Made by a program: the position numbers and the translations under genes. Under the pieces are notes generated by a model. It was not told where the DNA came from, searched no databases, and saw only the letters and a list, made by a program, of their open reading frames with translations. This document shows positions 1 to 64,000 of a stretch of 64,000 nt of DNA, one piece after another (the stretch's first letter is position 1; each line of letters opens with the position of its first letter). Origin of the DNA: an uncultured Actinomycetota bacterium (GTDB lineage: Bacteria; Actinomycetota; Actinomycetes; Actinomycetales; Micrococcaceae); assembly GCA_963741265.1 (NCBI GenBank), contig CAVUHG010000010.1:3132-67131 (forward strand). Reading direction: 5' to 3'.

Positions 1-381
1 GCCCGCCCGAACGACGAGCGCGCCTCACGTTCGCTGCACGGCCTGACCCGCACCCTGATCGCCAACATGATCCAGGGTGTCACCGCAGGCTACGAGAAGA
101 AGCTTGAAATTGTCGGTACTGGTTACCGCGTTCAGGCAAAGGGTTCTGACCTGGAGTTCGCTCTGGGCTACAGCCACCCGGTAAATGTCTCGGCACCGAA
201 CGGCATCACCTTTGCAGTAGAGACCCCGACCAAGCTCTCTGTTTCAGGTATCTCCAAGCAGCAGGTCGGCGAGGTTGCTGCCAACATTCGCAAGCTGCGG
301 AAGCCGGACCCCTACAAGGGCAAGGGCATCCGTTACGCAGGCGAAGTCATCCGCCGCAAGGTCGGAAAGGCTGGTAAGTAA
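1..381 (+). CDS. rplF: 50S ribosomal protein L6 (5'-truncated by window)
   Basis: Frame open from base 1; L6 C-terminal motif [13 protein letters not shown]; spc operon order. Confidence 0.97.
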
Positions 382-383
382 CC

Positions 384-767
384 ATGGCGATCGCAATTAA
401 CAAGAAGCGTACGAACAAGAGCAAGTCTGCCCAGCGCAGCCGCCGCCAGCTTCGTATCCGCAAGCGCATCTCCGGCACGGCTGTACGTCCTCGTCTGGTC
501 GTCAACCGTTCCGCACGCCACGTATTCGTCCAGGTTGTCGATGACACCCAGGGCCTGACCGTAGCGAGCGCCTCCACACTGGAAGCCGACCTTCGTGCAT
601 TCGATGGTGACAAGACTGCCAAGGCCAAGCGCGTTGGCGAGCTCGTCGCCGAGCGTGCCAAGGCTGCCGGTATCGAAGCAGTTGTCTTCGACCGCGGTGG
701 TAACAAGTACCACGGCCGGATCGCCGCCGTCGCTGACGGCGCACGTGAAGGTGGGCTGTCACTGTGA
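384..767 (+). CDS. rplR: 50S ribosomal protein L18
   Basis: RPRLVVNRS...[14 protein letters not shown] motifs. Confidence 0.97.
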
Positions 768-1474
768 CCGAAAATAACGAAAAGGACATTCAGGTGACTG
801 AAGCTGTAGCTGCTCCGGCAACTGAGACCGCTGCGCCTGCTACCACTGACGGCGCCCGTGGTGGCGCTCGTCGTGGCGAGCGTGGCGACCGCGGCCAGGG
901 CCGTGGCGACCGTGGTGGCCGTGGTGGCCGCGACGGTGGCCGCGAAGCCGAAAAGAGCCAGTTCGTAGAGCGCGTCGTAACCATCAACCGTGTTTCCAAG
1001 GTCGTCAAGGGTGGTCGTCGCTTCAGCTTCACCGCCCTCGTCGTCGTCGGTGACGGCAACGGTATGGTCGGCGTCGGCTACGGCAAGGCTAAGGAAGTTC
1101 CTGCCGCAATCGCGAAGGGCGTTGAAGAGGCCAAGAAGTCCTTCTTCCGCGTTCCCCGCATCGGCAGCACCATCCCGCACCGCGTTCAGGGTGAAGCCGC
1201 CGCAGGCGTCGTCATGCTGCGTCCGGCTTCCGCCGGTACCGGTGTTATCGCCGGTGGTCCGGTCCGTGCAGTACTGGAGTGCGTGGGCATCCACGACATC
1301 CTCTCCAAGTCGCTCGGGTCTTCCAACGCCATCAACATCGTTCACGCGACCGTTGACGCGCTGAAGCGCCTCGAAGAGCCGGCAGCAGTGGCAGCACGCC
1401 GCGGCCTCCCGCTCGACGAGATCGCTCCGCCGGCAATGGTGAAGGCGCTCCTGAACCAGAAGGCAGGTGTCTGA
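764..1474 (+). CDS. rpsE: 30S ribosomal protein S5
   Basis: [16 protein letters not shown] motif; RG-rich N-terminal extension; GTGA overlap with rplR. Confidence 0.97.
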
Positions 1475-1477
1475 GTC

Positions 1478-1684
1478 ATGGCTAAGAACGTGCTTGTCTC
1501 CGATGCAAAGTTGGAGATCACTCAGATTAAGTCCGCCATTGGCGGCAAGCAGAACCAGCGCGACACCCTGCGGTCCCTCGGCCTGAAGCGGATCGGACAC
1601 ACTGTTGTCCGCACCGCCGACGCCGTAACCGTCGGAATGGTCAACACGGTTCCGCACCTGATAAAGGTAGAGGAGGCGAAGTAA
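1478..1684 (+). CDS. rpmD: 50S ribosomal protein L30
   Basis: ITQIKSAIG...[10 protein letters not shown]. Confidence 0.95.
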
Positions 1685-2176
1685 ATGGCAGAGAAGAAAA
1701 CCGCCGAAAAGGCACAGGGCACCGCTGAGAAGCAGAACGCCCTGAAGGTTCACCACCTGCGTCCCGCCCCGGGTGCCAAGACCGCCAAGACCCGTGTTGG
1801 TCGTGGTGAAGGTTCCAAGGGTAAGACCGCTGGTCGTGGTACCAAGGGTACGAAGGCCCGCTACCAGATCAAGGCTGGCTTTGCCGGCGGCCAGCTGCCG
1901 CTGCACATGCGCCTCCCGAAGCTGCGCGGCTTCAAGAACCCGTTCCGGGTTGAGTTCCAGGTTGTAAACCTGGACAAGCTCAACGAGCTGTTCCCGGAAG
2001 GTGGCGCTGTCACCGTGGAGAACCTGGTCGAAAAGGGTGCCGTTCGCAAGAACCAGCCCGTCAAGGTGCTGGGCACCGGCGACATCACCGTCAAGGTTGA
2101 CGTCACCGTCCACGCATTCTCGGCCAGTGCCGCAGAAAAGATCGAAGCAGCAGGCGGAACCACCACCGCCCTCTAA
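1685..2176 (+). CDS. rplO: 50S ribosomal protein L15
   Basis: [16 protein letters not shown]...[12 protein letters not shown]. Confidence 0.97.
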
Positions 2177-2205
2177 CGAGGCGGCGGGGCAACAGCCCGT
2201 TGTTG

Positions 2206-2249
2206 AACTCCCGGTACCGGGGCCCAGGCCTCCGGTACCGGGAGTTTTT
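2206..2249 (+). terminator. Intrinsic terminator after rplO
   Basis: 15-bp stem aactcccggtaccgg/ccggtaccgggagtt followed by a T-run. Confidence 0.8.
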
Positions 2250-2361
2250 CTTGATTTCAGGGCCCCGCCGATTGTTCGCAGGGCGCCTTCACCCGTTAGA
2301 CTCGGTTGTTGGGTTTATTTGACCTGGCTCACACGACTTTACTTATTACTCAGGAGGACGC

Positions 2362-3673
2362 TTGCTTAGCGCATTTGGCCGGGCCTTTCGCACGCCTGAT
2401 CTGCGACGCAAGTTGTTGTTCACGCTGGGAATCATCACAATCTTCCGCTTGGGTGCCTTCATCCCCTCGCCTGGTGTGAACTACCAGAATGTCCAGCAAT
2501 GCTTGCAGAACGGTCAGACCTCGGGCGGGATCTACCAGCTCGTCAACCTGTTCAGCGGCGGTGCATTGCTGCAGGTCTCGATCTTCGCGCTCGGGATCAT
2601 GCCGTACATCACGGCGAGCATCATCGTGCAGCTGCTCCGGGTGGTCATTCCCCGGTTCCAGTCAGCTGTATGAGGAAGGCGCCTCCGGGCAGTCGAAGCT
2701 GACGCAGTACACGCGTTACCTCACGATCGCCCTGGGCCTCCTGAACGCGACCACACTCGTGTCGCTGGCCCGTTCCGGCCAGCTGCTGCCGAACTGCCAG
2801 CTGCCGATCATCCCGGACACGAGCATCGTCACCACGATCCTCATCATCATCACGCTCACGGCCGGCACCGGCCTGATCATGTGGATGGGCGAGCTCGTCA
2901 CCGAAAAGGGTGTCGGCAACGGTATGTCGCTCCTCATCTTCACGTCCATCGCCGCTGGCTTCCCGGGATCGCTCGGCGCGATCTGGAAGGCGCAGGGCCC
3001 GGGCACGTTCTTCATGGTCCTGGCCATCGGTCTCCTCACCGTGGCCCTCGTGGTCTTCGTGGAGCAGTCCCAGCGCCGGATCCCGGTGCAGTACGCCAAG
3101 CGCATGATCGGCCGCCGCACCGTGGGCGGCACCAGCACGTACATCCCCATCAAGGTGAACATGGCCGGCGTCGTTCCCGTCATCTTTGCGTCCTCGATGC
3201 TGTACCTGCCGGGCCTGATCTCGCAGTTCAACCAGCCCGCCGCAGGCCAGCCGGTGGCACCCTGGGTCGAGTGGATCAACAACAACCTGACCCGCGGCGA
3301 CCACCCGATCTACATGGCTCTCTACTTCGCCATGATTGTGTTCTTCACGTACTTCTATGTTGCGATCACTTTCAACCCTGAAGAAGTTTCTGACAACATG
3401 AAGAAGTACGGCGGCTTCATTCCGGGTATCCGTGCCGGCAAGCCGACCGCGGACTACCTGCAGTACGTGCTTTCCCGGATCACCCTGCCCGGTGCCATTT
3501 ACCTGGGCTTCGTGGCACTGATCCCGCTGATCGCACTCGTCCTGATCAACGCCAACCAGAACTTCCCGTTCGGTGGCACCTCGATCCTGATCATGGTCGG
3601 CGTCGGTTTGGAGACCGTCAAGCAGATTGACGCGCAGCTACAGCAGCGTCACTACGAAGGGCTTTTGCGATGA
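2362..3673 (+). CDS. secY: Preprotein translocase SecY (apparent +1 frameshift at ~2662)
   Basis: N-half (IFALGIMPYITASII) in ORF 2362..2673, C-half (FGGTSILIMVGV) in ORF 2489..3673; deleting T2662 restores RFQQLYEEG. Confidence 0.95.
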
Positions 3674-4248
3674 CGAGAATGTTGATTATCGGACCTCCCG
3701 GGTCCGGCAAGGGAACGCAGGCGGAACGCATTTCGGAGCGCCTCGGCGTCGTTGCGATCTCCACAGGCGACATCTTCCGTGCCAACGTCAAGGGTGAGAC
3801 GCCGCTGGGCCTCGAAGCCAAGACGTTCATGGACGCCGGGGACTTCGTTCCGGACAGCGTGACGAACAAGATGGTCCGCGACCGCCTCAGCGAGGACGAC
3901 GTCGAAAACGGCTTCCTGCTCGACGGCTACCCCCGCACCACCGCGCAGGTGGACTACCTCGACGAGATCCTGGCCAACGGTGACCAGAAGCTCGACGTCG
4001 TCCTCCAGCTCACGGCCGACGACGAGGAACTCGTCGCGCGCCTCCTGGGCCGCGCCAAGGAAACCGGACGCAGCGATGACAACGAAGGCGTCATCCGGCA
4101 CCGCCTTGACCTGTACCACGACCAGACGGAAGCCGTGGTGTCCAAGTACGCCGAGCGCGGCATCCTGACCCAGGTCGACGGCATCGGCGGCATCGACGAG
4201 GTCACCGACCGCGTCATGCAGGCCATCAAAGAGGCCCAGTCGGCCTGA
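3670..4248 (+). CDS. adk: Adenylate kinase
   Basis: GPPGSGKGTQ P-loop; FLLDGYPR. Confidence 0.97.
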   Translation: MTRMLIIGPPGSGKGTQAERISERLGVVAISTGDIFRANVKGETPLGLEAKTFMDAGDFVPDSVTNKMVRDRLSEDDVENGFLLDGYPRTTAQVDYLDEILANGDQKLDVVLQLTADDEELVARLLGRAKETGRSDDNEGVIRHRLDLYHDQTEAVVSKYAERGILTQVDGIGGIDEVTDRVMQAIKEAQSA

Positions 4249-4355
4249 CCAGGCCGTAGACGATTGAGGCCCCTCCCGGACACCGGGAGGGGCCTCAGCC
4301 ATTTGGCCGCGCCCACCCCCGGGAACAGCGCGGTCCCACCGAAAGGAAGCTGCAG

Positions 4356-5183
4356 ATGGCCTTCGGCCAGCCCCGCATCGAATACAAGACCAACGCCCAG
4401 ATGCGCACCATGCACGAGGCCGGCCTGGTGCTCAGCCGTGCCCTCGACGCTGCGGTGGCGGCAGCCGCGCCGGGAAAGACCACCCGGGACCTCGACGCGG
4501 TGTTCGCGGCAGTCCTCAAGGAGGCCGGCGCCACGTCCAACTTCCTTGGATACCACGGCTTCCCGGCCACCATCTGCACGTCGGTCAACGAGGAAGTGGT
4601 GCACGGCATCCCGGGCGACCGGATGCTGCGTGACGGGGACATCATCTCGATCGACGGCGGGGCGATCCTGGAAGGCTGGCACTCCGACTCGGCCCGGACC
4701 GTGATCGTCGGGACTGCCGACCCGGAAGACCAGCGGCTCTCCGACGTCACGGAAGCGGCGATGTGGCACGGCATTGCCGCCCTCGCCAACGGCAAGTTCG
4801 TCGGGGATATCGGCGGCGCGGTGGACGACTACGTCTCATCCGTCCCGGGCAAGCCGCTCGGAATCCTGGAGGACTACGTGGGCCACGGCATCGGCTCCGA
4901 GATGCACATGGCCCCGGACGTGCCGAACTTCCGGACCAGCCACCGCGGCCCGAAGATCCGGCCGGGGCTGTGCCTCGCCATTGAACCCATGCTGGTCCGC
5001 GGAAGCATCGACACGGCTGTCCTGGACGATGACTGGACCGTGGTGACCACCGACGGCAAGCGGTCCTGCCAGTGGGAGCACTCCGTCGCGGTCCACGAGA
5101 ACGGCATCTGGGTCCTCTCGGCACCGGACGGGGGAGCGGCGAAGCTGGCACCCCTCGGCGTCGTGCCCGTCCCGATTCCCTGA
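4356..5183 (+). CDS. map: Type I methionine aminopeptidase
   Basis: SVNEEVVHGIP, GHGIG, AIEPM, WEHSV motifs. Confidence 0.96.
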   Translation: MAFGQPRIEYKTNAQMRTMHEAGLVLSRALDAAVAAAAPGKTTRDLDAVFAAVLKEAGATSNFLGYHGFPATICTSVNEEVVHGIPGDRMLRDGDIISIDGGAILEGWHSDSARTVIVGTADPEDQRLSDVTEAAMWHGIAALANGKFVGDIGGAVDDYVSSVPGKPLGILEDYVGHGIGSEMHMAPDVPNFRTSHRGPKIRPGLCLAIEPMLVRGSIDTAVLDDDWTVVTTDGKRSCQWEHSVAVHENGIWVLSAPDGGAAKLAPLGVVPVPIP

Positions 5184-5224
5184 CCGGACGCGCACCGCGA
5201 CACGCAAAGTTGTCGGCGACGCAG

Positions 5225-5268
5225 AAAATCCCTGGCGCTACCGGAATTCCGGTAGCGCCAGGGATTTT
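5225..5268. terminator. Bidirectional terminator between convergent map and ABC SBP gene
   Basis: Perfect 44-bp palindrome aaaatccctggcgctaccggaa|ttccggtagcgccagggatttt. Confidence 0.85.
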
Positions 5269-5285
5269 GCGTATCGCGAGGGCAA

Positions 5286-6632
5286 CTAGCTCTTGAGCTT
5301 GGGCTTCACGTCCTTGGTGTAGATCCCTTCCAGTGTGGCCTTGAGCTCGGTCATGGTGGCTTTGACGTCCCCCTGCTGGGTGAGGACCTTCGCGGCGGCC
5401 TTGGCCATTTCCTGGTCCGCGCCCGGCAGGAACACCCGGGCGTTGTCCTGGACCCGGGTGACGGCGAGCTGGTCCATGGCGGTCTTGATCTGCGGCGTCT
5501 TGGCGAGCACGGTGGTCATGTCCGCCGACGTACGGGTGGGCATGTAGCCGGTGGCCGCCGAGAACTCCGCCGTGCTCTCGGGCTCGGTCATGAACTTCAG
5601 GAAGGTCGCGGCCGCGAGCTGCACCTCCTTGCTGACGCCGCTGGGGATGCCGAGTCCGGCGCCGCCCGTGGGGCAGACGCCGCTCTCCATCTTGGGGCCG
5701 CCCGGCAGGAATCCGACGCCGACGTTGAACTTCGCGGACTTCAGCACACCCAGCAGCGAACCGGTGGAGGAAATCGTGGAGGACGTGATGCCGGCGGCGA
5801 AGTCGTCCGCGGCTTCCTTCGAGGAGACGCCGGCCCACTTGTCCTTGTAAATGGAGTCCTGCGCCCACTGCAGCGCTGCGACCGACTCCGGCGAGTCGCA
5901 GTTGAAGGTCCACTCATTGGACCAGCTGCCGCCCCAGCCCCAGAGGTTGTTCTGCAGCGTCCAGCCCGCGTACCCGGCCAGGGCGGGGTAGATGTAGGCG
6001 TATTGCGCTCCGGAGCTGGCCTTGAGTTTGGGCGCCCATTCGCCGAACTCCTGCCAGGTTTTCGGGGCACGGTCCGGAAGCCCGGCGGCCTGGAAGTGGT
6101 CCTTGTTGTAGTAGAACAGCGGGGTGGAGCGGCCGTAGGGCAGTGCCCACTGCTTGTCCGCGTACTTGTAGTCCGCGATGAGGGACTTCTGGAAATCGTC
6201 CACCTTGATGTCCAGCTGCTTGATCAGCCCGTTGAGCGGGATGATGTTGCCGTTGGTGTAGTAGCGGAACCACCACACGTCGGAGAGGACCACGAGGCCC
6301 GGCAGCGCCGATTTCGCAGCCTGCGACGTCTGGAACTTCTGCGCGATCTCCTCGTAGTTGGCCCCGGCGGTCACGAGGTTGACCTTGATGTCCGGGAACT
6401 TCGCGTGGAACTTCTCGATGATGGATTTTTCAACGTCCTGGGACTTGCCGGGGTGGCTGGTCCAGAAATCGATCGACGCGGCCGGCTTGACGCCGCTGAA
6501 ATCGATATCGGCGGCACCTGTTGCCGCCGCGGTGCCGCCGGTGGACGGACCGCCGCAGGCGGCCAGCGCCGCGGCACCTGCCCCGGCGCCGGCCAGTCCC
6601 AGGAAATGTCTGCGGTCAAGATTCAATGCCAT
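5286..6632 (-). CDS. ABC transporter substrate-binding lipoprotein (CUT1/UgpB-like), Tat signal
   Basis: DRRHFLG twin-arginine motif, LAAC lipobox, LPYGRSTPLFYYNKD. Confidence 0.85.
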   Translation of the reverse strand: MALNLDRRHFLGLAGAGAGAAALAACGGPSTGGTAAATGAADIDFSGVKPAASIDFWTSHPGKSQDVEKSIIEKFHAKFPDIKVNLVTAGANYEEIAQKFQTSQAAKSALPGLVVLSDVWWFRYYTNGNIIPLNGLIKQLDIKVDDFQKSLIADYKYADKQWALPYGRSTPLFYYNKDHFQAAGLPDRAPKTWQEFGEWAPKLKASSGAQYAYIYPALAGYAGWTLQNNLWGWGGSWSNEWTFNCDSPESVAALQWAQDSIYKDKWAGVSSKEAADDFAAGITSSTISSTGSLLGVLKSAKFNVGVGFLPGGPKMESGVCPTGGAGLGIPSGVSKEVQLAAATFLKFMTEPESTAEFSAATGYMPTRTSADMTTVLAKTPQIKTAMDQLAVTRVQDNARVFLPGADQEMAKAAAKVLTQQGDVKATMTELKATLEGIYTKDVKPKLKS

Positions 6633-6701
6633 GGTGGATCCTCTCGGTGGTGCGACTGGTTAGCTGTGGTGACTGGATTGCGGTGGGTCTTGGGGGCGGA
6701 A

Positions 6702-7601
6702 TCAGCCGGTGACGCTGCCTTGCGTCAGGCCGGCCACGATGTAGCGCTGCAGGGCCGCGAACACCAGCAGGATGGGGACGATCACCAGGACCGCACCGGC
6801 CATCAGGATGCCCCAGCCGGAGCCGTTGCCTTCCGAGTTCTGCAGCAGGGTCAGGCCCACGGGAAGGGTCATGGTCTCCGGCCGGTCGGTGATGATCAGC
6901 GGCCAGATGTAGTCGTTCCATTCGCTGACCACGGTGACCAGGGCCACCGTGGCGATGGAGGGCACCGAGACGGGAACCACGATCCGCCAGAGGCGGCGCC
7001 AATGGCCGGCGCCGTCGATCTCGGCTGATTCGAGGATGGAGGCCGGAAGGGTCAGGAAGTGCTGGCGCAGCAGGAAGGTCCCGAACGCGGTGCCCAGGCC
7101 GGGGAGGATGATGCCCCAAAGTGTGTTCTTCCCGCCCATGCCGGCGATCAGGATGTAGTTCGGCAGGATCGACACCTGCGGCGGCACCATCAGGGCCACG
7201 AGGATCAGCACGAAGATCACGTTCTTGTAAGGGAACCTGACAAAAACGAGCGCATAGGCCGTCAGGATGGCCAGGAGCACCTTGATGGTCGCGCCCACCG
7301 TCGTGACAATCAGGCTGTTCAGGAAGAACCTGGCGAACGGCACTGTGGTCATGGCGATGTTGTAGTTCTCGAAGTTGAGGCCCTCCGGCAGGATCTTCAG
7401 GTCCATCGTGATGATCTCGCCCGGCTGCTTGAGGGAGCTCAGGACCATCCATAGCAGCGGCAGGAACACCACCAGCGTGGCGAGGATCAGCGGGACATAG
7501 CCGCCGGCGATCGTCTGCACGAGGTTGGCGCGGGAAAACGGCCTGTGGCGCTGCAACGGGATTTCCGGTCCGTCGCCGGAAGCGGTGGCGGGAGCCGGCA
7601 T
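6702..7601 (-). CDS. Carbohydrate ABC permease (UgpE/MalG-like)
   Basis: EAA loop ESAEIDGAG; hydrophobic helices; start may be GTG 7641 if an indel lies near 7605. Confidence 0.85.
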   Translation of the reverse strand: MPAPATASGDGPEIPLQRHRPFSRANLVQTIAGGYVPLILATLVVFLPLLWMVLSSLKQPGEIITMDLKILPEGLNFENYNIAMTTVPFARFFLNSLIVTTVGATIKVLLAILTAYALVFVRFPYKNVIFVLILVALMVPPQVSILPNYILIAGMGGKNTLWGIILPGLGTAFGTFLLRQHFLTLPASILESAEIDGAGHWRRLWRIVVPVSVPSIATVALVTVVSEWNDYIWPLIITDRPETMTLPVGLTLLQNSEGNGSGWGILMAGAVLVIVPILLVFAALQRYIVAGLTQGSVTG

Positions 7602-7637
7602 TCGCGGCGGGGTCGGGGCTGACGGGCGACAGCGTGC

Positions 7638-8591
7638 TCACGAGTAGTGCACCTTCCGTTCGACGAACCGCAATTGCAGCACGGTGATGATGAGCAGGAT
7701 GGCGAAGAGCACCACGGAGATGGACGCCGAGTAGCCGGCCCGGTTGAAGGCGCCGAAGGCCTGCAGGTAGGCCTCATAGATCAGCGTGCTGGTGCCGTTG
7801 CCCAGCGGCGTCATGATCCGGATCAGGTCAAAGGCCTGCAGCGAGCTGAGCATCGTGGTGATGAGCAGGAAGAACGTGGTGGGGGACAACAGCGGCACCG
7901 ACATGCTGAGGAACCGGCGGAACCCGTTGGCGCCGTCCAGGGAGGCGGCCTCCATGACGTCCTGGGGGAGTGACTGCAGCCCGGCGAGGTAGACCACCGC
8001 GCAATAGCCCAGGTTCTTCCAGATGTAGACAATGATGACCATGACCAGCGAGAGCTGGGGATCGTTGATCCACTGCGGGCTCTGCTGGCCGATGCCGCGC
8101 AGCAGCCAGGACAGCACCCCGTAGCCGGGGTCGAAGATGAACAGCCAGACCAGGCCGACGCCGACCCCGCTGAGGACATACGGGGCGAAGACCGCGGAGC
8201 GCGCAAAGGTGGTGCCGCGGACCTTGGAGTTCAGCGCGAGGGCCACCAGCAGTCCCAGCAGCATGGAGCCGCCCACAGTGACAAGCGTGAAGAGGGCAGT
8301 GGTCCCGAGGACCTTGGCGGCATCCGCGCTGGTGAAGAACGTGACGTAGTTGTCGAAGCCCACCACCGTCGCCGACGCCGATCCGAGGGTCCAGTCCAGC
8401 GTCGAGTAGTAGATGTTGTTGAACAGCGGAAGATACGTGAACACCGCGATCAGGATGAGGTTGGGTAACGCCAGGGCCAGGAACACAAAGAAGTCCCGCC
8501 GGGTTCTGCCGGACCAGCGGGCGCGCGGCGTCTTGGCCGGACTGGCCTCGGTGCGCGCGGCCGGCGGCCGGTCAGTCAGTTGTCGAGTCAT
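7638..8591 (-). CDS. Carbohydrate ABC permease (UgpA/MalF-like)
   Basis: EAASLDGA loop; TM helices. Confidence 0.88.
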   Translation of the reverse strand: MTRQLTDRPPAARTEASPAKTPRARWSGRTRRDFFVFLALALPNLILIAVFTYLPLFNNIYYSTLDWTLGSASATVVGFDNYVTFFTSADAAKVLGTTALFTLVTVGGSMLLGLLVALALNSKVRGTTFARSAVFAPYVLSGVGVGLVWLFIFDPGYGVLSWLLRGIGQQSPQWINDPQLSLVMVIIVYIWKNLGYCAVVYLAGLQSLPQDVMEAASLDGANGFRRFLSMSVPLLSPTTFFLLITTMLSSLQAFDLIRIMTPLGNGTSTLIYEAYLQAFGAFNRAGYSASISVVLFAILLIITVLQLRFVERKVHYS

Positions 8592-8851
8592 TCAGTTCTC
8601 TAACGGGTCCGGGCCTGCCGAGGGCAGGCGGGTGGGCGGAGGCAACTGCTTCACTTCACCACATGGTTGGTGGGCAGACTCGCTCACAAGACCCCAATAG
8701 AGCATTGTTGTTCAAGGCTTCCTTGCCCGTTAACGCTGTGTTGCTTGCAGTATTACATAACGTTTGTTTGCAGTCCCGGGGTTTGGCCCAGCGATTTGAA
8801 AAACTCCCGCCGAAGGACGGCGCCGGCGGGACCGGGGCGCACAATGGAGCC

Positions 8852-9859
8852 ATGACTGCGATTACCGATATTCCGGGCGTACGGGTGGGGCATGCGGGCA
8901 AATCCGGGGACGGCTGGTTGTGCGGAGTGACCGTGGTCCTGCCGCCGCCCGGCACCGTCGGCTCGGTCGACGTGCGGGGCGGCGGACCCGGCACCCACGA
9001 GACCGACGCCCTGGACCCCACCACCCTGACCTCGCACGTGGACGCCGTGGTGCTCACCGGCGGCAGCGCCTACGGACTGGTGTCCGCCCACGGCGCCCAG
9101 CGCTGGTGCGAGGAGCATGGCCGCGGCTTCCCGGTCACCGGGGGTGTGGTCCCCATCGTGCCGGCCGCGGCGATCTTCGATCTGGGCCGCGGCGGAAACT
9201 TCACGGCCCGGCCGGACGCCGCCATGGGCTATGCGGCCACCGCGGATGCCGCGGCCCGGGAGGACGGGCACGACGTCGAACGCGGCAACGCAGGCGCCGG
9301 CACCGGAGCGGCAATCGGCAGGGGACAGTTCAAAGGGGGAGTGGGTACAGCCTCGATCACCCTGGACAACATCTCCCCAGACGGGCCGGTCGTCGTCGGG
9401 GCCCTGGCGGTGGTCAACGCGCTGGGACTGCCCTTCGGCACATCGCCGAGGGTTGCGGCCGCTGCGGCGAAAGCCGGGGACGGCCCGGTCGGCGCGTCTG
9501 CGCCGGAGTCACCCCTGCCGCCGCCACCCCCGCTCAACACCACTCTCGTCGTCGTCGCCACCAATGCCGTCCTGGACAAGGCCGAGTGCAAGCGCACGGC
9601 GTCCGCCGCCCACGCCGGCCTGGCCCGTGCGCTGAACCCCAGCCACACCCTCGCGGACGGGGACACGGTGTTCTGCCTGGCCACCGGGGGCATCGCGCTG
9701 GACCGCAGCAGCGAAGCGGCGCGGCAGCTGAGCCTGGTCACACTCCAGAGTGCGGCAGCCGACGTCGTGCGCCTCGCGATCCTGGACGGCATCTCCAGCG
9801 CGGCGGCCGTGAGCACTCCGGGCGGCGATTTTCGTGCATACGGCGACTTTGTGCGCTAG
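8852..9859 (+). CDS. P1/S58 (DmpA-like) peptidase
   Basis: ITDIPGVRVGH, DVRGGGPGTHET, LTGGSAYGL, NTTL, DGDTVF. Confidence 0.88.
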   Translation: MTAITDIPGVRVGHAGKSGDGWLCGVTVVLPPPGTVGSVDVRGGGPGTHETDALDPTTLTSHVDAVVLTGGSAYGLVSAHGAQRWCEEHGRGFPVTGGVVPIVPAAAIFDLGRGGNFTARPDAAMGYAATADAAAREDGHDVERGNAGAGTGAAIGRGQFKGGVGTASITLDNISPDGPVVVGALAVVNALGLPFGTSPRVAAAAAKAGDGPVGASAPESPLPPPPPLNTTLVVVATNAVLDKAECKRTASAAHAGLARALNPSHTLADGDTVFCLATGGIALDRSSEAARQLSLVTLQSAAADVVRLAILDGISSAAAVSTPGGDFRAYGDFVR

Positions 9860-10028
9860 CATTGCTGGATTTAACATTCGGCCTGCAATGGCGTAATGTT
9901 GTCTGTTGGTTGTCTGCCCTGTTGTGCCCTTTTAGGGACCGGGAGGCGTCAGCCAAACAATCAAAAAACGTCCGCGGTCATGACCGGTGCAATCCGGAGG
10001 GCTGCGGCAACAACAGTTAGCGGAGGGT

Positions 10029-10250
10029 ATGGCCAAGAAGGACGGGGTCATTGAGATCGAGGGCGTTGTGACTGAGGCGCTGCCTAACGCGATGTTTCGC
10101 GTTGAGCTCACCAACAAGCACATCGTTCTGGCACACATCTCTGGAAAGATGCGCCAGCACTACATCAGGATTCTCCCTGAGGACCGGGTAGTGGTGGAGC
10201 TGAGCCCGTACGACCTGACACGTGGTCGTATCGTCTACCGCTACAAGTAA
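10029..10250 (+). CDS. infA: Translation initiation factor IF-1
   Basis: [12 protein letters not shown]...[11 protein letters not shown]; GGAGG RBS. Confidence 0.97.
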
Positions 10251-10319
10251 ACACTGGGCGGCCAGAGCAACAGCCGAAGGCCGGTCCAGCTGACCAACTG
10301 CAACACGCAAAGGAACGCC

Positions 10320-10433
10320 ATGAAGGTCAAGCCGAGCGTCAAGCAGATCTGCGAAAAGTGCAAAGTGATCCGCCGTAATGGCCGGGTCATGGTGATCTGC
10401 GAGAACCCGCGCCACAAGCAGCGCCAGGGCTAA
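10320..10433 (+). CDS. rpmJ: 50S ribosomal protein L36 (Zn-ribbon type; not in ORF track)
   Basis: Translates [37 protein letters not shown]; AAGGA RBS. Confidence 0.97.
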
Positions 10434-10608
10434 TTTCCCTCTTCGGGAAATCCTGGGTTGCTAACCCACGCAAGTAAATAAAAGGCAGCACAAGCTGATC
10501 TGGGACATATGGGCCCGTACAGCTAACCCCCGGTCGGAGGCTGGGGCCGCACAGAATGTGCGGGTGTACTGCCTACGACCTCCGGTTTATTCAAGGAGCA
10601 CTGCCTCT

Positions 10609-10983
10609 ATGGCTCGTCTCGCTGGCGTAGACATTCCCCGCGAAAAGCGGCTGGAAATTGCGCTTACTTACATCTACGGCGTGGGCAAGACCCGTGCACA
10701 CGAAACCCTGGCTGCCACCGGCATCAGCGCGGACGTTCGGGTCAAGGACCTGTCCGACGCCGAGCTCGTCCAGCTGCGTGATTACATTGAAGGCAACTAC
10801 AAGGTTGAGGGTGACCTTCGCCGCGAAGTAGCAGCAGATATCCGCCGCAAGGTTGAAATCGGCAGCTACGAAGGTATTCGCCATCGCAAGGGCCTGCCAG
10901 TGCGCGGACAGCGTACGAAGACGAACGCACGTACCCGCAAGGGTCCGAAGCGCACCGTCGCAGGCAAGAAGAAGACCCGTTAA
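10609..10983 (+). CDS. rpsM: 30S ribosomal protein S13
   Basis: [10 protein letters not shown]...[18 protein letters not shown]. Confidence 0.97.
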
Positions 10984-11034
10984 ATCCTTCGGGATCAGCT
11001 CGTCTTCCCCCAATAACTTTCTGTAGGAGAAAAA

Positions 11035-11436
11035 ATGCCCCCGAAGACTCGTGGCGCGGTTCGCAAGCCGCGTAAGAAGGACAAAAAGAATATCGCGCTG
11101 GGCCAGGCGCACATCAAGAGCACCTTTAACAACACCATCGTGTCCATCACGGACCCGAACGGTGCTGTCATCTCCTGGGCTTCGTCCGGTGAGGTTGGCT
11201 TCAAGGGCTCACGTAAGTCCACCCCGTTCGCCGCCCAGATGGCTGCCGAAGCCGCCGCAAAGCGTGCACAGGAGCACGGTATGCGCAAGGTTGACGTTTT
11301 CGTCAAGGGACCGGGTTCCGGACGCGAAACGGCTATCCGTTCACTGCAGGCCGCTGGCCTCGAGGTTGGATCCATCCAGGATGTAACCCCCAGCGCCCAC
11401 AACGGCTGCCGTCCGCCGAAGCGCCGCCGCGTCTAA
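11035..11436 (+). CDS. rpsK: 30S ribosomal protein S11
   Basis: [13 protein letters not shown]; [12 protein letters not shown]. Confidence 0.97.
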
Positions 11437-11569
11437 GGCTTTCCAGCGCTCAGGAGCTTGCCCGGACCCTTACCGGTCCGGGCAGGCCCAGCCGCGTTAA
11501 GTCTTCAGACCGATCTTTCCACCACCTGTGTTGCGTCATATAGCGGATGCTCGCCGAAAGGAAACCTAA

Positions 11570-12580
11570 GTGCTCATTGCACAGCGCCCCACCCTCTCCG
11601 AAGAGGTCGTCTCCGATAACCGCTCCCGTTTCATTATTGAACCGCTGGAGCCGGGCTTTGGTTACACCCTCGGAAACTCCCTCCGCCGTACCCTGCTCTC
11701 CTCCATCCCCGGTGCCTCTGTCACGAGCATCCGGATCGATGGCGTGCTGCACGAGTTCACCACGGTTCCGGGTGTCAAGGAAGATGTCACTGAGATCATC
11801 CTGAACATCAAGAACCTGTCGGTTTCCTCCGAGCACGACGAGCCGGTTGTTGCTTACCTGCGCAAGCAGGGCCCGGGAGTCGTCACCGCCGCGGACATCG
11901 CTCCGCCGGCCGGCGTCGAATTCCACAACCCGGATCTGCACATTGCCACGCTGAACTCGAAGGGCAAGTTCGAGCTCGAACTGACCATCGAGCGCGGCCG
12001 CGGCTACGTTTCGGCAGCTCAGAACAAGTCCGGCGATTCCGAGATTGGCCGCATTCCGGTCGACTCGATCTACTCGCCGGTCCTGAAGGTTACTTTCCGC
12101 GTGGAAGCTACCCGTGTTGAGCAGCGCACTGACTTCGACAAGCTCATTGTCGACGTCGAGACCAAGCAGGCCATCGCCCCGCGCGATGCCGTTGCTTCGG
12201 CAGGTACCACCCTGGTGGAACTGTTCGGTCTGGCCCGCGAGCTGAACACCGCAGCTGAAGGTATCGAGATTGGCCCGTCGCCGACGGATGCTGCCCTGGC
12301 AGCAGACATGGCCCTGCCGATCGAGGACCTGGACCTCACGGTCCGTTCCTACAACTGCCTCAAGCGTGAGGGCATCCACACCGTGGGTGAACTCGTGGCC
12401 CGCTCCGAGGCTGACCTCATGGACATCCGTAACTTCGGTGCGAAGTCCATCGATGAGGTCAAGGCAAAGCTGGTTGAACTGGGCCTGTCCCTCAAGGACT
12501 CGCCTCCCGGTTTTGACCTCGCAGCCCGTGCCGCAGCAATTGAAGAGGACGACGCCGCGTTCAGCGACGACGAACTCTAA
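11570..12580 (+). CDS. rpoA: RNA polymerase alpha subunit
   Basis: [25 protein letters not shown]; [11 protein letters not shown]. Confidence 0.98.
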
Positions 12581-12657
12581 CAAACAGATCTTGGCCGGCC
12601 GGCTGGATGCACCACGGTGTGCGCAGCCCACTGGCTTCCAAATGAGGAGAAACTATT

Positions 12658-13224
12658 ATGCCTACCCCCGCTAAGGGTCCGCGCCTCGGAGGCGGAGCGG
12701 CTCACGAGCGTCTTATGCTCGCGAACCTGTCCGCAGCACTGTTCGAGCACAAGCGGATCACCACCACGGTGACCAAGGCCAAGCGACTGAAGCCGTACGC
12801 CGAGCGCCTGGTGACTTTCGCCAAGCGTGGCGACCTGTCTTCCCGCCGCCGTGTACTCGGCTTGATCAGCGACAAGGGCATCGTCCACGAGCTGTTCACC
12901 GACATTGCACAGGCAGTGGAGAACCGCAACGGCGGCTACACCCGCATCACCAAGATCGGCAACCGCAAGGGCGACAACGCTCCCATGGCTGTCATCGAAC
13001 TGGTTCTTGAGCCGGTTTCCGCAAAGCAGGCCGTTGTAGCCGAGGCTACTTCCGCTGCCAAGCGCGATGCTGACAAGAAGGACGCCGAAAAGGCCGAAGC
13101 AGCTCCGGTTGCCGAGACCGAAGAGGCTCCCGAGGCTGAGGTCGCTGAGACTGAAGCTGCAGCAACCGAAGAGGCTCCGGCCGCTGAGGAAGCAGACGCT
13201 GACTCCAAGAAGGACGCGAAGTAA
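12658..13224 (+). CDS. rplQ: 50S ribosomal protein L17 with acidic Ala/Glu tail
   Basis: ITTTVTKAK; [10 protein letters not shown]; GDNAPMA. Confidence 0.96.
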
Positions 13225-13255
13225 TTCGCTGATTTCTTCGCATAGACTTAAGTCT

Positions 13256-14158
13256 ATGAACGAGCTCAAACCCGCTGCCCCCGTCATGGGGGGCGGCGGG
13301 TTTTTGCGTATCCGCCTTGATCTTGCCTACGACGGCGGCCCGTTCAGCGGGTGGGCCGTGCAGCCGGGCCGGCGAACCGTCCAGGGCACTCTCGAAGACG
13401 CCCTGGCCATGCTGATCCGGCGTCCGATCCGGGTCACCGTTGCCGGCCGGACCGACGCGGGCGTGCACGCCCGCGGCCAGGTGGTCCATCTGGACCTCAG
13501 CGCGGAGGAGTGGCTGGGCCTGAACCGGGGCGTTGAACTGGATCCCGCCGTCGCCCTGCTCCGCCGGCTCCGCGGTGCCCTCAGCCGCGGGCTCGGGGAC
13601 CTGACAGGGTCCATCGAGGTGCACAAGGTCTCCATTGCACCCGAGGGGTTCGACGCACGGTTCTCCGCGCTCTGGCGCCGGTACAGCTACCGGATCGCGG
13701 ACGGTCCCGCCCTCTGGGATCCGCTGGGCCGGACCTCAACGCTGTGGCACAGGGAGCCGCTCGACGTCGGACTGCTCAACGAAGGCGCCTCGCAGCTGTT
13801 GGGGCTCCAGGATTTCCGGTCCTACTGCAAGCCCCGCGAGGGCGCCACCACCATCCGGGAATTGCAACGCTTCGAGTTTGCCCGTGGTTTTGACGGCGTG
13901 ATCGTCGCCACGGTCCAGGCGGACGCGTTCTGCCACAACATGGTGCGTTCACTCGTGGGCTCGGCCCTGTTCGTGGGAGAGGGCGTCGAGTCGCCCGGCT
14001 GGCTGCTGGACCGGCTGCTCGCCCGGCAGCGGGACGCCAAGTCCGTGCTGGCCGCCCCGCATCCGCTGGTGCTGGAGGAAGTGGATTACCCCTCGGACGC
14101 CGGTCTCCTGGCCCGGGCTGAACTGACCCGGGCGCTGCGCCAGGAGCAGGCCGGCTAG
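13256..14158 (+). CDS. truA: tRNA pseudouridine(38-40) synthase
   Basis: LAYDG, AGRTDAGVHARGQ, AFCHNMVR; start uncertain. Confidence 0.94.
   Translation: MNELKPAAPVMGGGGFLRIRLDLAYDGGPFSGWAVQPGRRTVQGTLEDALAMLIRRPIRVTVAGRTDAGVHARGQVVHLDLSAEEWLGLNRGVELDPAVALLRRLRGALSRGLGDLTGSIEVHKVSIAPEGFDARFSALWRRYSYRIADGPALWDPLGRTSTLWHREPLDVGLLNEGASQLLGLQDFRSYCKPREGATTIRELQRFEFARGFDGVIVATVQADAFCHNMVRSLVGSALFVGEGVESPGWLLDRLLARQRDAKSVLAAPHPLVLEEVDYPSDAGLLARAELTRALRQEQAG
13268..13305 (+). terminator. Terminator hairpin downstream of rplQ, overlapping the truA 5' end
   Basis: aaacccgctgccccc-gtcatg-gggggcggcggg-ttttt. Confidence 0.75.
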
Positions 14159-15366
14159 GAAGCTGAGGGCCCAGCGGTGGGGAGTTCCACTGTGAAAGTG
14201 CTTCCGAGGCCGGGGCGGGTGCTGCAGGAGACTGTTCCGCCGTGGCGCTCCACGATGGCCTTGGTGATCGAGAGCCCGAGTCCGGCCCCCGGAATGGATC
14301 CCTCCCGCACCGCCGGACTCCGGTAGAAGCGGGTAAAGACCTTCTCGGCGTCTGCCGCGGTCATGCCGATCCCGTCATCCTGGACCAGCAGGCGCACCGT
14401 ACCGCCCTCGGTACTGGCGGAAACCCGGACAGTGCCGCCGTCGGGGGAGTACTTGATGGCGTTGGACACGAGGTTGTCCAGCGCCTGGCTGATCCGCAGC
14501 GGATCCAGGTTGGCCCACAGCGGACGCGGGACATCCATGGAGAGGGCAACACTGGCGGACCGGGCGTGGGCGTGCGCCGAGCCGAGGCTGGCCTCCACGA
14601 TGCTGGCAAGGTCGGTCCGCCGCGGGCGGACGTGGACGGCCGAGTTCGCGGACATCAGCAGATCCGAGACGAGGGCCAGCAGCCGCTCCGCGTTACGTTG
14701 CGCGACCTCGATCCGGCGGACCGCCTGCGCCGGCAGCTGTTCCGGGTCGCTGAGGGCCAGATCCAGGTTGCCGATGATGGACGTCAAGGGATTCCGGAAC
14801 TCGTGGGAGACAGTGGAGACAACTTCGTCCTTGGCGGCCAGCGCCTCCATCAGCCCCGTCACCTCGTTGAACAGAACCACGGCCCCGGTGGATCCGCCGT
14901 CGTGGTCCGTTAAGCTGCGGGCCCCGGTGGACACCACCCGGGCCCCGGGGGACTCGCCGAAGCACACGAGGTAGTCCGCAAAGGTCTCGCCGGCGGCTGC
15001 GCGCCGGATGGGACGCCGGTCCGGCGGGAGGGGCGCATGCTGGGTGTGGCCGGTGAGCCGGAGCTCCGACTCTTGAGCCGAAAGGCCTGCGGGAGCCGCC
15101 GAGGCCTCCAGTTCAGACTGCCAGCGGTTGGTCAGCAGACGGTGGCCGGTCTTGTCGAGAGCCACGATTCCGACGTCGACAGTGTCCAGGATGGTGCGTA
15201 GAACGCGTTCGCGTTCCCGGCTTTCGGCGAGCCGGGCCCGGAGCCGGGACCGCACCAGAAGCCCGGCCGCAGTCACCGCGACCAGCAGGAGCGAGACAGC
15301 CACCAGGGCCACGGGAAGGACGGACAGGACACTGTCCGGGCCCTGGACCAGCTGAAATTCACCCAA
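14155..15366 (-). CDS. Sensor histidine kinase (1 TM, PAS-like region, HisKA, HATPase)
   Basis: H-box SHEFRNPL, N-box NLVSNAIKY, DDGIG, GAGLGL; start estimated at TTG 15366 after AAGGGGA. Confidence 0.88.
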   Translation of the reverse strand: MGEFQLVQGPDSVLSVLPVALVAVSLLLVAVTAAGLLVRSRLRARLAESRERERVLRTILDTVDVGIVALDKTGHRLLTNRWQSELEASAAPAGLSAQESELRLTGHTQHAPLPPDRRPIRRAAAGETFADYLVCFGESPGARVVSTGARSLTDHDGGSTGAVVLFNEVTGLMEALAAKDEVVSTVSHEFRNPLTSIIGNLDLALSDPEQLPAQAVRRIEVAQRNAERLLALVSDLLMSANSAVHVRPRRTDLASIVEASLGSAHAHARSASVALSMDVPRPLWANLDPLRISQALDNLVSNAIKYSPDGGTVRVSASTEGGTVRLLVQDDGIGMTAADAEKVFTRFYRSPAVREGSIPGAGLGLSITKAIVERHGGTVSCSTRPGLGSTFTVELPTAGPSAS

Positions 15367-15398
15367 TGAAGCCGTTCCCCTTCTTCTCTGATTCAGTT

Positions 15399-15426
15399 TT
15401 ACACCCTTGTCACACATACTTGACAC
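15399..15426. promoter_or_regulatory. Three TnACAC direct repeats at 11-bp spacing between divergent HK and RR
   Basis: TTACAC 15399, TCACAC 15410, TGACAC 15421. Confidence 0.5.
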
Positions 15427-15511
15427 AAAACTGGGTAATGTGGCTTCTGTTGCTGTGGCGGACGGCGCACCGGCGTCGGACAGCGGAGCAGCACCGGATG
15501 TGAGGGGGGCC

Positions 15512-16339
15512 ATGACCGACCTTGGAGTCGCCGTCGTTGTGGAAGACGACGAGGACGTGCGCAATCTTGTTGAAGCCGTGCTCAGCCAGGCGGGGTTCGA
15601 AGTCCATTCCGCGGCCGCCGGACGGGAGGGGGTCGACGTCGTCCGGCTCCGGGACGCCACTGTGGTGACCCTGGACGTGGGCCTGCCCGACATCGACGGC
15701 TACGAAGTGCTGCGCCGCATCCGGCAGTTCAGCGACGCCTACGTGGTGATGCTGACTGCCCGGACCGACGAACTCGACACCCTGACCGCGCTGCATACCG
15801 GTGCGGACGATTTCCTCAGCAAACCCTTCCGGCCCAGGGAATTACGCGCCCGGGTTGCGGCGATGATGCGCCGCCCCCGCCAGGACAGCAGGGCCACGCC
15901 GCCCGGGGGTTCATTCGTTTCCGGCCCGGACGCCGGCCGCCCGGAGGCCGCCGGCCCCGACGCCGCCGGCAGCGCCACGCCGGTCGACAATTCTGTGCTC
16001 CGCCACAACGGTCTGGCCCTGAACCCGGAAACCCGTTTGGTAGTGGTCGATGGTTCGGCCACGAGCCTGACCCGAAGCGAGTTCGACCTCCTGCATGCCC
16101 TGCTGAAGGGCGCCGGCGCGGTCCGGTCCAAGACCGAACTGGTCAGGGTGGTGCGGGGCGAGTATTACCGCGCCGACGCCTACATCAGCGAGTCGGACGA
16201 ACGGGCGGTGGAGGTCCATATCGGGAACCTCCGGCGCAAACTGGGCGAGAATCCGCTGGAGCCACGCTGGCTGCAGACTGTCCGCGGGGTGGGTTACCGT
16301 CTGGCGCCGGAGCGGGGTCAGCTCTCCCAGAGGACGTAG
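15512..16339 (+). CDS. OmpR/PhoB-family response regulator
   Basis: VVEDD, LDVGLPDIDG, KPF, LTRSEFDLL, VHIGNLRRKL, TVRGVGY. Confidence 0.93.
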   Translation: MTDLGVAVVVEDDEDVRNLVEAVLSQAGFEVHSAAAGREGVDVVRLRDATVVTLDVGLPDIDGYEVLRRIRQFSDAYVVMLTARTDELDTLTALHTGADDFLSKPFRPRELRARVAAMMRRPRQDSRATPPGGSFVSGPDAGRPEAAGPDAAGSATPVDNSVLRHNGLALNPETRLVVVDGSATSLTRSEFDLLHALLKGAGAVRSKTELVRVVRGEYYRADAYISESDERAVEVHIGNLRRKLGENPLEPRWLQTVRGVGYRLAPERGQLSQRT

Positions 16340-16803
16340 CTGAACTGGAGTTCGTCCATGGTCTCGCTGCCGCGTTCCGCCACATCGCGCAGCAGGGCGC
16401 GGGCCCGGTCCATCTCGCCGCCGCGGACGGCCTGCTCAAGCTCCGCCGCCAACTGAGCGAGACGGACGCCTCCCACCATCATCGAGGACGTCTTCAGGCT
16501 GAGCACGGCGTCGAGGACCGTGGCCGGGTCGCCGCCGGCGAGGGCAGCCGCAAGGGCACGGTAACGCTGCTGCCACATCTTCGTGTAGTCGCGGGCAAAG
16601 TCCTTGGCGACGGCGGGGCTGTCCAGTTGGACACCGAGGTCCTGAAGCGCCGCGGGATCCACGAGCGGTGGCGCGGCAACGGGACGTGCCGGTGGCGTGC
16701 TCGGCTCCGGTGAAGGCACCCTCAGCCCGGCACCGCCGGGGAGGCCATCGGGGGAGAGGGCCGCACTCACGTCGCCGTCATCTGGGGCACCTAGGAAGGA
16801 CAT
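16318..16803 (-). CDS. HPt-fold protein lacking the phospho-acceptor His (pseudo-HPt)
   Basis: LVDPAALQDL...AVLSLKTSSMMVGGVRLAQLAAELE matches the HPt pattern (H-x-L-K-G-S-S-x-x-x-G) with His replaced by Leu. Confidence 0.7.
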   Translation of the reverse strand: MSFLGAPDDGDVSAALSPDGLPGGAGLRVPSPEPSTPPARPVAAPPLVDPAALQDLGVQLDSPAVAKDFARDYTKMWQQRYRALAAALAGGDPATVLDAVLSLKTSSMMVGGVRLAQLAAELEQAVRGGEMDRARALLRDVAERGSETMDELQFSYVLWES

Positions 16804-16920
16804 GCGACCACGGTACTGCCTGGCCAGGATGATTTTTCACGCCCGGGGCTTTCCTGCGGAAACACTTCGGCATTCCTTGTGCCATCCCGCGCGGGCCGCC
16901 GGGCCGCGTTGCGTGAGAGT

Positions 16921-18333
16921 TCATACGGGGAGCCGGATCAGGCGGGAGTTGGAACTGATGGCATTGACCGCCGAGACAAAGATCGGACCCATTTCCGACC
17001 CGCTTGCTGCGCAGAAGAAGAAATCCCCGTCAGAGTTCTCGACAGCCCTCAACGCCGTGGTCGAACAGTCATTGTTGGACGTGCTGGCGTTGCCGTGGGA
17101 ATCCTTTGACGCCGCACTGGCCAGGACGTTCCGCACATAGTCGCCTGAACTGGTATTGCATCGTGCCGAGGTGGCGTCCCCAAACGCGACCGTGACGATC
17201 AGGAGGCCCGCCGCCTTGGCGTTGTCTGCGACCGCCTTGAAGTTGCTGCACGCGACAGTGCCGGTGCTGCTGCCGATGTCCACGGCGTCGGCCAATGCAG
17301 CGGTCCCACTGAAATTCTGCTCATTGGGCTGGCCATCGGTCTCGAAGATGATGGCCTTCTTTGCCGGGGTGGAGCGAGCCGGCAAGCTGCCCAGGTTGTT
17401 GGCATCCATGCCGAGCACGTAGCGGGCCGCGGACTTCAGCGGGGCCGCGAGGTGGGTGCCTCCACTCGACGCCGTGAGACAGTTCAGGCCCTTGACCAGC
17501 GTGCTGGCGGTGTTCAGGGGCGGCGTGGCGCCGGGAAGGGCAGGGTTCTGCGTGTAGTCGTTCGAGAACGGAACGGGAATCCAGGGACCCGTGTTGTCCG
17601 TGGACGGCGTGGTGATGCAGGTCCCGGGCGTCGTCTTGCTTCGGTGGATCGTGCCCAGTGACACGTATTGCTGCTCCCGGGTCATGGTCTGCAGGGTGCT
17701 CTTGATCCCGGCAACCATCAGGTCTCGATGCGCTGTGCTCATGCTGCCGGTCCGGTCCGCCACCAAGGCGATGTCCATGGGGTTCGGTATCTGGGCGCCG
17801 CACGATCCCTTGCAGGCGTCGGACGCGAGCGAGCCGGTGTTCCCGGCGTCGATCCCGATCGCGGGGGCAAAGTTGAACAACACATCTTTGTCGTCGGAAA
17901 CGGTGATCGAATTACACGAAATGCCGGTCCCTGGCGTACACGGAATGGCGCAGATTGATTCGTTGCACTTGGCCCCCGTGACCGTCCCGGGGTCGCAGAC
18001 GCTGGGAACCTGGCCGGCCACAATGGTCTTCGCTGCCCCGGTGGAAGCCACCACACACCAGAAGTGGACAGCCGGGTCCGCCTCGGGGTCGTTGGCGCGG
18101 GCAAAGGACACAGCAGCATTCCGGGCGGCAACGGGATCGCTCGGGAGTGAGGCGGCCCCGGCCAGGGCAGCAGCATCCAGGGCGTTGCTCAAATGCTGGC
18201 GCTCGTAGACCAGTTTGCCGACGTCAAGGGCCATGGCCAGCGAGGCAAACAGCACAGGCACCAGCAAGGCAAAGATGACCGTAGCAGCCCCGCGCTCCCG
18301 GGCGGACTGGTCATGCGGGGATTTGTGGCTCAC
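16921..18333 (-). CDS. TadG-like pseudopilin with C-terminal vWA domain (putative pilus-tip adhesin)
   Basis: ERG/AATVIFAL prepilin-like site, DAAALAGA, MIDAS-like DRTGSMS...GGT...TDG; GTG start after GAGGA. Confidence 0.8.
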   Translation of the reverse strand: MSHKSPHDQSARERGAATVIFALLVPVLFASLAMALDVGKLVYERQHLSNALDAAALAGAASLPSDPVAARNAAVSFARANDPEADPAVHFWCVVASTGAAKTIVAGQVPSVCDPGTVTGAKCNESICAIPCTPGTGISCNSITVSDDKDVLFNFAPAIGIDAGNTGSLASDACKGSCGAQIPNPMDIALVADRTGSMSTAHRDLMVAGIKSTLQTMTREQQYVSLGTIHRSKTTPGTCITTPSTDNTGPWIPVPFSNDYTQNPALPGATPPLNTASTLVKGLNCLTASSGGTHLAAPLKSAARYVLGMDANNLGSLPARSTPAKKAIIFETDGQPNEQNFSGTAALADAVDIGSSTGTVACSNFKAVADNAKAAGLLIVTVAFGDATSARCNTSSGDYVRNVLASAASKDSHGNASTSNNDCSTTALRAVENSDGDFFFCAASGSEMGPIFVSAVNAISSNSRLIRLPV

Positions 18334-18386
18334 TGAATCCTCGATTCGGTGGTCAGGAAGCGGTTGGCTCCGGAAAGTTTTGGGTG

Positions 18387-18842
18387 TCAGGGAGTACATG
18401 ATCCGCCACTCCAATGCTGGGAGCCCGCCGTCACAACTGCCGCGCTTTCCATTTTCATGACGGCTTTGGCCTCGAAAACGCCATCAAGCACCCAGTCGTA
18501 AAAACCGGTCAGGGAAGACTGAGGGTAGCGGAGGCAGACGACCATAAGACCGGGAGCGCCTGCTGAGGTATCCACGGCGAACTTCACCTGCAGCTTCGTG
18601 TCGTCCAGCAGGCCCCTGGCCTGATTGGCCGAAACTATAACGTCTCCCTGCGTCACACCCTGCCGGGCGCTTGCGCGCGCCGCACCCTGGAGACTGACGC
18701 TTTGCCCGAACGCCATGCCAAAATCAATGACCCCGAGAAGCATCGACAAAAGCAGCGGAAGAATCAGCGCGAATTCAACGGCCGCCGCGCCGCGCTGCGG
18801 ATGATCCCCAGCCGGTCCATGTGATGACCTGTGCCTGAACAT
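18387..18842 (-). CDS. tadE: TadE-family minor pilin
   Basis: QRGAAAVEFALILP...ARASARQG; GAAGGAG RBS. Confidence 0.85.
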   Translation of the reverse strand: MFRHRSSHGPAGDHPQRGAAAVEFALILPLLLSMLLGVIDFGMAFGQSVSLQGAARASARQGVTQGDVIVSANQARGLLDDTKLQVKFAVDTSAGAPGLMVVCLRYPQSSLTGFYDWVLDGVFEAKAVMKMESAAVVTAGSQHWSGGSCTP

Positions 18843-18927
18843 CTGCTGCTCCTTCAATCGGGTGGGTGAATTCCCGCCGGCTCCGACGAGCTGCGGGATT
18901 AATTGCCTTCGGGCCAGGGGCCGGTGC

Positions 18928-19803
18928 TCAATTGAATGTGGCGATGGCATTGATGACCGCCGGACCTAGGATGACGATAAACAGCGGTGGGAAAATGAAG
19001 AGCAGCAATGGAAATACCACGGCGACGGGGAGTTTCATGGCCTTCTCTTCAGCCCGGAGGCGCCGCTTGATGCGCATCTGGTCGGCCTGGGGCTTCAGGA
19101 CCCGGGCCACCGAAAGGCCTTGCACGTCGGCCTGGATGACAGCGCTCACGAAACTCTTCAGGTCCTGGACGCTGGACCGCGCGGCCATGGCCCGGTAGGC
19201 ATCCCGGCGGGTACTTCCGGCCTGGATATCCTGCAGGGTGCGCACCATCTCTTCCGCCAGCGGGCCGTTGCCACTGGCCCCGACACGGGCCATCGCGACC
19301 TCGAACCCGAGACCGGCTTCAACCGAGATCAGCAGCTGGTCCAGGACATTCGGCAGATCGAGCTGCAGCCTCGCCTGGCGCTTGGTGCCGTTGTTGTACA
19401 CGAGCAAGTCCGGAAGGAAATAGCAGACTGCCGTGAAGCAAATGCCCAGCAGGGCTGACTGCGGGGTCTTGGTGGCACCGAACAGAAGCGCCAGGAGAGC
19501 CCCGCCGAAGGCTGCCAGCGGTTTCAGTGCGAGTAGGCGGTCCAACGGCATGGACGCCGGCCGGCCGGCATTCCCGAGCAGCCGGTCCAGGCGGGATACA
19601 TAGGCGGCAGGTGTCAGCCTCCGGGCCAGGAGTGCCATCCGGTTCGGGCCTGCGGGAGCGCTGCCGGCCTGGCGGCTGGAGACGGCGGACAGCCGGGACT
19701 GGATCAGCCGGCCGGAGGCCCGGTCCACACCCACAATGGACCAGGCCAGGTACGACAGGGGCAGGACGACACTGGCAATCAGCAACCAGACGGTGGTGGT
19801 CAT
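18928..19803 (-). CDS. tadC: Tad pilus platform protein TadC (T2SSF family)
   Basis: VEAGLGF, RAEEKAMKLPV..FPLL...GPA. Confidence 0.88.
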   Translation of the reverse strand: MTTTVWLLIASVVLPLSYLAWSIVGVDRASGRLIQSRLSAVSSRQAGSAPAGPNRMALLARRLTPAAYVSRLDRLLGNAGRPASMPLDRLLALKPLAAFGGALLALLFGATKTPQSALLGICFTAVCYFLPDLLVYNNGTKRQARLQLDLPNVLDQLLISVEAGLGFEVAMARVGASGNGPLAEEMVRTLQDIQAGSTRRDAYRAMAARSSVQDLKSFVSAVIQADVQGLSVARVLKPQADQMRIKRRLRAEEKAMKLPVAVVFPLLLFIFPPLFIVILGPAVINAIATFN

Positions 19804-19815
19804 GGATTCAGCTCC

Positions 19816-20772
19816 TTAGAATTCGATCTTGACCATGCGGCTGATCCAGAAGGATCCGATGGACATCATGACCCCGCAGGCCCCGATGAGGACCCAGCCC
19901 AACGTGGTCGTCGCCAGGACTGAGATGTATCCGGGGTTGACGAGGTTGATGAACGCCGCGACAAAGAACGGCAGGGCGATCAGGATGTACGCCGAAAACT
20001 TCCCCTCGGCCGCAAGGGCACGCACTTGGCCTTTGATCTGCGCCCGCTCCCGAACGGTCTCGGCAACATGGTCCAGGACACCGGCCAGATCGCCGCCGAC
20101 TTCGCGGTTGATGTCGATCGCCTGGCTGAGCCACTCGAAGTCCTCGCATTGCATCCGCCGGCCAACTTCGGCCATGGACTCCGAAAGCGGCCGGCCGACC
20201 CTGTCCTCGTTCACGATCCGGGAGAGCTCGTCCGACATGGGAGCCGGCATTTCCACACTGGCACTGTGCATGCTCTGGGCGATGCTGTGGCCGGCACGCA
20301 GGCTTCCCGAAAGCGACATCAGCATGTCGCTCAGTTGTGCTTCAAAGGCGGTGCGGCGCCGGCCGGTCTTGGATGCGATGAGTATCCACGCGCCCACGGG
20401 TCCCAGGACCGGCAGCAGCATGGCCAGCAGCAGGCCCTGCAGCACAAAGCCGGCAACTCCCAGCAGGAGGCTGGCCACAAGCAGCAGGACGATGAAATCG
20501 GCCGGGGTAGTCTTTAGTCCGGCCCCGTTGAGGGCGTCACGGCCGAAGGGGCCGCCGCCGCCGGGGCCCACCCGACGCTCGACCGCTGCGACGGTGGCGC
20601 CGCTCAGCCTGGACATGGCCGACGTGTTTCCGGTGGTGGAGAAGGGCCTCCTCCGGTCCACGTGGATGTCCTTGAAGCGGGGGCGGAACGCGACGAAGAG
20701 GGCGAGAACAACGGCCAGCAGGATCAGCACGGCCCCGGCGAGCAGCGCGACGTCGTGGGTCATGGTGCTCAC
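19816..20772 (-). CDS. tadB: Tad pilus platform protein TadB (T2SSF family)
   Basis: SLRAGHS, REVGGDLA, VRALAAEGK. Confidence 0.88.
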   Translation of the reverse strand: MSTMTHDVALLAGAVLILLAVVLALFVAFRPRFKDIHVDRRRPFSTTGNTSAMSRLSGATVAAVERRVGPGGGGPFGRDALNGAGLKTTPADFIVLLLVASLLLGVAGFVLQGLLLAMLLPVLGPVGAWILIASKTGRRRTAFEAQLSDMLMSLSGSLRAGHSIAQSMHSASVEMPAPMSDELSRIVNEDRVGRPLSESMAEVGRRMQCEDFEWLSQAIDINREVGGDLAGVLDHVAETVRERAQIKGQVRALAAEGKFSAYILIALPFFVAAFINLVNPGYISVLATTTLGWVLIGACGVMMSIGSFWISRMVKIEF

Positions 20773-22196
20773 CGTCCCCCGTGCGGAGCGGGCATGAAGA
20801 TTTCACGGGGGAGGCTGATCCCCATATCGGCGAATTTTTCGACGAAGCGCGGGCGGACACCGGTGGGAACGGGTTTTCCGATGAAACGGCCTTCATGGTC
20901 GACGCCGGCTGCGTAGTCGAATACGAAGGCGTCCTGAAGCGTCACAATGTCACCTTCCATTCCGAGGACTTCGGTGATGTGGGTAACCCGGCGTGTGCCA
21001 TCTTTCAGCCGGCTGAGTTGCACGATCAGATGGACTGCACTTGCGATTTGTTCGCGGATGGCCCGCAGAGGAAGATCCATCCCGGCCATCAGGACCAATG
21101 TCTCCATGCGGGCTATGGCATCCCTGGGTGAGTTCGAGTGCACTGTGGAAATGGACCCGTCGTGGCCGGTGTTCATCGCCTGGAGCATGTCCAGCGCTTC
21201 GCCACCGCGCACTTCGCCGACCACGATTCTGTCCGGCCGCATACGCAGGGAGTTCCGGACGAGCTCGCGGATGCCAACGGCACCGCGGCCCTCGACATTC
21301 TCCGGCCGGCTTTCCAGCCGGACCACGTGCTCCTGCTGCAGTTGCAGTTCCACCGCGTCCTCGATGGTGACGATGCGTTCGTCGTCAGGGATGAACGAGG
21401 AGAGGACATTCAGCAGGGTGGTTTTGCCGGTGCCGGTACCACCGGAGACGATGATATTCAGCCGGGCCTGGACACACGCTTCAAGCAGCTGCGCCATGGC
21501 GGGGGAGAGGGAGTCGAATTTGATCAGGTCATTCACTGTCAGGGGTACGGCAGCGAACTTCCGGATGGTCAACGACGGGCCGTCGACCGCGAGGGGCGGA
21601 ATGACGGCATTGACGCGCGATCCGTCCTGAAGCCTGGCGTCAACCAGCGGTGACGATTCGTCGATCCTGCGCCCGACGCGCGAAACAATCCGCTCGATGA
21701 CCTTGCGCAGATGGTCGTCCGAACTGAAAGAGGTTCCGGTCAAATGCAGCCGCCCGCCGCGCTCCACATAGATCCGGTCGTGGCCGTTGACCATGATCTC
21801 GGAGACCAGGGGATCGTCGAGGAGCCGCTGGAGTGGCCCCAGGCCAAGGACTTCGTCCACGATTTCGCGGATCATGCGGCGCCGTTCCTCGGGCGTCAGG
21901 GGGACTTGTTCGTCATCCACGAAGGAGCCGAGAGCCTCACGCACCATCCGCCGCAGATCTTCCTCGTCGAGGCTGTTGTCGGTGATCCGGCTGCCCAGAC
22001 GGACTGTCAGTTCTTCGGCTGCCCGCTTCTTGATGCCCGCGAGGGCATCCGGGGTCGCGGATGGTGCCGCCTTGGCGAACTGACCCAGCAGGTGGCGGCC
22101 CTCGACTTCAGGTGTCCCCGCTGACGCCCCTTGGGCGTCAGCTGCGACACCAGAGGGGGAGATGCGTGCTGTTCCAAGCCGTTCAACGAGACTCAT
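20769..22196 (-). CDS. tadA: CpaF/TadA pilus assembly ATPase
   Basis: GGTGTGKTT, LRMRPDRIVVGEVRG, AMNTGHDG. Confidence 0.94.
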   Translation of the reverse strand: MSLVERLGTARISPSGVAADAQGASAGTPEVEGRHLLGQFAKAAPSATPDALAGIKKRAAEELTVRLGSRITDNSLDEEDLRRMVREALGSFVDDEQVPLTPEERRRMIREIVDEVLGLGPLQRLLDDPLVSEIMVNGHDRIYVERGGRLHLTGTSFSSDDHLRKVIERIVSRVGRRIDESSPLVDARLQDGSRVNAVIPPLAVDGPSLTIRKFAAVPLTVNDLIKFDSLSPAMAQLLEACVQARLNIIVSGGTGTGKTTLLNVLSSFIPDDERIVTIEDAVELQLQQEHVVRLESRPENVEGRGAVGIRELVRNSLRMRPDRIVVGEVRGGEALDMLQAMNTGHDGSISTVHSNSPRDAIARMETLVLMAGMDLPLRAIREQIASAVHLIVQLSRLKDGTRRVTHITEVLGMEGDIVTLQDAFVFDYAAGVDHEGRFIGKPVPTGVRPRFVEKFADMGISLPREIFMPAPHGGR

Positions 22197-23386
22197 GACT
22201 TTTCGCCCTTTCGGGTCCGGTGCTTGGTGGCGGTCGACGACGGGCTAGGACCGAGCCGGTCCACGAGACTCCGAAGTCCCTTGATGGCGGGATCCCGCCG
22301 GTTGTCCTGGAGCAGTGGGATGCCGGAGTTCGTGGAAAACGGCAACGTCCGGGATCGCGGCAACAGGATGTCGACCGGCAGCCCCACCGTGGCCTCAACG
22401 TCCTGGACGCTCAGGCCGCTGCGCCGGTCGGCAAAGTTCAGCACAATCGTGTTGGACGGCGGCATGAGGTCCAATTGCCTCAACACTTCCAACCCGTGAT
22501 TGAGCCCGCGGATGCTGGGGATGTCCATGCCGCAGACCCAGACTCCGTCGGTCGCCAGTTCCAGCACGGCCAGGACCACCTCCCCGAGTCCGGGCGACGT
22601 GTCCAGAATGACGTACGGAAACTCGAGGGAAAGCTGGTTGATCAACGTCGTCACGTGCACGGGCTTGATGAGGTCGGCCTCTGCCGGCCGACGCGGTGCG
22701 CACATGGCGTACACACCGGACGGATGCGGGCTGAGGAAAGCCTTCAAAACCATGGCATCGGTCGACGCTGCTCCAGTGACAGCGTCATTGATGGTGTAGT
22801 CGGGCTGCAGCCCAAGGCCGGAAGCGACATCGCCGAACTGCAGGTCGAGGTCCACAATGACCGCGCCCCTCGGCGCGTGTTTGGCCAGGCCTACGGCGAG
22901 ATTCGTAGCAACGGTGGTCTTCCCCACACCGCCCTTGGGCGACATCACGGAGATCACCCGCCCGCGGGTTCGTTGCTGGTTGCCGTCCTCGGACGTCGCC
23001 TGCTTCCGGGTCGTGGATGTCATGGCCGCGCGTTCCAGGGCCTGGCGCAGCCGCCCGGCCTCGGTTTCCGGGGCAATGACATCGCGGATGCCGGATCGCA
23101 TGGCGGCAAGGGCCAGATCGGCCGTCGAGACAGCGGCGAGCACCACAACGATGTCCGGATACAGCTGGTCCAGTCCGGTCGCCAGGATGAGCGCCCGCTC
23201 CGTGTCGACGTCGGGGCCGAAGATCATTACGTCGACGGGCCCGCCCAGGTTTCGGGCCAGAACGTGGGCCGGGGTGCCTCCCGCGGTGCTGGCCGCCAGC
23301 ACCTGGACCTCATGGGCGCCTCCCAGTGCTGTGGCGAGGTGGCGCTCGAACTCTGCTGATGAGGTCAGCGCCAGATACCGGCTCAT
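22193..23386 (-). CDS. cpaE: CpaE/TadZ (receiver-like domain plus MinD/ParA ATPase)
   Basis: SPKGGVGKTT, DLDLQFGD; AMRSGIRDVI receiver-like segment. Confidence 0.85.
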   Translation of the reverse strand: MSRYLALTSSAEFERHLATALGGAHEVQVLAASTAGGTPAHVLARNLGGPVDVMIFGPDVDTERALILATGLDQLYPDIVVVLAAVSTADLALAAMRSGIRDVIAPETEAGRLRQALERAAMTSTTRKQATSEDGNQQRTRGRVISVMSPKGGVGKTTVATNLAVGLAKHAPRGAVIVDLDLQFGDVASGLGLQPDYTINDAVTGAASTDAMVLKAFLSPHPSGVYAMCAPRRPAEADLIKPVHVTTLINQLSLEFPYVILDTSPGLGEVVLAVLELATDGVWVCGMDIPSIRGLNHGLEVLRQLDLMPPSNTIVLNFADRRSGLSVQDVEATVGLPVDILLPRSRTLPFSTNSGIPLLQDNRRDPAIKGLRSLVDRLGPSPSSTATKHRTRKGEKS

Positions 23387-24111
23387 TGGAAGATCCCGCT
23401 GGTAGTGACGGCTGTGCGCTCGCTGGGCGGGGTTTGTGGCGTCTGCTTGGTCAGCCAGATATTGCCCGTGCGGGCACTCAGGATGATTTTTGCGGCGTCA
23501 GTCGAATTCCGGGCCAGGGTCACGAACGAGGAACCACCCGGAACAGCCGACGTTCCCTCCGCCGTGTTTTCGGCGCTGGGTGGTGCCTGCTGGATAGCCG
23601 TCACCAGCACCTTGTCGAACACCAGCTGCGTGCTGGAAATTTGAGGAGCCGACGGATCTGCCTGGGTGACAAAGAGCCCCACCAGGTCGCCGGCCCGGAG
23701 CGTGCCGCCAACCACACTCTCCGGCGGCAAGAGGATGGTGACTTCCTGCATACCATCTGGGACTTCAACCGCCCCCGGAGTAGTCAGTTGCGAGGGGTCC
23801 ACGAGCCGGCTGGCCAGCAGCTGTTCCCCTGGTTCCAGGCCCACGGTGGTTACTTGTCCGCCGGACCCGTCCAGCGAAGACAGGGCCCCGACGGCTTTCG
23901 CGGCGCCTGGGATCGAGCGCAGCCGGACGTAGGAACTCAGCTCTTCGACTTTTGTCCCGGCCGGAACCGGTGTATCGACGACGATGACGTCGACGGGTTC
24001 GAGCGAAGCTTGGGCCCGGCGGTCTGCATTCGACACGTAATTCACCAACATCAGGGTGCCTACGATCGCCAGGACAAGCGCCGTTATGCCCCCGATCAAA
24101 CGTGATTTCAT
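23383..24111 (-). CDS. cpaB: Flp pilus assembly protein CpaB/RcpC (SAF domain)
   Basis: N-terminal TM, VPAGT, PGEQL, GGTLRAGDLV; GAGGA RBS. Confidence 0.85.
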   Translation of the reverse strand: MKSRLIGGITALVLAIVGTLMLVNYVSNADRRAQASLEPVDVIVVDTPVPAGTKVEELSSYVRLRSIPGAAKAVGALSSLDGSGGQVTTVGLEPGEQLLASRLVDPSQLTTPGAVEVPDGMQEVTILLPPESVVGGTLRAGDLVGLFVTQADPSAPQISSTQLVFDKVLVTAIQQAPPSAENTAEGTSAVPGGSSFVTLARNSTDAAKIILSARTGNIWLTKQTPQTPPSERTAVTTSGIFQ

Positions 24112-24189
24112 GATTGCTTCCTCACCTTTTTGGTACACCTCAACAATGCGTGGACGCACGCGGTTGCGTCAGATTGTGTAATAACGCCG

Positions 24190-24225
24190 CTGCCGGCTGT
24201 CCCCGGTGTGGCGGACAGCCGGCAG
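24190..24225 (-). terminator. Strong hairpin downstream of flp (partial terminator or mRNA stabiliser)
   Basis: 13-bp perfect stem ctgccggctgtcc/ggacagccggcag; no U-tract. Confidence 0.55.
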
Positions 24226-24246
24226 GGTGGCAGGCGGTGGGCGGTG

Positions 24247-24444
24247 CTAGTCGACCTTTCCGGCGACGTTGGTGAACAAGGTGTGGAGGTTGCCGCCAAG
24301 GAGGGTGACCGCTCCGACGATTACAACTGCGATCAGGGCGACCATGATGCCGTATTCAACGGCGGTGGCGCCCTTTTCCTCTTCCGAGATGCGGGCCTTG
24401 ATACCAGAGACGAAAGTGAGCATTGAGACCATGAGACCAGTCAT
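24247..24444 (-). CDS. flp: Flp family type IVb/c major pilin
   Basis: EEKG/ATAVEYGIMVALIAVVI Flp motif; AAGGA RBS. Confidence 0.92.
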   Translation of the reverse strand: MTGLMVSMLTFVSGIKARISEEEKGATAVEYGIMVALIAVVIVGAVTLLGGNLHTLFTNVAGKVD

Positions 24445-24593
24445 TGTATTTTCCTTTTCCAGAGTTTCGAATATTGAACGAAATTCCAGCAAATCCCCTT
24501 TGCTTATTCGCTGGAGTTCCGTTGGTAAAACATTTGCACGGCCATTCAGAGCTGCGCAATGACAACGGATACTCGACTTTTTTGGGGGGATTT

Positions 24594-24661
24594 GGGCCAC
24601 TACTTGCCCGCAAAAGGGTGGTGTACTCAGTTTCACGCGTGTTGGAGCGGGCCACTACTTG
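24594..24661. promoter_or_regulatory. 13-bp direct repeat GGGCCACTACTTG x2 upstream of flp
   Basis: Exact copies at 24594-24606 and 24649-24661, 55 bp apart. Confidence 0.55.
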
Positions 24662-24712
24662 GTTTGCTAAGACAGCTTGCTATTTAGGCACCCGGGCGGG
24701 CGCGTGCAGGGC

Positions 24713-25378
24713 CTAGGAAAGCAGCAGGATGACGGCGAGCACTGCCGCCAGCATGGACGGGCCGTAGGCCACTTCCTTCGGCTTGTTCCCGCGGTTCTTC
24801 AGCACGAGAACCAGTGCGGAGAGGCCGCCGGCCACGAAACCCAGGGCCCCGCCGTAGAACAGCTGGGACCAGCCTAGGTAGCCTAAGTACAGCCCGAGTG
24901 GCGCTGCGAGCTTCACATCGCCCATTCCGAGGCCGTTTCGGCTGGTCAGGGCAAGAATCAGGTACAAAACGAACAATATTACGGAGCCCGCGATGCCGCG
25001 CAGCAGGTTTTCCGAAGCTCCATGTGCTGCAGCGGCGGCGGTCAGCAGTATCAGTCCGGCTCCCAGTAGAGGGCCTACGAGCCGGTCGGGCAGCAGGTGG
25101 TGGACGATATCGATCCGGCCCAGCTGCACGCCGGCAACTCCCAGCACCAGGTAGGCGGCCAGCTCCGGGGTGGCGCCGAAGCGCCACGCGAGCAGGGCCG
25201 ACAAAACCAAGGTGATGGCCGCCGTCGTGATTCTGGGCCGCAGGGACGGTGCGCCGGCAAGGTCCGGCAGTGTGCGGCGGACGGCGAAGTCGGCCAGCAG
25301 TCCCAGTCCCAGCCCCAGGGCCCCGATTCCTGCCACGAAGAGCGCGGCGACGGAGTCTGAAACGGCGGGGTCGGACAC
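24713..25378 (-). CDS. Prepilin peptidase (A24, TadV/CpaA)
   Basis: IDIVHHLLPD and GLGMGDVKL aspartate motifs; GTG after GGAGG. Confidence 0.88.
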   Translation of the reverse strand: MSDPAVSDSVAALFVAGIGALGLGLGLLADFAVRRTLPDLAGAPSLRPRITTAAITLVLSALLAWRFGATPELAAYLVLGVAGVQLGRIDIVHHLLPDRLVGPLLGAGLILLTAAAAAHGASENLLRGIAGSVILFVLYLILALTSRNGLGMGDVKLAAPLGLYLGYLGWSQLFYGGALGFVAGGLSALVLVLKNRGNKPKEVAYGPSMLAAVLAVILLLS

Positions 25379-25436
25379 GGTGCCTCCAGGGACGCGGCGG
25401 GCCGGCGGCGGGCAGGATGCATCCGGACACCCCATT

Positions 25437-25466
25437 TTGACCCAGCGGCCCGTCTTCCGCTATTCT
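25437..25466 (+). promoter_or_regulatory. Putative sigma-A promoter of rplM-rpsI
   Basis: TTGACC-18 bp-TATTCT. Confidence 0.55.
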
Positions 25467-25674
25467 TGGTAGTCGTTGTGCGTGTCCTTTCTCGATGATG
25501 CGTGCCCGTATGAGAATCCGGTTGCAGGATAGCTACTCATCGTGCACATTCGGGACCATAGGACTACTGGTTACATGGAGCCCTCACCTCTGTTCCGGTA
25601 GCGCATAGATAGTAGGTGCACCTTAAGCGTGACGCCTAAAACAAGAACGCCAGAACAAGAACGAGGCAAACACC

Positions 25675-26118
25675 GTGCGTACGTACACCCCGAAGCCCGG
25701 CGATATCAACCGCCAGTGGCATGTCATTGACGCCACAGACGTTGTCCTTGGTCGTCTCGCGAGCCAGACCGCAATCCTGCTGCGCGGCAAGCACAAGGCC
25801 ACCTTTGCGTCCCACATGGACATGGGCGACTTCGTCATCATCATCAACGCTGAAAAGGTTGCCCTGACCGGCGCCAAGCTGGAGCAGAAGCGCGCATACC
25901 GCCACTCCGGTTACCCGGGCGGCCTGACCTCCGTCAACTACGCAGAGCTGCTGGAATCCAACCCGGTCCGCGCTGTGGAGAAGGCCATCAAGGGCATGCT
26001 CCCGAAGAACTCCCTCGCTGCACAGCAGCTGGGCAAGCTGAAGGTCTACCGCGGTGCAGAGCACCCGCACGCCGCTCAGCAGCCCAAGACTTTTGAAATC
26101 ACCCAGGTCGCCCAGTAG
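25675..26118 (+). CDS. rplM: 50S ribosomal protein L13
   Basis: WHVIDA..LGRLA; HSGYPGG. Confidence 0.97.
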
Positions 26119-26156
26119 TCCTGGCCACCAAACAACTTATCTATACAAGGAGAATC

Positions 26157-26663
26157 GTGGCTCAGAACGAAGAGACCACCGAGGCCGTTGTGGCTGAGGA
26201 AAACCTGACCAGCTACACCTCGGAAAGCGGTCCTGCGGAAGCAGAAGCGCCCAAGAAGGAACGCCCGGCACTGACCGTCGCCGGCGCAGCAGTTGGCCGC
26301 CGCAAGGAAGCCGTTGCACGCGTTCGCGTTGTGCCCGGCTCCGGCAAGTGGATCATCAACGGCCGCGAACTGGCCAACTACTTCCCGAACAAGCTGCACC
26401 AGCAGGACGTCAACGAGCCCTTCAAGATCCTCGATCTTGATGGCGCATACGACGTCATTGCCCGCATCCACGGTGGTGGCATCTCCGGCCAGGCCGGCGC
26501 CCTGCGCCTCGGCATCGCCCGTTCACTGAACGAGATCGACACCGAGAACAACCGCGCCACCCTGAAGAAGGCCGGTTACCTGCGCCGTGACGCCCGCGTC
26601 ATCGAGCGTAAGAAGGCTGGTCTCAAGAAGGCCCGTAAGGCTCAGCAGTACTCGAAGCGTTAA
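26157..26663 (+). CDS. rpsI: 30S ribosomal protein S9
   Basis: [10 protein letters not shown]; [19 protein letters not shown]. Confidence 0.97.
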
Positions 26664-26672
26664 TTCCGCTTC

Positions 26673-26709
26673 CGGAAGCCCGTCCCGCATTTTGCGGGGC
26701 GGGCTTCCG
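26673..26709 (+). terminator. Hairpin after rpsI
   Basis: cggaagcccgtcccgca-ttt-tgcggggcgggcttccg. Confidence 0.7.
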
Positions 26710-26886
26710 CCGTTTAACGGCCTCTCGAGGTGGCGCCGCGGCGTCTGTGAACAAGCGATAGGGAAATGCCCAGGCCGCCAGCGCGACGGGGGTTTGGGAA
26801 ACCATCAACAATGACCTGCGCATTCGGGTTGCTGGATAATATTGCTATTTCATGTCAAACGGCCCCGCTCCGTGTCAGCATGTAGC

Positions 26887-27807
26887 ATGACGAATAGTGC
26901 TGGCCCTGATTCGAACCTTTCGAGCACGCCTGTGAGAAGCGCACGTGCTTTCGGCGAAAAGTTTCCTTTGGCGACCCGGTTGGCGCTCGTCCTATTCTGG
27001 TTTCTGGGTTTACTGACGGCATACATAAGCTTCCGGGCCGCAACCGTAAGCGGCGTACTGGGGCAGGACGCCCATGCTTATTGGTTCGCAGCGCAGGGCG
27101 AACTGGTTTATTCGCGGGTGCCCGGGCAGAAAGATGCCTACCTCTATTCCCCTGTTTTCCTTTCCGTGATCAGACCCCTCGCTATGTTGCCGTGGCCAAT
27201 TTTCCTGGCGGTATGGATCGGCTTGGAGGCCGCGGTCCTCATCTGGCTGGTACGGCCGCTGCAGGCAAGATGGGCAATCCCAATCTTCCTGCTGTGCCTG
27301 CAGGAGCTCGTAGTCGGCAACATCTACGCGTTCCTCGCGGGTGCTGCGGTAATTGGGATGCGGAGTCCGGCCGTATGGTCGTTTCCGATCCTGACGAAGG
27401 TAACCACCGGTGTCGGACTTCTATGGTTTGCCGTACGCGGGGAATGGCGTCGTTTGCTGCACGGTACTGGCGCAGTGGCCCTTATCGTCGCCATTTCTTA
27501 TGCTCTGGAGCCGGCTCAATGGCAAGCGTGGATTCACTTCTTGCTGCACAACAGGGAGGGGACACCGGACAACACCATTAGCTTTATTTTGCGTTGTTCT
27601 CTGGCCGTTGTCTTAGTAGTACTCGGTGCGCGCAAGAATTGGCCGTGGCTTATTGCCCCCGCAATGGTCATGGCTTCTCCTGTACTCGTCGGCCTCATCC
27701 CACTAACGCTCTTGGCGGCAATCCCCAGACTCGCAATCCCAGGACCGACAGGCCGCGACCGGGCTGATTCGTTGGCTGAATCCCGGCAACGTGTACCCGG
27801 TCCCTAG
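26887..27807 (+). CDS. GT-C fold membrane glycosyltransferase (GT87/DUF2029-like)
   Basis: DAHAYW and YLYSP motifs, GNI, TKVT; multiple TM helices. Confidence 0.65.
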
Positions 27808-28046
27808 GTTGTTGGCGCCGGCTGGTGCGTGGATTGCCTGCGCCTCGCCGAAGGGTCCTCCCGGAAGTTCCAGGCCGGCATCGAAAGCCACCCGCCGAAC
27901 CGCCCACCGTCCCACCGACTGCCGACTCAGATGGCTGCCCGCGCCGGCGCTTAACCCGCATATCGGCCTGTGTTCCTGCCTGGAAACAGGATCCGCGGAG
28001 ACAAGGAGTACCGGACTTGCTCCGACCGTCGTCTAAACTTGACCCG

Positions 28047-29413
28047 ATGTCTAGATTATTTGGAACAGATGGTGTCCGAGGCTTGGCGAACGGCCTGCTG
28101 ACTGCCGAGCTGGCGTTGCAGCTGGCCCAGGCCGCCGCCGTCGTGCTGGGCCACGACCGCAATACCAACGGAACACGGCCCCGCGCCGTGGTTGCCCGCG
28201 ATCCGCGCGCCAGCGGCGAGTTCCTCGCGGCCGCCGTGGAAGCCGGGCTCTCAAGTTCCGGCATCGACGTTTATGACGCCGGTGTGCTCCCCACCCCGGC
28301 AGCTGCCTACCTGGTGGCCGATCTGGACGCGGACTTCGGCGTGATGATCTCCGCGTCGCACAACCCCGCCCCTGACAACGGGATCAAGTTCTTCGCCCGC
28401 GGCGGGCAGAAGCTTCCCGACGACGTCGAGGACGCCATCGAGGAGCAGCTGGGCAAGGAGCCGTTCCGGCCGCTTGGCGGCGAAGTCGGCCGCATCCAGC
28501 GTTTCTCCGATGCCGAAGACCGCTACATCGTGCACCTGCTCGGCACCCTCCCGTACCGCCTGGACGGGCTCAAGGTCGTCCTGGACTGCGCCCACGGCGC
28601 CGCCAGCGGTTGCTCCCCCCAGGTCTTCAAGGACGCCGGCGCGGACGTCATCGTCATCGGCGCGGAGCCTGACGGCCTCAACATCAATGAGGGCGTCGGT
28701 TCCACCCACCTCGGCCCGCTGCGGAGCGCAGTCCTGGAACACGGCGCGGATCTGGGCATCGCCCACGACGGCGACGCGGACCGCTGCCTTGCGGTGGACC
28801 ACGAAGGCAACGTTGTCGACGGGGACGAAATCATGGCCATCCTCGCCGTCGCGCTGAAGGCTTCAGGCAAGCTGAAGGACGACGTCCTGGTGGCTACCGT
28901 CATGAGCAACCTCGGTCTCAAGATCGCGCTGCGCGAGGCGGGCATCAGCCTGCGCGAAACCGGGGTGGGTGACCGCTACGTCCTCGAGGGAATGCGCGAG
29001 GGCGGCTTCAACCTCGGCGGGGAACAGTCCGGGCATGTGATCTTCGCTGACCACGCCACAACCGGCGACGGCGTCCTGACCGGCCTGCAGATTGCCGCGC
29101 AGGTGGCCCTGACCGGACGTCCGCTGAAGGACCTCGCCACCGTGATGACCAAGCTCCCGCAGGTCCTCATCAACGTCAAGGGCGTCGACCGCACACGGGT
29201 GAAGGGCGACGTGGCCGTGGCCGAGGCCGTTGCCCTCGCCGAAGCCGAGCTCGGCGACACCGGACGGGTCCTGCTGCGTCCTTCCGGCACCGAGCCGGTT
29301 GTGCGCGTTATGGTCGAGGCCGCGGACGAGGAAGACGGCGCCCGCAGATGTGGCCGAACGCCTGGCACAGGTGGTCCGGACCGAACTGGCCCTGGCGCTC
29401 GCGTCAGACATGA
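28047..29413 (+). CDS. glmM: Phosphoglucosamine mutase (apparent frameshift at ~29335; end approximate)
   Basis: [34 protein letters not shown]; the terminal helix [13 protein letters not shown] lies in the +1 frame. Confidence 0.93.
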
Positions 29414-29799
29414 GTTTTCTCTATCCGGAGGGCGTCCCGGATCTCCGTCAGCAGCGCGATCTGCGGGTCCTCTGCGGCCTCTTCCTTGACGTCCTCGCTG
29501 ATCCCGAGCCGGCGGTTGCGGCGCTCGATCATGTGGTTCATGGGCAGGATCACCACGAAGTAGACTGATGCGCCGATCAGCAGGAACGAAATCACGGCTG
29601 AAATCACGGAGCCGTACTTAAAGCCCTCCCAGGCCATCTCCTCGATCCCCTTGGCGTTGAAGAGCTTCCCGATGAGCGGGGTCAGCAGGCCTTCCACGAT
29701 GGACGTCACGACTGCCCCGAAAGCGGCAGCCATGACGACGGCGACGGCAAGGTCGATGACGTTGCCCTTCATGATGAAATTCTTGAATCCAGTCAGCAT
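29404..29799 (-). CDS. mscL: Large-conductance mechanosensitive channel
   Basis: [18 protein letters not shown]; LLTEIRDAL. Confidence 0.92.
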
Positions 29800-29878
29800 G
29801 GACTCCAAGCTAGCGCAGTCCTGTGAACTCGGTGTGACGGGCAGGTAAGCTCGGCGTCCCGTGTACGCGTCTTCGCCG

Positions 29879-30758
29879 CTAGAGGTAAGCGGGCGCGGCT
29901 TCCAGCCCGAAGTATTCCTCGAGGGTGGCAATTCCCCGCGTGGTCATGTCCGTGGCCGCCTCGACGCCGATGAAGCGCAGGTGCCATGGCTCGTACCAGT
30001 AGCCGGTGATGTCGTGGAACATCCACGGGTAGCGGACCACAAAGCCGAAGCGGTGGGCGTTGGCCTTCGCCCAGATGGCTGCCGGCAGATTGGCGAATTC
30101 AGGGCTGGAAACTGTGCGCACCGCTGCCGTCGCCGATGTCGAAGGACCAGCCGGTCTGATGCTCCGAATAGCCGGGACGGGCCGAGGCCGTGTCAGCCAT
30201 CGCCTGGCCTTTGGTGCGCACCCAGTTGTCGTACGTGGCGGTCTGCGTGGTGAACGAACGGTACCCGCTGGCCAGGGTCATGGTGACGCCTTCCGCCGCC
30301 GCAGCCGCGAACATCGTCTCCGCTGCCACCGCCGTTGTGCTGTTCAGCAGGGCAGCTTCGCCGGAGGTCGCCAACCGGATGCGCGGCCGGACCAGATCGG
30401 CCGGGACAAAGGCCGCGGGGGAGAGCGCCCGGTGCTTGTTGACCACCACCCATTGGCTGGCGGGGTCGGACTTTGAGTGCTGCGGCCCGGGGGCGGAAGC
30501 CGACGGCGCCGGCCCGGCGGATGGCGTTCCGCCCGGCACTGCCGCCGGAGTGCTGTCCGGGACCGGAGCCTCGGAGGCGCTTGCCGTGGCGGACGGGGAG
30601 GGGCTGGGCGGCGGCGCCGCCGTCGTGGTCGCAGAACCGGACCCGGCAGCGGGCTCCTGCGGCGCTGCGGGGGAGCAGGCAGCGAGGGCGGCAAGGCCCG
30701 ATCCGGCCAGGAGGAAGCGGCTGAACGCCCGCCGGCTCGCTAGTGACCGGCCGGGCAT
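29879..30758 (-). CDS. M15B (VanY-like) D,D-carboxypeptidase lipoprotein (apparent +1 frameshift at ~30103)
   Basis: SRR Tat motif, LAAC lipobox, SGYRS, SEHQTG; YEPWHLRF in the next frame; removing one C gives SFQPEFANLP. Confidence 0.85.
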
Positions 30759-30805
30759 TGTCCCGCCGGGCTCAGGGATGCCGATGCCGTCGTGGCACAC
30801 CTGTG

Positions 30806-31771
30806 CTACACCTTCCTCAGAAGCATGCGGCGGATGGAATGGTCGGCGTCCTTGGTGAGGACCAGCTGGGCCCGTCCGCGGGTGGGGAGGACGTTCTCCT
30901 CGAGGTTCGGTTCGTTGATGCGCTTCCAGATTTCCCGCGCGGTCTGCTCCGCCTCGGCGTCCGAGAGTGTGGCATAGCGGTGGAAATAGGACTCCGGCTG
31001 GGCAAAAGCCGTGGTCCGCAACTTGCGGAAGCGGTCCACGTACCACTCCTCGATGTAGCTCGTTTTGGCATCGACGTAGATCGAGAAGTCGAAGAAGTCA
31101 CTCAGCGCCAGGCCCTGCCGGCCGTCATGCCGGGGCCGGGCAGGCGCCAGGACATTGAGCCCCTCCACGATCAGGACGTCGGGACGCCGGACCACCACTT
31201 CCTTGCCGGGCACGATGTCGTACGTGACGTGGGAGTACCAGGGGGCCCGGACTTCCTCGGCACCGCCTTTGATCTCGCTCACGAAACGGAGCAGGGCGCG
31301 GCGGTCATAGGACTCGGGAAACCCTTTGCGTTCCAGCAGCTGGCGGCGTTTGAGTTCGGCCAGCGGGTAGAGGAAACCGTCGGTGGTGATGAGCTCCACG
31401 TTGGGGGTTCCGGGCCAGCGGCGGAGCATCTCCCGGAGCACACGGGCGATGGTCGATTTGCCCACCGCCACCGAGCCGGCAACGCCGATCACGAACGGCG
31501 TGCGCTGGGTCTTCTCGCCGAGGAACGTGGTGGTCGCCGAATGGAGCTGGCCGGCCGCCTCAACATAGAGGTGCAGGAGCCGGGACAGCGGGAGATAGAC
31601 CTCGCGGACTTCCTTCATGTCGAGAGGATCGCCAAGGCCGCGCAGGCGCAGCACGTCCTCTTCATTGAGGGGCTGCTCCATCTGGGCAGCGAGCCGGGAC
31701 CAGGTCTGCCGGTCCAGCTCCACGAACGGGGAGACGCCGTCGCCGTTCGCTTCATTGCGTTGCAAAGTCAC
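30806..31771 (-). CDS. coaA: Type I pantothenate kinase
   Basis: [28 protein letters not shown]. Confidence 0.95.
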
Positions 31772-31907
31772 CCTAGAGATTCTGCCCTTCGGCGGCCTGA
31801 GAGCGAAATGGGGGTCCCTGTGCCACACCGCACACGGACAGGGCGGCGCCGGCTGGACCGCTTCATCCAACGTCGGCTTTTCGGTGAAACCCGCTAGGCT
31901 TGAGTCC

Positions 31908-33800
<1,893 letters not shown>

Positions 33801-33804
33801 CCGC

Positions 33805-34152
33805 ATGATTGTTGGCATCGGCGTAGACGTCGTAGACATTGAACGGTTCGGCCGGCAGCTGGAGCGCACCCCTGGGTTGCGCGACAGGCTGTTCGTCCCC
33901 GCTGAGCGCGAGCTGAACACCCGGTCCCTGGCCGCACGGTTCGCCGCCAAGGAGGCCGTGGCCAAGGTCCTCGGCGCCCCGGCAGGGATGAACTGGCAGG
34001 ACTGCTGGATCGGACTGGACCAGAACGGCCCCACGATCCAGGTCAAGGGCACCGTGCTGGCTGTGGCGGAGTCGAAAGGCGTCAAGCGCTGGCACCTCTC
34101 GATGAGCCACGACGGCGGGATCGCCACCGCCACGGTCCTCGCCGAAGGCTGA
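33805..34152 (+). CDS. acpS: Holo-ACP synthase
   Basis: GIGVDVV, RFAAKEA, SMSHD. Confidence 0.93.
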
Positions 34153-34243
34153 GCAAGCCGGCCTGAACCAGCCCTGACGAGCCCACCCGCCCGGGCACAA
34201 CCCGCATTGCCAACAGCGACCGCACGGCGAACGGACTGAAAAT

Positions 34244-35770
34244 ATGATCAGCGCCTACACCGGAACCCAAGTACGCGAGGCCGAGAAGCCCCTGCTGGAC
34301 TCCGGTGAAGGCGCTGTTCTCATGCAGCGGGCCGCGTACGGGCTGGCCAACGCCGTGGTCCGCGAACTGCAGCACCGCGGCCGGCGCCTCTACGGCGCCA
34401 GCGTGACTGTCCTCGCCGGCAAAGGCAACAACGGAGGCGACGGGCTGTACGCCGCCGCGCTGCTGGCGGGCCGCGGCATGCGGACGACGGCGGTGCTCAC
34501 CACGGACGGCGCCCACGCCGGGGGACTGGCGGCCTTCGAACAGGCAGGCGGCCGGACGCTGCGCCTGGCTGCGGACAACGCCGCCGACCTCGCGGCGGCC
34601 GCCGCACGCACCGACGTCGTGATTGACGCGGTCCTCGGGACGGGCGCGCAGGGCGGGCTCAGGGGACCCGCTGCCGGCCTCATCCGCGAACTGGAACGTG
34701 CCCGGCCCGGCTCCCGTTCCCCCTTGGTAGTGGCCTGCGACATCCCCAGCGGAGTCGACGCGGACACCGGGGAAGCGCACGCCCCCGTGCTCACCGCGGA
34801 TGTCACCGTGACCTTCGGCGCCACCAAAGCGGGCCTGCTGGCTGACCCCGGCGCGGACTACTGCGGCCGTGTCCAGCTCATCCCGATCGGGATCGGGACA
34901 CATCTTCCGCACCCTGCCCTGCGCCGGCTGGAAGCCGACGACCTCGCCCGGCTGCTGCCCCGCCCCGGACGGCGTTCGCACAAATACTCCCGCGGCGTCC
35001 TGGGCGTGGTGGCCGGCTCGGAACGGTACCCCGGGGCCGCGGTCCTCGCCTGCCAGGGCGCCCTGGCTGCCGGCGCCGGCATGGTCCGCTACCTGGGCCC
35101 GCCCGCGGTCGCCGACCTCGTCCGGCAGTCCTGCCCGGAAGTGGTGTGCGCAGCGGAGGACCCCGCCGACACCCACGTGCAGGCCTGGCTGCTGGGCCCC
35201 GGCCTCGACGACGGCGCCCACGAACAGCTGGAGCGGGTCCGCGCGGCAGCGGACACCGGGTTACCTGTCGTGGCCGACGCCGGGGCGTTGCCGGCGCTGC
35301 CGCAGCGGCTCGCCGCGGACACCATCCTGACGCCGCACGCCGGCGAACTGGCGTCCCTGCTGGGACGGTACGGCGTGGATTCCGGCCGCGACGGGGTGGA
35401 GAAGGCCCCTCTCGGCGCGGCGCGCCGCGCCGCCTCCCTGACGGGCGCCACGGTGCTGCTCAAAGGCGCCACGACCCTCGTCGCGTCACCCGCCGGGACA
35501 GTCTTCAGCCAGGCCGAGGCCACGCCCTGGATGGCGACAGCAGGCAGCGGAGACGTCCTCGCCGGCGTCCTCGGCGCCCTGCTGGCCCAGCTAAGCGGCC
35601 AGGACGATGCCTTCGACGCCCACGGCATCGCAGCCCCGGACCGCTGGGCGGCGATTGCCGCCATGGCCGCAAGCCTGCACGGGCGCTCGGGAAGCCGCGC
35701 ATCCGGCGGCGGACCGGTAACCGCCAGCGCCATCTCCCGCGCCCTCCCGGGGGTGCTGCGGGAGCTGTAA
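34244..35770 (+). CDS. nnr: Bifunctional NAD(P)H-hydrate epimerase/dehydratase
   Basis: GKGNNGGDG, DIPSG, HKYSRG, TPHAGE, ATAGSGDVL. Confidence 0.92.
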   Translation: MISAYTGTQVREAEKPLLDSGEGAVLMQRAAYGLANAVVRELQHRGRRLYGASVTVLAGKGNNGGDGLYAAALLAGRGMRTTAVLTTDGAHAGGLAAFEQAGGRTLRLAADNAADLAAAAARTDVVIDAVLGTGAQGGLRGPAAGLIRELERARPGSRSPLVVACDIPSGVDADTGEAHAPVLTADVTVTFGATKAGLLADPGADYCGRVQLIPIGIGTHLPHPALRRLEADDLARLLPRPGRRSHKYSRGVLGVVAGSERYPGAAVLACQGALAAGAGMVRYLGPPAVADLVRQSCPEVVCAAEDPADTHVQAWLLGPGLDDGAHEQLERVRAAADTGLPVVADAGALPALPQRLAADTILTPHAGELASLLGRYGVDSGRDGVEKAPLGAARRAASLTGATVLLKGATTLVASPAGTVFSQAEATPWMATAGSGDVLAGVLGALLAQLSGQDDAFDAHGIAAPDRWAAIAAMAASLHGRSGSRASGGGPVTASAISRALPGVLREL

Positions 35771-35860
35771 CCAACGCGCACAAACCGCCACCAACAGGGA
35801 TAGTAACCCTACTTACCAGTAGTCTGACTAGAGATTGCCCGCATCGCACGAGGAGAACAC

Positions 35861-38188
35861 ATGGAAGTCTGGCCCGGAACGGCTTATCCGCTGGGAGCCA
35901 CTTTTGACGGCACCGGCACCAACTTTGCCCTGTTCAGCGAACGCGCCGAACGGGTGGAGCTTTGCCTGCTGGCTGACGACCTGACCGAGACCCGGATCGA
36001 GCTCTCCGAGGTCGACGGCTACGTCTGGCACTGCTACCTGCCGCACATCCAGCCGGGACAGAAGTACGGCTACCGGGTCCACGGCCCGTACGAACCCGAA
36101 AACGGCAACCGCTTCAACGCCAACAAACTGCTGATGGACCCGTACGCGAAGGCCGTCCAGGGCCAGATCGACTGGGACCCGGCGCTCTTCACCTACGAAT
36201 TCGGCGACCCCGACTCACGCAATGACAGCGACTCGGCGCCGCACACCATGCACGGCGTGGTCATCAACCCGTTCTTCGAGTGGGACGGTGACCGCCAGCT
36301 GCGGATCCCCTACCACGAGTCCGTCATTTACGAGGCCCACGTCAAGGGCCTGACCGAGCTCCACCCGGAAATTCCCGAAGAACAGCGCGGCACCTACGCC
36401 GGCGTCTCGCACCCGGCCGTGATTGAGCACCTCAAGAAGCTCGGCGTCACCGCGATCGAGCTTATGCCCGTGCACCAGTTCGTCAACGACGGCACGCTTG
36501 AGGAGAAGGGCCTCACCAACTACTGGGGCTACAACACCATCGGCTTCTTCGCACCGCAGAACACCTACAGCTCCTCCGGCGACGTCGGGCACCAGGTCCA
36601 GGAGTTCAAGGCCATGGTCCGCGAGCTGCACAAGGCCGGCATCGAGGTTATCCTGGACGTGGTTTACAACCACACCGCGGAAGGCAACCACCTCGGCCCC
36701 ACACTGTCCTTCAAGGGCATCGACAACCAGGCGTACTACCGGCTGGTGGACGATGACCTGAAGCACTACATGGACTACACAGGCACGGGAAACTCGCTCA
36801 ACGTCCGGCACCCGCACTCCCTGCAGTTGTTGATGGATTCCCTGCGCTACTGGGTGACGGAAATGCACGTCGACGGCTTCCGCTTTGACCTCGCCTCCAC
36901 CCTGGCCCGCGAGTTCTACGATGTGGACAAGCTCTCCACCTTCTTCGAACTCATCCAACAGGACCCGATCGTCTCGCAGGTCAAGCTGATCGCCGAGCCG
37001 TGGGACATCGGCCCGGGCGGCTACCAGGTGGGCAACTTCCCGCCGCAGTGGACCGAATGGAACGGCAAGTACCGCGACACGGTCCGCGACTTCTGGCGCG
37101 GCGAACCCTCGACCCTGGGCGAATTCGCCTCCCGTCTGACCGGCTCCGCGGACCTGTATGAAAGCTCTGCGCGGCGCCCGGTGGCGTCGATCAACTTCGT
37201 CACGGCCCACGACGGCTTCACGATGCGTGACCTCGTGTCCTACAACGAGAAGCACAACGACGCCAACGGCGAGGGCAACAACGACGGCGAATCGCACAAC
37301 CGCTCCTGGAACTGCGGCGAGGAAGGGGACACGGACAACGACCACGTTGCGACCCTCCGCGCCCGCCAGCAGCGCAACTTCATCGCCACCCTGCTGCTCT
37401 CGCAGGGCGTGCCCATGCTGCTGCACGGCGACGAGCTCGGACGCACCCAGCAGGGCAACAACAACACCTACTGCCAGGACTCCGAGCTGAGCTGGATCCA
37501 CTGGGACGCGATGGACCAGCCGCTGGTCGAGTTCACCGCCGTCGTCAACAAGATCCGCCACGACCATCCGACTTTCCGGCGCAGCCGTTTCTTTGACGGC
37601 CGCCCGGTGCGCCGTGGCGAGGGCGAGAAGCTGCCGGACATCGTGTGGCTGAAGACGGACGGCACCGAAATGCTGCCCGAGGACTGGGGCAGCGGCTTTG
37701 GCCGGACCATCGGCGTGTTCTACAACGGGCACGGCATCCAGGAACAGGATTCCCGCGGCCGCCGGATCACCGACGACAGTTTCCTGCTGGCCTTCAACGC
37801 CCACGACGACGACGTGGACTTTGCGCTGCCCGCCGATGAGTACTCACGGTTCTGGGACGTCCTGGTGGACACCGCGGACCAGGCCGACACCGAGGAACCG
37901 CTCAAGGCTGGCTCAGTGGTGAAGCTGGCGGCCAAGTCGATGGTGGTACTCCGGGCCCACTCCGGGCCCGAGGTGGAAGTGGACTACTCCGCAGCCGCGT
38001 CCCTGGCCGCGATGGCCGAGCACGAGGAAGAGGGCACGGCAGCGGCAGCCGCCGCCGAGGAGGAAGCCGCGGCTGCCGCCGCGAAGGACGCCGCCGCGAA
38101 GCGCGCTGCCAAAGGCACTGCCGCCAAGGGCACCAACCGGAAAAAGGCGGCCGGGAAGCCGAAGGACTCGAAGGGGACCGCCTCATGA
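35861..38188 (+). CDS. glgX: Glycogen debranching enzyme (GlgX/TreX)
   Basis: [28 protein letters not shown]. Confidence 0.95.
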
Positions 38189-40518
38189 GGACCCCCGCGT
38201 CCACCTACCGGCTGCAGGTCCGGTCCGGCTTCACCCTTCAGGATGCCGCTGAGACGGTGCCTTACCTGAAGTCGCTGGGCGTGGACTGGATCTACCTCTC
38301 ACCGATCCTGACGGCGGAGAAGGGCTCGGACCACGGCTACGACGTCACCGACCCCTCCGCCGTCGACCCCGACCGGGGCGGCGCCGAGGGGCTCATCGCA
38401 GCCTCCCGGGCCGCCCGGGAGGCCGGTATGGGTGTGCTGGTGGACATCGTCCCCAACCACGTCGGGGTGGCCACCCCCGTCCAGAACCCGTGGTGGTGGT
38501 CGCTCCTCAAGGAGGGGCAACAGTCCCGCTACGCCCCGGCGTTCGACGTCGACTGGGCCTTTGGCGGCGGCCGCATCCGGATCCCCGTGCTGGGCGAGGA
38601 CTCCGACCTCGACGCACTTCAGATCCGGGACGGGGAGCTGCGGTACTACGACCACCGCTTCCCGCTCGCCGAGGGCACCTACACCGCAGGTGACTCCACT
38701 GCCGACGACCCCCGCGAGGTCCATGACCGGCAGCACTACGAGCTGATCGGCTGGCGCCGGGCAGACAACGAGCTGAACTACCGGCGGTTCTTCGCGGTCA
38801 ACAGCCTCGCCGGGATCCGGGTCGAGACCCCCGAGGTCTTCGACGAGGCCCACGAGGAGATTGTGCGCTGGTTCCGCGAGGGGCTCGTGGACGGTCTGCG
38901 GATCGACCATCCCGACGGCCTGGCCGATCCGGAGGGCTACCTGCGCCGCCTCCGGGACGTCACCGGCGGCAGCTACCTGCTGATCGAGAAGATCCTCGAA
39001 CCCGGGGAAGTGCTCCCGGCCGGCTTCGACTGCGAGGGCACCACCGGCTACGACGCCCTCGCGGACGTGGACCGGGTCTTCATCGACCCGGCCGGCCAGG
39101 ACGGACTGGACGCCCTGGACACCGAGCTGCGCGGCGGCCCCGCAGACTACGAGGACATGATCCACGGCACCAAGCGGAGGATCACGGACGGGATCCTGCA
39201 TTCCGAGATGCTCCGGCTGGCCCGGCTGGTGCCGGCCGACGCCGGAATCACCATCGACACGGCCGCGGACGCCCTGTCCGAAATCATCGCCGCGTTCCCC
39301 GTTTACCGCAGCTACCTGCCGGAGGGTGCAGACGTCCTCAAGGAAGCCTGCGAACTCGCGGTCCGCCGCCGCCCTGAACTGGAAGGCGCGGTGGGCGTGC
39401 TCCTGCCGCTGCTGCTGGATGCTGGTCCGGAAGCCGGAGCGGAGCTGGGGCGCCGCTTCCAGCAGACGTCCGGCATGGTGATGGCCAAGGGCGTGGAAGA
39501 CACCGCGTTCTTCCGCTACACCCGGCTGGGCACCCTGACCGAAGTCGGCGCGGATCCCACGGAGTTCGCCGTGTCCGCGGAGGAATTCCACGCCCGGATG
39601 GCCCGCCGCCAGGCCACGCAGCCGCTGTCCATGACCACCCTCAGCACGCACGACACAAAGCGCAGCGAGGACACCCGCGCCCGGATTTCGGTGCTCGCGG
39701 AGCTGGCCCCGGAATGGAAAGCCGTCCTGGCGCGGCTGCAGGAACTCGCGCCGCTGCCGGATGGCCCGCTAGCGAATCTGCTGTGGCAGGCCATTGCCGG
39801 AGCGTGGCCCGCAGACCGTGAACGGCTGCAGTCCTACGCGCAGAAGGCCGCCCGCGAGGCCGGAAACTCGACCGACTGGACCGACCCGGACGCGGACTTC
39901 GAGGCCAAGCTCTCGGCCGCTGTCGACGCGGCCTTCGACGACGCCGCGGTCCGGGCCGAGCTGGAAGCGCTCGTGGCGCTGCTGGAACCGTACGGCGCCG
40001 CCAACTCGCTCGGCGCGAAGCTGGTCCAGCTGACCATGCCCGGGGTTCCGGACGTCTACCAGGGCACGGAATTCTGGGACCGGTCGCTGACCGATCCGGA
40101 CAACCGCCGGCCCTTCAGCTTCGACGCCCGGAAACGCGCCCTGGCCGCGCTCGACGCCGGCGAGCGGCCGGCGTCGTTCCTCGACGACTCGGCGAAGTTG
40201 CTCGTGACCTCGCGGGCGCTGCGGCTGCGCAGGGACCGGCCGGAACTGTTCACCGGCTACGCGCCGGTTGCGGCCTCCGGCACCTCGGCCGTGCACCTGC
40301 TGGCGTTCAGCCGGGGCGACGGCCAGCAGGGGGCGCTCACGCTCGCGACCCGGCTGCCCCGCGGACTCGAGCACAAAGGCGGCTGGCAGGACACCGCCAT
40401 CAGCCTGGCCGCCACCATGACCGACGAACTGACGGGCCGCGCCTTCGGCCCGGGCCCGGTGCGCGTGGCCGACATCCTGCGCGACTACCCGGTCGCCCTC
40501 CTGGTGCCGACCGCCTGA
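38185..40518 (+). CDS. treY: Malto-oligosyltrehalose synthase
   Basis: [35 protein letters not shown]. Confidence 0.95.
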
Positions 40519-40557
40519 GCACTCCTTGAACACCGACATGGGGAACGGAACAATGCC

Positions 40558-42330
40558 ATGACCTTGCCTGTACACGGAAGCGAACGCTTCGATATCTGGG
40601 CGCCGGAAGCGCAGGCGGTCACGCTGCTCGCGGACGGCCGGAAGTACCCGATGGAGCGCGGCGGCGGGGCGCGCGATGGCTGGTGGACAGCCGCCGCCGC
40701 CCCGGCCGCCGGCGAGGTGGACTACGGCTATCTCCTCGACGGGGACACCATCCCGCTGCCGGACCCGCGGTCGCGGCGCCAGCCCGACGGAGTCCACGCC
40801 CTCTCGCGGACCTTTGACCCCGCCGGCCACCAATGGTCAGGACGGGCCGTGGGCGGGGCGCGGGCTGCAGGGCGCCGTGATCTATGAGCTGCACGTGGGG
40901 ACCTTCACCCCGAGGGCACCCTGGACGCGGCCGCCGGGAAGCTCGGCTACCTCGCGGATCTCGGCGTCGACTTCGTGGAGCTGCTCCCGGTCAACGGCTT
41001 CAACGGCACGCACAACTGGGGCTATGACGGCGTGCTCTGGTACGCCGTCCACGAGGGCTACGGCGGGCCCGCCGCGTACCAGCGCTTCGTCGACGCCGCC
41101 CACGCCGCCGGCCTGGGCGTCATCCAGGACGTCGTGTACAACCACCTCGGCCCCAGCGGGAACTACCTCCCGCGGTTCGGCCCGTACCTCAAATCGGGGG
41201 AGGGCAACACCTGGGGCGACTCCGTCAACCTGGACGGCCCCGGCTCCGACGTGGTGCGCCGCTACATCCTGGACAACGCCGCCATGTGGCTGCGGGACTA
41301 CCACGTGGACGGGCTGCGCCTCGACGCCGTGCACGCCTTCAAGGACGAGCGGGCAGTCCACCTGCTGGAGGAGTTCGGCGCGCTCGCGGACGAAATAGCC
41401 GCCGAGACCGGACGCCCGGCCACCATGGTGGCCGAATCCGACCTGAACAATCCGCGGCTGCTCTACCCGCGGGACCTCAACGGCTACGGCCTTGCCGGGC
41501 AGTGGAGCGATGACTTCCACCACGCCGTCCACGTCAATGTCAGCGGCGAGGCCACGGGCTACTACGAGGACTTCGAATCGCTGGAGGCGCTGGCCAAGGT
41601 CCTGCGCTCCGGGTTCTTCCACGACGGCAGCTACTCAAGCTTCCGGGAGCGGCATCACGGCCGGCCGATCGACGGCGCCCTGGTCCATCCCGCGGCCCTC
41701 GTGGTGTGCAGCCAGAACCACGACCAGATCGGAAACCGGGCCACCGGTGACAGGTTGTCCCAGTCGCTTGGCTACGGGCAGCTGGCGCTCGCCGCCGTCG
41801 CCACCCTGACCTCGCCGTTCACGCCGATGCTGTTTATGGGCGAGGAGTACGGCGCGACGACGCCGTGGCAGTTCTTCACCTCGCACCCCGAGCCGGAACT
41901 CGGCAAGGCCACCGCCGAGGGCCGGATCAAGGAATTCGAGCGGATGGGCTGGGATCCCGCCGTCGTGCCCGATCCGCAGGATCCGGAGACGTTCACCCGG
42001 TCCAAGCTCGACTGGTCCGAACCCGCGGAAGGGGACCACGCCCGCCTGCTGGAGCTCTACCGGGCCCTGATCGCGCTGCGCCGCTCGACCCCGGAGCTGG
42101 CAGGTCCCGGCTTCGAGGACACCGAGGTGGACTTCAGCGAGACGGACGGCTGGCTCGTACTGCGGCGCGGCCGGGTCCAGGTGGCGATGAACTTCTCCGC
42201 CGGACCGCGCCGGGTTCCCGTCCGCGGCACCTCGCTGCTGCTGGCCACGGACGACGCCGTCCGGCCGGAGTCCGTAGCGGCCGGCCAGCTCGAGCTTCCG
42301 CGACACAGTGCCGCGATTGTTTCCGAATAA
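40558..42330 (+). CDS. treZ: Malto-oligosyltrehalose trehalohydrolase (compensating +1/-1 indels at ~40837 and ~40910)
   Basis: [20 protein letters not shown] (shifted frame), [23 protein letters not shown]. Confidence 0.92.
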
Positions 42331-42357
42331 GTGTTCGAATAGGACAGGATAGTACGT

Positions 42358-43395
<1,038 letters not shown>

Positions 43396-43429
43396 CCCGG
43401 GCCGCACGCAACAGAGCCGCTTGACAGAG

Positions 43430-43467
43430 GTGCCGGGGCCGTCGGGGAACAACCGCGGCCCCGGCAC
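43430..43467 (+). terminator. Hairpin after the aldo/keto reductase
   Basis: gtgccggggccg...cggccccggcac 12-bp stem. Confidence 0.55.
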
Positions 43468-43577
43468 TGTTGACTTAGAATGCTAAGGGCGCCGTATGGC
43501 GCCGTGCCCGCAAGCCGCCGTCGCACATCAGCGTGCGTCCGCGCCGGGCACATGAAGTTTGTTCTCAAAGGAGTTCC

Positions 43578-44663
43578 GTGTCTTCAAATCCGATTCGTGT
43601 TGCAATCGTCGGCGTAGGTAACTGTGCCGCTTCGCTGGTCCAGGGTGTCCAGTACTACCAGGATGCCGACCCCCAGGCCACGATCCCGGGTCTGATGCAC
43701 GTGGAGTTCGGCAAGTACCACGTCAACGATGTGCAGTTCGTGGCCGCCTTCGACGTCGACGGCAAGAAGGTCGGCATCGACCTCGCCGACGCCATCGGGG
43801 CCAGCGAGAACAACACCATCAAGATCGCCGATGTCCCGCCGACCGGCGTCACCGTCCAGCGCGGCCCGACCCTCGACGGTCTCGGCAAGTACTACCTCGA
43901 GACCATCGAGCAGTCCTCCGAGGAGCCGGTCGACGTCGTCCAGGTGCTCAAGGACGCCAAGGTCGACGTTATGGTCTGCTACCTGCCGGTCGGATCCCAG
44001 GAAGCCGCCGAGTTCTACGCCCAGGCCGCAATCGACGCCGGCGTGGGCTTCGTCAACGCCCTGCCGGTCTTCATCGCGGGCACCAAGGCATGGGCGGACA
44101 AGTTCACTGCCGCCGGCGTGCCGATCGTGGGCGATGACATCAAGAGCCAGATCGGTGCCACCATCACACACCGCGTGATGGCCAAACTCTTCGAAGACCG
44201 CGGCGTCACGCTGGACCGCACATACCAGCTGAACGTCGGCGGCAACATGGACTTCAAGAACATGCTCGAGCGCGACCGCCTCGAGTCCAAGAAGATCTCC
44301 AAGACCCAGGCCGTCACCTCCAACGTCGAAGCCGAGCTCGCCGCCAAGGACGTCCACATCGGCCCGTCGGACTACGTGCAGTGGCTCGACGACCGCAAAT
44401 GGGCCTTCGTGCGCCTCGAGGGCCGCAACTTCGGTGACGCCCCGGTCTCGCTGGAATACAAGCTCGAGGTCTGGGACTCACCCAACTCCGCCGGCGTGAT
44501 CATCGACGCCATCCGCGCCGCCAAGATCGGCCTGGACCGCGGCATCGGCGGCCCGCTGCTCTCGGCGTCGAGCTACTTCATGAAGTCCCCGCCGGAGCAG
44601 TTCAACGACGACCTCGCCCGCGAAAAGGTCGAGGCCTTCATCCGCGGAGACCTGGAGCGCTAA
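43578..44663 (+). CDS. ino1: myo-Inositol-1-phosphate synthase
   Basis: [33 protein letters not shown]; GTG after AAGGAG. Confidence 0.94.
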
Positions 44664-44679
44664 ACGCCTTCTCCTTCCC

Positions 44680-44746
44680 CCGGTTGCCCTATCACTTACG
44701 GTCCCCAAACCTCTGGTTTGACCGCTGTAAGTGATAGGGCAACCGG
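44680..44746. repeat. 67-bp palindromic element A (REP-like)
   Basis: 20-bp perfect IR ccggttgccctatcacttac / gtaagtgatagggcaaccgg. Confidence 0.85.
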
Positions 44747-44749
44747 CGT

Positions 44750-45667
44750 TTAACGGGGGCGCAGGGCGGACCGGACCCGTTGGGCCGCGCCGCGGAAGTC
44801 GTCGGCCAGATCGTCGGCGTTGAACTTGAAGTACCGCCAGCCGGCCGCGTTGAACGTTTCGTCGCGGCGGTTGTCCCGGGACTGCTGCTCGCGCGTCAGG
44901 TGATGGCCGCCGTCGTACTGGATGGCCACTCTTTGCCTCCGGTAGCCGAGGTCCGCGGCGGGGGAGCAGGGGTCGTCCGGCACAATCCGAAGCTGCAGCT
45001 CCGGCTCCGGCAGCCCGGCCGCAGCCAGCGCCAGGCGCAGGAAGGTCTCCGGAGCCGAGTCGGCGCCGGGCCGGATCAGGGCCGCGGCCCCGCGGGCCTT
45101 CACGATGCCCTTGAGCTTCGGGTGCCGCGACAGCATCGCCGTCAGCTGGGGAAGGGTTGCCCACGGGTCCGAGCGGCCCTCCAGCCCGGGCCGGGGCTGC
45201 CGGACCAGCTGGTCGCCCACGGCCACGAGATCGTCAAGCGGCAGGATGCGGGCAAGATCCAGCCAGGTCCGGGCGGGTGTTGAAATCCGGATTCCATCCC
45301 AGACCATCACCTCGTCGTCGAACGCCAGCACGGTATGCCCGACGACGCCCTCCCGCCGGACCGGCGGCAGGGCCTTGCGCTTACTCAGATGCAGTTCGCG
45401 GCAGCCGCTGTACCACGACGGGAGCCACAGCCCCAGCAGCACCGCGGCCGTGAGGTGCGAGATCCAGGCGCCCGGCGTCGCGGCGGACAGGGCACGGGCC
45501 AGGCCGCGGACTTCAAACTCCCAGCCCGCGGGAACGTGGATCAGCCGGCCCGCCGAGGTGAGGTCGGAGGAACGGAGCCGGGCACCGCCCAGGCTCGCGG
45601 CCCGGGCCTCATAGACCGTGAACGGGGCCGTGGACAGGTGGGCCGGCAGCGGCGCAGGTGGGTGCAT
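44750..45667 (-). CDS. AbiEi-like N-terminus plus DUF559/Vsr-like PD-(D/E)XK nuclease-fold protein
   Basis: SHLTAA..LGL, TPARTWLDL, DSAPETFLRL, ADLGY...AIQYDGGHH, D..RD....AAGW; CAGAAT-7nt-ATG leaderless start. Confidence 0.75.
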   Translation of the reverse strand: MHPPAPLPAHLSTAPFTVYEARAASLGGARLRSSDLTSAGRLIHVPAGWEFEVRGLARALSAATPGAWISHLTAAVLLGLWLPSWYSGCRELHLSKRKALPPVRREGVVGHTVLAFDDEVMVWDGIRISTPARTWLDLARILPLDDLVAVGDQLVRQPRPGLEGRSDPWATLPQLTAMLSRHPKLKGIVKARGAAALIRPGADSAPETFLRLALAAAGLPEPELQLRIVPDDPCSPAADLGYRRQRVAIQYDGGHHLTREQQSRDNRRDETFNAAGWRYFKFNADDLADDFRGAAQRVRSALRPR

Positions 45668-45720
45668 GCGGACCATTCTGGTCCGAACCCCGTGTCCCCG
45701 CTCCGGCTATCCACAGGCCC

Positions 45721-45787
45721 CCGGTTGCGCTATCACTTGGAGCGGTCAAAAGACCGGAATGGCAACCCAAAGTGATAGCGCAACGGG
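45721..45787. repeat. 67-bp palindromic element B (inverted homolog of A)
   Basis: 15-bp perfect IR gttgcgctatcactt / aagtgatagcgcaac; aligns without gaps to the reverse complement of A. Confidence 0.85.
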
Positions 45788-45790
45788 GGT

Positions 45791-47476
45791 CTAGAAGAGG
45801 CCGACCGGGTTGCCGGCGGCGTCGACGTCCATCCGCATGGCCGCCGGGACCTTCGGCAGGCCCGGCATCGTCATCACCGCGCCGGTCAGCGCCACAATGA
45901 AGCCGGCCCCGGTCTTGGGAATGAGGTCGCGCACATGGACGGTGAAACCCTTCGGGGCCCCCAGCCGGCTGGCGTCGTCGCTGAAGGAATACTGGGTCTT
46001 CGCCATGCAGACGGGGAACCCCGACCAGCCGTTCTTCTCGATCTCCGCGAGCCGCTTGAGCGCAGGCACCGAGAAGTCCACGCCGTCGGCCCCGTACACC
46101 TCCTGCACGATGGTCCGGATCTTGTCCTCCACCGACATTTCCAGCGGGTAGAGGTGCCGGAACGTGTGCGGCGCGTCGATGGCCGCGGCAACTTTCGCCG
46201 CGAGCTCGTCACCGCCGTCACCGCCGCCGCCGCGGCCCCAGACATCCGCCACGGCCGCCTGGACGCCTTCCGCGGCGCACCACTCCAGCAGCCAGTCGAG
46301 CTCCTCCTGGGTGTCGGTGGTGAACTTGTTGATCGCCACCACGGGCGTGATGCCGAACTTCTCGACGTTGCGGACGTGCCGCTGCAGGTTCGCGACGCCG
46401 GCGGCCAGCGCCTCGACATTGGGTTCCTTGAGCTGGTCCTTCGCGATCCCGCCGTGCATCTTGAGCGCCCGGATGGTGGCGACGACGACGACGGCGGACG
46501 GGGCGACGTCGGCCACCCTCGCCTTGATGTCCATGTACTTTTCGGCGCCCAGGTCCGCGCCGAAGCCGGCCTCGGTGACGACGATGTCGGCGAGGCTGCG
46601 GGCGGTCTGCGTGGCGATCAGGGAGTTGCAGCCGTGGGCGATGTTGGCGAACGGGCCGCCGTGGACCAGGGCGGGCGTGCCGGCGATGGTCTGCACGAGG
46701 TTGGGTTTGACGGCGTCCTTAAGCAGCATGGTCAGGGCGCCCTGGACCCCGAGGTCGGCCACGGTGACGGGCTGGCGGTCGTAGGTGTAGCCGAACGTGA
46801 TCCGGCCGAGCCGTTCGCGGAGGTCGGCGAGGCCCGTCGCGAGGCAGAAGACCGCCATGATCTCGGACGCCACGGTGATGTCGAAGCCGTCCTGCCGCGG
46901 GGTGCCCTGCGCCGGCCCGCCGAGGCCGATCACGACTTCGCGGAGGGAACGGTCGTTCATGTCCAGCACACGCTTGAACGTCATCCTGCGCGGGTCGATG
47001 TTGAGCTCGTTGCCCTGGAAGATGTGGTTGTCCACGAGGGCCATCAGGGCGTTGTTGGCCGAGGTGATGGCGTGGAAATCGCCGGTGAAGTGCAGGTTGA
47101 TCTCGTCCATCGGCAGCACCTGGGAGTAGCCGCCGCCGGTGGCGCCGCCCTTCATGCCCAGGATGGGTCCGAGGGAGGGCTCGCGCAGCGCGATCATCAC
47201 CTTGTGGCCCGCGCGGGCCAGGGAGTCCGCCAGTCCCACGGTGGTTGTCGACTTGCCCTCGCCGGCCGGGGTGGGCGACATTGCGGAGACCAGCACCACC
47301 TTGCCGGGCGCGCGGGCGGGGGCGTGCAGCTTCGCGGGATCGATCTTCGCTTTGTAGCGCCCGTAGAATTCCAGGGCGTCGGCGTTGATTCCGGCCGCGG
47401 CGGCGATCTCCTCGATCGGCTGCATCGTGGCCCGCTGGGCGATCTCCAGATCACTCAGAATCGTAGTTTCAGACAT
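45791..47476 (-). CDS. fhs: Formate--tetrahydrofolate ligase
   Basis: [39 protein letters not shown]. Confidence 0.96.
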
Positions 47477-47535
47477 CATTGTCCTTCGGCTCGTGGCGGC
47501 GGTGGGTGTGCCGGCCAGTGGTGTCAGGCCCGGGG

Positions 47536-48822
47536 TTACCGGCCTGTTGCCCCGGCTGCGGGCGCGTGGCCCACCGGGATGGTCAGGTTTCCAAAGTACT
47601 GGCTCAGCGCCGTGTGGTAGCTCTCCAGCGTGATTGCGGCGGTGCGCTGCCAGCCGAAGCCCTGGGCGTGCAGGGCAGCGGCCCGCCCCATGTCCTGGCG
47701 GGTGGCGGCGTCGTCGTAAAGAGATTCGAGGGCGTCGGCCCAGTCGCCGGGCTTATGGCCCTCGACCAGCAGGCCGGTCCGCCCGTCGAAGATCGCCCGG
47801 GAAAGCCCGCCGACCTTTGTGGCGACCACCGGCGTCCCGCAGGCCTGCGCTTCGAGGGCCACGAGGCCGAACGATTCGCTGTAGGAGGGCATCACCACGA
47901 CGTCGGCCGAGCGGTACCAGCCGGCGAGCTCCGGTGCGTTGACCGGCGGATGGTGGCTGACGACGTCGTCCATTCCGGCGGACTTGATCAGGGCTTTCAG
48001 GTCAAAGTCCTTGGCTCCGCTGACGGCGCCCACGATGGAGAGCTGCAGGTCGATGTCCGGGCGGCGGCTTCGGAGCAGGGCGGCTGCCTTGATCAGGATC
48101 TGCGGACCCTTGAGCCGCTGGATGCGTCCTGCGAAGAGCAGGTGGAAGCGGTCCTGCGGGATGCCGTGTTCCGCCCGGGACCGGCTCCGGAACGACGGCG
48201 TGAACACTGACAGGTCCACGCCGGGCGGGGCGACGTCGATCCGGTCGTTGTCCGCGTTGTAGTGGGAGACGAGTTCCGCGGCCTCGGTGCCGGTGTTGGC
48301 GATCAGCCGGGTGGCGCCGTCGACGATCCGGTGCTCGCCGTCCTCGCGCCGGCGCGGTTCGGGCTGCTCGCCGGATTCCAGCAGCAGGTTCTTCACCTTG
48401 GCCATGGTGTGCATGGTGTGGACCAGCGGCAGGCCCCACAAGGTGGCGAGTTCCAGGCCGGCCACACCGGACACCCAGTAGTGCGAATGGATTACGTCGT
48501 AGCGGCCGTGCGGCTGCAGCTGGCGGATCCGGTCGATCTCGGCCACCATGCTGTGCAGCAGTTCGGGCAGCTCCTCCTTGGGCAGCTTCCGCCGCGGCCC
48601 GGCCATGACGTTGTGGACACACACGCCCGGGGAGGGATGCTCGACGGCGGCCTGCCCGGCGGCCGTGGACCGGGTGAAGATCTCCACCTCGACGCCGTTC
48701 TCCGCGAGGGCCGCGGCCAGCGCCCGGATATAGACGTTCATGCCCCCGGCGTCGCCGGAACCTGGCTGCTCCATGGGCGAGGTGTGAAGGGACAGGAAGG
48801 CGACACGGCGGATCAGCGACAT
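47536..48822 (-). CDS. mshA: D-inositol-3-phosphate glycosyltransferase
   Basis: [44 protein letters not shown]. Confidence 0.92.
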
Positions 48823-48945
48823 CCCTCTCCTCTCCTCCCTGGATCGGCCTTGAACGAAAAGGCCCCTGAACGTGGATTCGATAAAACACTACTCCTGAAC
48901 TGCGGGCACGTTCACAGGACCAGCGCGGCTGCTAACGTGGCGGCT

Positions 48946-49482
48946 GTGAACGCAAGCACAGAACCCGGACCCCAGGCCCGCGACTGGGACATCCGCCCGG
49001 CAACCGAATCGGACTGGCCGGCCATCTGGGGAATCCTGGAACCCGTCGTCAGGGCGGGGGAGACCTTCACCTGGGACCGGGACACCACCGTGGACCAGGC
49101 CCGCGAACGGTGGTTCAAGCAGGCCCCGGGCCAGGCGTTCGTCGCGGTCGGCCGCGGGGACCTCGACGGCGTGGTCCTCGGCACCGGGGAACTGCACGCC
49201 AACCAGGGCGGCGGCGGAAGCCACGTCGCCAATGCCGGGTACATGGTCCACCCGGATCACGGCGGCAAGGGCGTGGCCCGCGGCCTGTGCGCCTACTCGC
49301 TCGAGGCGGCCCGCGCCGCCGGGTTCCGGGCGATGCAGTTCAACGCCGTGGTGGAGAGCAATGTCCGCGCCGTGGCTGCCTGGCAGTCCATGGGCTTCGA
49401 AGTGCTCGCCACCATCCCGGAAGCCTTCAACCACCCCCGGCTCGGCTACGTGGGCCTGCACCTGATGTACCGCAGGCTGTAG
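48946..49482 (+). CDS. GNAT N-acetyltransferase
   Basis: GSHVANAGYMV..GKGVAR, MQFNAVVESN. Confidence 0.85.
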   Translation: MNASTEPGPQARDWDIRPATESDWPAIWGILEPVVRAGETFTWDRDTTVDQARERWFKQAPGQAFVAVGRGDLDGVVLGTGELHANQGGGGSHVANAGYMVHPDHGGKGVARGLCAYSLEAARAAGFRAMQFNAVVESNVRAVAAWQSMGFEVLATIPEAFNHPRLGYVGLHLMYRRL

Positions 49483-49490
49483 CCGGCGCG

Positions 49491-51029
49491 CTAGCTTCCG
49501 CCGCGCCAGAGCCGGTCCAGCTCCGGGAACGCCGCTTCGTAGCCGGCCAGCAGCTTCCCCGCGAGGACCTCGGAGTCGATGAGGGGGTGCCGGGCAAACG
49601 CCGCGAGAGCCGCCTCACGGCGCCCGGATTCTGTTCCCGGGGCCGGGCTGGGCGCCGGGCCCGGGCTTTGGCCCCTGCCCGGCGTCTGGCCGGCGGCCTG
49701 TGTTACGGGGCCCGCGGCCTGCACGACGAGCCGTTCAACCTCCTTGACCCGTTGCATGAGGGCCAGCTGCGCCGGGGCCGGACGCTGCTGCGGGAGCGGC
49801 ATCACGCCGTCGGGCGTCACCCGGCACGGGACCTCGACGACGGCGTCCCGGGGCAGGCCCGGAATCGCGGCCTCCGCAGGGCCATCGGCGCCTGCGGTGC
49901 CCGTGCCCGGCACGGCCGTCCCCGGCAGGGCGTTGGGCGTGTTGAGGATCAGTTCCGCCGCGCCGGCGCCCGACAGGGCACGCATGACCGACAGGGCGAC
50001 CCGTTCGTAGCCGCCGCCGGCAAGGTCGGTCTCCTCCCGGCGCTCGCCGGCCGGGCGCGCCTCGGCAAGGTAGCCTTCCTCGCGGGACCTGCGGGCGGCC
50101 TCCCAGAGCGGATACGCCCCGGCCCCCGCGGCAGCAAGCCGCGGATAGAGCTCCGCCTGCTGCCGGTCGATGGACTCACCACGGGTCTCGTGGCCGGACC
50201 GGATGCCGGCCAGGGCGCGCCCGGCCTCGTAGTAGTAATGCAGGTACTCGTTCGGCAGGCAGCCCAGCTGCGCCAGGAACGGCTGCCGGAACAGCCGGCC
50301 CTCTTCGAAGCTGTTCAGCGCGCCGGCGTCCGCCAGCAGCCCGGGCAGGAAATCCCGGCCGCCGGACTCGAGCCGGTAGAGCCAGCCGAGATGGTTCAGC
50401 CCGTAGTAGCCGACGCCGTCGAGCCGGCCCTCGGGCAGCACGACGCCCGCGGCCCGGGCCGCCCGGTACACCAGCCCGCTGGCCGAGTCGCAGATGCCGA
50501 CCACCTTGCGGCCCAGCACCGGGACCAGGGCCTCGGTGACCATTCCGGCCGGGTTCGTGAAATTCAGCAGCCACGCCTCCGGGCAGCGGTCCCGCATCTC
50601 CCGGGCGAGTTCGAGCATTTTGGGGATGGACCGCAGGGCATAGGAGATGCCGCCGGCGCCAGTCGTCTCCTGGCCGAGCAGCCCCAGGTCGAGGGCGATC
50701 CGCTCGTCGGCGGTCCGGCCCGCGGTGCCGCCGGGGCGGATGGCGGCAAATACCATGTCGGTTCCGTCCAGGGCCTCCGGCAGGGACGTGGTGGCCCGGA
50801 CCGTGGGCATGGCCCGTTGAGCGCCCCCTGGTTCACGCTCCGGTGAGTCGCCGGCCGGGCCTTCCCGCGCCGCCAGCGATGCCAGCACGGCGCTGATGGC
50901 GGCGAGCCGGCCGGGGTCGACGTCGTACAGCACCAGTTCCCGGACCAGCCCCGCGAAAGGCCCGGTACGAAGCGCCCGGTAGACGAGGGGTACCCGGAAT
51001 CCGCCGCCGCCGGCAATCATGAGCCGCAT
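49491..51029 (-). CDS. GH4 6-phospho-beta-glucosidase-like
   Basis: GGGGFR, GQETTGAGG, NFTNP, GICD, GLNH. Confidence 0.88.
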   Translation of the reverse strand: MRLMIAGGGGFRVPLVYRALRTGPFAGLVRELVLYDVDPGRLAAISAVLASLAAREGPAGDSPEREPGGAQRAMPTVRATTSLPEALDGTDMVFAAIRPGGTAGRTADERIALDLGLLGQETTGAGGISYALRSIPKMLELAREMRDRCPEAWLLNFTNPAGMVTEALVPVLGRKVVGICDSASGLVYRAARAAGVVLPEGRLDGVGYYGLNHLGWLYRLESGGRDFLPGLLADAGALNSFEEGRLFRQPFLAQLGCLPNEYLHYYYEAGRALAGIRSGHETRGESIDRQQAELYPRLAAAGAGAYPLWEAARRSREEGYLAEARPAGERREETDLAGGGYERVALSVMRALSGAGAAELILNTPNALPGTAVPGTGTAGADGPAEAAIPGLPRDAVVEVPCRVTPDGVMPLPQQRPAPAQLALMQRVKEVERLVVQAAGPVTQAAGQTPGRGQSPGPAPSPAPGTESGRREAALAAFARHPLIDSEVLAGKLLAGYEAAFPELDRLWRGGS

Positions 51030-51123
51030 GCGGACAGTCTATTCACACCCGCCCGGCCACACCCCTGCCGCGGGGCGGGCGGCCGTCTTTCCTGCCGCAC
51101 CGGGACGGCGTAATGTGCCATAC

Positions 51124-52215
51124 ATGGACGCGACTCCGACGCGGCGTTTCGACCCGCTTGCCTCCGTCCGAACTCCGACGGCGGAAGGTTTCGACCTGCT
51201 CCTCACGGGGACCGTGTTCCAGGACATCATTTTCACCGGGCTGCCCCACGCGCCGGTGGCCGGGACCGAAATCTGGAGCGACGGGATGGGCAGCTGCCCC
51301 GGCGGGGTGGCCAACCAGGCCATCGCCGCGGCACGGCTGGGACTGCGGACCGGGCTTGCGGCCGCGTTCGGCGATGACGGCTACGGCGACTACAACTGGA
51401 AGATCCTCGCGGCGCAGGAGCACGTGGATCTTTCCCTCTCCCGGCGGATCCCCGGCTGGCATTCACCCGTGACGGTGTCGCTGAGCGTGGAACAGGACCG
51501 CTCGATGGTCACGCACGGCCACCCCGCGCCGCTGACCTCCAGCCAGCTGATCGGCTGCCCGCCGCCCGCGCTCGCCGCCGTCGCGGAACTGGACGAGGAG
51601 CTGGCGCCGTGGGCCCTCGATGCCCACAAGGCGGGCGTCCGCCTGTTCGGCGACGTCGGCTGGGACCCCACGGGGGCGTGGTCGCCGACCCGGCTGGAGA
51701 ACCTGCAGTATTTCCACGCTTTTATGCCCAACCAGGCCGAGGCGATGGCGTTCACCGGGCGGGACAACCCGTGGTCGGCCCTGTATTCGCTGGCGGACCG
51801 GGTCCCCGTGGCCGTTGTGACACTGGGTGCGCAGGGCGCCATGGCGGTCGACTCCGTAACCGGCGAAGAGGAATGGGTGCCGTCCCTGCCGGTCTCCGCC
51901 TACGATCCGACCGGCGCCGGGGACTGCTTCGGCGCCGCCTTCATTGTCGGCTGCCTCGCGGGCTGGCCCCTCGGCGACAGGCTGCGGTTCGCCAACCTGT
52001 GCGCCGCGCTGGCCGTGCAGGAAGTCGGCGGGTCGCTCGCCGCGCCCGGCTGGGGCGACATTGCCGACTGGTGGCAGCGGGCCAATGCGCGGAAGGAACG
52101 GCAGAGCAGCCAATGGCTCCGCCGGTACTGTTTCCTCGACGAGATCGTCCGCGACGTGCCGGCCGAGGCCCAGCGGCGGGCGACGGCGACCATCGCGCAC
52201 CTTTCCGACGCGTAG
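51124..52215 (+). CDS. PfkB-family carbohydrate kinase
   Basis: GGVANQA.AAARLG, DPTGAGDCF. Confidence 0.88.
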   Translation: MDATPTRRFDPLASVRTPTAEGFDLLLTGTVFQDIIFTGLPHAPVAGTEIWSDGMGSCPGGVANQAIAAARLGLRTGLAAAFGDDGYGDYNWKILAAQEHVDLSLSRRIPGWHSPVTVSLSVEQDRSMVTHGHPAPLTSSQLIGCPPPALAAVAELDEELAPWALDAHKAGVRLFGDVGWDPTGAWSPTRLENLQYFHAFMPNQAEAMAFTGRDNPWSALYSLADRVPVAVVTLGAQGAMAVDSVTGEEEWVPSLPVSAYDPTGAGDCFGAAFIVGCLAGWPLGDRLRFANLCAALAVQEVGGSLAAPGWGDIADWWQRANARKERQSSQWLRRYCFLDEIVRDVPAEAQRRATATIAHLSDA

Positions 52216-52261
52216 GTGGCGGGCGCGGGGCCCGCAGGCTGCGCATGACGTGCTGCGCTCC

Positions 52262-52531
52262 ACTGGACATGCTCCCCGCTCGGGCCTTGGCATGGACATG
52301 ATGGTGTTGTGCCCGGTCCTTGGCGTGAGGAATGGGCATGTCCTCCGTGCCGGGTGGGCATGTCCGTTGCTGGCGCGTGACGGTGTGCGTGGCGGGCCGG
52401 GATCCTGGGCCTGAAGACTGGACATGTTCCCCGCTGGGGCCTTGGTGTGGACATGATGGTGTTGTGCCCGGTCCTTGGCGTGAAGAATGGGCATGTCCTC
52501 CGTGAGGGGAGGGCATGTCCACTCCTGGCGC
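52262..52531. repeat. Two imperfect direct copies (period 155 bp) of a ~105-115 bp element with nested GGACATG/CATGTCC motifs
   Basis: Copy 1 at 52262-52376, copy 2 at 52417-52531; shared core tggacatgatggtgttgtgcccggtccttggcgtga. Confidence 0.85.
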
Positions 52532-52591
52532 CCAAGTGGGGCACGCCGGCCGGAATTCAGCCCGATGCGCTGCCGCCCCTAGAATCGTTAA

Positions 52592-53830
52592 GTGACTTAC
52601 CCAGCAGCAACAGGCGACTTCCGGTCCGCTTCGGAGGCCGCGCCGGCCTTCCCCGAGGAACGCTCGGCAGTAATCGATCTCGAAGCCATCCGGCACAACG
52701 TCCGGCGCATCGCGGCTGTAGCCTCACCGGCGCAGGTCATGGCGGTGGTCAAGGCCGACGCGTACGGCCATGGCGCCATCCCCGTTGCCCGCGCGGCCCT
52801 CGGCGCCGGAGCCAGCTGGTTGGGCGTCGCCCACATCTCCGAGGCCCTGGCCCTGCGCGCGGCCGGGATCGAAGCCCCGCTGCTCGCCTGGCTGCACACC
52901 CGCGAGAGCAACTTCGCCGCCGCCGTGGCCGCCGGGATCGACATCGGGTGCTCCGGCTGGGAGCTGGAACAAATCGTGGCGGCCGCCCGCGAACAGGAAC
53001 GCCCGGCACGCGTGCACCTGAAGGTGGACACCGGACTGGGCCGCAACGGCGCAACCTTGGCGGACTGGGACGGCCTCGTCGGCGAGGCCATGGAGTACCA
53101 GGACCAGGGCCTGCTGCGCGTCGTCGGCATCTTCTCCCACCTCGCCGTCGCCGACGAACCCGAGCGGCCCGAAACCGACGATCAGCTCGCGGCGTTCCGC
53201 GAGGTCCTGGCGATCGCCCAGGACGCCGGCGTGGACCCCGAGGTCCGGCACCTGGCCAACACCCCGGCGACGCTGTCCCGTCCCGACACGCATTTCGACC
53301 TGGTCCGCGTGGGGCTGGGCCTCTACGGCCTGTCCCCGTTCGAGGGGCAGAGTTCCGCGGAACTGGGTCTGCGGCCCGCGATGACGGTCCGCACCGTCGT
53401 CTCGCACTGCAAAGACGTGCCCGCCGGCCAGGGTGTCTCCTACGGACTGAACTACCGGACCGGCGGCACCAGCACGCTCGGGCTGATCCCGCTGGGCTAC
53501 GCGGACGGCGTCCCGCGCGTCGCCACCGGCGGGCCGGTCCGGGTCGAGGGCGTGAACTACCCGGTGGTGGGCCGGATCGCCATGGACCAGATGGTGATCG
53601 ACCTCGGCCCCCGCAACGTCTCGACCGGCGGCCACAGCGTGCTCGGCTCCGAGGCCATGCTGTTCGGCAACGGCGACGACGGCGGGCCCACGGCAGAGGA
53701 CTGGGCGCGGGCCGCCGGCACCAACAACTACGAGATCGTCACCCGGATCAGCCCCCGGGTGCCGCGGCGCTACATCAACGAGGAGCCGTCCGGCGAGGCC
53801 TCGCCCGGCCACGGGGAGCAGGCACAGTGA
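52592..53830 (+). CDS. alr: Alanine racemase
   Basis: AVVKADAYGHG, HLKVDTGLGRNG, GYADG, GRIAMDQ. Confidence 0.96.
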   Translation: MTYPAATGDFRSASEAAPAFPEERSAVIDLEAIRHNVRRIAAVASPAQVMAVVKADAYGHGAIPVARAALGAGASWLGVAHISEALALRAAGIEAPLLAWLHTRESNFAAAVAAGIDIGCSGWELEQIVAAAREQERPARVHLKVDTGLGRNGATLADWDGLVGEAMEYQDQGLLRVVGIFSHLAVADEPERPETDDQLAAFREVLAIAQDAGVDPEVRHLANTPATLSRPDTHFDLVRVGLGLYGLSPFEGQSSAELGLRPAMTVRTVVSHCKDVPAGQGVSYGLNYRTGGTSTLGLIPLGYADGVPRVATGGPVRVEGVNYPVVGRIAMDQMVIDLGPRNVSTGGHSVLGSEAMLFGNGDDGGPTAEDWARAAGTNNYEIVTRISPRVPRRYINEEPSGEASPGHGEQAQ

Positions 53831-54472
53831 GCGCCCCGGCATGGGAGCGGACGCTGGAAGTCCGGACCGCGGATGAGACACATGCCCTCGCAGCAGGCCT
53901 CGGCACCCAGCTGCTGGCGGGGGACCTGCTGGTCCTCACGGGCGAACTCGGAGCGGGAAAAACCACTTTCACGCAGGGGCTGGGGGAAGGCCTGGGCGTC
54001 CGGGCCGGGATCATTTCGCCCACGTTCGTGCTGGTCCGCATCCACCCGAACCTGCCGCACGGGACCCGGCCGGGCGGCCCGGACCTCGTGCATGTCGACG
54101 CCTACCGGCTGGGGTCCGCCGCCGAAATCGACGACATCGACCTGGAAAACACCCTCGACACCGCGGTCACCGTGGTGGAGTGGGGCCGCGGCCGGGTGGA
54201 GCACCTGAGCGACAGCCGGCTGGAGATAGACCTGGTCCGCACCCTGGGCGGCGCCGCCCCGGCCACCGCCGCCCCGGCCGCCGCCGACGCCAGGGCAGCG
54301 ACACAGCGGCAGCGACACACCGGGCACCGACACACTCGACTTCGACACCGACGACGGCGACGAGCCCCGCACCGTGGTGATCCGCGGCTACGGTCCGCGC
54401 TGGGCCAACCCGCCGGCCCTGCCCGAGCCCGCCGCCGGGACCCTGCCTGAGTCAACGGAACGGAACTCCTGA
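53827..54472 (+). CDS. tsaE: tRNA t6A biosynthesis ATPase TsaE (apparent frameshift at ~54290-54307)
   Basis: GELGAGKTT, SPTF, HVDAYRL, VEWG; likely true C-terminus (DEPRTVVIRGYGPRW) is in another frame ending in a TGATG overlap with tsaB. Confidence 0.9.
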
Positions 54473-55143
54473 TGCTGATCCTTGCAATCGACACCTCGGC
54501 CGTGGCCAGTGCCGCGCTGGTCTCCGATGACGCCCCGGAGTCCGTGGTGAGCAGCTTCGCCACCGAGGACACCCGGAGCCACGCCGAAGTCCTGGCCCCG
54601 GGCATCGATGCCCTCCTCGCCGAGGCGGGACTCAGCGGGGACGACGTCGACGCGATAGTCACCGGGGTGGGTCCGGGCCCCTTCACCGGGCTGCGCTCCG
54701 GCATCGTCACTGCCCGCACCCTCGCCTTCGTCTGGGGCAAGCCGCTGTACGGGCTCATGAGCCTCGACGCGATCGCCCTCGAAGTGGCCGAGTCCGTCGA
54801 CGCCGCCCCGGAGTTCATCGTGGCCACCGACGCCCGGCGCAAAGAGGTCTACTGGGCCCGCTATGCACAGGCCAGCGGGCAGCTCCCCGAGCTCATCGAC
54901 GGCCCACACGTCGGTTTCGCCGCTGACCTGCCGGACCTCCCCGTCTACGGTGCCGGGGCCGGGATCTACGCCGACGTCGTCAAGGCCGTCCCCGAGTTCA
55001 GCTCGCGGCAACCCGAGGCGCTCTCCCTGGGCCAGTTTGCGCTGGCCCGGCTCGCCGCGGGGGAGCAGCTGCTGGACTCCACCCCGCTCTACCTGCGCGA
55101 ATCCGACGCCCAGGTCCCCGGCCCCCGGAAGCGGGCGCTGTGA
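54472..55143 (+). CDS. tsaB: TsaB
   Basis: LAIDTS, GPGPFTGLR, DARRKEVY, PLYLR. Confidence 0.93.
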   Translation: MLILAIDTSAVASAALVSDDAPESVVSSFATEDTRSHAEVLAPGIDALLAEAGLSGDDVDAIVTGVGPGPFTGLRSGIVTARTLAFVWGKPLYGLMSLDAIALEVAESVDAAPEFIVATDARRKEVYWARYAQASGQLPELIDGPHVGFAADLPDLPVYGAGAGIYADVVKAVPEFSSRQPEALSLGQFALARLAAGEQLLDSTPLYLRESDAQVPGPRKRAL

Positions 55144-55709
55144 GCGGCCCGGACGCCGCGCAGGCTGCCCTGCCGGGCGGGGTGGCGCTGCGGGACATGA
55201 CCGCGGCGGACATCCCGGTGGTCCACGAACTCGAACGCCAGCTGTTCCCGGTGGACGCCTGGCCGCTCCAGATGTTCCTCGATGAACTGGCCCAGGCGGA
55301 GACGCGCCGCTACCTGGTGGCCGAAAGCGCCGGGCACATTGTGGGCTACGCCGGGCTGATGTGCATTGAACCGATCGCGGACGTCCAGACCATCGCCGTC
55401 GTACCGGAGCAGGAAGGCAAGGGCATCGGCTCGGCCCTGCTGACCGAACTCATCCGGGAAAGCCGGCTCCGCCACGCCGACGACGTGCTCCTGGAAGTCC
55501 GGGCGGACAACCCCCGGGCGCAGCAGCTGTACCTCCGGTTCGGCTTCGAGCAGATCCACGTCCGCCCCCGGTACTACCGCGACGGCGTCGACGCCCTGAT
55601 CATGCGACTGCGGCTCGACGGCGCAGCCCCCGAACCCGGCGCAGCCCCCGTACCCGGCGCAGCCAACACGCCCGACACGCCCCAGCCACGGGAAGCAGAC
55701 CGCCCATGA
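55140..55709 (+). CDS. rimI: Ribosomal-protein-alanine N-acetyltransferase
   Basis: GKGIG, LEVRADN..AQ.LY..FGF, YY..GVDA. Confidence 0.9.
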
Positions 55710-56821
55710 ACCGCACCCAGCACAGCGAGCCTTTGGTCCTTGGCATCGAGTCATCCTGCGACGAGACCGGCGTCGGGATCGTCCGCGGGACCAGGCTCCT
55801 GACCAACACCGTCGCGTCCTCGATGGAGGAACATGTCCGCTTCGGCGGCGTCATCCCGGAGATTGCTTCCCGCGCCCATCTGGACGCCTTCGTGCCGACG
55901 TTGCGGGAATCGCTCGCGGAAGCCGGCGTGACGCTGGACGAGATCGACGCCATCGCCGTCACCTCCGGTCCCGGACTCGCGGGCGCCCTGATGGTCGGTG
56001 TCTGCGCCGCGAAAGCCCTAGCCGTCGCCACCGGCAAGCCCCTGTACGCGATCAACCACCTCGTGGCGCACGTCGGCGTCGGCCTGCTCCAGACCGGGGA
56101 CGGCAGCGGGCCCCCGTTCGCGGATGGGACGCAGAACGCGCTGCCGGCCAACCTGGGGGCGCTGCTGGTCTCCGGCGGCCACACCGAAATCCTGCGGATC
56201 CGGAGCATTACCGACGACGTCGAGCTGCTGGGTTCCACGATCGACGACGCCGCCGGCGAAGCGTACGACAAGGTCGCGCGGCTGCTGGGCCTGGGCTACC
56301 CGGGCGGCCCGGCGATCGACAAACTCGCGCGCACCGGCAACGCCAAGGCGATCCGCTTCCCGCGCGGCCTCAGCCAGCCCAAGTACATGGGAACGGCGGA
56401 GGAACCCGGCCCGCACCGCTACGACTGGTCTTTCAGCGGACTCAAGACCGCCGTCGCCCGCTGCGTGGAGCAGTTCGAGGCGCGCGGTGAAACGGTGCCG
56501 GTGGCGGACATCGCCGCGGCATTCCAGGAGGCGGTCGTGGACGTGATCACGGCCAAGGCCGTGCTGGCGTGCCGCGAGAACGGCATCACCGAGCTGCTGC
56601 TGGGCGGGGGCGTCGCCGCGAATTCCCGGCTGCGCCAGCTCACCGAACAGCGCTGCAGCGCGGCCGGGATCCGGTTGACGGTGCCGCCGTTGCAGCTGTG
56701 CACGGACAACGGCGCCATGGTCGCGGCCCTCGGCGCGCAACTGGTGATGGCCGGAATTGCCCCGAGCGGCATCGGCTTCGCGCCGGATTCGTCCATGCCG
56801 GTCACCAGCGTTTCCGCCTGA
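55706..56821 (+). CDS. tsaD: TsaD
   Basis: [38 protein letters not shown]. Confidence 0.95.
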
Positions 56822-56827
56822 CCCGGG

Positions 56828-57979
56828 TTACGCCGCGGTGCCCTTGCGCATCTGCTTGACGAGGTCCAGGACGACGGCGCGCAGGTCGCCGCGGCTCTCC
56901 GCCGCGACGCGGCGCTGCCGCTGGTAGCCTGCCCCGCGCTGGATGATCTTTTCGACGTCGGCCAGTTCGGCGCTGCAGCCGAGCTTCGCAGCGACCGGCT
57001 CCAGCCGCTTGACCGTCTCGCGGAGGTGCTCCGTGACGAGCTGTTCGTTGCCTTCGGCGTCGAGGATGATGATCGCGTCCAGGCCGTAGCGGGCGGCGCG
57101 CCACTTGTTTTCCTGCACATGCCACGGCGGCATGGTCGGAATGCTGCCGCCGTTGTCCAGCGTGGTCGAGAACTCGTCGACGAGGCACTGGGTGAGGGCG
57201 GCGATTGCGCCGACTTCCTCGATCGTGGCCAGGCCGTCGCAGATGCGCATTTCGATGGTGCCGAGGTTGGGGACCGGACGGATATCCCAGCGGATCTCGG
57301 ACAGCGTGTCGATCACACCGGTGGTGAACATGTCCTGGACGTAGGACTCGTAGTCCTCCCAGCTGGAGAACTGGAACGGCAGGCCGGCGGTGGGCAGCTG
57401 CTGGAACATCAGGGCACGGTGTGAGGCGTAGCCGGTGTCTTCGCCGCCCCAGAAGGGGCTGGAGGCGGAGAGGGCCTGGAAGTGCGGGAAGTAGTTCACC
57501 AGGCCGTCCAGCACGGGGAGGACCTTGTCCCGGCTGTCGAGTCCGACGTGCACGTGGACGCCGTAGATGACCATCTGCCGGCCCCACCACTGGGTACGGT
57601 CAATGAGCTTGGCATAGCGTGCCTTGTCGGTCACGCGCTGGAGCTGGGGCGGGCTGAACGGGTGGCTGCCGGCGCAGAAAATCTCGACGCCCATGGGGTC
57701 GGTGACTTCCCGGACCGCGGCCAGGGAGCTTTCCAGGTCCGCCTTCGCCTCGGCCACGGTGGTGCAGATCCCGGTGACGAGTTCCACGGTGTTCAGCAGC
57801 AGTTCCTGCTTGATGTGGGGGTGTTCGTCGTCCTCGTTCAGTTCGGGATGCCGGGCGGCGACGCCGCGGAGCACCTCGTTGGCGACCGAGGCCAGCTCGC
57901 CGGTTTCCGCGTCGACGAGGGCAAGCTCCCATTCCACACCAAGAGTTGATTGCCTGGATGAAGCGAAATCAATCTTCAT
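56828..57979 (-). CDS. YbdK-family glutamate--cysteine ligase (GCS2)
   Basis: TLGVEWE, GVHVHVG, WDIRP, TIEMRICD, ENKWRAARYG. Confidence 0.9.
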   Translation of the reverse strand: MKIDFASSRQSTLGVEWELALVDAETGELASVANEVLRGVAARHPELNEDDEHPHIKQELLLNTVELVTGICTTVAEAKADLESSLAAVREVTDPMGVEIFCAGSHPFSPPQLQRVTDKARYAKLIDRTQWWGRQMVIYGVHVHVGLDSRDKVLPVLDGLVNYFPHFQALSASSPFWGGEDTGYASHRALMFQQLPTAGLPFQFSSWEDYESYVQDMFTTGVIDTLSEIRWDIRPVPNLGTIEMRICDGLATIEEVGAIAALTQCLVDEFSTTLDNGGSIPTMPPWHVQENKWRAARYGLDAIIILDAEGNEQLVTEHLRETVKRLEPVAAKLGCSAELADVEKIIQRGAGYQRQRRVAAESRGDLRAVVLDLVKQMRKGTAA

Positions 57980-58098
57980 GTGGTCCCTTCACTGTTCTGC
58001 TGTCCATTGCCGTGACCCAACTGGCAGCGGTACTGACAGGGTGGTTTGCCGAGGGGGCAACGGTGGTCCAAGTCTAGTGCAGGGGTAGCATCGAGACG

Positions 58099-59868
58099 GT
58101 GGCCAGATTGCAGCGAAGACGTGAAAGTTTTCACAAAAAGACTCCGGCCGCGGCGCTGGTGGCGCTATTCCTGGGGCTCGGCCTCGGAATGGGCTCCTGT
58201 ACCGGACCTCCGTCCCGGGATGCCTCCGTCGGCACGGAAACGCCGACGCCGGCACCGGCCCCGTCCGCACCCGGCGTGACCGGACCGGCCCTTGGCGACG
58301 CCGGTTTCGCTGCGAAACCCGGATCCCGGCCGCTCGGGTGGGGCCCGGAACAGCAGGACGCCGACGCGGCAGCCAAAGCCGTCAGCGGGATGAGCCTCGA
58401 ACAACTGGCGGGCCAGGTCCTGCTGCCGTTCTACTCCGGGCTCGACCACGAGGCACACGCCGCGGACGTGGAGCGGCTGCATCTTGCCGGCTCCATCATC
58501 ATGGGCGACAACGTCCCGCGAACCCCCGGCGGGCAGGTGGACACCGTCGCAATGGGCGCGGTGACCGGCCGGCTCCAGGCGGCAGCCCGGGCCGACGGGC
58601 GCAGCTGGCCCGGCATGATCAGTGTGGATCAGGAAGGCGGGGTGGTGGCGCGGCTGCGCGCCCCGCTGACCGAGTGGCCCGCGCCGATGAGCTACGGCGC
58701 CGCCGGGAACGGGCCGCTGGCCACCGAGGCCGGGCGGGCCATGGCCTCGGAACTCGCCGCTCTCGGCTTCAACGTCGACTTCGCGCCCGCCACGGATGTC
58801 ACCGTGGGACCCGCCGATCCGACCATTGGTGCCCGGTCCATGTCCGGCGACGCCGCCGCTGCCGCGGACTACGGTGTCGCCTTCTCGAGGGGCCTGCTCG
58901 CCTCGGGGCTCCTGCCTGCCCCGAAGCACTTCCCCGGGCACGGCTCGGTGAGCACGGATTCCCATGCGGGCCTGCCCGTCCAGGCCGCATCGCTCGACCA
59001 GCTCCGGTCCCGGGACCTGAAACCCTTCCAGGCGGCCATCGACGCCGGGCTCCCGATGATCATGACCGGGCACATTGCGGTACCTGCCCTGGAGCCCGAC
59101 GTGCCCGCGTCCGTCTCGAAACCGGCCTACGCGGAACTGCGCGGGATGGGGTTCCACGGGGTGGCCGTGACGGACGCGCTCAACATGGACGCGGTCCGGG
59201 ACCGGTTCCCCAACGAGTCCGCCGCGCCGCTGGCAATCGCCGCGGGAGCCGACCTGCTGTTGATGCCGGCCGACGTCGGGGCAGCCCACGCCGCGATCGT
59301 CGACGCCGCCAGAAGCGGTGCGCTGGCACCCGAACGGCTCGCCGAGGCAGCGCAGCGGGTAGCCACCATGATGATCTGGCGCGGCCGCACCGCCACCCCC
59401 GGGGGAAGCGAACCGGGCAGCGGCGCCGGCGTTTCGCGAAGCGTCTCCGCGGCGGCCATCACCGTGCTGGCCGGTCCCTGCAGCGGGCCGATGGTGCCGC
59501 CAAGCGTGCGCGTCACCGGCGGCACGGACCAGGACCGGGCCCGGTTCGCCGCCGCGGCCCGGGACGCCGGGATCAGCATCGGCGAGGGCCCGCTGGTGTC
59601 CCTCATCGGCCCCGGCGGCGTTCGGGCAGCACCGGAGACCCCCGCGGAGACGGAAACGCCGGCAGCGCCCGAGACCGTGGCGGTGGCCGTGGCCCTCGAC
59701 GCCCCGTGGCCGCTGGCCGACTCCGGCGCAGCGGCCAAAATCGCCCTGTACGGCCGCAGCCAGGGCGCCTTCGATGCGCTAGCGGCAGTGCTCGCAGGGA
59801 AGGCGGCCGCGCCCGGAAAACTCCCCGTCGCGGTGGGGGCACACAACACGGGAACCGGCTGCGGCTGA
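58099..59868 (+). CDS. Secreted GH3 beta-N-acetylhexosaminidase-like lipoprotein
   Basis: VDQEGG.V.RL, KHFPGHG...DSH, TDAL.M; hydrophobic stretch ending MGSC; start uncertain. Confidence 0.85.
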   Translation: MARLQRRRESFHKKTPAAALVALFLGLGLGMGSCTGPPSRDASVGTETPTPAPAPSAPGVTGPALGDAGFAAKPGSRPLGWGPEQQDADAAAKAVSGMSLEQLAGQVLLPFYSGLDHEAHAADVERLHLAGSIIMGDNVPRTPGGQVDTVAMGAVTGRLQAAARADGRSWPGMISVDQEGGVVARLRAPLTEWPAPMSYGAAGNGPLATEAGRAMASELAALGFNVDFAPATDVTVGPADPTIGARSMSGDAAAAADYGVAFSRGLLASGLLPAPKHFPGHGSVSTDSHAGLPVQAASLDQLRSRDLKPFQAAIDAGLPMIMTGHIAVPALEPDVPASVSKPAYAELRGMGFHGVAVTDALNMDAVRDRFPNESAAPLAIAAGADLLLMPADVGAAHAAIVDAARSGALAPERLAEAAQRVATMMIWRGRTATPGGSEPGSGAGVSRSVSAAAITVLAGPCSGPMVPPSVRVTGGTDQDRARFAAAARDAGISIGEGPLVSLIGPGGVRAAPETPAETETPAAPETVAVAVALDAPWPLADSGAAAKIALYGRSQGAFDALAAVLAGKAAAPGKLPVAVGAHNTGTGCG

Positions 59869-59911
59869 CACAAACTGACCCATCCGGGTCCGGCTGGCGT
59901 TTAATGAGGGG

Positions 59912-60745
59912 GTGCCCATCCTGAACAAAGACATGACCCTGTGCATCTCGCTCTCGGCCCGGCCGAGCAACAACGGGACGCGCTTCCACAACCACCTGTA
60001 TGAACAGCTGGGCCTGAACTGGATCTACAAGGCCTTTGCACCGACAGACCTGGCCCAGGCGATCGCCGGCGTGCGGGGCCTGGGAATCCGCGGCTGCGCC
60101 GTGTCCATGCCGTACAAGGAGGACGTCATTGCCCTTGTGGACGTGATGGACCCCTCCGCGAAAGCGATCGACTCGGTGAACACGATCGTCAACGACGGCG
60201 GCCGGCTCACGGCCTACAACACCGATTACACCGCGATTGAGCAGCTGCTGGCCCGCAACGCGGTCCCCACGGACTACTCCGTGTGGCTGCAGGGCTCCGG
60301 CGGCATGGCCAAAGCCACCGCGGCCGCGCTGCGCGACGCCGGCTTCCGGGACGTCACCGTGATTGCGCGGAACGAGGCGGCCGGACGGGCGCTCGCGGAG
60401 CTGTACGGCTTCTCCTGGCGCGCCGACGTGGAATCGTCCGGCGCCGGGACGGCCGACATGATCATCAACGTCACGCCTATTGGTATGGCAGGGAGTATGG
60501 CGGGCGACGCCGATTCGCTGTCCTTCCCGCAGGAGGCGGTGGAGGCCGCGGAGGTGGTGTTCGACGTCGTCGCGCTGCCGGCCGAAACGCCGCTCATCAA
60601 GGCCGGCAGGGCCGCGGGCAAGACCGTGATCACCGGGGCCGAGGTCGCCACCATCCAGGCCCTGGAACAGTTTGTGCTGTACACCGGCGTCCGGCCGAGC
60701 GACGAGCAGGTCCGCGCCGCCGAGGAATTCACCCGGGCGCAGTAG
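59912..60745 (+). CDS. Shikimate 5-dehydrogenase-like (SdhL type)
   Basis: SMPYK, NTIVN, NTD, GSGGMA. Confidence 0.85.
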   Translation: MPILNKDMTLCISLSARPSNNGTRFHNHLYEQLGLNWIYKAFAPTDLAQAIAGVRGLGIRGCAVSMPYKEDVIALVDVMDPSAKAIDSVNTIVNDGGRLTAYNTDYTAIEQLLARNAVPTDYSVWLQGSGGMAKATAAALRDAGFRDVTVIARNEAAGRALAELYGFSWRADVESSGAGTADMIINVTPIGMAGSMAGDADSLSFPQEAVEAAEVVFDVVALPAETPLIKAGRAAGKTVITGAEVATIQALEQFVLYTGVRPSDEQVRAAEEFTRAQ

Positions 60746-60764
60746 CCCGGCGGGGCCGGTCCGG

Positions 60765-62036
60765 CTAGGGCTGGACCGGCTCCACCGAGATGGCCACCCG
60801 GTCCTCGCCGATCCTGGTGAGGACCAGGGTGGCCGTTTTCTTGCCGGCGCCCCTTCCGGCGTTCTTTCCTGCGGACTTGCCTGCGTTCTTTCCTGCGGAC
60901 TTGCCGCCGGGCAGCAGCTGCTTGCGCAGCTCCTCCGGCGTCACCGAGGTGCCGCGCTTCTTGATGTCCAGTACACCGACGCCCTGGTCCTTGACCCAGG
61001 CCTTGAGCGCTTTGACGTTGTAGGGCATCACCTCCAGGACCTTGTACGCCCGGGCGAAGGGCGTGTCCTGCAGTTCCGGCGCGCAGATGTAGGCGATGTG
61101 CTCGTCCAGCAGGTGCCCGCCCAGCTGGAGGGCGACGTCCGCCACGAGCCCGGCGCGGATGACGGCGCCGTCGGGCTCGTAAAGATATCCCTCGACGGGA
61201 CCCACCGGGGCGGTCGGGCCGCCGTCGAAGTCCTCGGCGCTGGTGAGCTCGGCGGCACCCTGCGGGCCGAGCAGGAGGGCGGCGCGCCGGATCCCGGGAC
61301 GGCTGACGGCGTTGAACCAGAGCGCCACCTCGGTGACGTCCCCGCCCACCGAGACCCATTGGGCCTCACAATCCGCGGGCACCGAGTCGTGCGGCATGCC
61401 GGGACCCATCTTCACCCCGACAGCGAGCCCCGAGCCGGCGAGGGACTCGACGAAGGACAGCGGCGGCGAGAAGTCCTCCGGATCCCAGATCCGCTTGGTC
61501 CCCGACGTGGACGTGGTGCGGCGGGCCGGATCCATCCAGACGCCGTCGATGCCCTCAAGGGACACCTGCGTGGCATCGGAGTGGACCACCGTGGCGTTCC
61601 GGAACGGGATCAGGTTCATGGTGGCGCACGCGGCCGTGGTCTCATCCATTTCCACCGCGGTGACCTGGATGTCCAGCGACGCCAGGGCCATCGTGTCAGC
61701 GCCCAGCCCGCAGCCCAGGTCCGCGACGTGCCGGATGCCGGCCTCCGCGAACCGTTGCGCGTGCCGTGCCGCCACGGTGAGCCTGGTGGCCTGCTCCAGC
61801 CCGGCCTGGGTGAAGATCATCTGCCGGGCGAATTCGCCGAACTTGGCCTCCGCCTTGGTCCTGAGACGGGACTGGGTCAGCGCCGCCGAGACCAGTTCGG
61901 GGGAGTGGCCGGCCTTGCGGAGGGAGGCGTTGAGCCGGAACGCCTCATCCTCCCGGTAGGGCCCCAGCGACGCCAGCAGCTCCCAGCCCTCGGGGTTCAG
62001 GAGCGGGGCAATCTGGTCCTGCGGTGCGTCAGCCAT
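60765..62036 (-). CDS. Class I SAM methyltransferase with THUMP-like C-terminus
   Basis: LEQATR, ADLGCGLGAD, DPARR, YEPDGAVIRAG. Confidence 0.8.
   Translation of the reverse strand: MADAPQDQIAPLLNPEGWELLASLGPYREDEAFRLNASLRKAGHSPELVSAALTQSRLRTKAEAKFGEFARQMIFTQAGLEQATRLTVAARHAQRFAEAGIRHVADLGCGLGADTMALASLDIQVTAVEMDETTAACATMNLIPFRNATVVHSDATQVSLEGIDGVWMDPARRTTSTSGTKRIWDPEDFSPPLSFVESLAGSGLAVGVKMGPGMPHDSVPADCEAQWVSVGGDVTEVALWFNAVSRPGIRRAALLLGPQGAAELTSAEDFDGGPTAPVGPVEGYLYEPDGAVIRAGLVADVALQLGGHLLDEHIAYICAPELQDTPFARAYKVLEVMPYNVKALKAWVKDQGVGVLDIKKRGTSVTPEELRKQLLPGGKSAGKNAGKSAGKNAGRGAGKKTATLVLTRIGEDRVAISVEPVQP
60859..60905. repeat. In-frame 24-bp-period tandem duplication (GKSAGKNA x2)
   Basis: gcgttctttcctgcggacttgcc at 60859 and 60883. 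Confidence 0.85.
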
Positions 62037-62091
62037 GCAATCAAGCGTAGTTCAGGCGCCGGTGCCCGCATGCGCCGGTAGGCTGGACGGC

Positions 62092-62517
62092 ATGGATGAC
62101 AGCGGCACGGACGACAGCGGGACCACCAACGCCTCAACGGACGCCGTGACCGCACCGAAAAATGCCGACGGCGGCCACCGGGGCCTGGCCAGATACGCCC
62201 GGCCGGCGCTCGTCGCGGGCTGCATCATCGCCGTCGTCTGCGTGGCGCTGCTTGTCATCATCTTCTTCCTCGACTCCTTCAACGCCACCGTGTATTCGGT
62301 CGGCGGCAAGGACGTCCAGGACGCCACCGACGAGGCCCGGTCCATCCGGGAGAACTATGCCGCGGCCCGGGTGGGCGGGATCATCTTCCTCGTCATCGGC
62401 CTGGCGCTGGCCGCCGCGGGCGGCTTCGGGCTGTACCGCCGGCGCAATGAAGAGGGCTGGAACAACGGCGACGACGACGGCGAGGACGTCGACTTCGAGG
62501 ACCTCGGCGGAAAGTAG
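62092..62517 (+). CDS. Hypothetical two-TM membrane protein
   Basis: Two hydrophobic segments, acidic tail; TAGGCT-7nt-ATG. Confidence 0.7.
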   Translation: MDDSGTDDSGTTNASTDAVTAPKNADGGHRGLARYARPALVAGCIIAVVCVALLVIIFFLDSFNATVYSVGGKDVQDATDEARSIRENYAAARVGGIIFLVIGLALAAAGGFGLYRRRNEEGWNNGDDDGEDVDFEDLGGK

Positions 62518-62572
62518 TCCTGCCCCCGGCGGGTCCCGCCCGGCCTCCCGGGCGTTCACCGTGGATGAACTT

Positions 62573-62599
62573 CTGGCACTCGCCTTGACCGAGTGCTAA
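62573..62599 (+). promoter_or_regulatory. CIRCE element 1 (HrcA operator) overlapping -35 TTGACC
   Basis: CTGGCACTC-N9-GAGTGCTAA versus consensus TTAGCACTC-N9-GAGTGCTAA. Confidence 0.9.
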
Positions 62600-62619
62600 C
62601 CATTTACATAGAGTCGTCA

Positions 62620-62646
62620 TTAGCACTCTCCCTAGGAGGGTGCTAA
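62620..62646 (+). promoter_or_regulatory. CIRCE element 2
   Basis: TTAGCACTC-N9-GGGTGCTAA. Confidence 0.92.
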
Positions 62647-62754
62647 CACCTGAAGCTTCACAGCCAGGCTGCGGCCGGCACCGCGACGACGGTCTGTACG
62701 CCTTGGCACCACAGCTTCAAAGTCCACGAATTTGCTGACGAATAGGAGAGGTCC

Positions 62755-63051
62755 TTGTCGGTCTCTATTAAGCCTCTTGAGGATCGTATTGTTGTCCGCC
62801 CGCTCGAAGCCGAGCAGACCACGGCCTCCGGCCTGGTTATCCCGGACTCCGCGCAGGAGAAGCCGCAGGAAGGCGAAGTTGTCGCTGTAGGCCCCGGCCG
62901 CTTCGATGACAACGGCAACCGCGTTCCGATCGATGTTGCCGTCGGCGACGTCGTTATCTACTCCAAGTACGGCGGAACTGAAGTCAAGACCGGTGGCACC
63001 GAGTACCTCGTGCTGTCCGCCCGCGACGTTCTGGCGATCGTCGTAAAGTAA
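62755..63051 (+). CDS. groES: Co-chaperonin GroES
   Basis: [27 protein letters not shown]. Confidence 0.97.
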
Positions 63052-63116
63052 CTCACTTGGACCCCCGCGCCGCCGATCCTTCTCAGACGGGTCAGTTGCG
63101 CGGGGTTCTGTCTTGA

Positions 63117-64000
<884 letters not shown>

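Follow-up and report, generated by a model that had tools for sequence, protein, structure and literature searches.

A predicted nuclease gene in Arthrobacter-group bacteria is framed by palindromes whose kind changes with the kind of gene

We analysed a stretch of 64,000 nucleotides, hereafter the window, from an Arthrobacter-group soil bacterium and found that it holds a predicted nuclease gene between two 67-base palindromes. Palindrome and nuclease gene change kind together from one related species to the next, a pattern that points to an enzyme-plus-repeat partnership. We tentatively favour, with a little less than even confidence in the reading and its proposed mechanism taken whole, the idea that an AbiEi-like/EDxHD nuclease is framed by repeats that it recognises, in a partnership like that of REP elements and RAYT proteins but built on an unrelated enzyme. 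The cassette protein most likely recognises its own framing repeat. The locus would accordingly be one copy of a widespread actinobacterial single-gene module. We found no published description of a module that joins a nuclease gene to palindromes in this way.

The cassette gene, a 308-aa ORF at 44,750–45,676 on the reverse strand, is free-standing between the stop codons of ino1 and fhs and does not lie inside an intron or intein. Its left neighbour, ino1 (myo-inositol-1-phosphate synthase; 43,533–44,663, forward strand; Pfam PF01658, E 1.9e-36), is convergent with it, and the last 364 bp of ino1 are 86–98% identical in 80/80 genomes of the genus. Its right neighbour is fhs (formate-tetrahydrofolate ligase; 45,791–47,479, reverse strand; PF01268, E 1.8e-258). 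Palindrome A (44,680–44,746, no strand assigned), a REP-like element of the CTATCACTT family with a variable interior, lies 16 bp past the ino1 stop (44,663) and 3 bp from the stop codon of the cassette ORF; its outer 15-nt boxes, GTTGCCCTATCACTT, are at 44,683–44,697 and, as the reverse complement, at 44,729–44,743. Palindrome B (45,721–45,787, no strand assigned; boxes at 45,724–45,738 and 45,770–45,784) belongs to the same family, is inverted relative to A judging by its interior, and lies 44 bp upstream of the cassette ORF start and 3 bp short of the fhs stop (45,791). The initial annotation had described a DUF559-like gene bracketed by two 67-bp palindromes, and every feature that it named was found in place. 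The ino1–fhs gap held no further ORF of gene-like composition. No AbiEii (DUF1814) partner gene was present beside the cassette gene, whose neighbours are ino1 and fhs, and no recombinase gene was found nearby. An Rfam search of 44,000–46,500 at E up to 1 returned no match and no intron, and an NCBIfam search returned no match.

The real start of the gene is probably the second ATG, at 45,667, which would give a protein of 305 aa; many annotated orthologues have this length. Reading the sequence by eye, we noted a putative -10-like hexamer, CAGAAT (45,675–45,680, reverse strand), and a consensus promoter scan found nothing at the gene. When upstream regions were compared, CA(C/G)AATG was conserved 6–8 nt before the start codon in relatives of type II (see below), and this motif hints at an mRNA that is leaderless or nearly so. 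The interval from palindrome B to the putative promoter contains CTGTGGATAG (45,707–45,716, reverse strand), a DnaA-box-like motif of the TTATCCACA type. TGTGGATAA recurs at the equivalent upstream position in all type II alleles, in the two paralogues C4 and C11a and in 6/6 genes at other loci. RNA-library contigs of relatives break at palindrome A and cover parts of the cassette gene, which is not proof of transcription.

The pairing of palindromes A and B is not chance. The 14-nt box TTGCSCTATCACTT has four exact occurrences in the window, where shuffles expect 0.23 at up to 2 mismatches, and the folding energies, compared with shuffles, are -49.9 kcal/mol for A (z -12) and -45.6 kcal/mol for B (z -8). 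As the initial annotation had it, the reverse complement of A aligns with B without gaps (69 nt, 78% complementarity), and the two have the asymmetric motif AGCGGTCAAA in common. The same annotation saw a compensatory change in the ccct/aggg pair of A, which is cgct/agcg in B. The difference is real. At half-site position 25, a subfamily marker (C, G or T), the arms agree in 77% of 106 copies, where 37% would be expected, and combinations that do not match are frequent. This agreement shows that the arms change in concert and does not prove that an RNA stem is under selection. When copies were oriented by their upstream gene, G:U and A:C mismatches numbered 90 versus 72, which gives no clear RNA-level signal. 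The reading of A and B as terminal inverted repeats carries a caveat as well. The two are inverted, but each is oriented alike relative to the convergent housekeeping gene that it follows, and this accounts for the arrangement equally well. Both hairpins are without a T run or U tract, and a scan for terminators of the U-tract type counted 0 sites. In type I genomes (19 loci measured), the boxes of the A orthologue are 93.5% conserved at a dS of about 1.4, and a B orthologue is present in every type I genome but G068. Among the joints listed for Logan contigs, none supports excision, inversion or strand switch. A metagenome contig of low depth that joins 45,784 to 44,729 with 18 foreign letters was taken as an assembly artefact through the repeats.

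The palindromes had been likened to REP elements, and they do belong to a dispersed REP/BIME-like family, which is confined to Arthrobacter/Pseudarthrobacter. About 18 copies of the CTATCACTT family are present in the bacterium's own genome (55% complete), and 54/80 genomes of the genus hold 2–20 copies each. Each half-site of about 30 nt combines the 15-nt box GTTGCSCTATCACTT with a G that never varies, six positions inward, and with a centre that does vary; half-sites meet head to head in REP/BIME-like elements. In the scattered copies, the boxes keep near 2 bits of information, including at positions that terminators do not need. In named genomes, a stop codon precedes 88/109 copies (81%) by no more than 60 bp. 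The same 3' spacer holds different repeat families in different genomes, a hint that the preference for the site does not depend on a single protein. Copies also turn over, with 2/4 dispersed sites private to the bacterium's own lineage and one copy decayed in the gene-less genome G070. The RAYT/HUH transposase (PF01797) is absent from the own genome and from 78/80 relatives, and its presence in the other two is unrelated to repeat count. We rejected a classical REPtron on this absence from 79/81 genomes, and the absence supports the proposal of a non-HUH enzyme. By contrast with these points, the suggested enrichment of CTATCACTT repeats next to DUF559 paralogues did not materialise: 0/16 dispersed copies in the own genome showed it, and elsewhere only 1 of about 75 single-copy loci had a DUF559 paralogue within 8 kb.

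The cassette protein is predicted to join an AbiEi-like DNA-binding part (about residues 1–200) to an EDxHD/Vsr-like nuclease (about residues 200–308). Pfam, PADLOC, an AF2 model and Foldseek agree on such a putative DNA-binding nuclease, in line with the earlier assignment. Pfam DUF559 (PF04480) matched residues 244–304 with 25.4 bits against a gathering cut-off of 20.6, PADLOC returned an AbiEi match (E 8e-7), and the AF2 model has a pLDDT of 96.3. Foldseek matched the N-terminal two-domain part to 6y8q (E 2.4e-4) and 1zel, a resemblance to AbiEi and Rv2827c, and the C-terminal part to 3r3p (TMt 0.69–0.73) and 1cw0, a resemblance to I-Bth0305I and Vsr. E210, D242, H259 and D268 are invariant across 69 relatives. 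An E-to-Q change at residue 253, considered as inactivating, was dropped, since Q is found in 33/69 relatives and E in 30/69. The gene has a dN/dS of 0.12 at a dS of about 1.4, indicating purifying selection; with the boxes 93.5% identical, selection acts on both gene and repeat. Pseudogenes or truncations of the gene occur in L091, L093, G003, G090 and G022. The DUF559/AbiEi-like family as a whole comprises 7,343 clusters at 50% identity.

Paralogues and sister subtypes proved to be framed by palindrome families of their own, as would be expected from the initial annotation. One repeat core, GC.C..TCAC, frames three sister subtypes (54–60% identical to one another) in a different variant each: GCGCTATCACTT in type I (19 loci measured); ACGCTCYCTCAC units in type II, forward upstream and reverse complement downstream, at three different loci; and GCGGGGTCACTT in the third subtype. 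A distant type I clade has CAG in place of CAC in all four half-sites at the locus; its locus copies read CAGTT, against CACTT in the listed dispersed copies of G014 and G006. In the own genome, a separate palindrome family with about 8 dispersed copies supplies the pair that frames the paralogue C4:17279, and the paralogue C11:301768 is framed by a palindrome-containing duplicated segment whose copies are direct, not inverted. In five other genomes, 9/16 paralogues are framed by pairs of their own.

Each genome has one gene per subtype, and the gene has the same orientation at all type I loci; among type II loci, only that of G065 is opposite. The type I gene lies at ino1–fhs in every one of the 23 type I genomes but G019, which has it on a separate small contig. 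The type I unit is therefore not visibly hopping, and the idea of a mobile element found no support on this count. In G019, an IS end lies in the centre of both palindromes that surround the gene copy. The single palindrome left between ino1 and fhs in that genome was considered as an ancestral empty site and rejected; with about 18 bp from the 3' end of the gene still attached, it is a derived deletion. In G090, a MerR-like gene and a membrane-protein gene are framed by a duplicated palindrome.

We scored 80 genomes for gene type and repeat counts and found that repeat type and protein type vary together across the genus, as the initial annotation had supposed. The type I gene is present in 23 genomes, the type II gene in 43 and both in 0. 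At least five CTATCACTT copies were found in 21/23 type I genomes versus 7/57 others (Fisher 2e-11, uncorrected for phylogeny), and the median number of GACGCTC units was 26 in type II genomes versus 4 in type I. All five GACGCTC-rich genomes with an 'empty site' carry a type II gene elsewhere, framed by GACGCTC units, and five GACGCTC-poor genomes are without a type II gene. The gene-less ino1–fhs junctions sought in relatives exist, and these spacers hold forward and reverse units, as repeat pairs or arrays, with no gene between them; that of G043 has a solo palindrome. In a tree of a 6-kb rpoB region, type I and type II genomes are mixed throughout, with seven or more changes on supported branches and the sister pairs G068/G004, G019/G070 and G077/G096. 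The gene-repeat association is not just clade membership, and the ino1–fhs cassette and its repeats have been exchanged as a unit at least seven times among close species. Since gene and framing repeats are linked within 1.1 kb, such joint exchange would occur even without a functional tie.

The abundance of a repeat variant follows its gene, although not strictly, because orphan repeats exist. G004, G096, G051, G018 and G089 keep 5–14 CTATCACTT copies without a type I gene; in these five genomes (99–100% complete) the best homologue is 54–60% identical and 0 paralogues are framed by the CTATCACTT family. Similarly, 22–48 GACGCTC units remain in G080, G072, G052 and G071 without a type II gene. 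An independent-pairs test on the rpoB tree, of low power with 6 pairs, gave 3.2 in the expected direction, 0.1 in the opposite direction and 2.8 ties (p about 0.25). The sisters G068, which has the gene, and G004, which is gene-less, have about 10–11 copies in common; when copies common with outgroups were discounted, about 4 copies were private to G068 and about 2 to G004, a roughly even split that decides neither way.

We infer that the protein binds and cuts its repeats and that it may have a role in spreading or maintaining them. In the partnership that we favour, the winged-helix part would bind the conserved boxes, probably as a dimer spanning the 67-bp palindrome (compare I-Bth0305I), and the nuclease would nick or cut in or near the palindrome. 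Repair would then prevent the arms, and likewise the scattered copies, from diverging and would occasionally seed copies in other 3' spacers. Long hairpins would be tolerated at 0–60 bp after stop codons, where the repeats mainly lie, and may also stop or stabilise transcripts there; the two framing copies could double as operator and insulator for the gene. A further proposal, which we consider unlikely, makes the protein a proof-reader and propagator of palindromes: a dimer of the Vsr-like nuclease, bound through its AbiEi-like domains to the outer boxes, would nick an extruded or mismatched centre, and repair would copy arm onto arm and at times transfer a palindrome to a further spacer. 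Such a mechanism would account for the symmetric ('compensatory') changes, for boxes that hardly vary at a dS of about 1.4 and for the way in which families supplant each other in a given 3' spacer. It would also account for three interchangeable specificities that behave like alleles, exclude one another and, once a cassette has been swapped, re-write the terminator-like palindromes of the genome.

The same observations could be read with the gene as a parasite, a view that we regard as possible but doubtful. Here a free-standing homing-type endonuclease cassette, whose DNA-binding part recognises one family of pre-existing 3'-end palindromes, would cut these and be copied or recombined into them, so that it would always lie within or between copies of its target; the dispersed palindromes would spread and persist by other means. 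The nuclease domain's closest solved relative, 3r3p, is indeed a homing endonuclease; the type II gene occupies at least three loci, each inside an array of its own units, and empty spacers with paired units exist; and the cassette has been replaced at least seven times at one site among close species. Common orphan repeat families, the pseudogenes and truncations, and the other cargo framed by the duplicated palindrome of G090 fit as well. However, each subtype has a single gene per genome and the type I locus is fixed (G019 excepted) despite 6–18 potential targets in each genome, and a dN/dS of 0.12 is unlike that of a decaying selfish gene. The presumed target is moreover intact on both sides of the gene, so that a filled allele would not be immune, and the tracking of gene presence by repeat abundance is unexpected unless the parasite needs targets to survive. 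A purely local service of the repeats seems improbable to us. It would have B and A act as operator and as insulator or terminator: the AbiEi-like protein would repress its own promoter, shielded from fhs and ino1 read-through, while the nuclease does another job (defence or repair) and the dispersed copies are REP-like terminators that merely share ancestry. AbiEi-family proteins do autoregulate through inverted repeats (PMC7319586); the promoter region has B immediately upstream of it, and A comes straight after the stop codon. The hairpins are very stable, 81% of copies lie within 60 bp after stop codons, and the breaks of relatives' RNA-library contigs at A give a weak hint. Nevertheless, B, at about 60–125 nt before the start codon, stays clear of the -10 region, U tract and canonical terminator call are both absent, and the mismatches (90 G:U versus 72 A:C) have no bias to the transcribed strand. 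Local service also leaves unexplained why genome-wide copy number follows the gene subtype and why scattered copies keep near-2-bit boxes, beyond the needs of a terminator.

That A is simply the ino1 terminator and B the fhs terminator, both from a common REP-like family with the DUF559 gene between them by chance, we judge very unlikely. Each copy does lie 3–16 bp past a stop codon and is oriented alike relative to the preceding gene, and gene-less ino1–fhs spacers also hold repeat pairs and arrays. Such coincidence is contradicted, however, by the paralogues and sister subtypes at other loci, each framed by its own family, and the repeat variant tracks the gene subtype. By our own estimate, about 18 copies in roughly 2,500 spacers would give about 0.1 doubly framed genes per genome. 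We give next to no credence to a programmed inversion switch, in which crossing over at the inverted palindromes would turn the gene from the transcription direction of ino1 to that of fhs and back. Predicted inversion targets are enriched in DUF559 proteins (odds ratio 14.3; PMC9881135), A and B are mutually inverted, and the G065 homologue has the opposite orientation. Yet gene orientation is uniform at all type I and all other type II loci, no recombinase gene is nearby, C11:301768 is framed by direct copies, and the public data searched, which are contigs only, hold no strand-switch joint.

If DUF559/AbiEi-like proteins are cognate partners of palindromes, a large orphan family would gain a role, and a second, independently evolved enzyme-plus-repeat symbiosis would be open to experiment. 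The partnership that we favour bears on the upkeep of abundant intergenic palindromes in high-GC Gram-positive bacteria. Arthrobacter/Pseudarthrobacter would serve as a natural experiment: the genus has three specificities, types I and II exclude each other, sister species have swapped cassettes repeatedly, and some repeat families are orphans whereas others are served by a gene. Such proteins would further be candidate long-site (about 60 bp) sequence-specific nickases.

Among known systems, AbiEi antitoxins and Rv2827c (type IV toxin-antitoxin AbiE) resemble the cassette protein in their N-terminal two-domain fold, and AbiEi proteins are reported to bind inverted repeats near their own promoter (PMC7319586). 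AbiE pairs the antitoxin with an AbiEii/DUF1814 nucleotidyltransferase, whereas here that partner is replaced by a C-terminal nuclease on the same protein. I-Bth0305I is a homodimer with a footprint of about 60 bp that cuts the centre of a pseudopalindrome (PMC3239194). It and other EDxHD homing endonucleases are like the cassette protein in having a Vsr-like catalytic domain with conserved E, D, H and D and in the order of an N-terminal DNA-binding region and a C-terminal nuclease. They differ in that they reside in group I introns or inteins, whereas the gene described here is free-standing in the chromosome, and the DNA-binding part, NUMOD in I-Bth0305I, is AbiEi-like here. The presumed target here is intact on both sides of the gene, and homing is a candidate activity.

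The enterobacterial BIMEs and REP elements are 3'-end hairpins, mosaics of palindromic units that alternate or stand in tandem in 3' spacers, as do the repeats described here; in both, families replace one another at the same spacer, and the insertion sequences that target REP elements have a counterpart in the IS end within the G019 palindromes. The repeats described here differ in that they have other sequences, occur in another phylum and are linked to a protein-coding gene. In Proteobacteria, REP-type repeats depend on RAYT transposases, and it is with these REP/REPIN-RAYT systems ('REPtrons') that we compare the cassette. REPtrons differ from it in using a Y1 HUH transposase, where we predict an AbiEi-like winged-helix part and an EDxHD/Vsr-like nuclease, and in the GTAG or CGTC head that is absent from the repeat here. 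The elements here are 60–70 bp long, with two 15-nt boxes at fixed spacing, and also form tandem half-site arrays; their copy numbers are low (about 5–90), and the activity of their partner is a prediction. Both systems, by contrast, have dispersed extragenic palindromes, with one cognate gene per family and genome and several families with separate cognate genes per genome. In both, orphan repeats remain after gene loss, the gene is inherited largely vertically, and a pair of copies of its own repeat frames it.

The initial annotation described two palindromes framing a nuclease-like gene, and this arrangement matches the sequence. On the ino1 side, palindrome A (44680-44746) is 16 bp beyond the stop codon of that gene and 3 bp from the stop codon of the ORF between the palindromes, which is on the minus strand and encodes 308 aa (44750-45676). 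On the fhs side, palindrome B (45721-45787) is 44 bp upstream of the ORF start, with the fhs stop codon 3 bp away. ino1, fhs and the C-terminal DUF559 domain were all confirmed by Pfam searches. Single-stranded folds of A and B are very stable, at -46 to -50 kcal/mol with z from -8 to -12; a U tract is absent from both, no canonical terminator is called at either, and an Rfam search of the locus gave no match. The second ATG, at 45667, is the probable start, giving 305 aa, the length of many annotated orthologues; the first ATG overlaps a conserved -10-like hexamer, CAGAAT. A DnaA-box-like motif, TGTGGATAA (45707-45716; CTGTGGATAG on the minus strand), has the upstream repeat on one side and the promoter region on the other, and is found at the same place in nearly every family member examined, including loci L290-L295 and the paralogues at C4:17279 and C11:301768 of the window's own genome, G000. 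A lone half-site-like match elsewhere in the window (TTTCCCTATCGCTT, 26753-26766, minus strand, 2 mismatches, no partner arm) is probably due to chance. In a sediment metagenome run (X2), one contig of low depth connects 45784, the end of B, to the 3' arm of A (44729) across 18 unrelated letters; neither a circle nor a tandem junction can be distinguished here from mis-assembly through the repeats.

The palindromes belong to a dispersed family. Using nhmmer, we found ~18 copies of the CTATCACTT family in G000 (2.67 Mb, 68% GC, 55% complete). Counts among 80 genus genomes range from 0 to 20. In a collection-wide scan the family was found in genomes titled Arthrobacter or Pseudarthrobacter, the remaining hits being low-GC chance matches, and it was not detected in 16 genomes from other families of the same order. 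Most copies follow a stop codon by no more than 60 bp (14 of 18 in G000 and 88 of 109 in named genomes; median 12 bp), 19 of these in spacers between convergent genes. A symmetrised profile revealed a half-site of ~30 nt with a box, G-T-T-G-C-S-C-T-A-T-C-A-C-T-T, that carries nearly 2 bits at each position, and with an invariant G 12 positions, and an A 6 positions, from the axis. Because this box is conserved and the centre is variable, with only 43-73% complementarity between the arms, a pair of inverted half-sites separated by a fixed distance describes the element better than a perfect stem does. At position 25 (S) the arms agree in 77% of copies versus 37% expected, indicating that they change in concert. 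G:U and A:C mismatches (90 versus 72) did not reveal a transcribed-strand bias, and no RAYT/Y1 transposase was found in 79 of 81 genomes searched. G000 has at least two further palindrome families, with sites at C2:102090, C4:17155, C4:18207, C4:38835, C11:320890 and C11:414651, and at C1:155663 and C11:216449. CCCAACTRRCTCGCAGCAGGGGCC palindromes number ~8, two of them framing the C4:17279 paralogue; CGATTGCTCCGYAAC palindromes number ~4 and have no paralogue close by in the assembled half of the genome.

The AlphaFold2 model of the cassette protein is confident (pLDDT 96.3). Structure comparison showed similarity of residues 1 to ~200 to the AbiEi antitoxin and Rv2827c, and of residues ~200-308 to the homing endonuclease I-Bth0305I, in its catalytic domain, and to Vsr; AbiEi matches from PADLOC were weak. 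S207, E210, R214, D242, G256, H259 and D268 are invariant in 69 diverse relatives, and the E, D, H and D among them are those of the EDxHD motif. With 7,343 clusters at 50% identity the family is very large, and type I orthologues, those of the window's subtype, are under purifying selection, with a dN/dS of 0.12 at dS ~1.4 that is alike across all three protein parts.

Comparison of the ino1-fhs spacer across the genus revealed several alternative states. Type I spacers are ~1.12 kb and hold the gene, at 69-93% identity, with a CTATCACTT palindrome on each side. Type II spacers (1.2-1.5 kb) lack this palindrome and hold a homologue 52-60% identical. A related repeat, GACGCTCYCKCAC plus ~20 nt, takes its place in tandem units that are in forward orientation upstream of the gene and reverse-complemented downstream of it; in longer spacers a type II-like gene is accompanied by extra DNA. 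Empty junctions, which the initial annotation suggested looking for, exist in relatives: 13 spacers of 77-416 bp have plain hairpins, or forward and reverse GACGCTC units without a gene. In the G043 spacer a palindrome of yet another family, the third (GCAACGCGGGGTCACTT), stands alone. The exchanged unit opens with the first repeat past the ino1 stop codon and closes with the last repeat ahead of the fhs stop codon. All type I genomes carry their gene at this locus except G019, whose spacer has a solo CTATCACTT palindrome and ~18 bp of the gene 3' end, which marks it as a derived deletion rather than an original empty site. The G019 gene lies on its own small contig (L028, G019:C18, 1252 bp), where the same ~100-bp sequence, in opposite orientations at 1-100 and 1153-1252, splits both framing palindromes at their centres; it looks like an IS end entering the palindrome loop, as would a REP-targeting IS.

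Framing by repeats extends to other loci and follows protein subtype. In G000, the paralogue at C4:17279 is framed by another palindrome family (~8 dispersed copies) and that at C11:301768 by a duplicated segment containing a palindrome. Of 16 paralogues in five other genomes, 9 lie between repeat pairs of their own and none between CTATCACTT copies; GGGGTCACTT palindromes frame a third subtype. The type II gene is present in all five GACGCTC-rich genomes with an empty site, at two other loci, where GACGCTC units frame it; five GACGCTC-poor type I genomes lack it. Among the 80 genomes, type I (at least 69% identity) occurs in 23, type II in 43 and neither in 14, and contaminated G021 aside, no genome has both. 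The two behave like mutually exclusive alleles. Type II genes can occupy three different loci, yet never alongside type I. At least five CTATCACTT copies are present in 21 of 23 type I genomes versus 7 of 57 others, and the median number of GACGCTC units is 26 in type II versus 4 in type I genomes, statistics that ignore kinship. On a tree of the rpoB region (6 kb, 30 genomes) the cassette types are fully interleaved, with at least seven changes on supported branches, so the association does not simply set one clade against another; an independent-pairs test gave p ~0.25 from 6 pairs only. (The rpoB match in incomplete G000, C7:58992-60240, falls into two open frames of 984 and 246 aa, which suggests a frameshift or assembly error.) Across type I loci the boxes are 93.5% identical with synonymous sites near saturation, and in a distant type I clade CAC has become CAG in all four half-sites at the locus. 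The framing is systematic and subtype-specific, and coincidence is therefore very unlikely.

Other observations argue against a strict partnership. Five genomes (99-100% complete) without any type I gene hold 5-14 orphan CTATCACTT copies, several type I genomes lack a type II gene yet have 22-48 GACGCTC units, and the sister genomes G068 and G004 have most palindrome copies in common. Orthologous 3' spacers hold different families by genome, or hybrids such as CGATCTATCACTC, indicating that the spacers themselves are hot spots. At the site matching G000:C7:46588 (L254), G088 (C13) has a hybrid unit, AACGATCTATCACTC and its reverse complement, between ordinary GACGCTCTCTCAC units, which connects CTATCAC and CTCTCAC as variant families within a single superfamily. 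In G090 (L061, C1:507780-510146, spacer 8-1316), two CTATCACTT palindromes enclose a MerR-like regulator gene and a gene for a small membrane protein, the first palindrome being followed by ~15 bp of the nuclease gene 3' end and the second by a truncated nuclease gene (residues 186-306); a duplicated palindrome can thus frame other cargo. Framing repeats would also travel with the gene in a cassette exchange through physical linkage alone.

A literature search found no published link between DUF559/AbiEi-like genes and palindromic repeats. The nearest items are a survey of PD-(D/E)XK proteins that places Vsr, DUF559 and a homing endonuclease together (PMC3424549), a REP survey that only counts the palindromes of one Arthrobacter genome (PMC12306157), and a DUF559 row in a table of inversion targets (PMC9881135). 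That row prompted the idea of an inversion switch, which has little support. That the palindromes serve only as a local operator or insulator we regard as quite improbable. The EDxHD family was defined on I-Bth0305I, a homodimer with a ~60 bp footprint that cuts the centre of a pseudopalindrome (PMC3239194), and the cassette could likewise be a homing-type gene living in its target repeats, a reading we consider rather unlikely. AbiEi proteins bind inverted repeats (PMC7319586), and that the AbiEi-like part recognises the boxes is, in our view, the most economical common factor. The reading we tentatively prefer, giving it somewhat less than an even chance, is that the protein keeps or spreads its repeats, much as RAYT, a Y1 HUH transposase, partners REP repeats in Proteobacteria.
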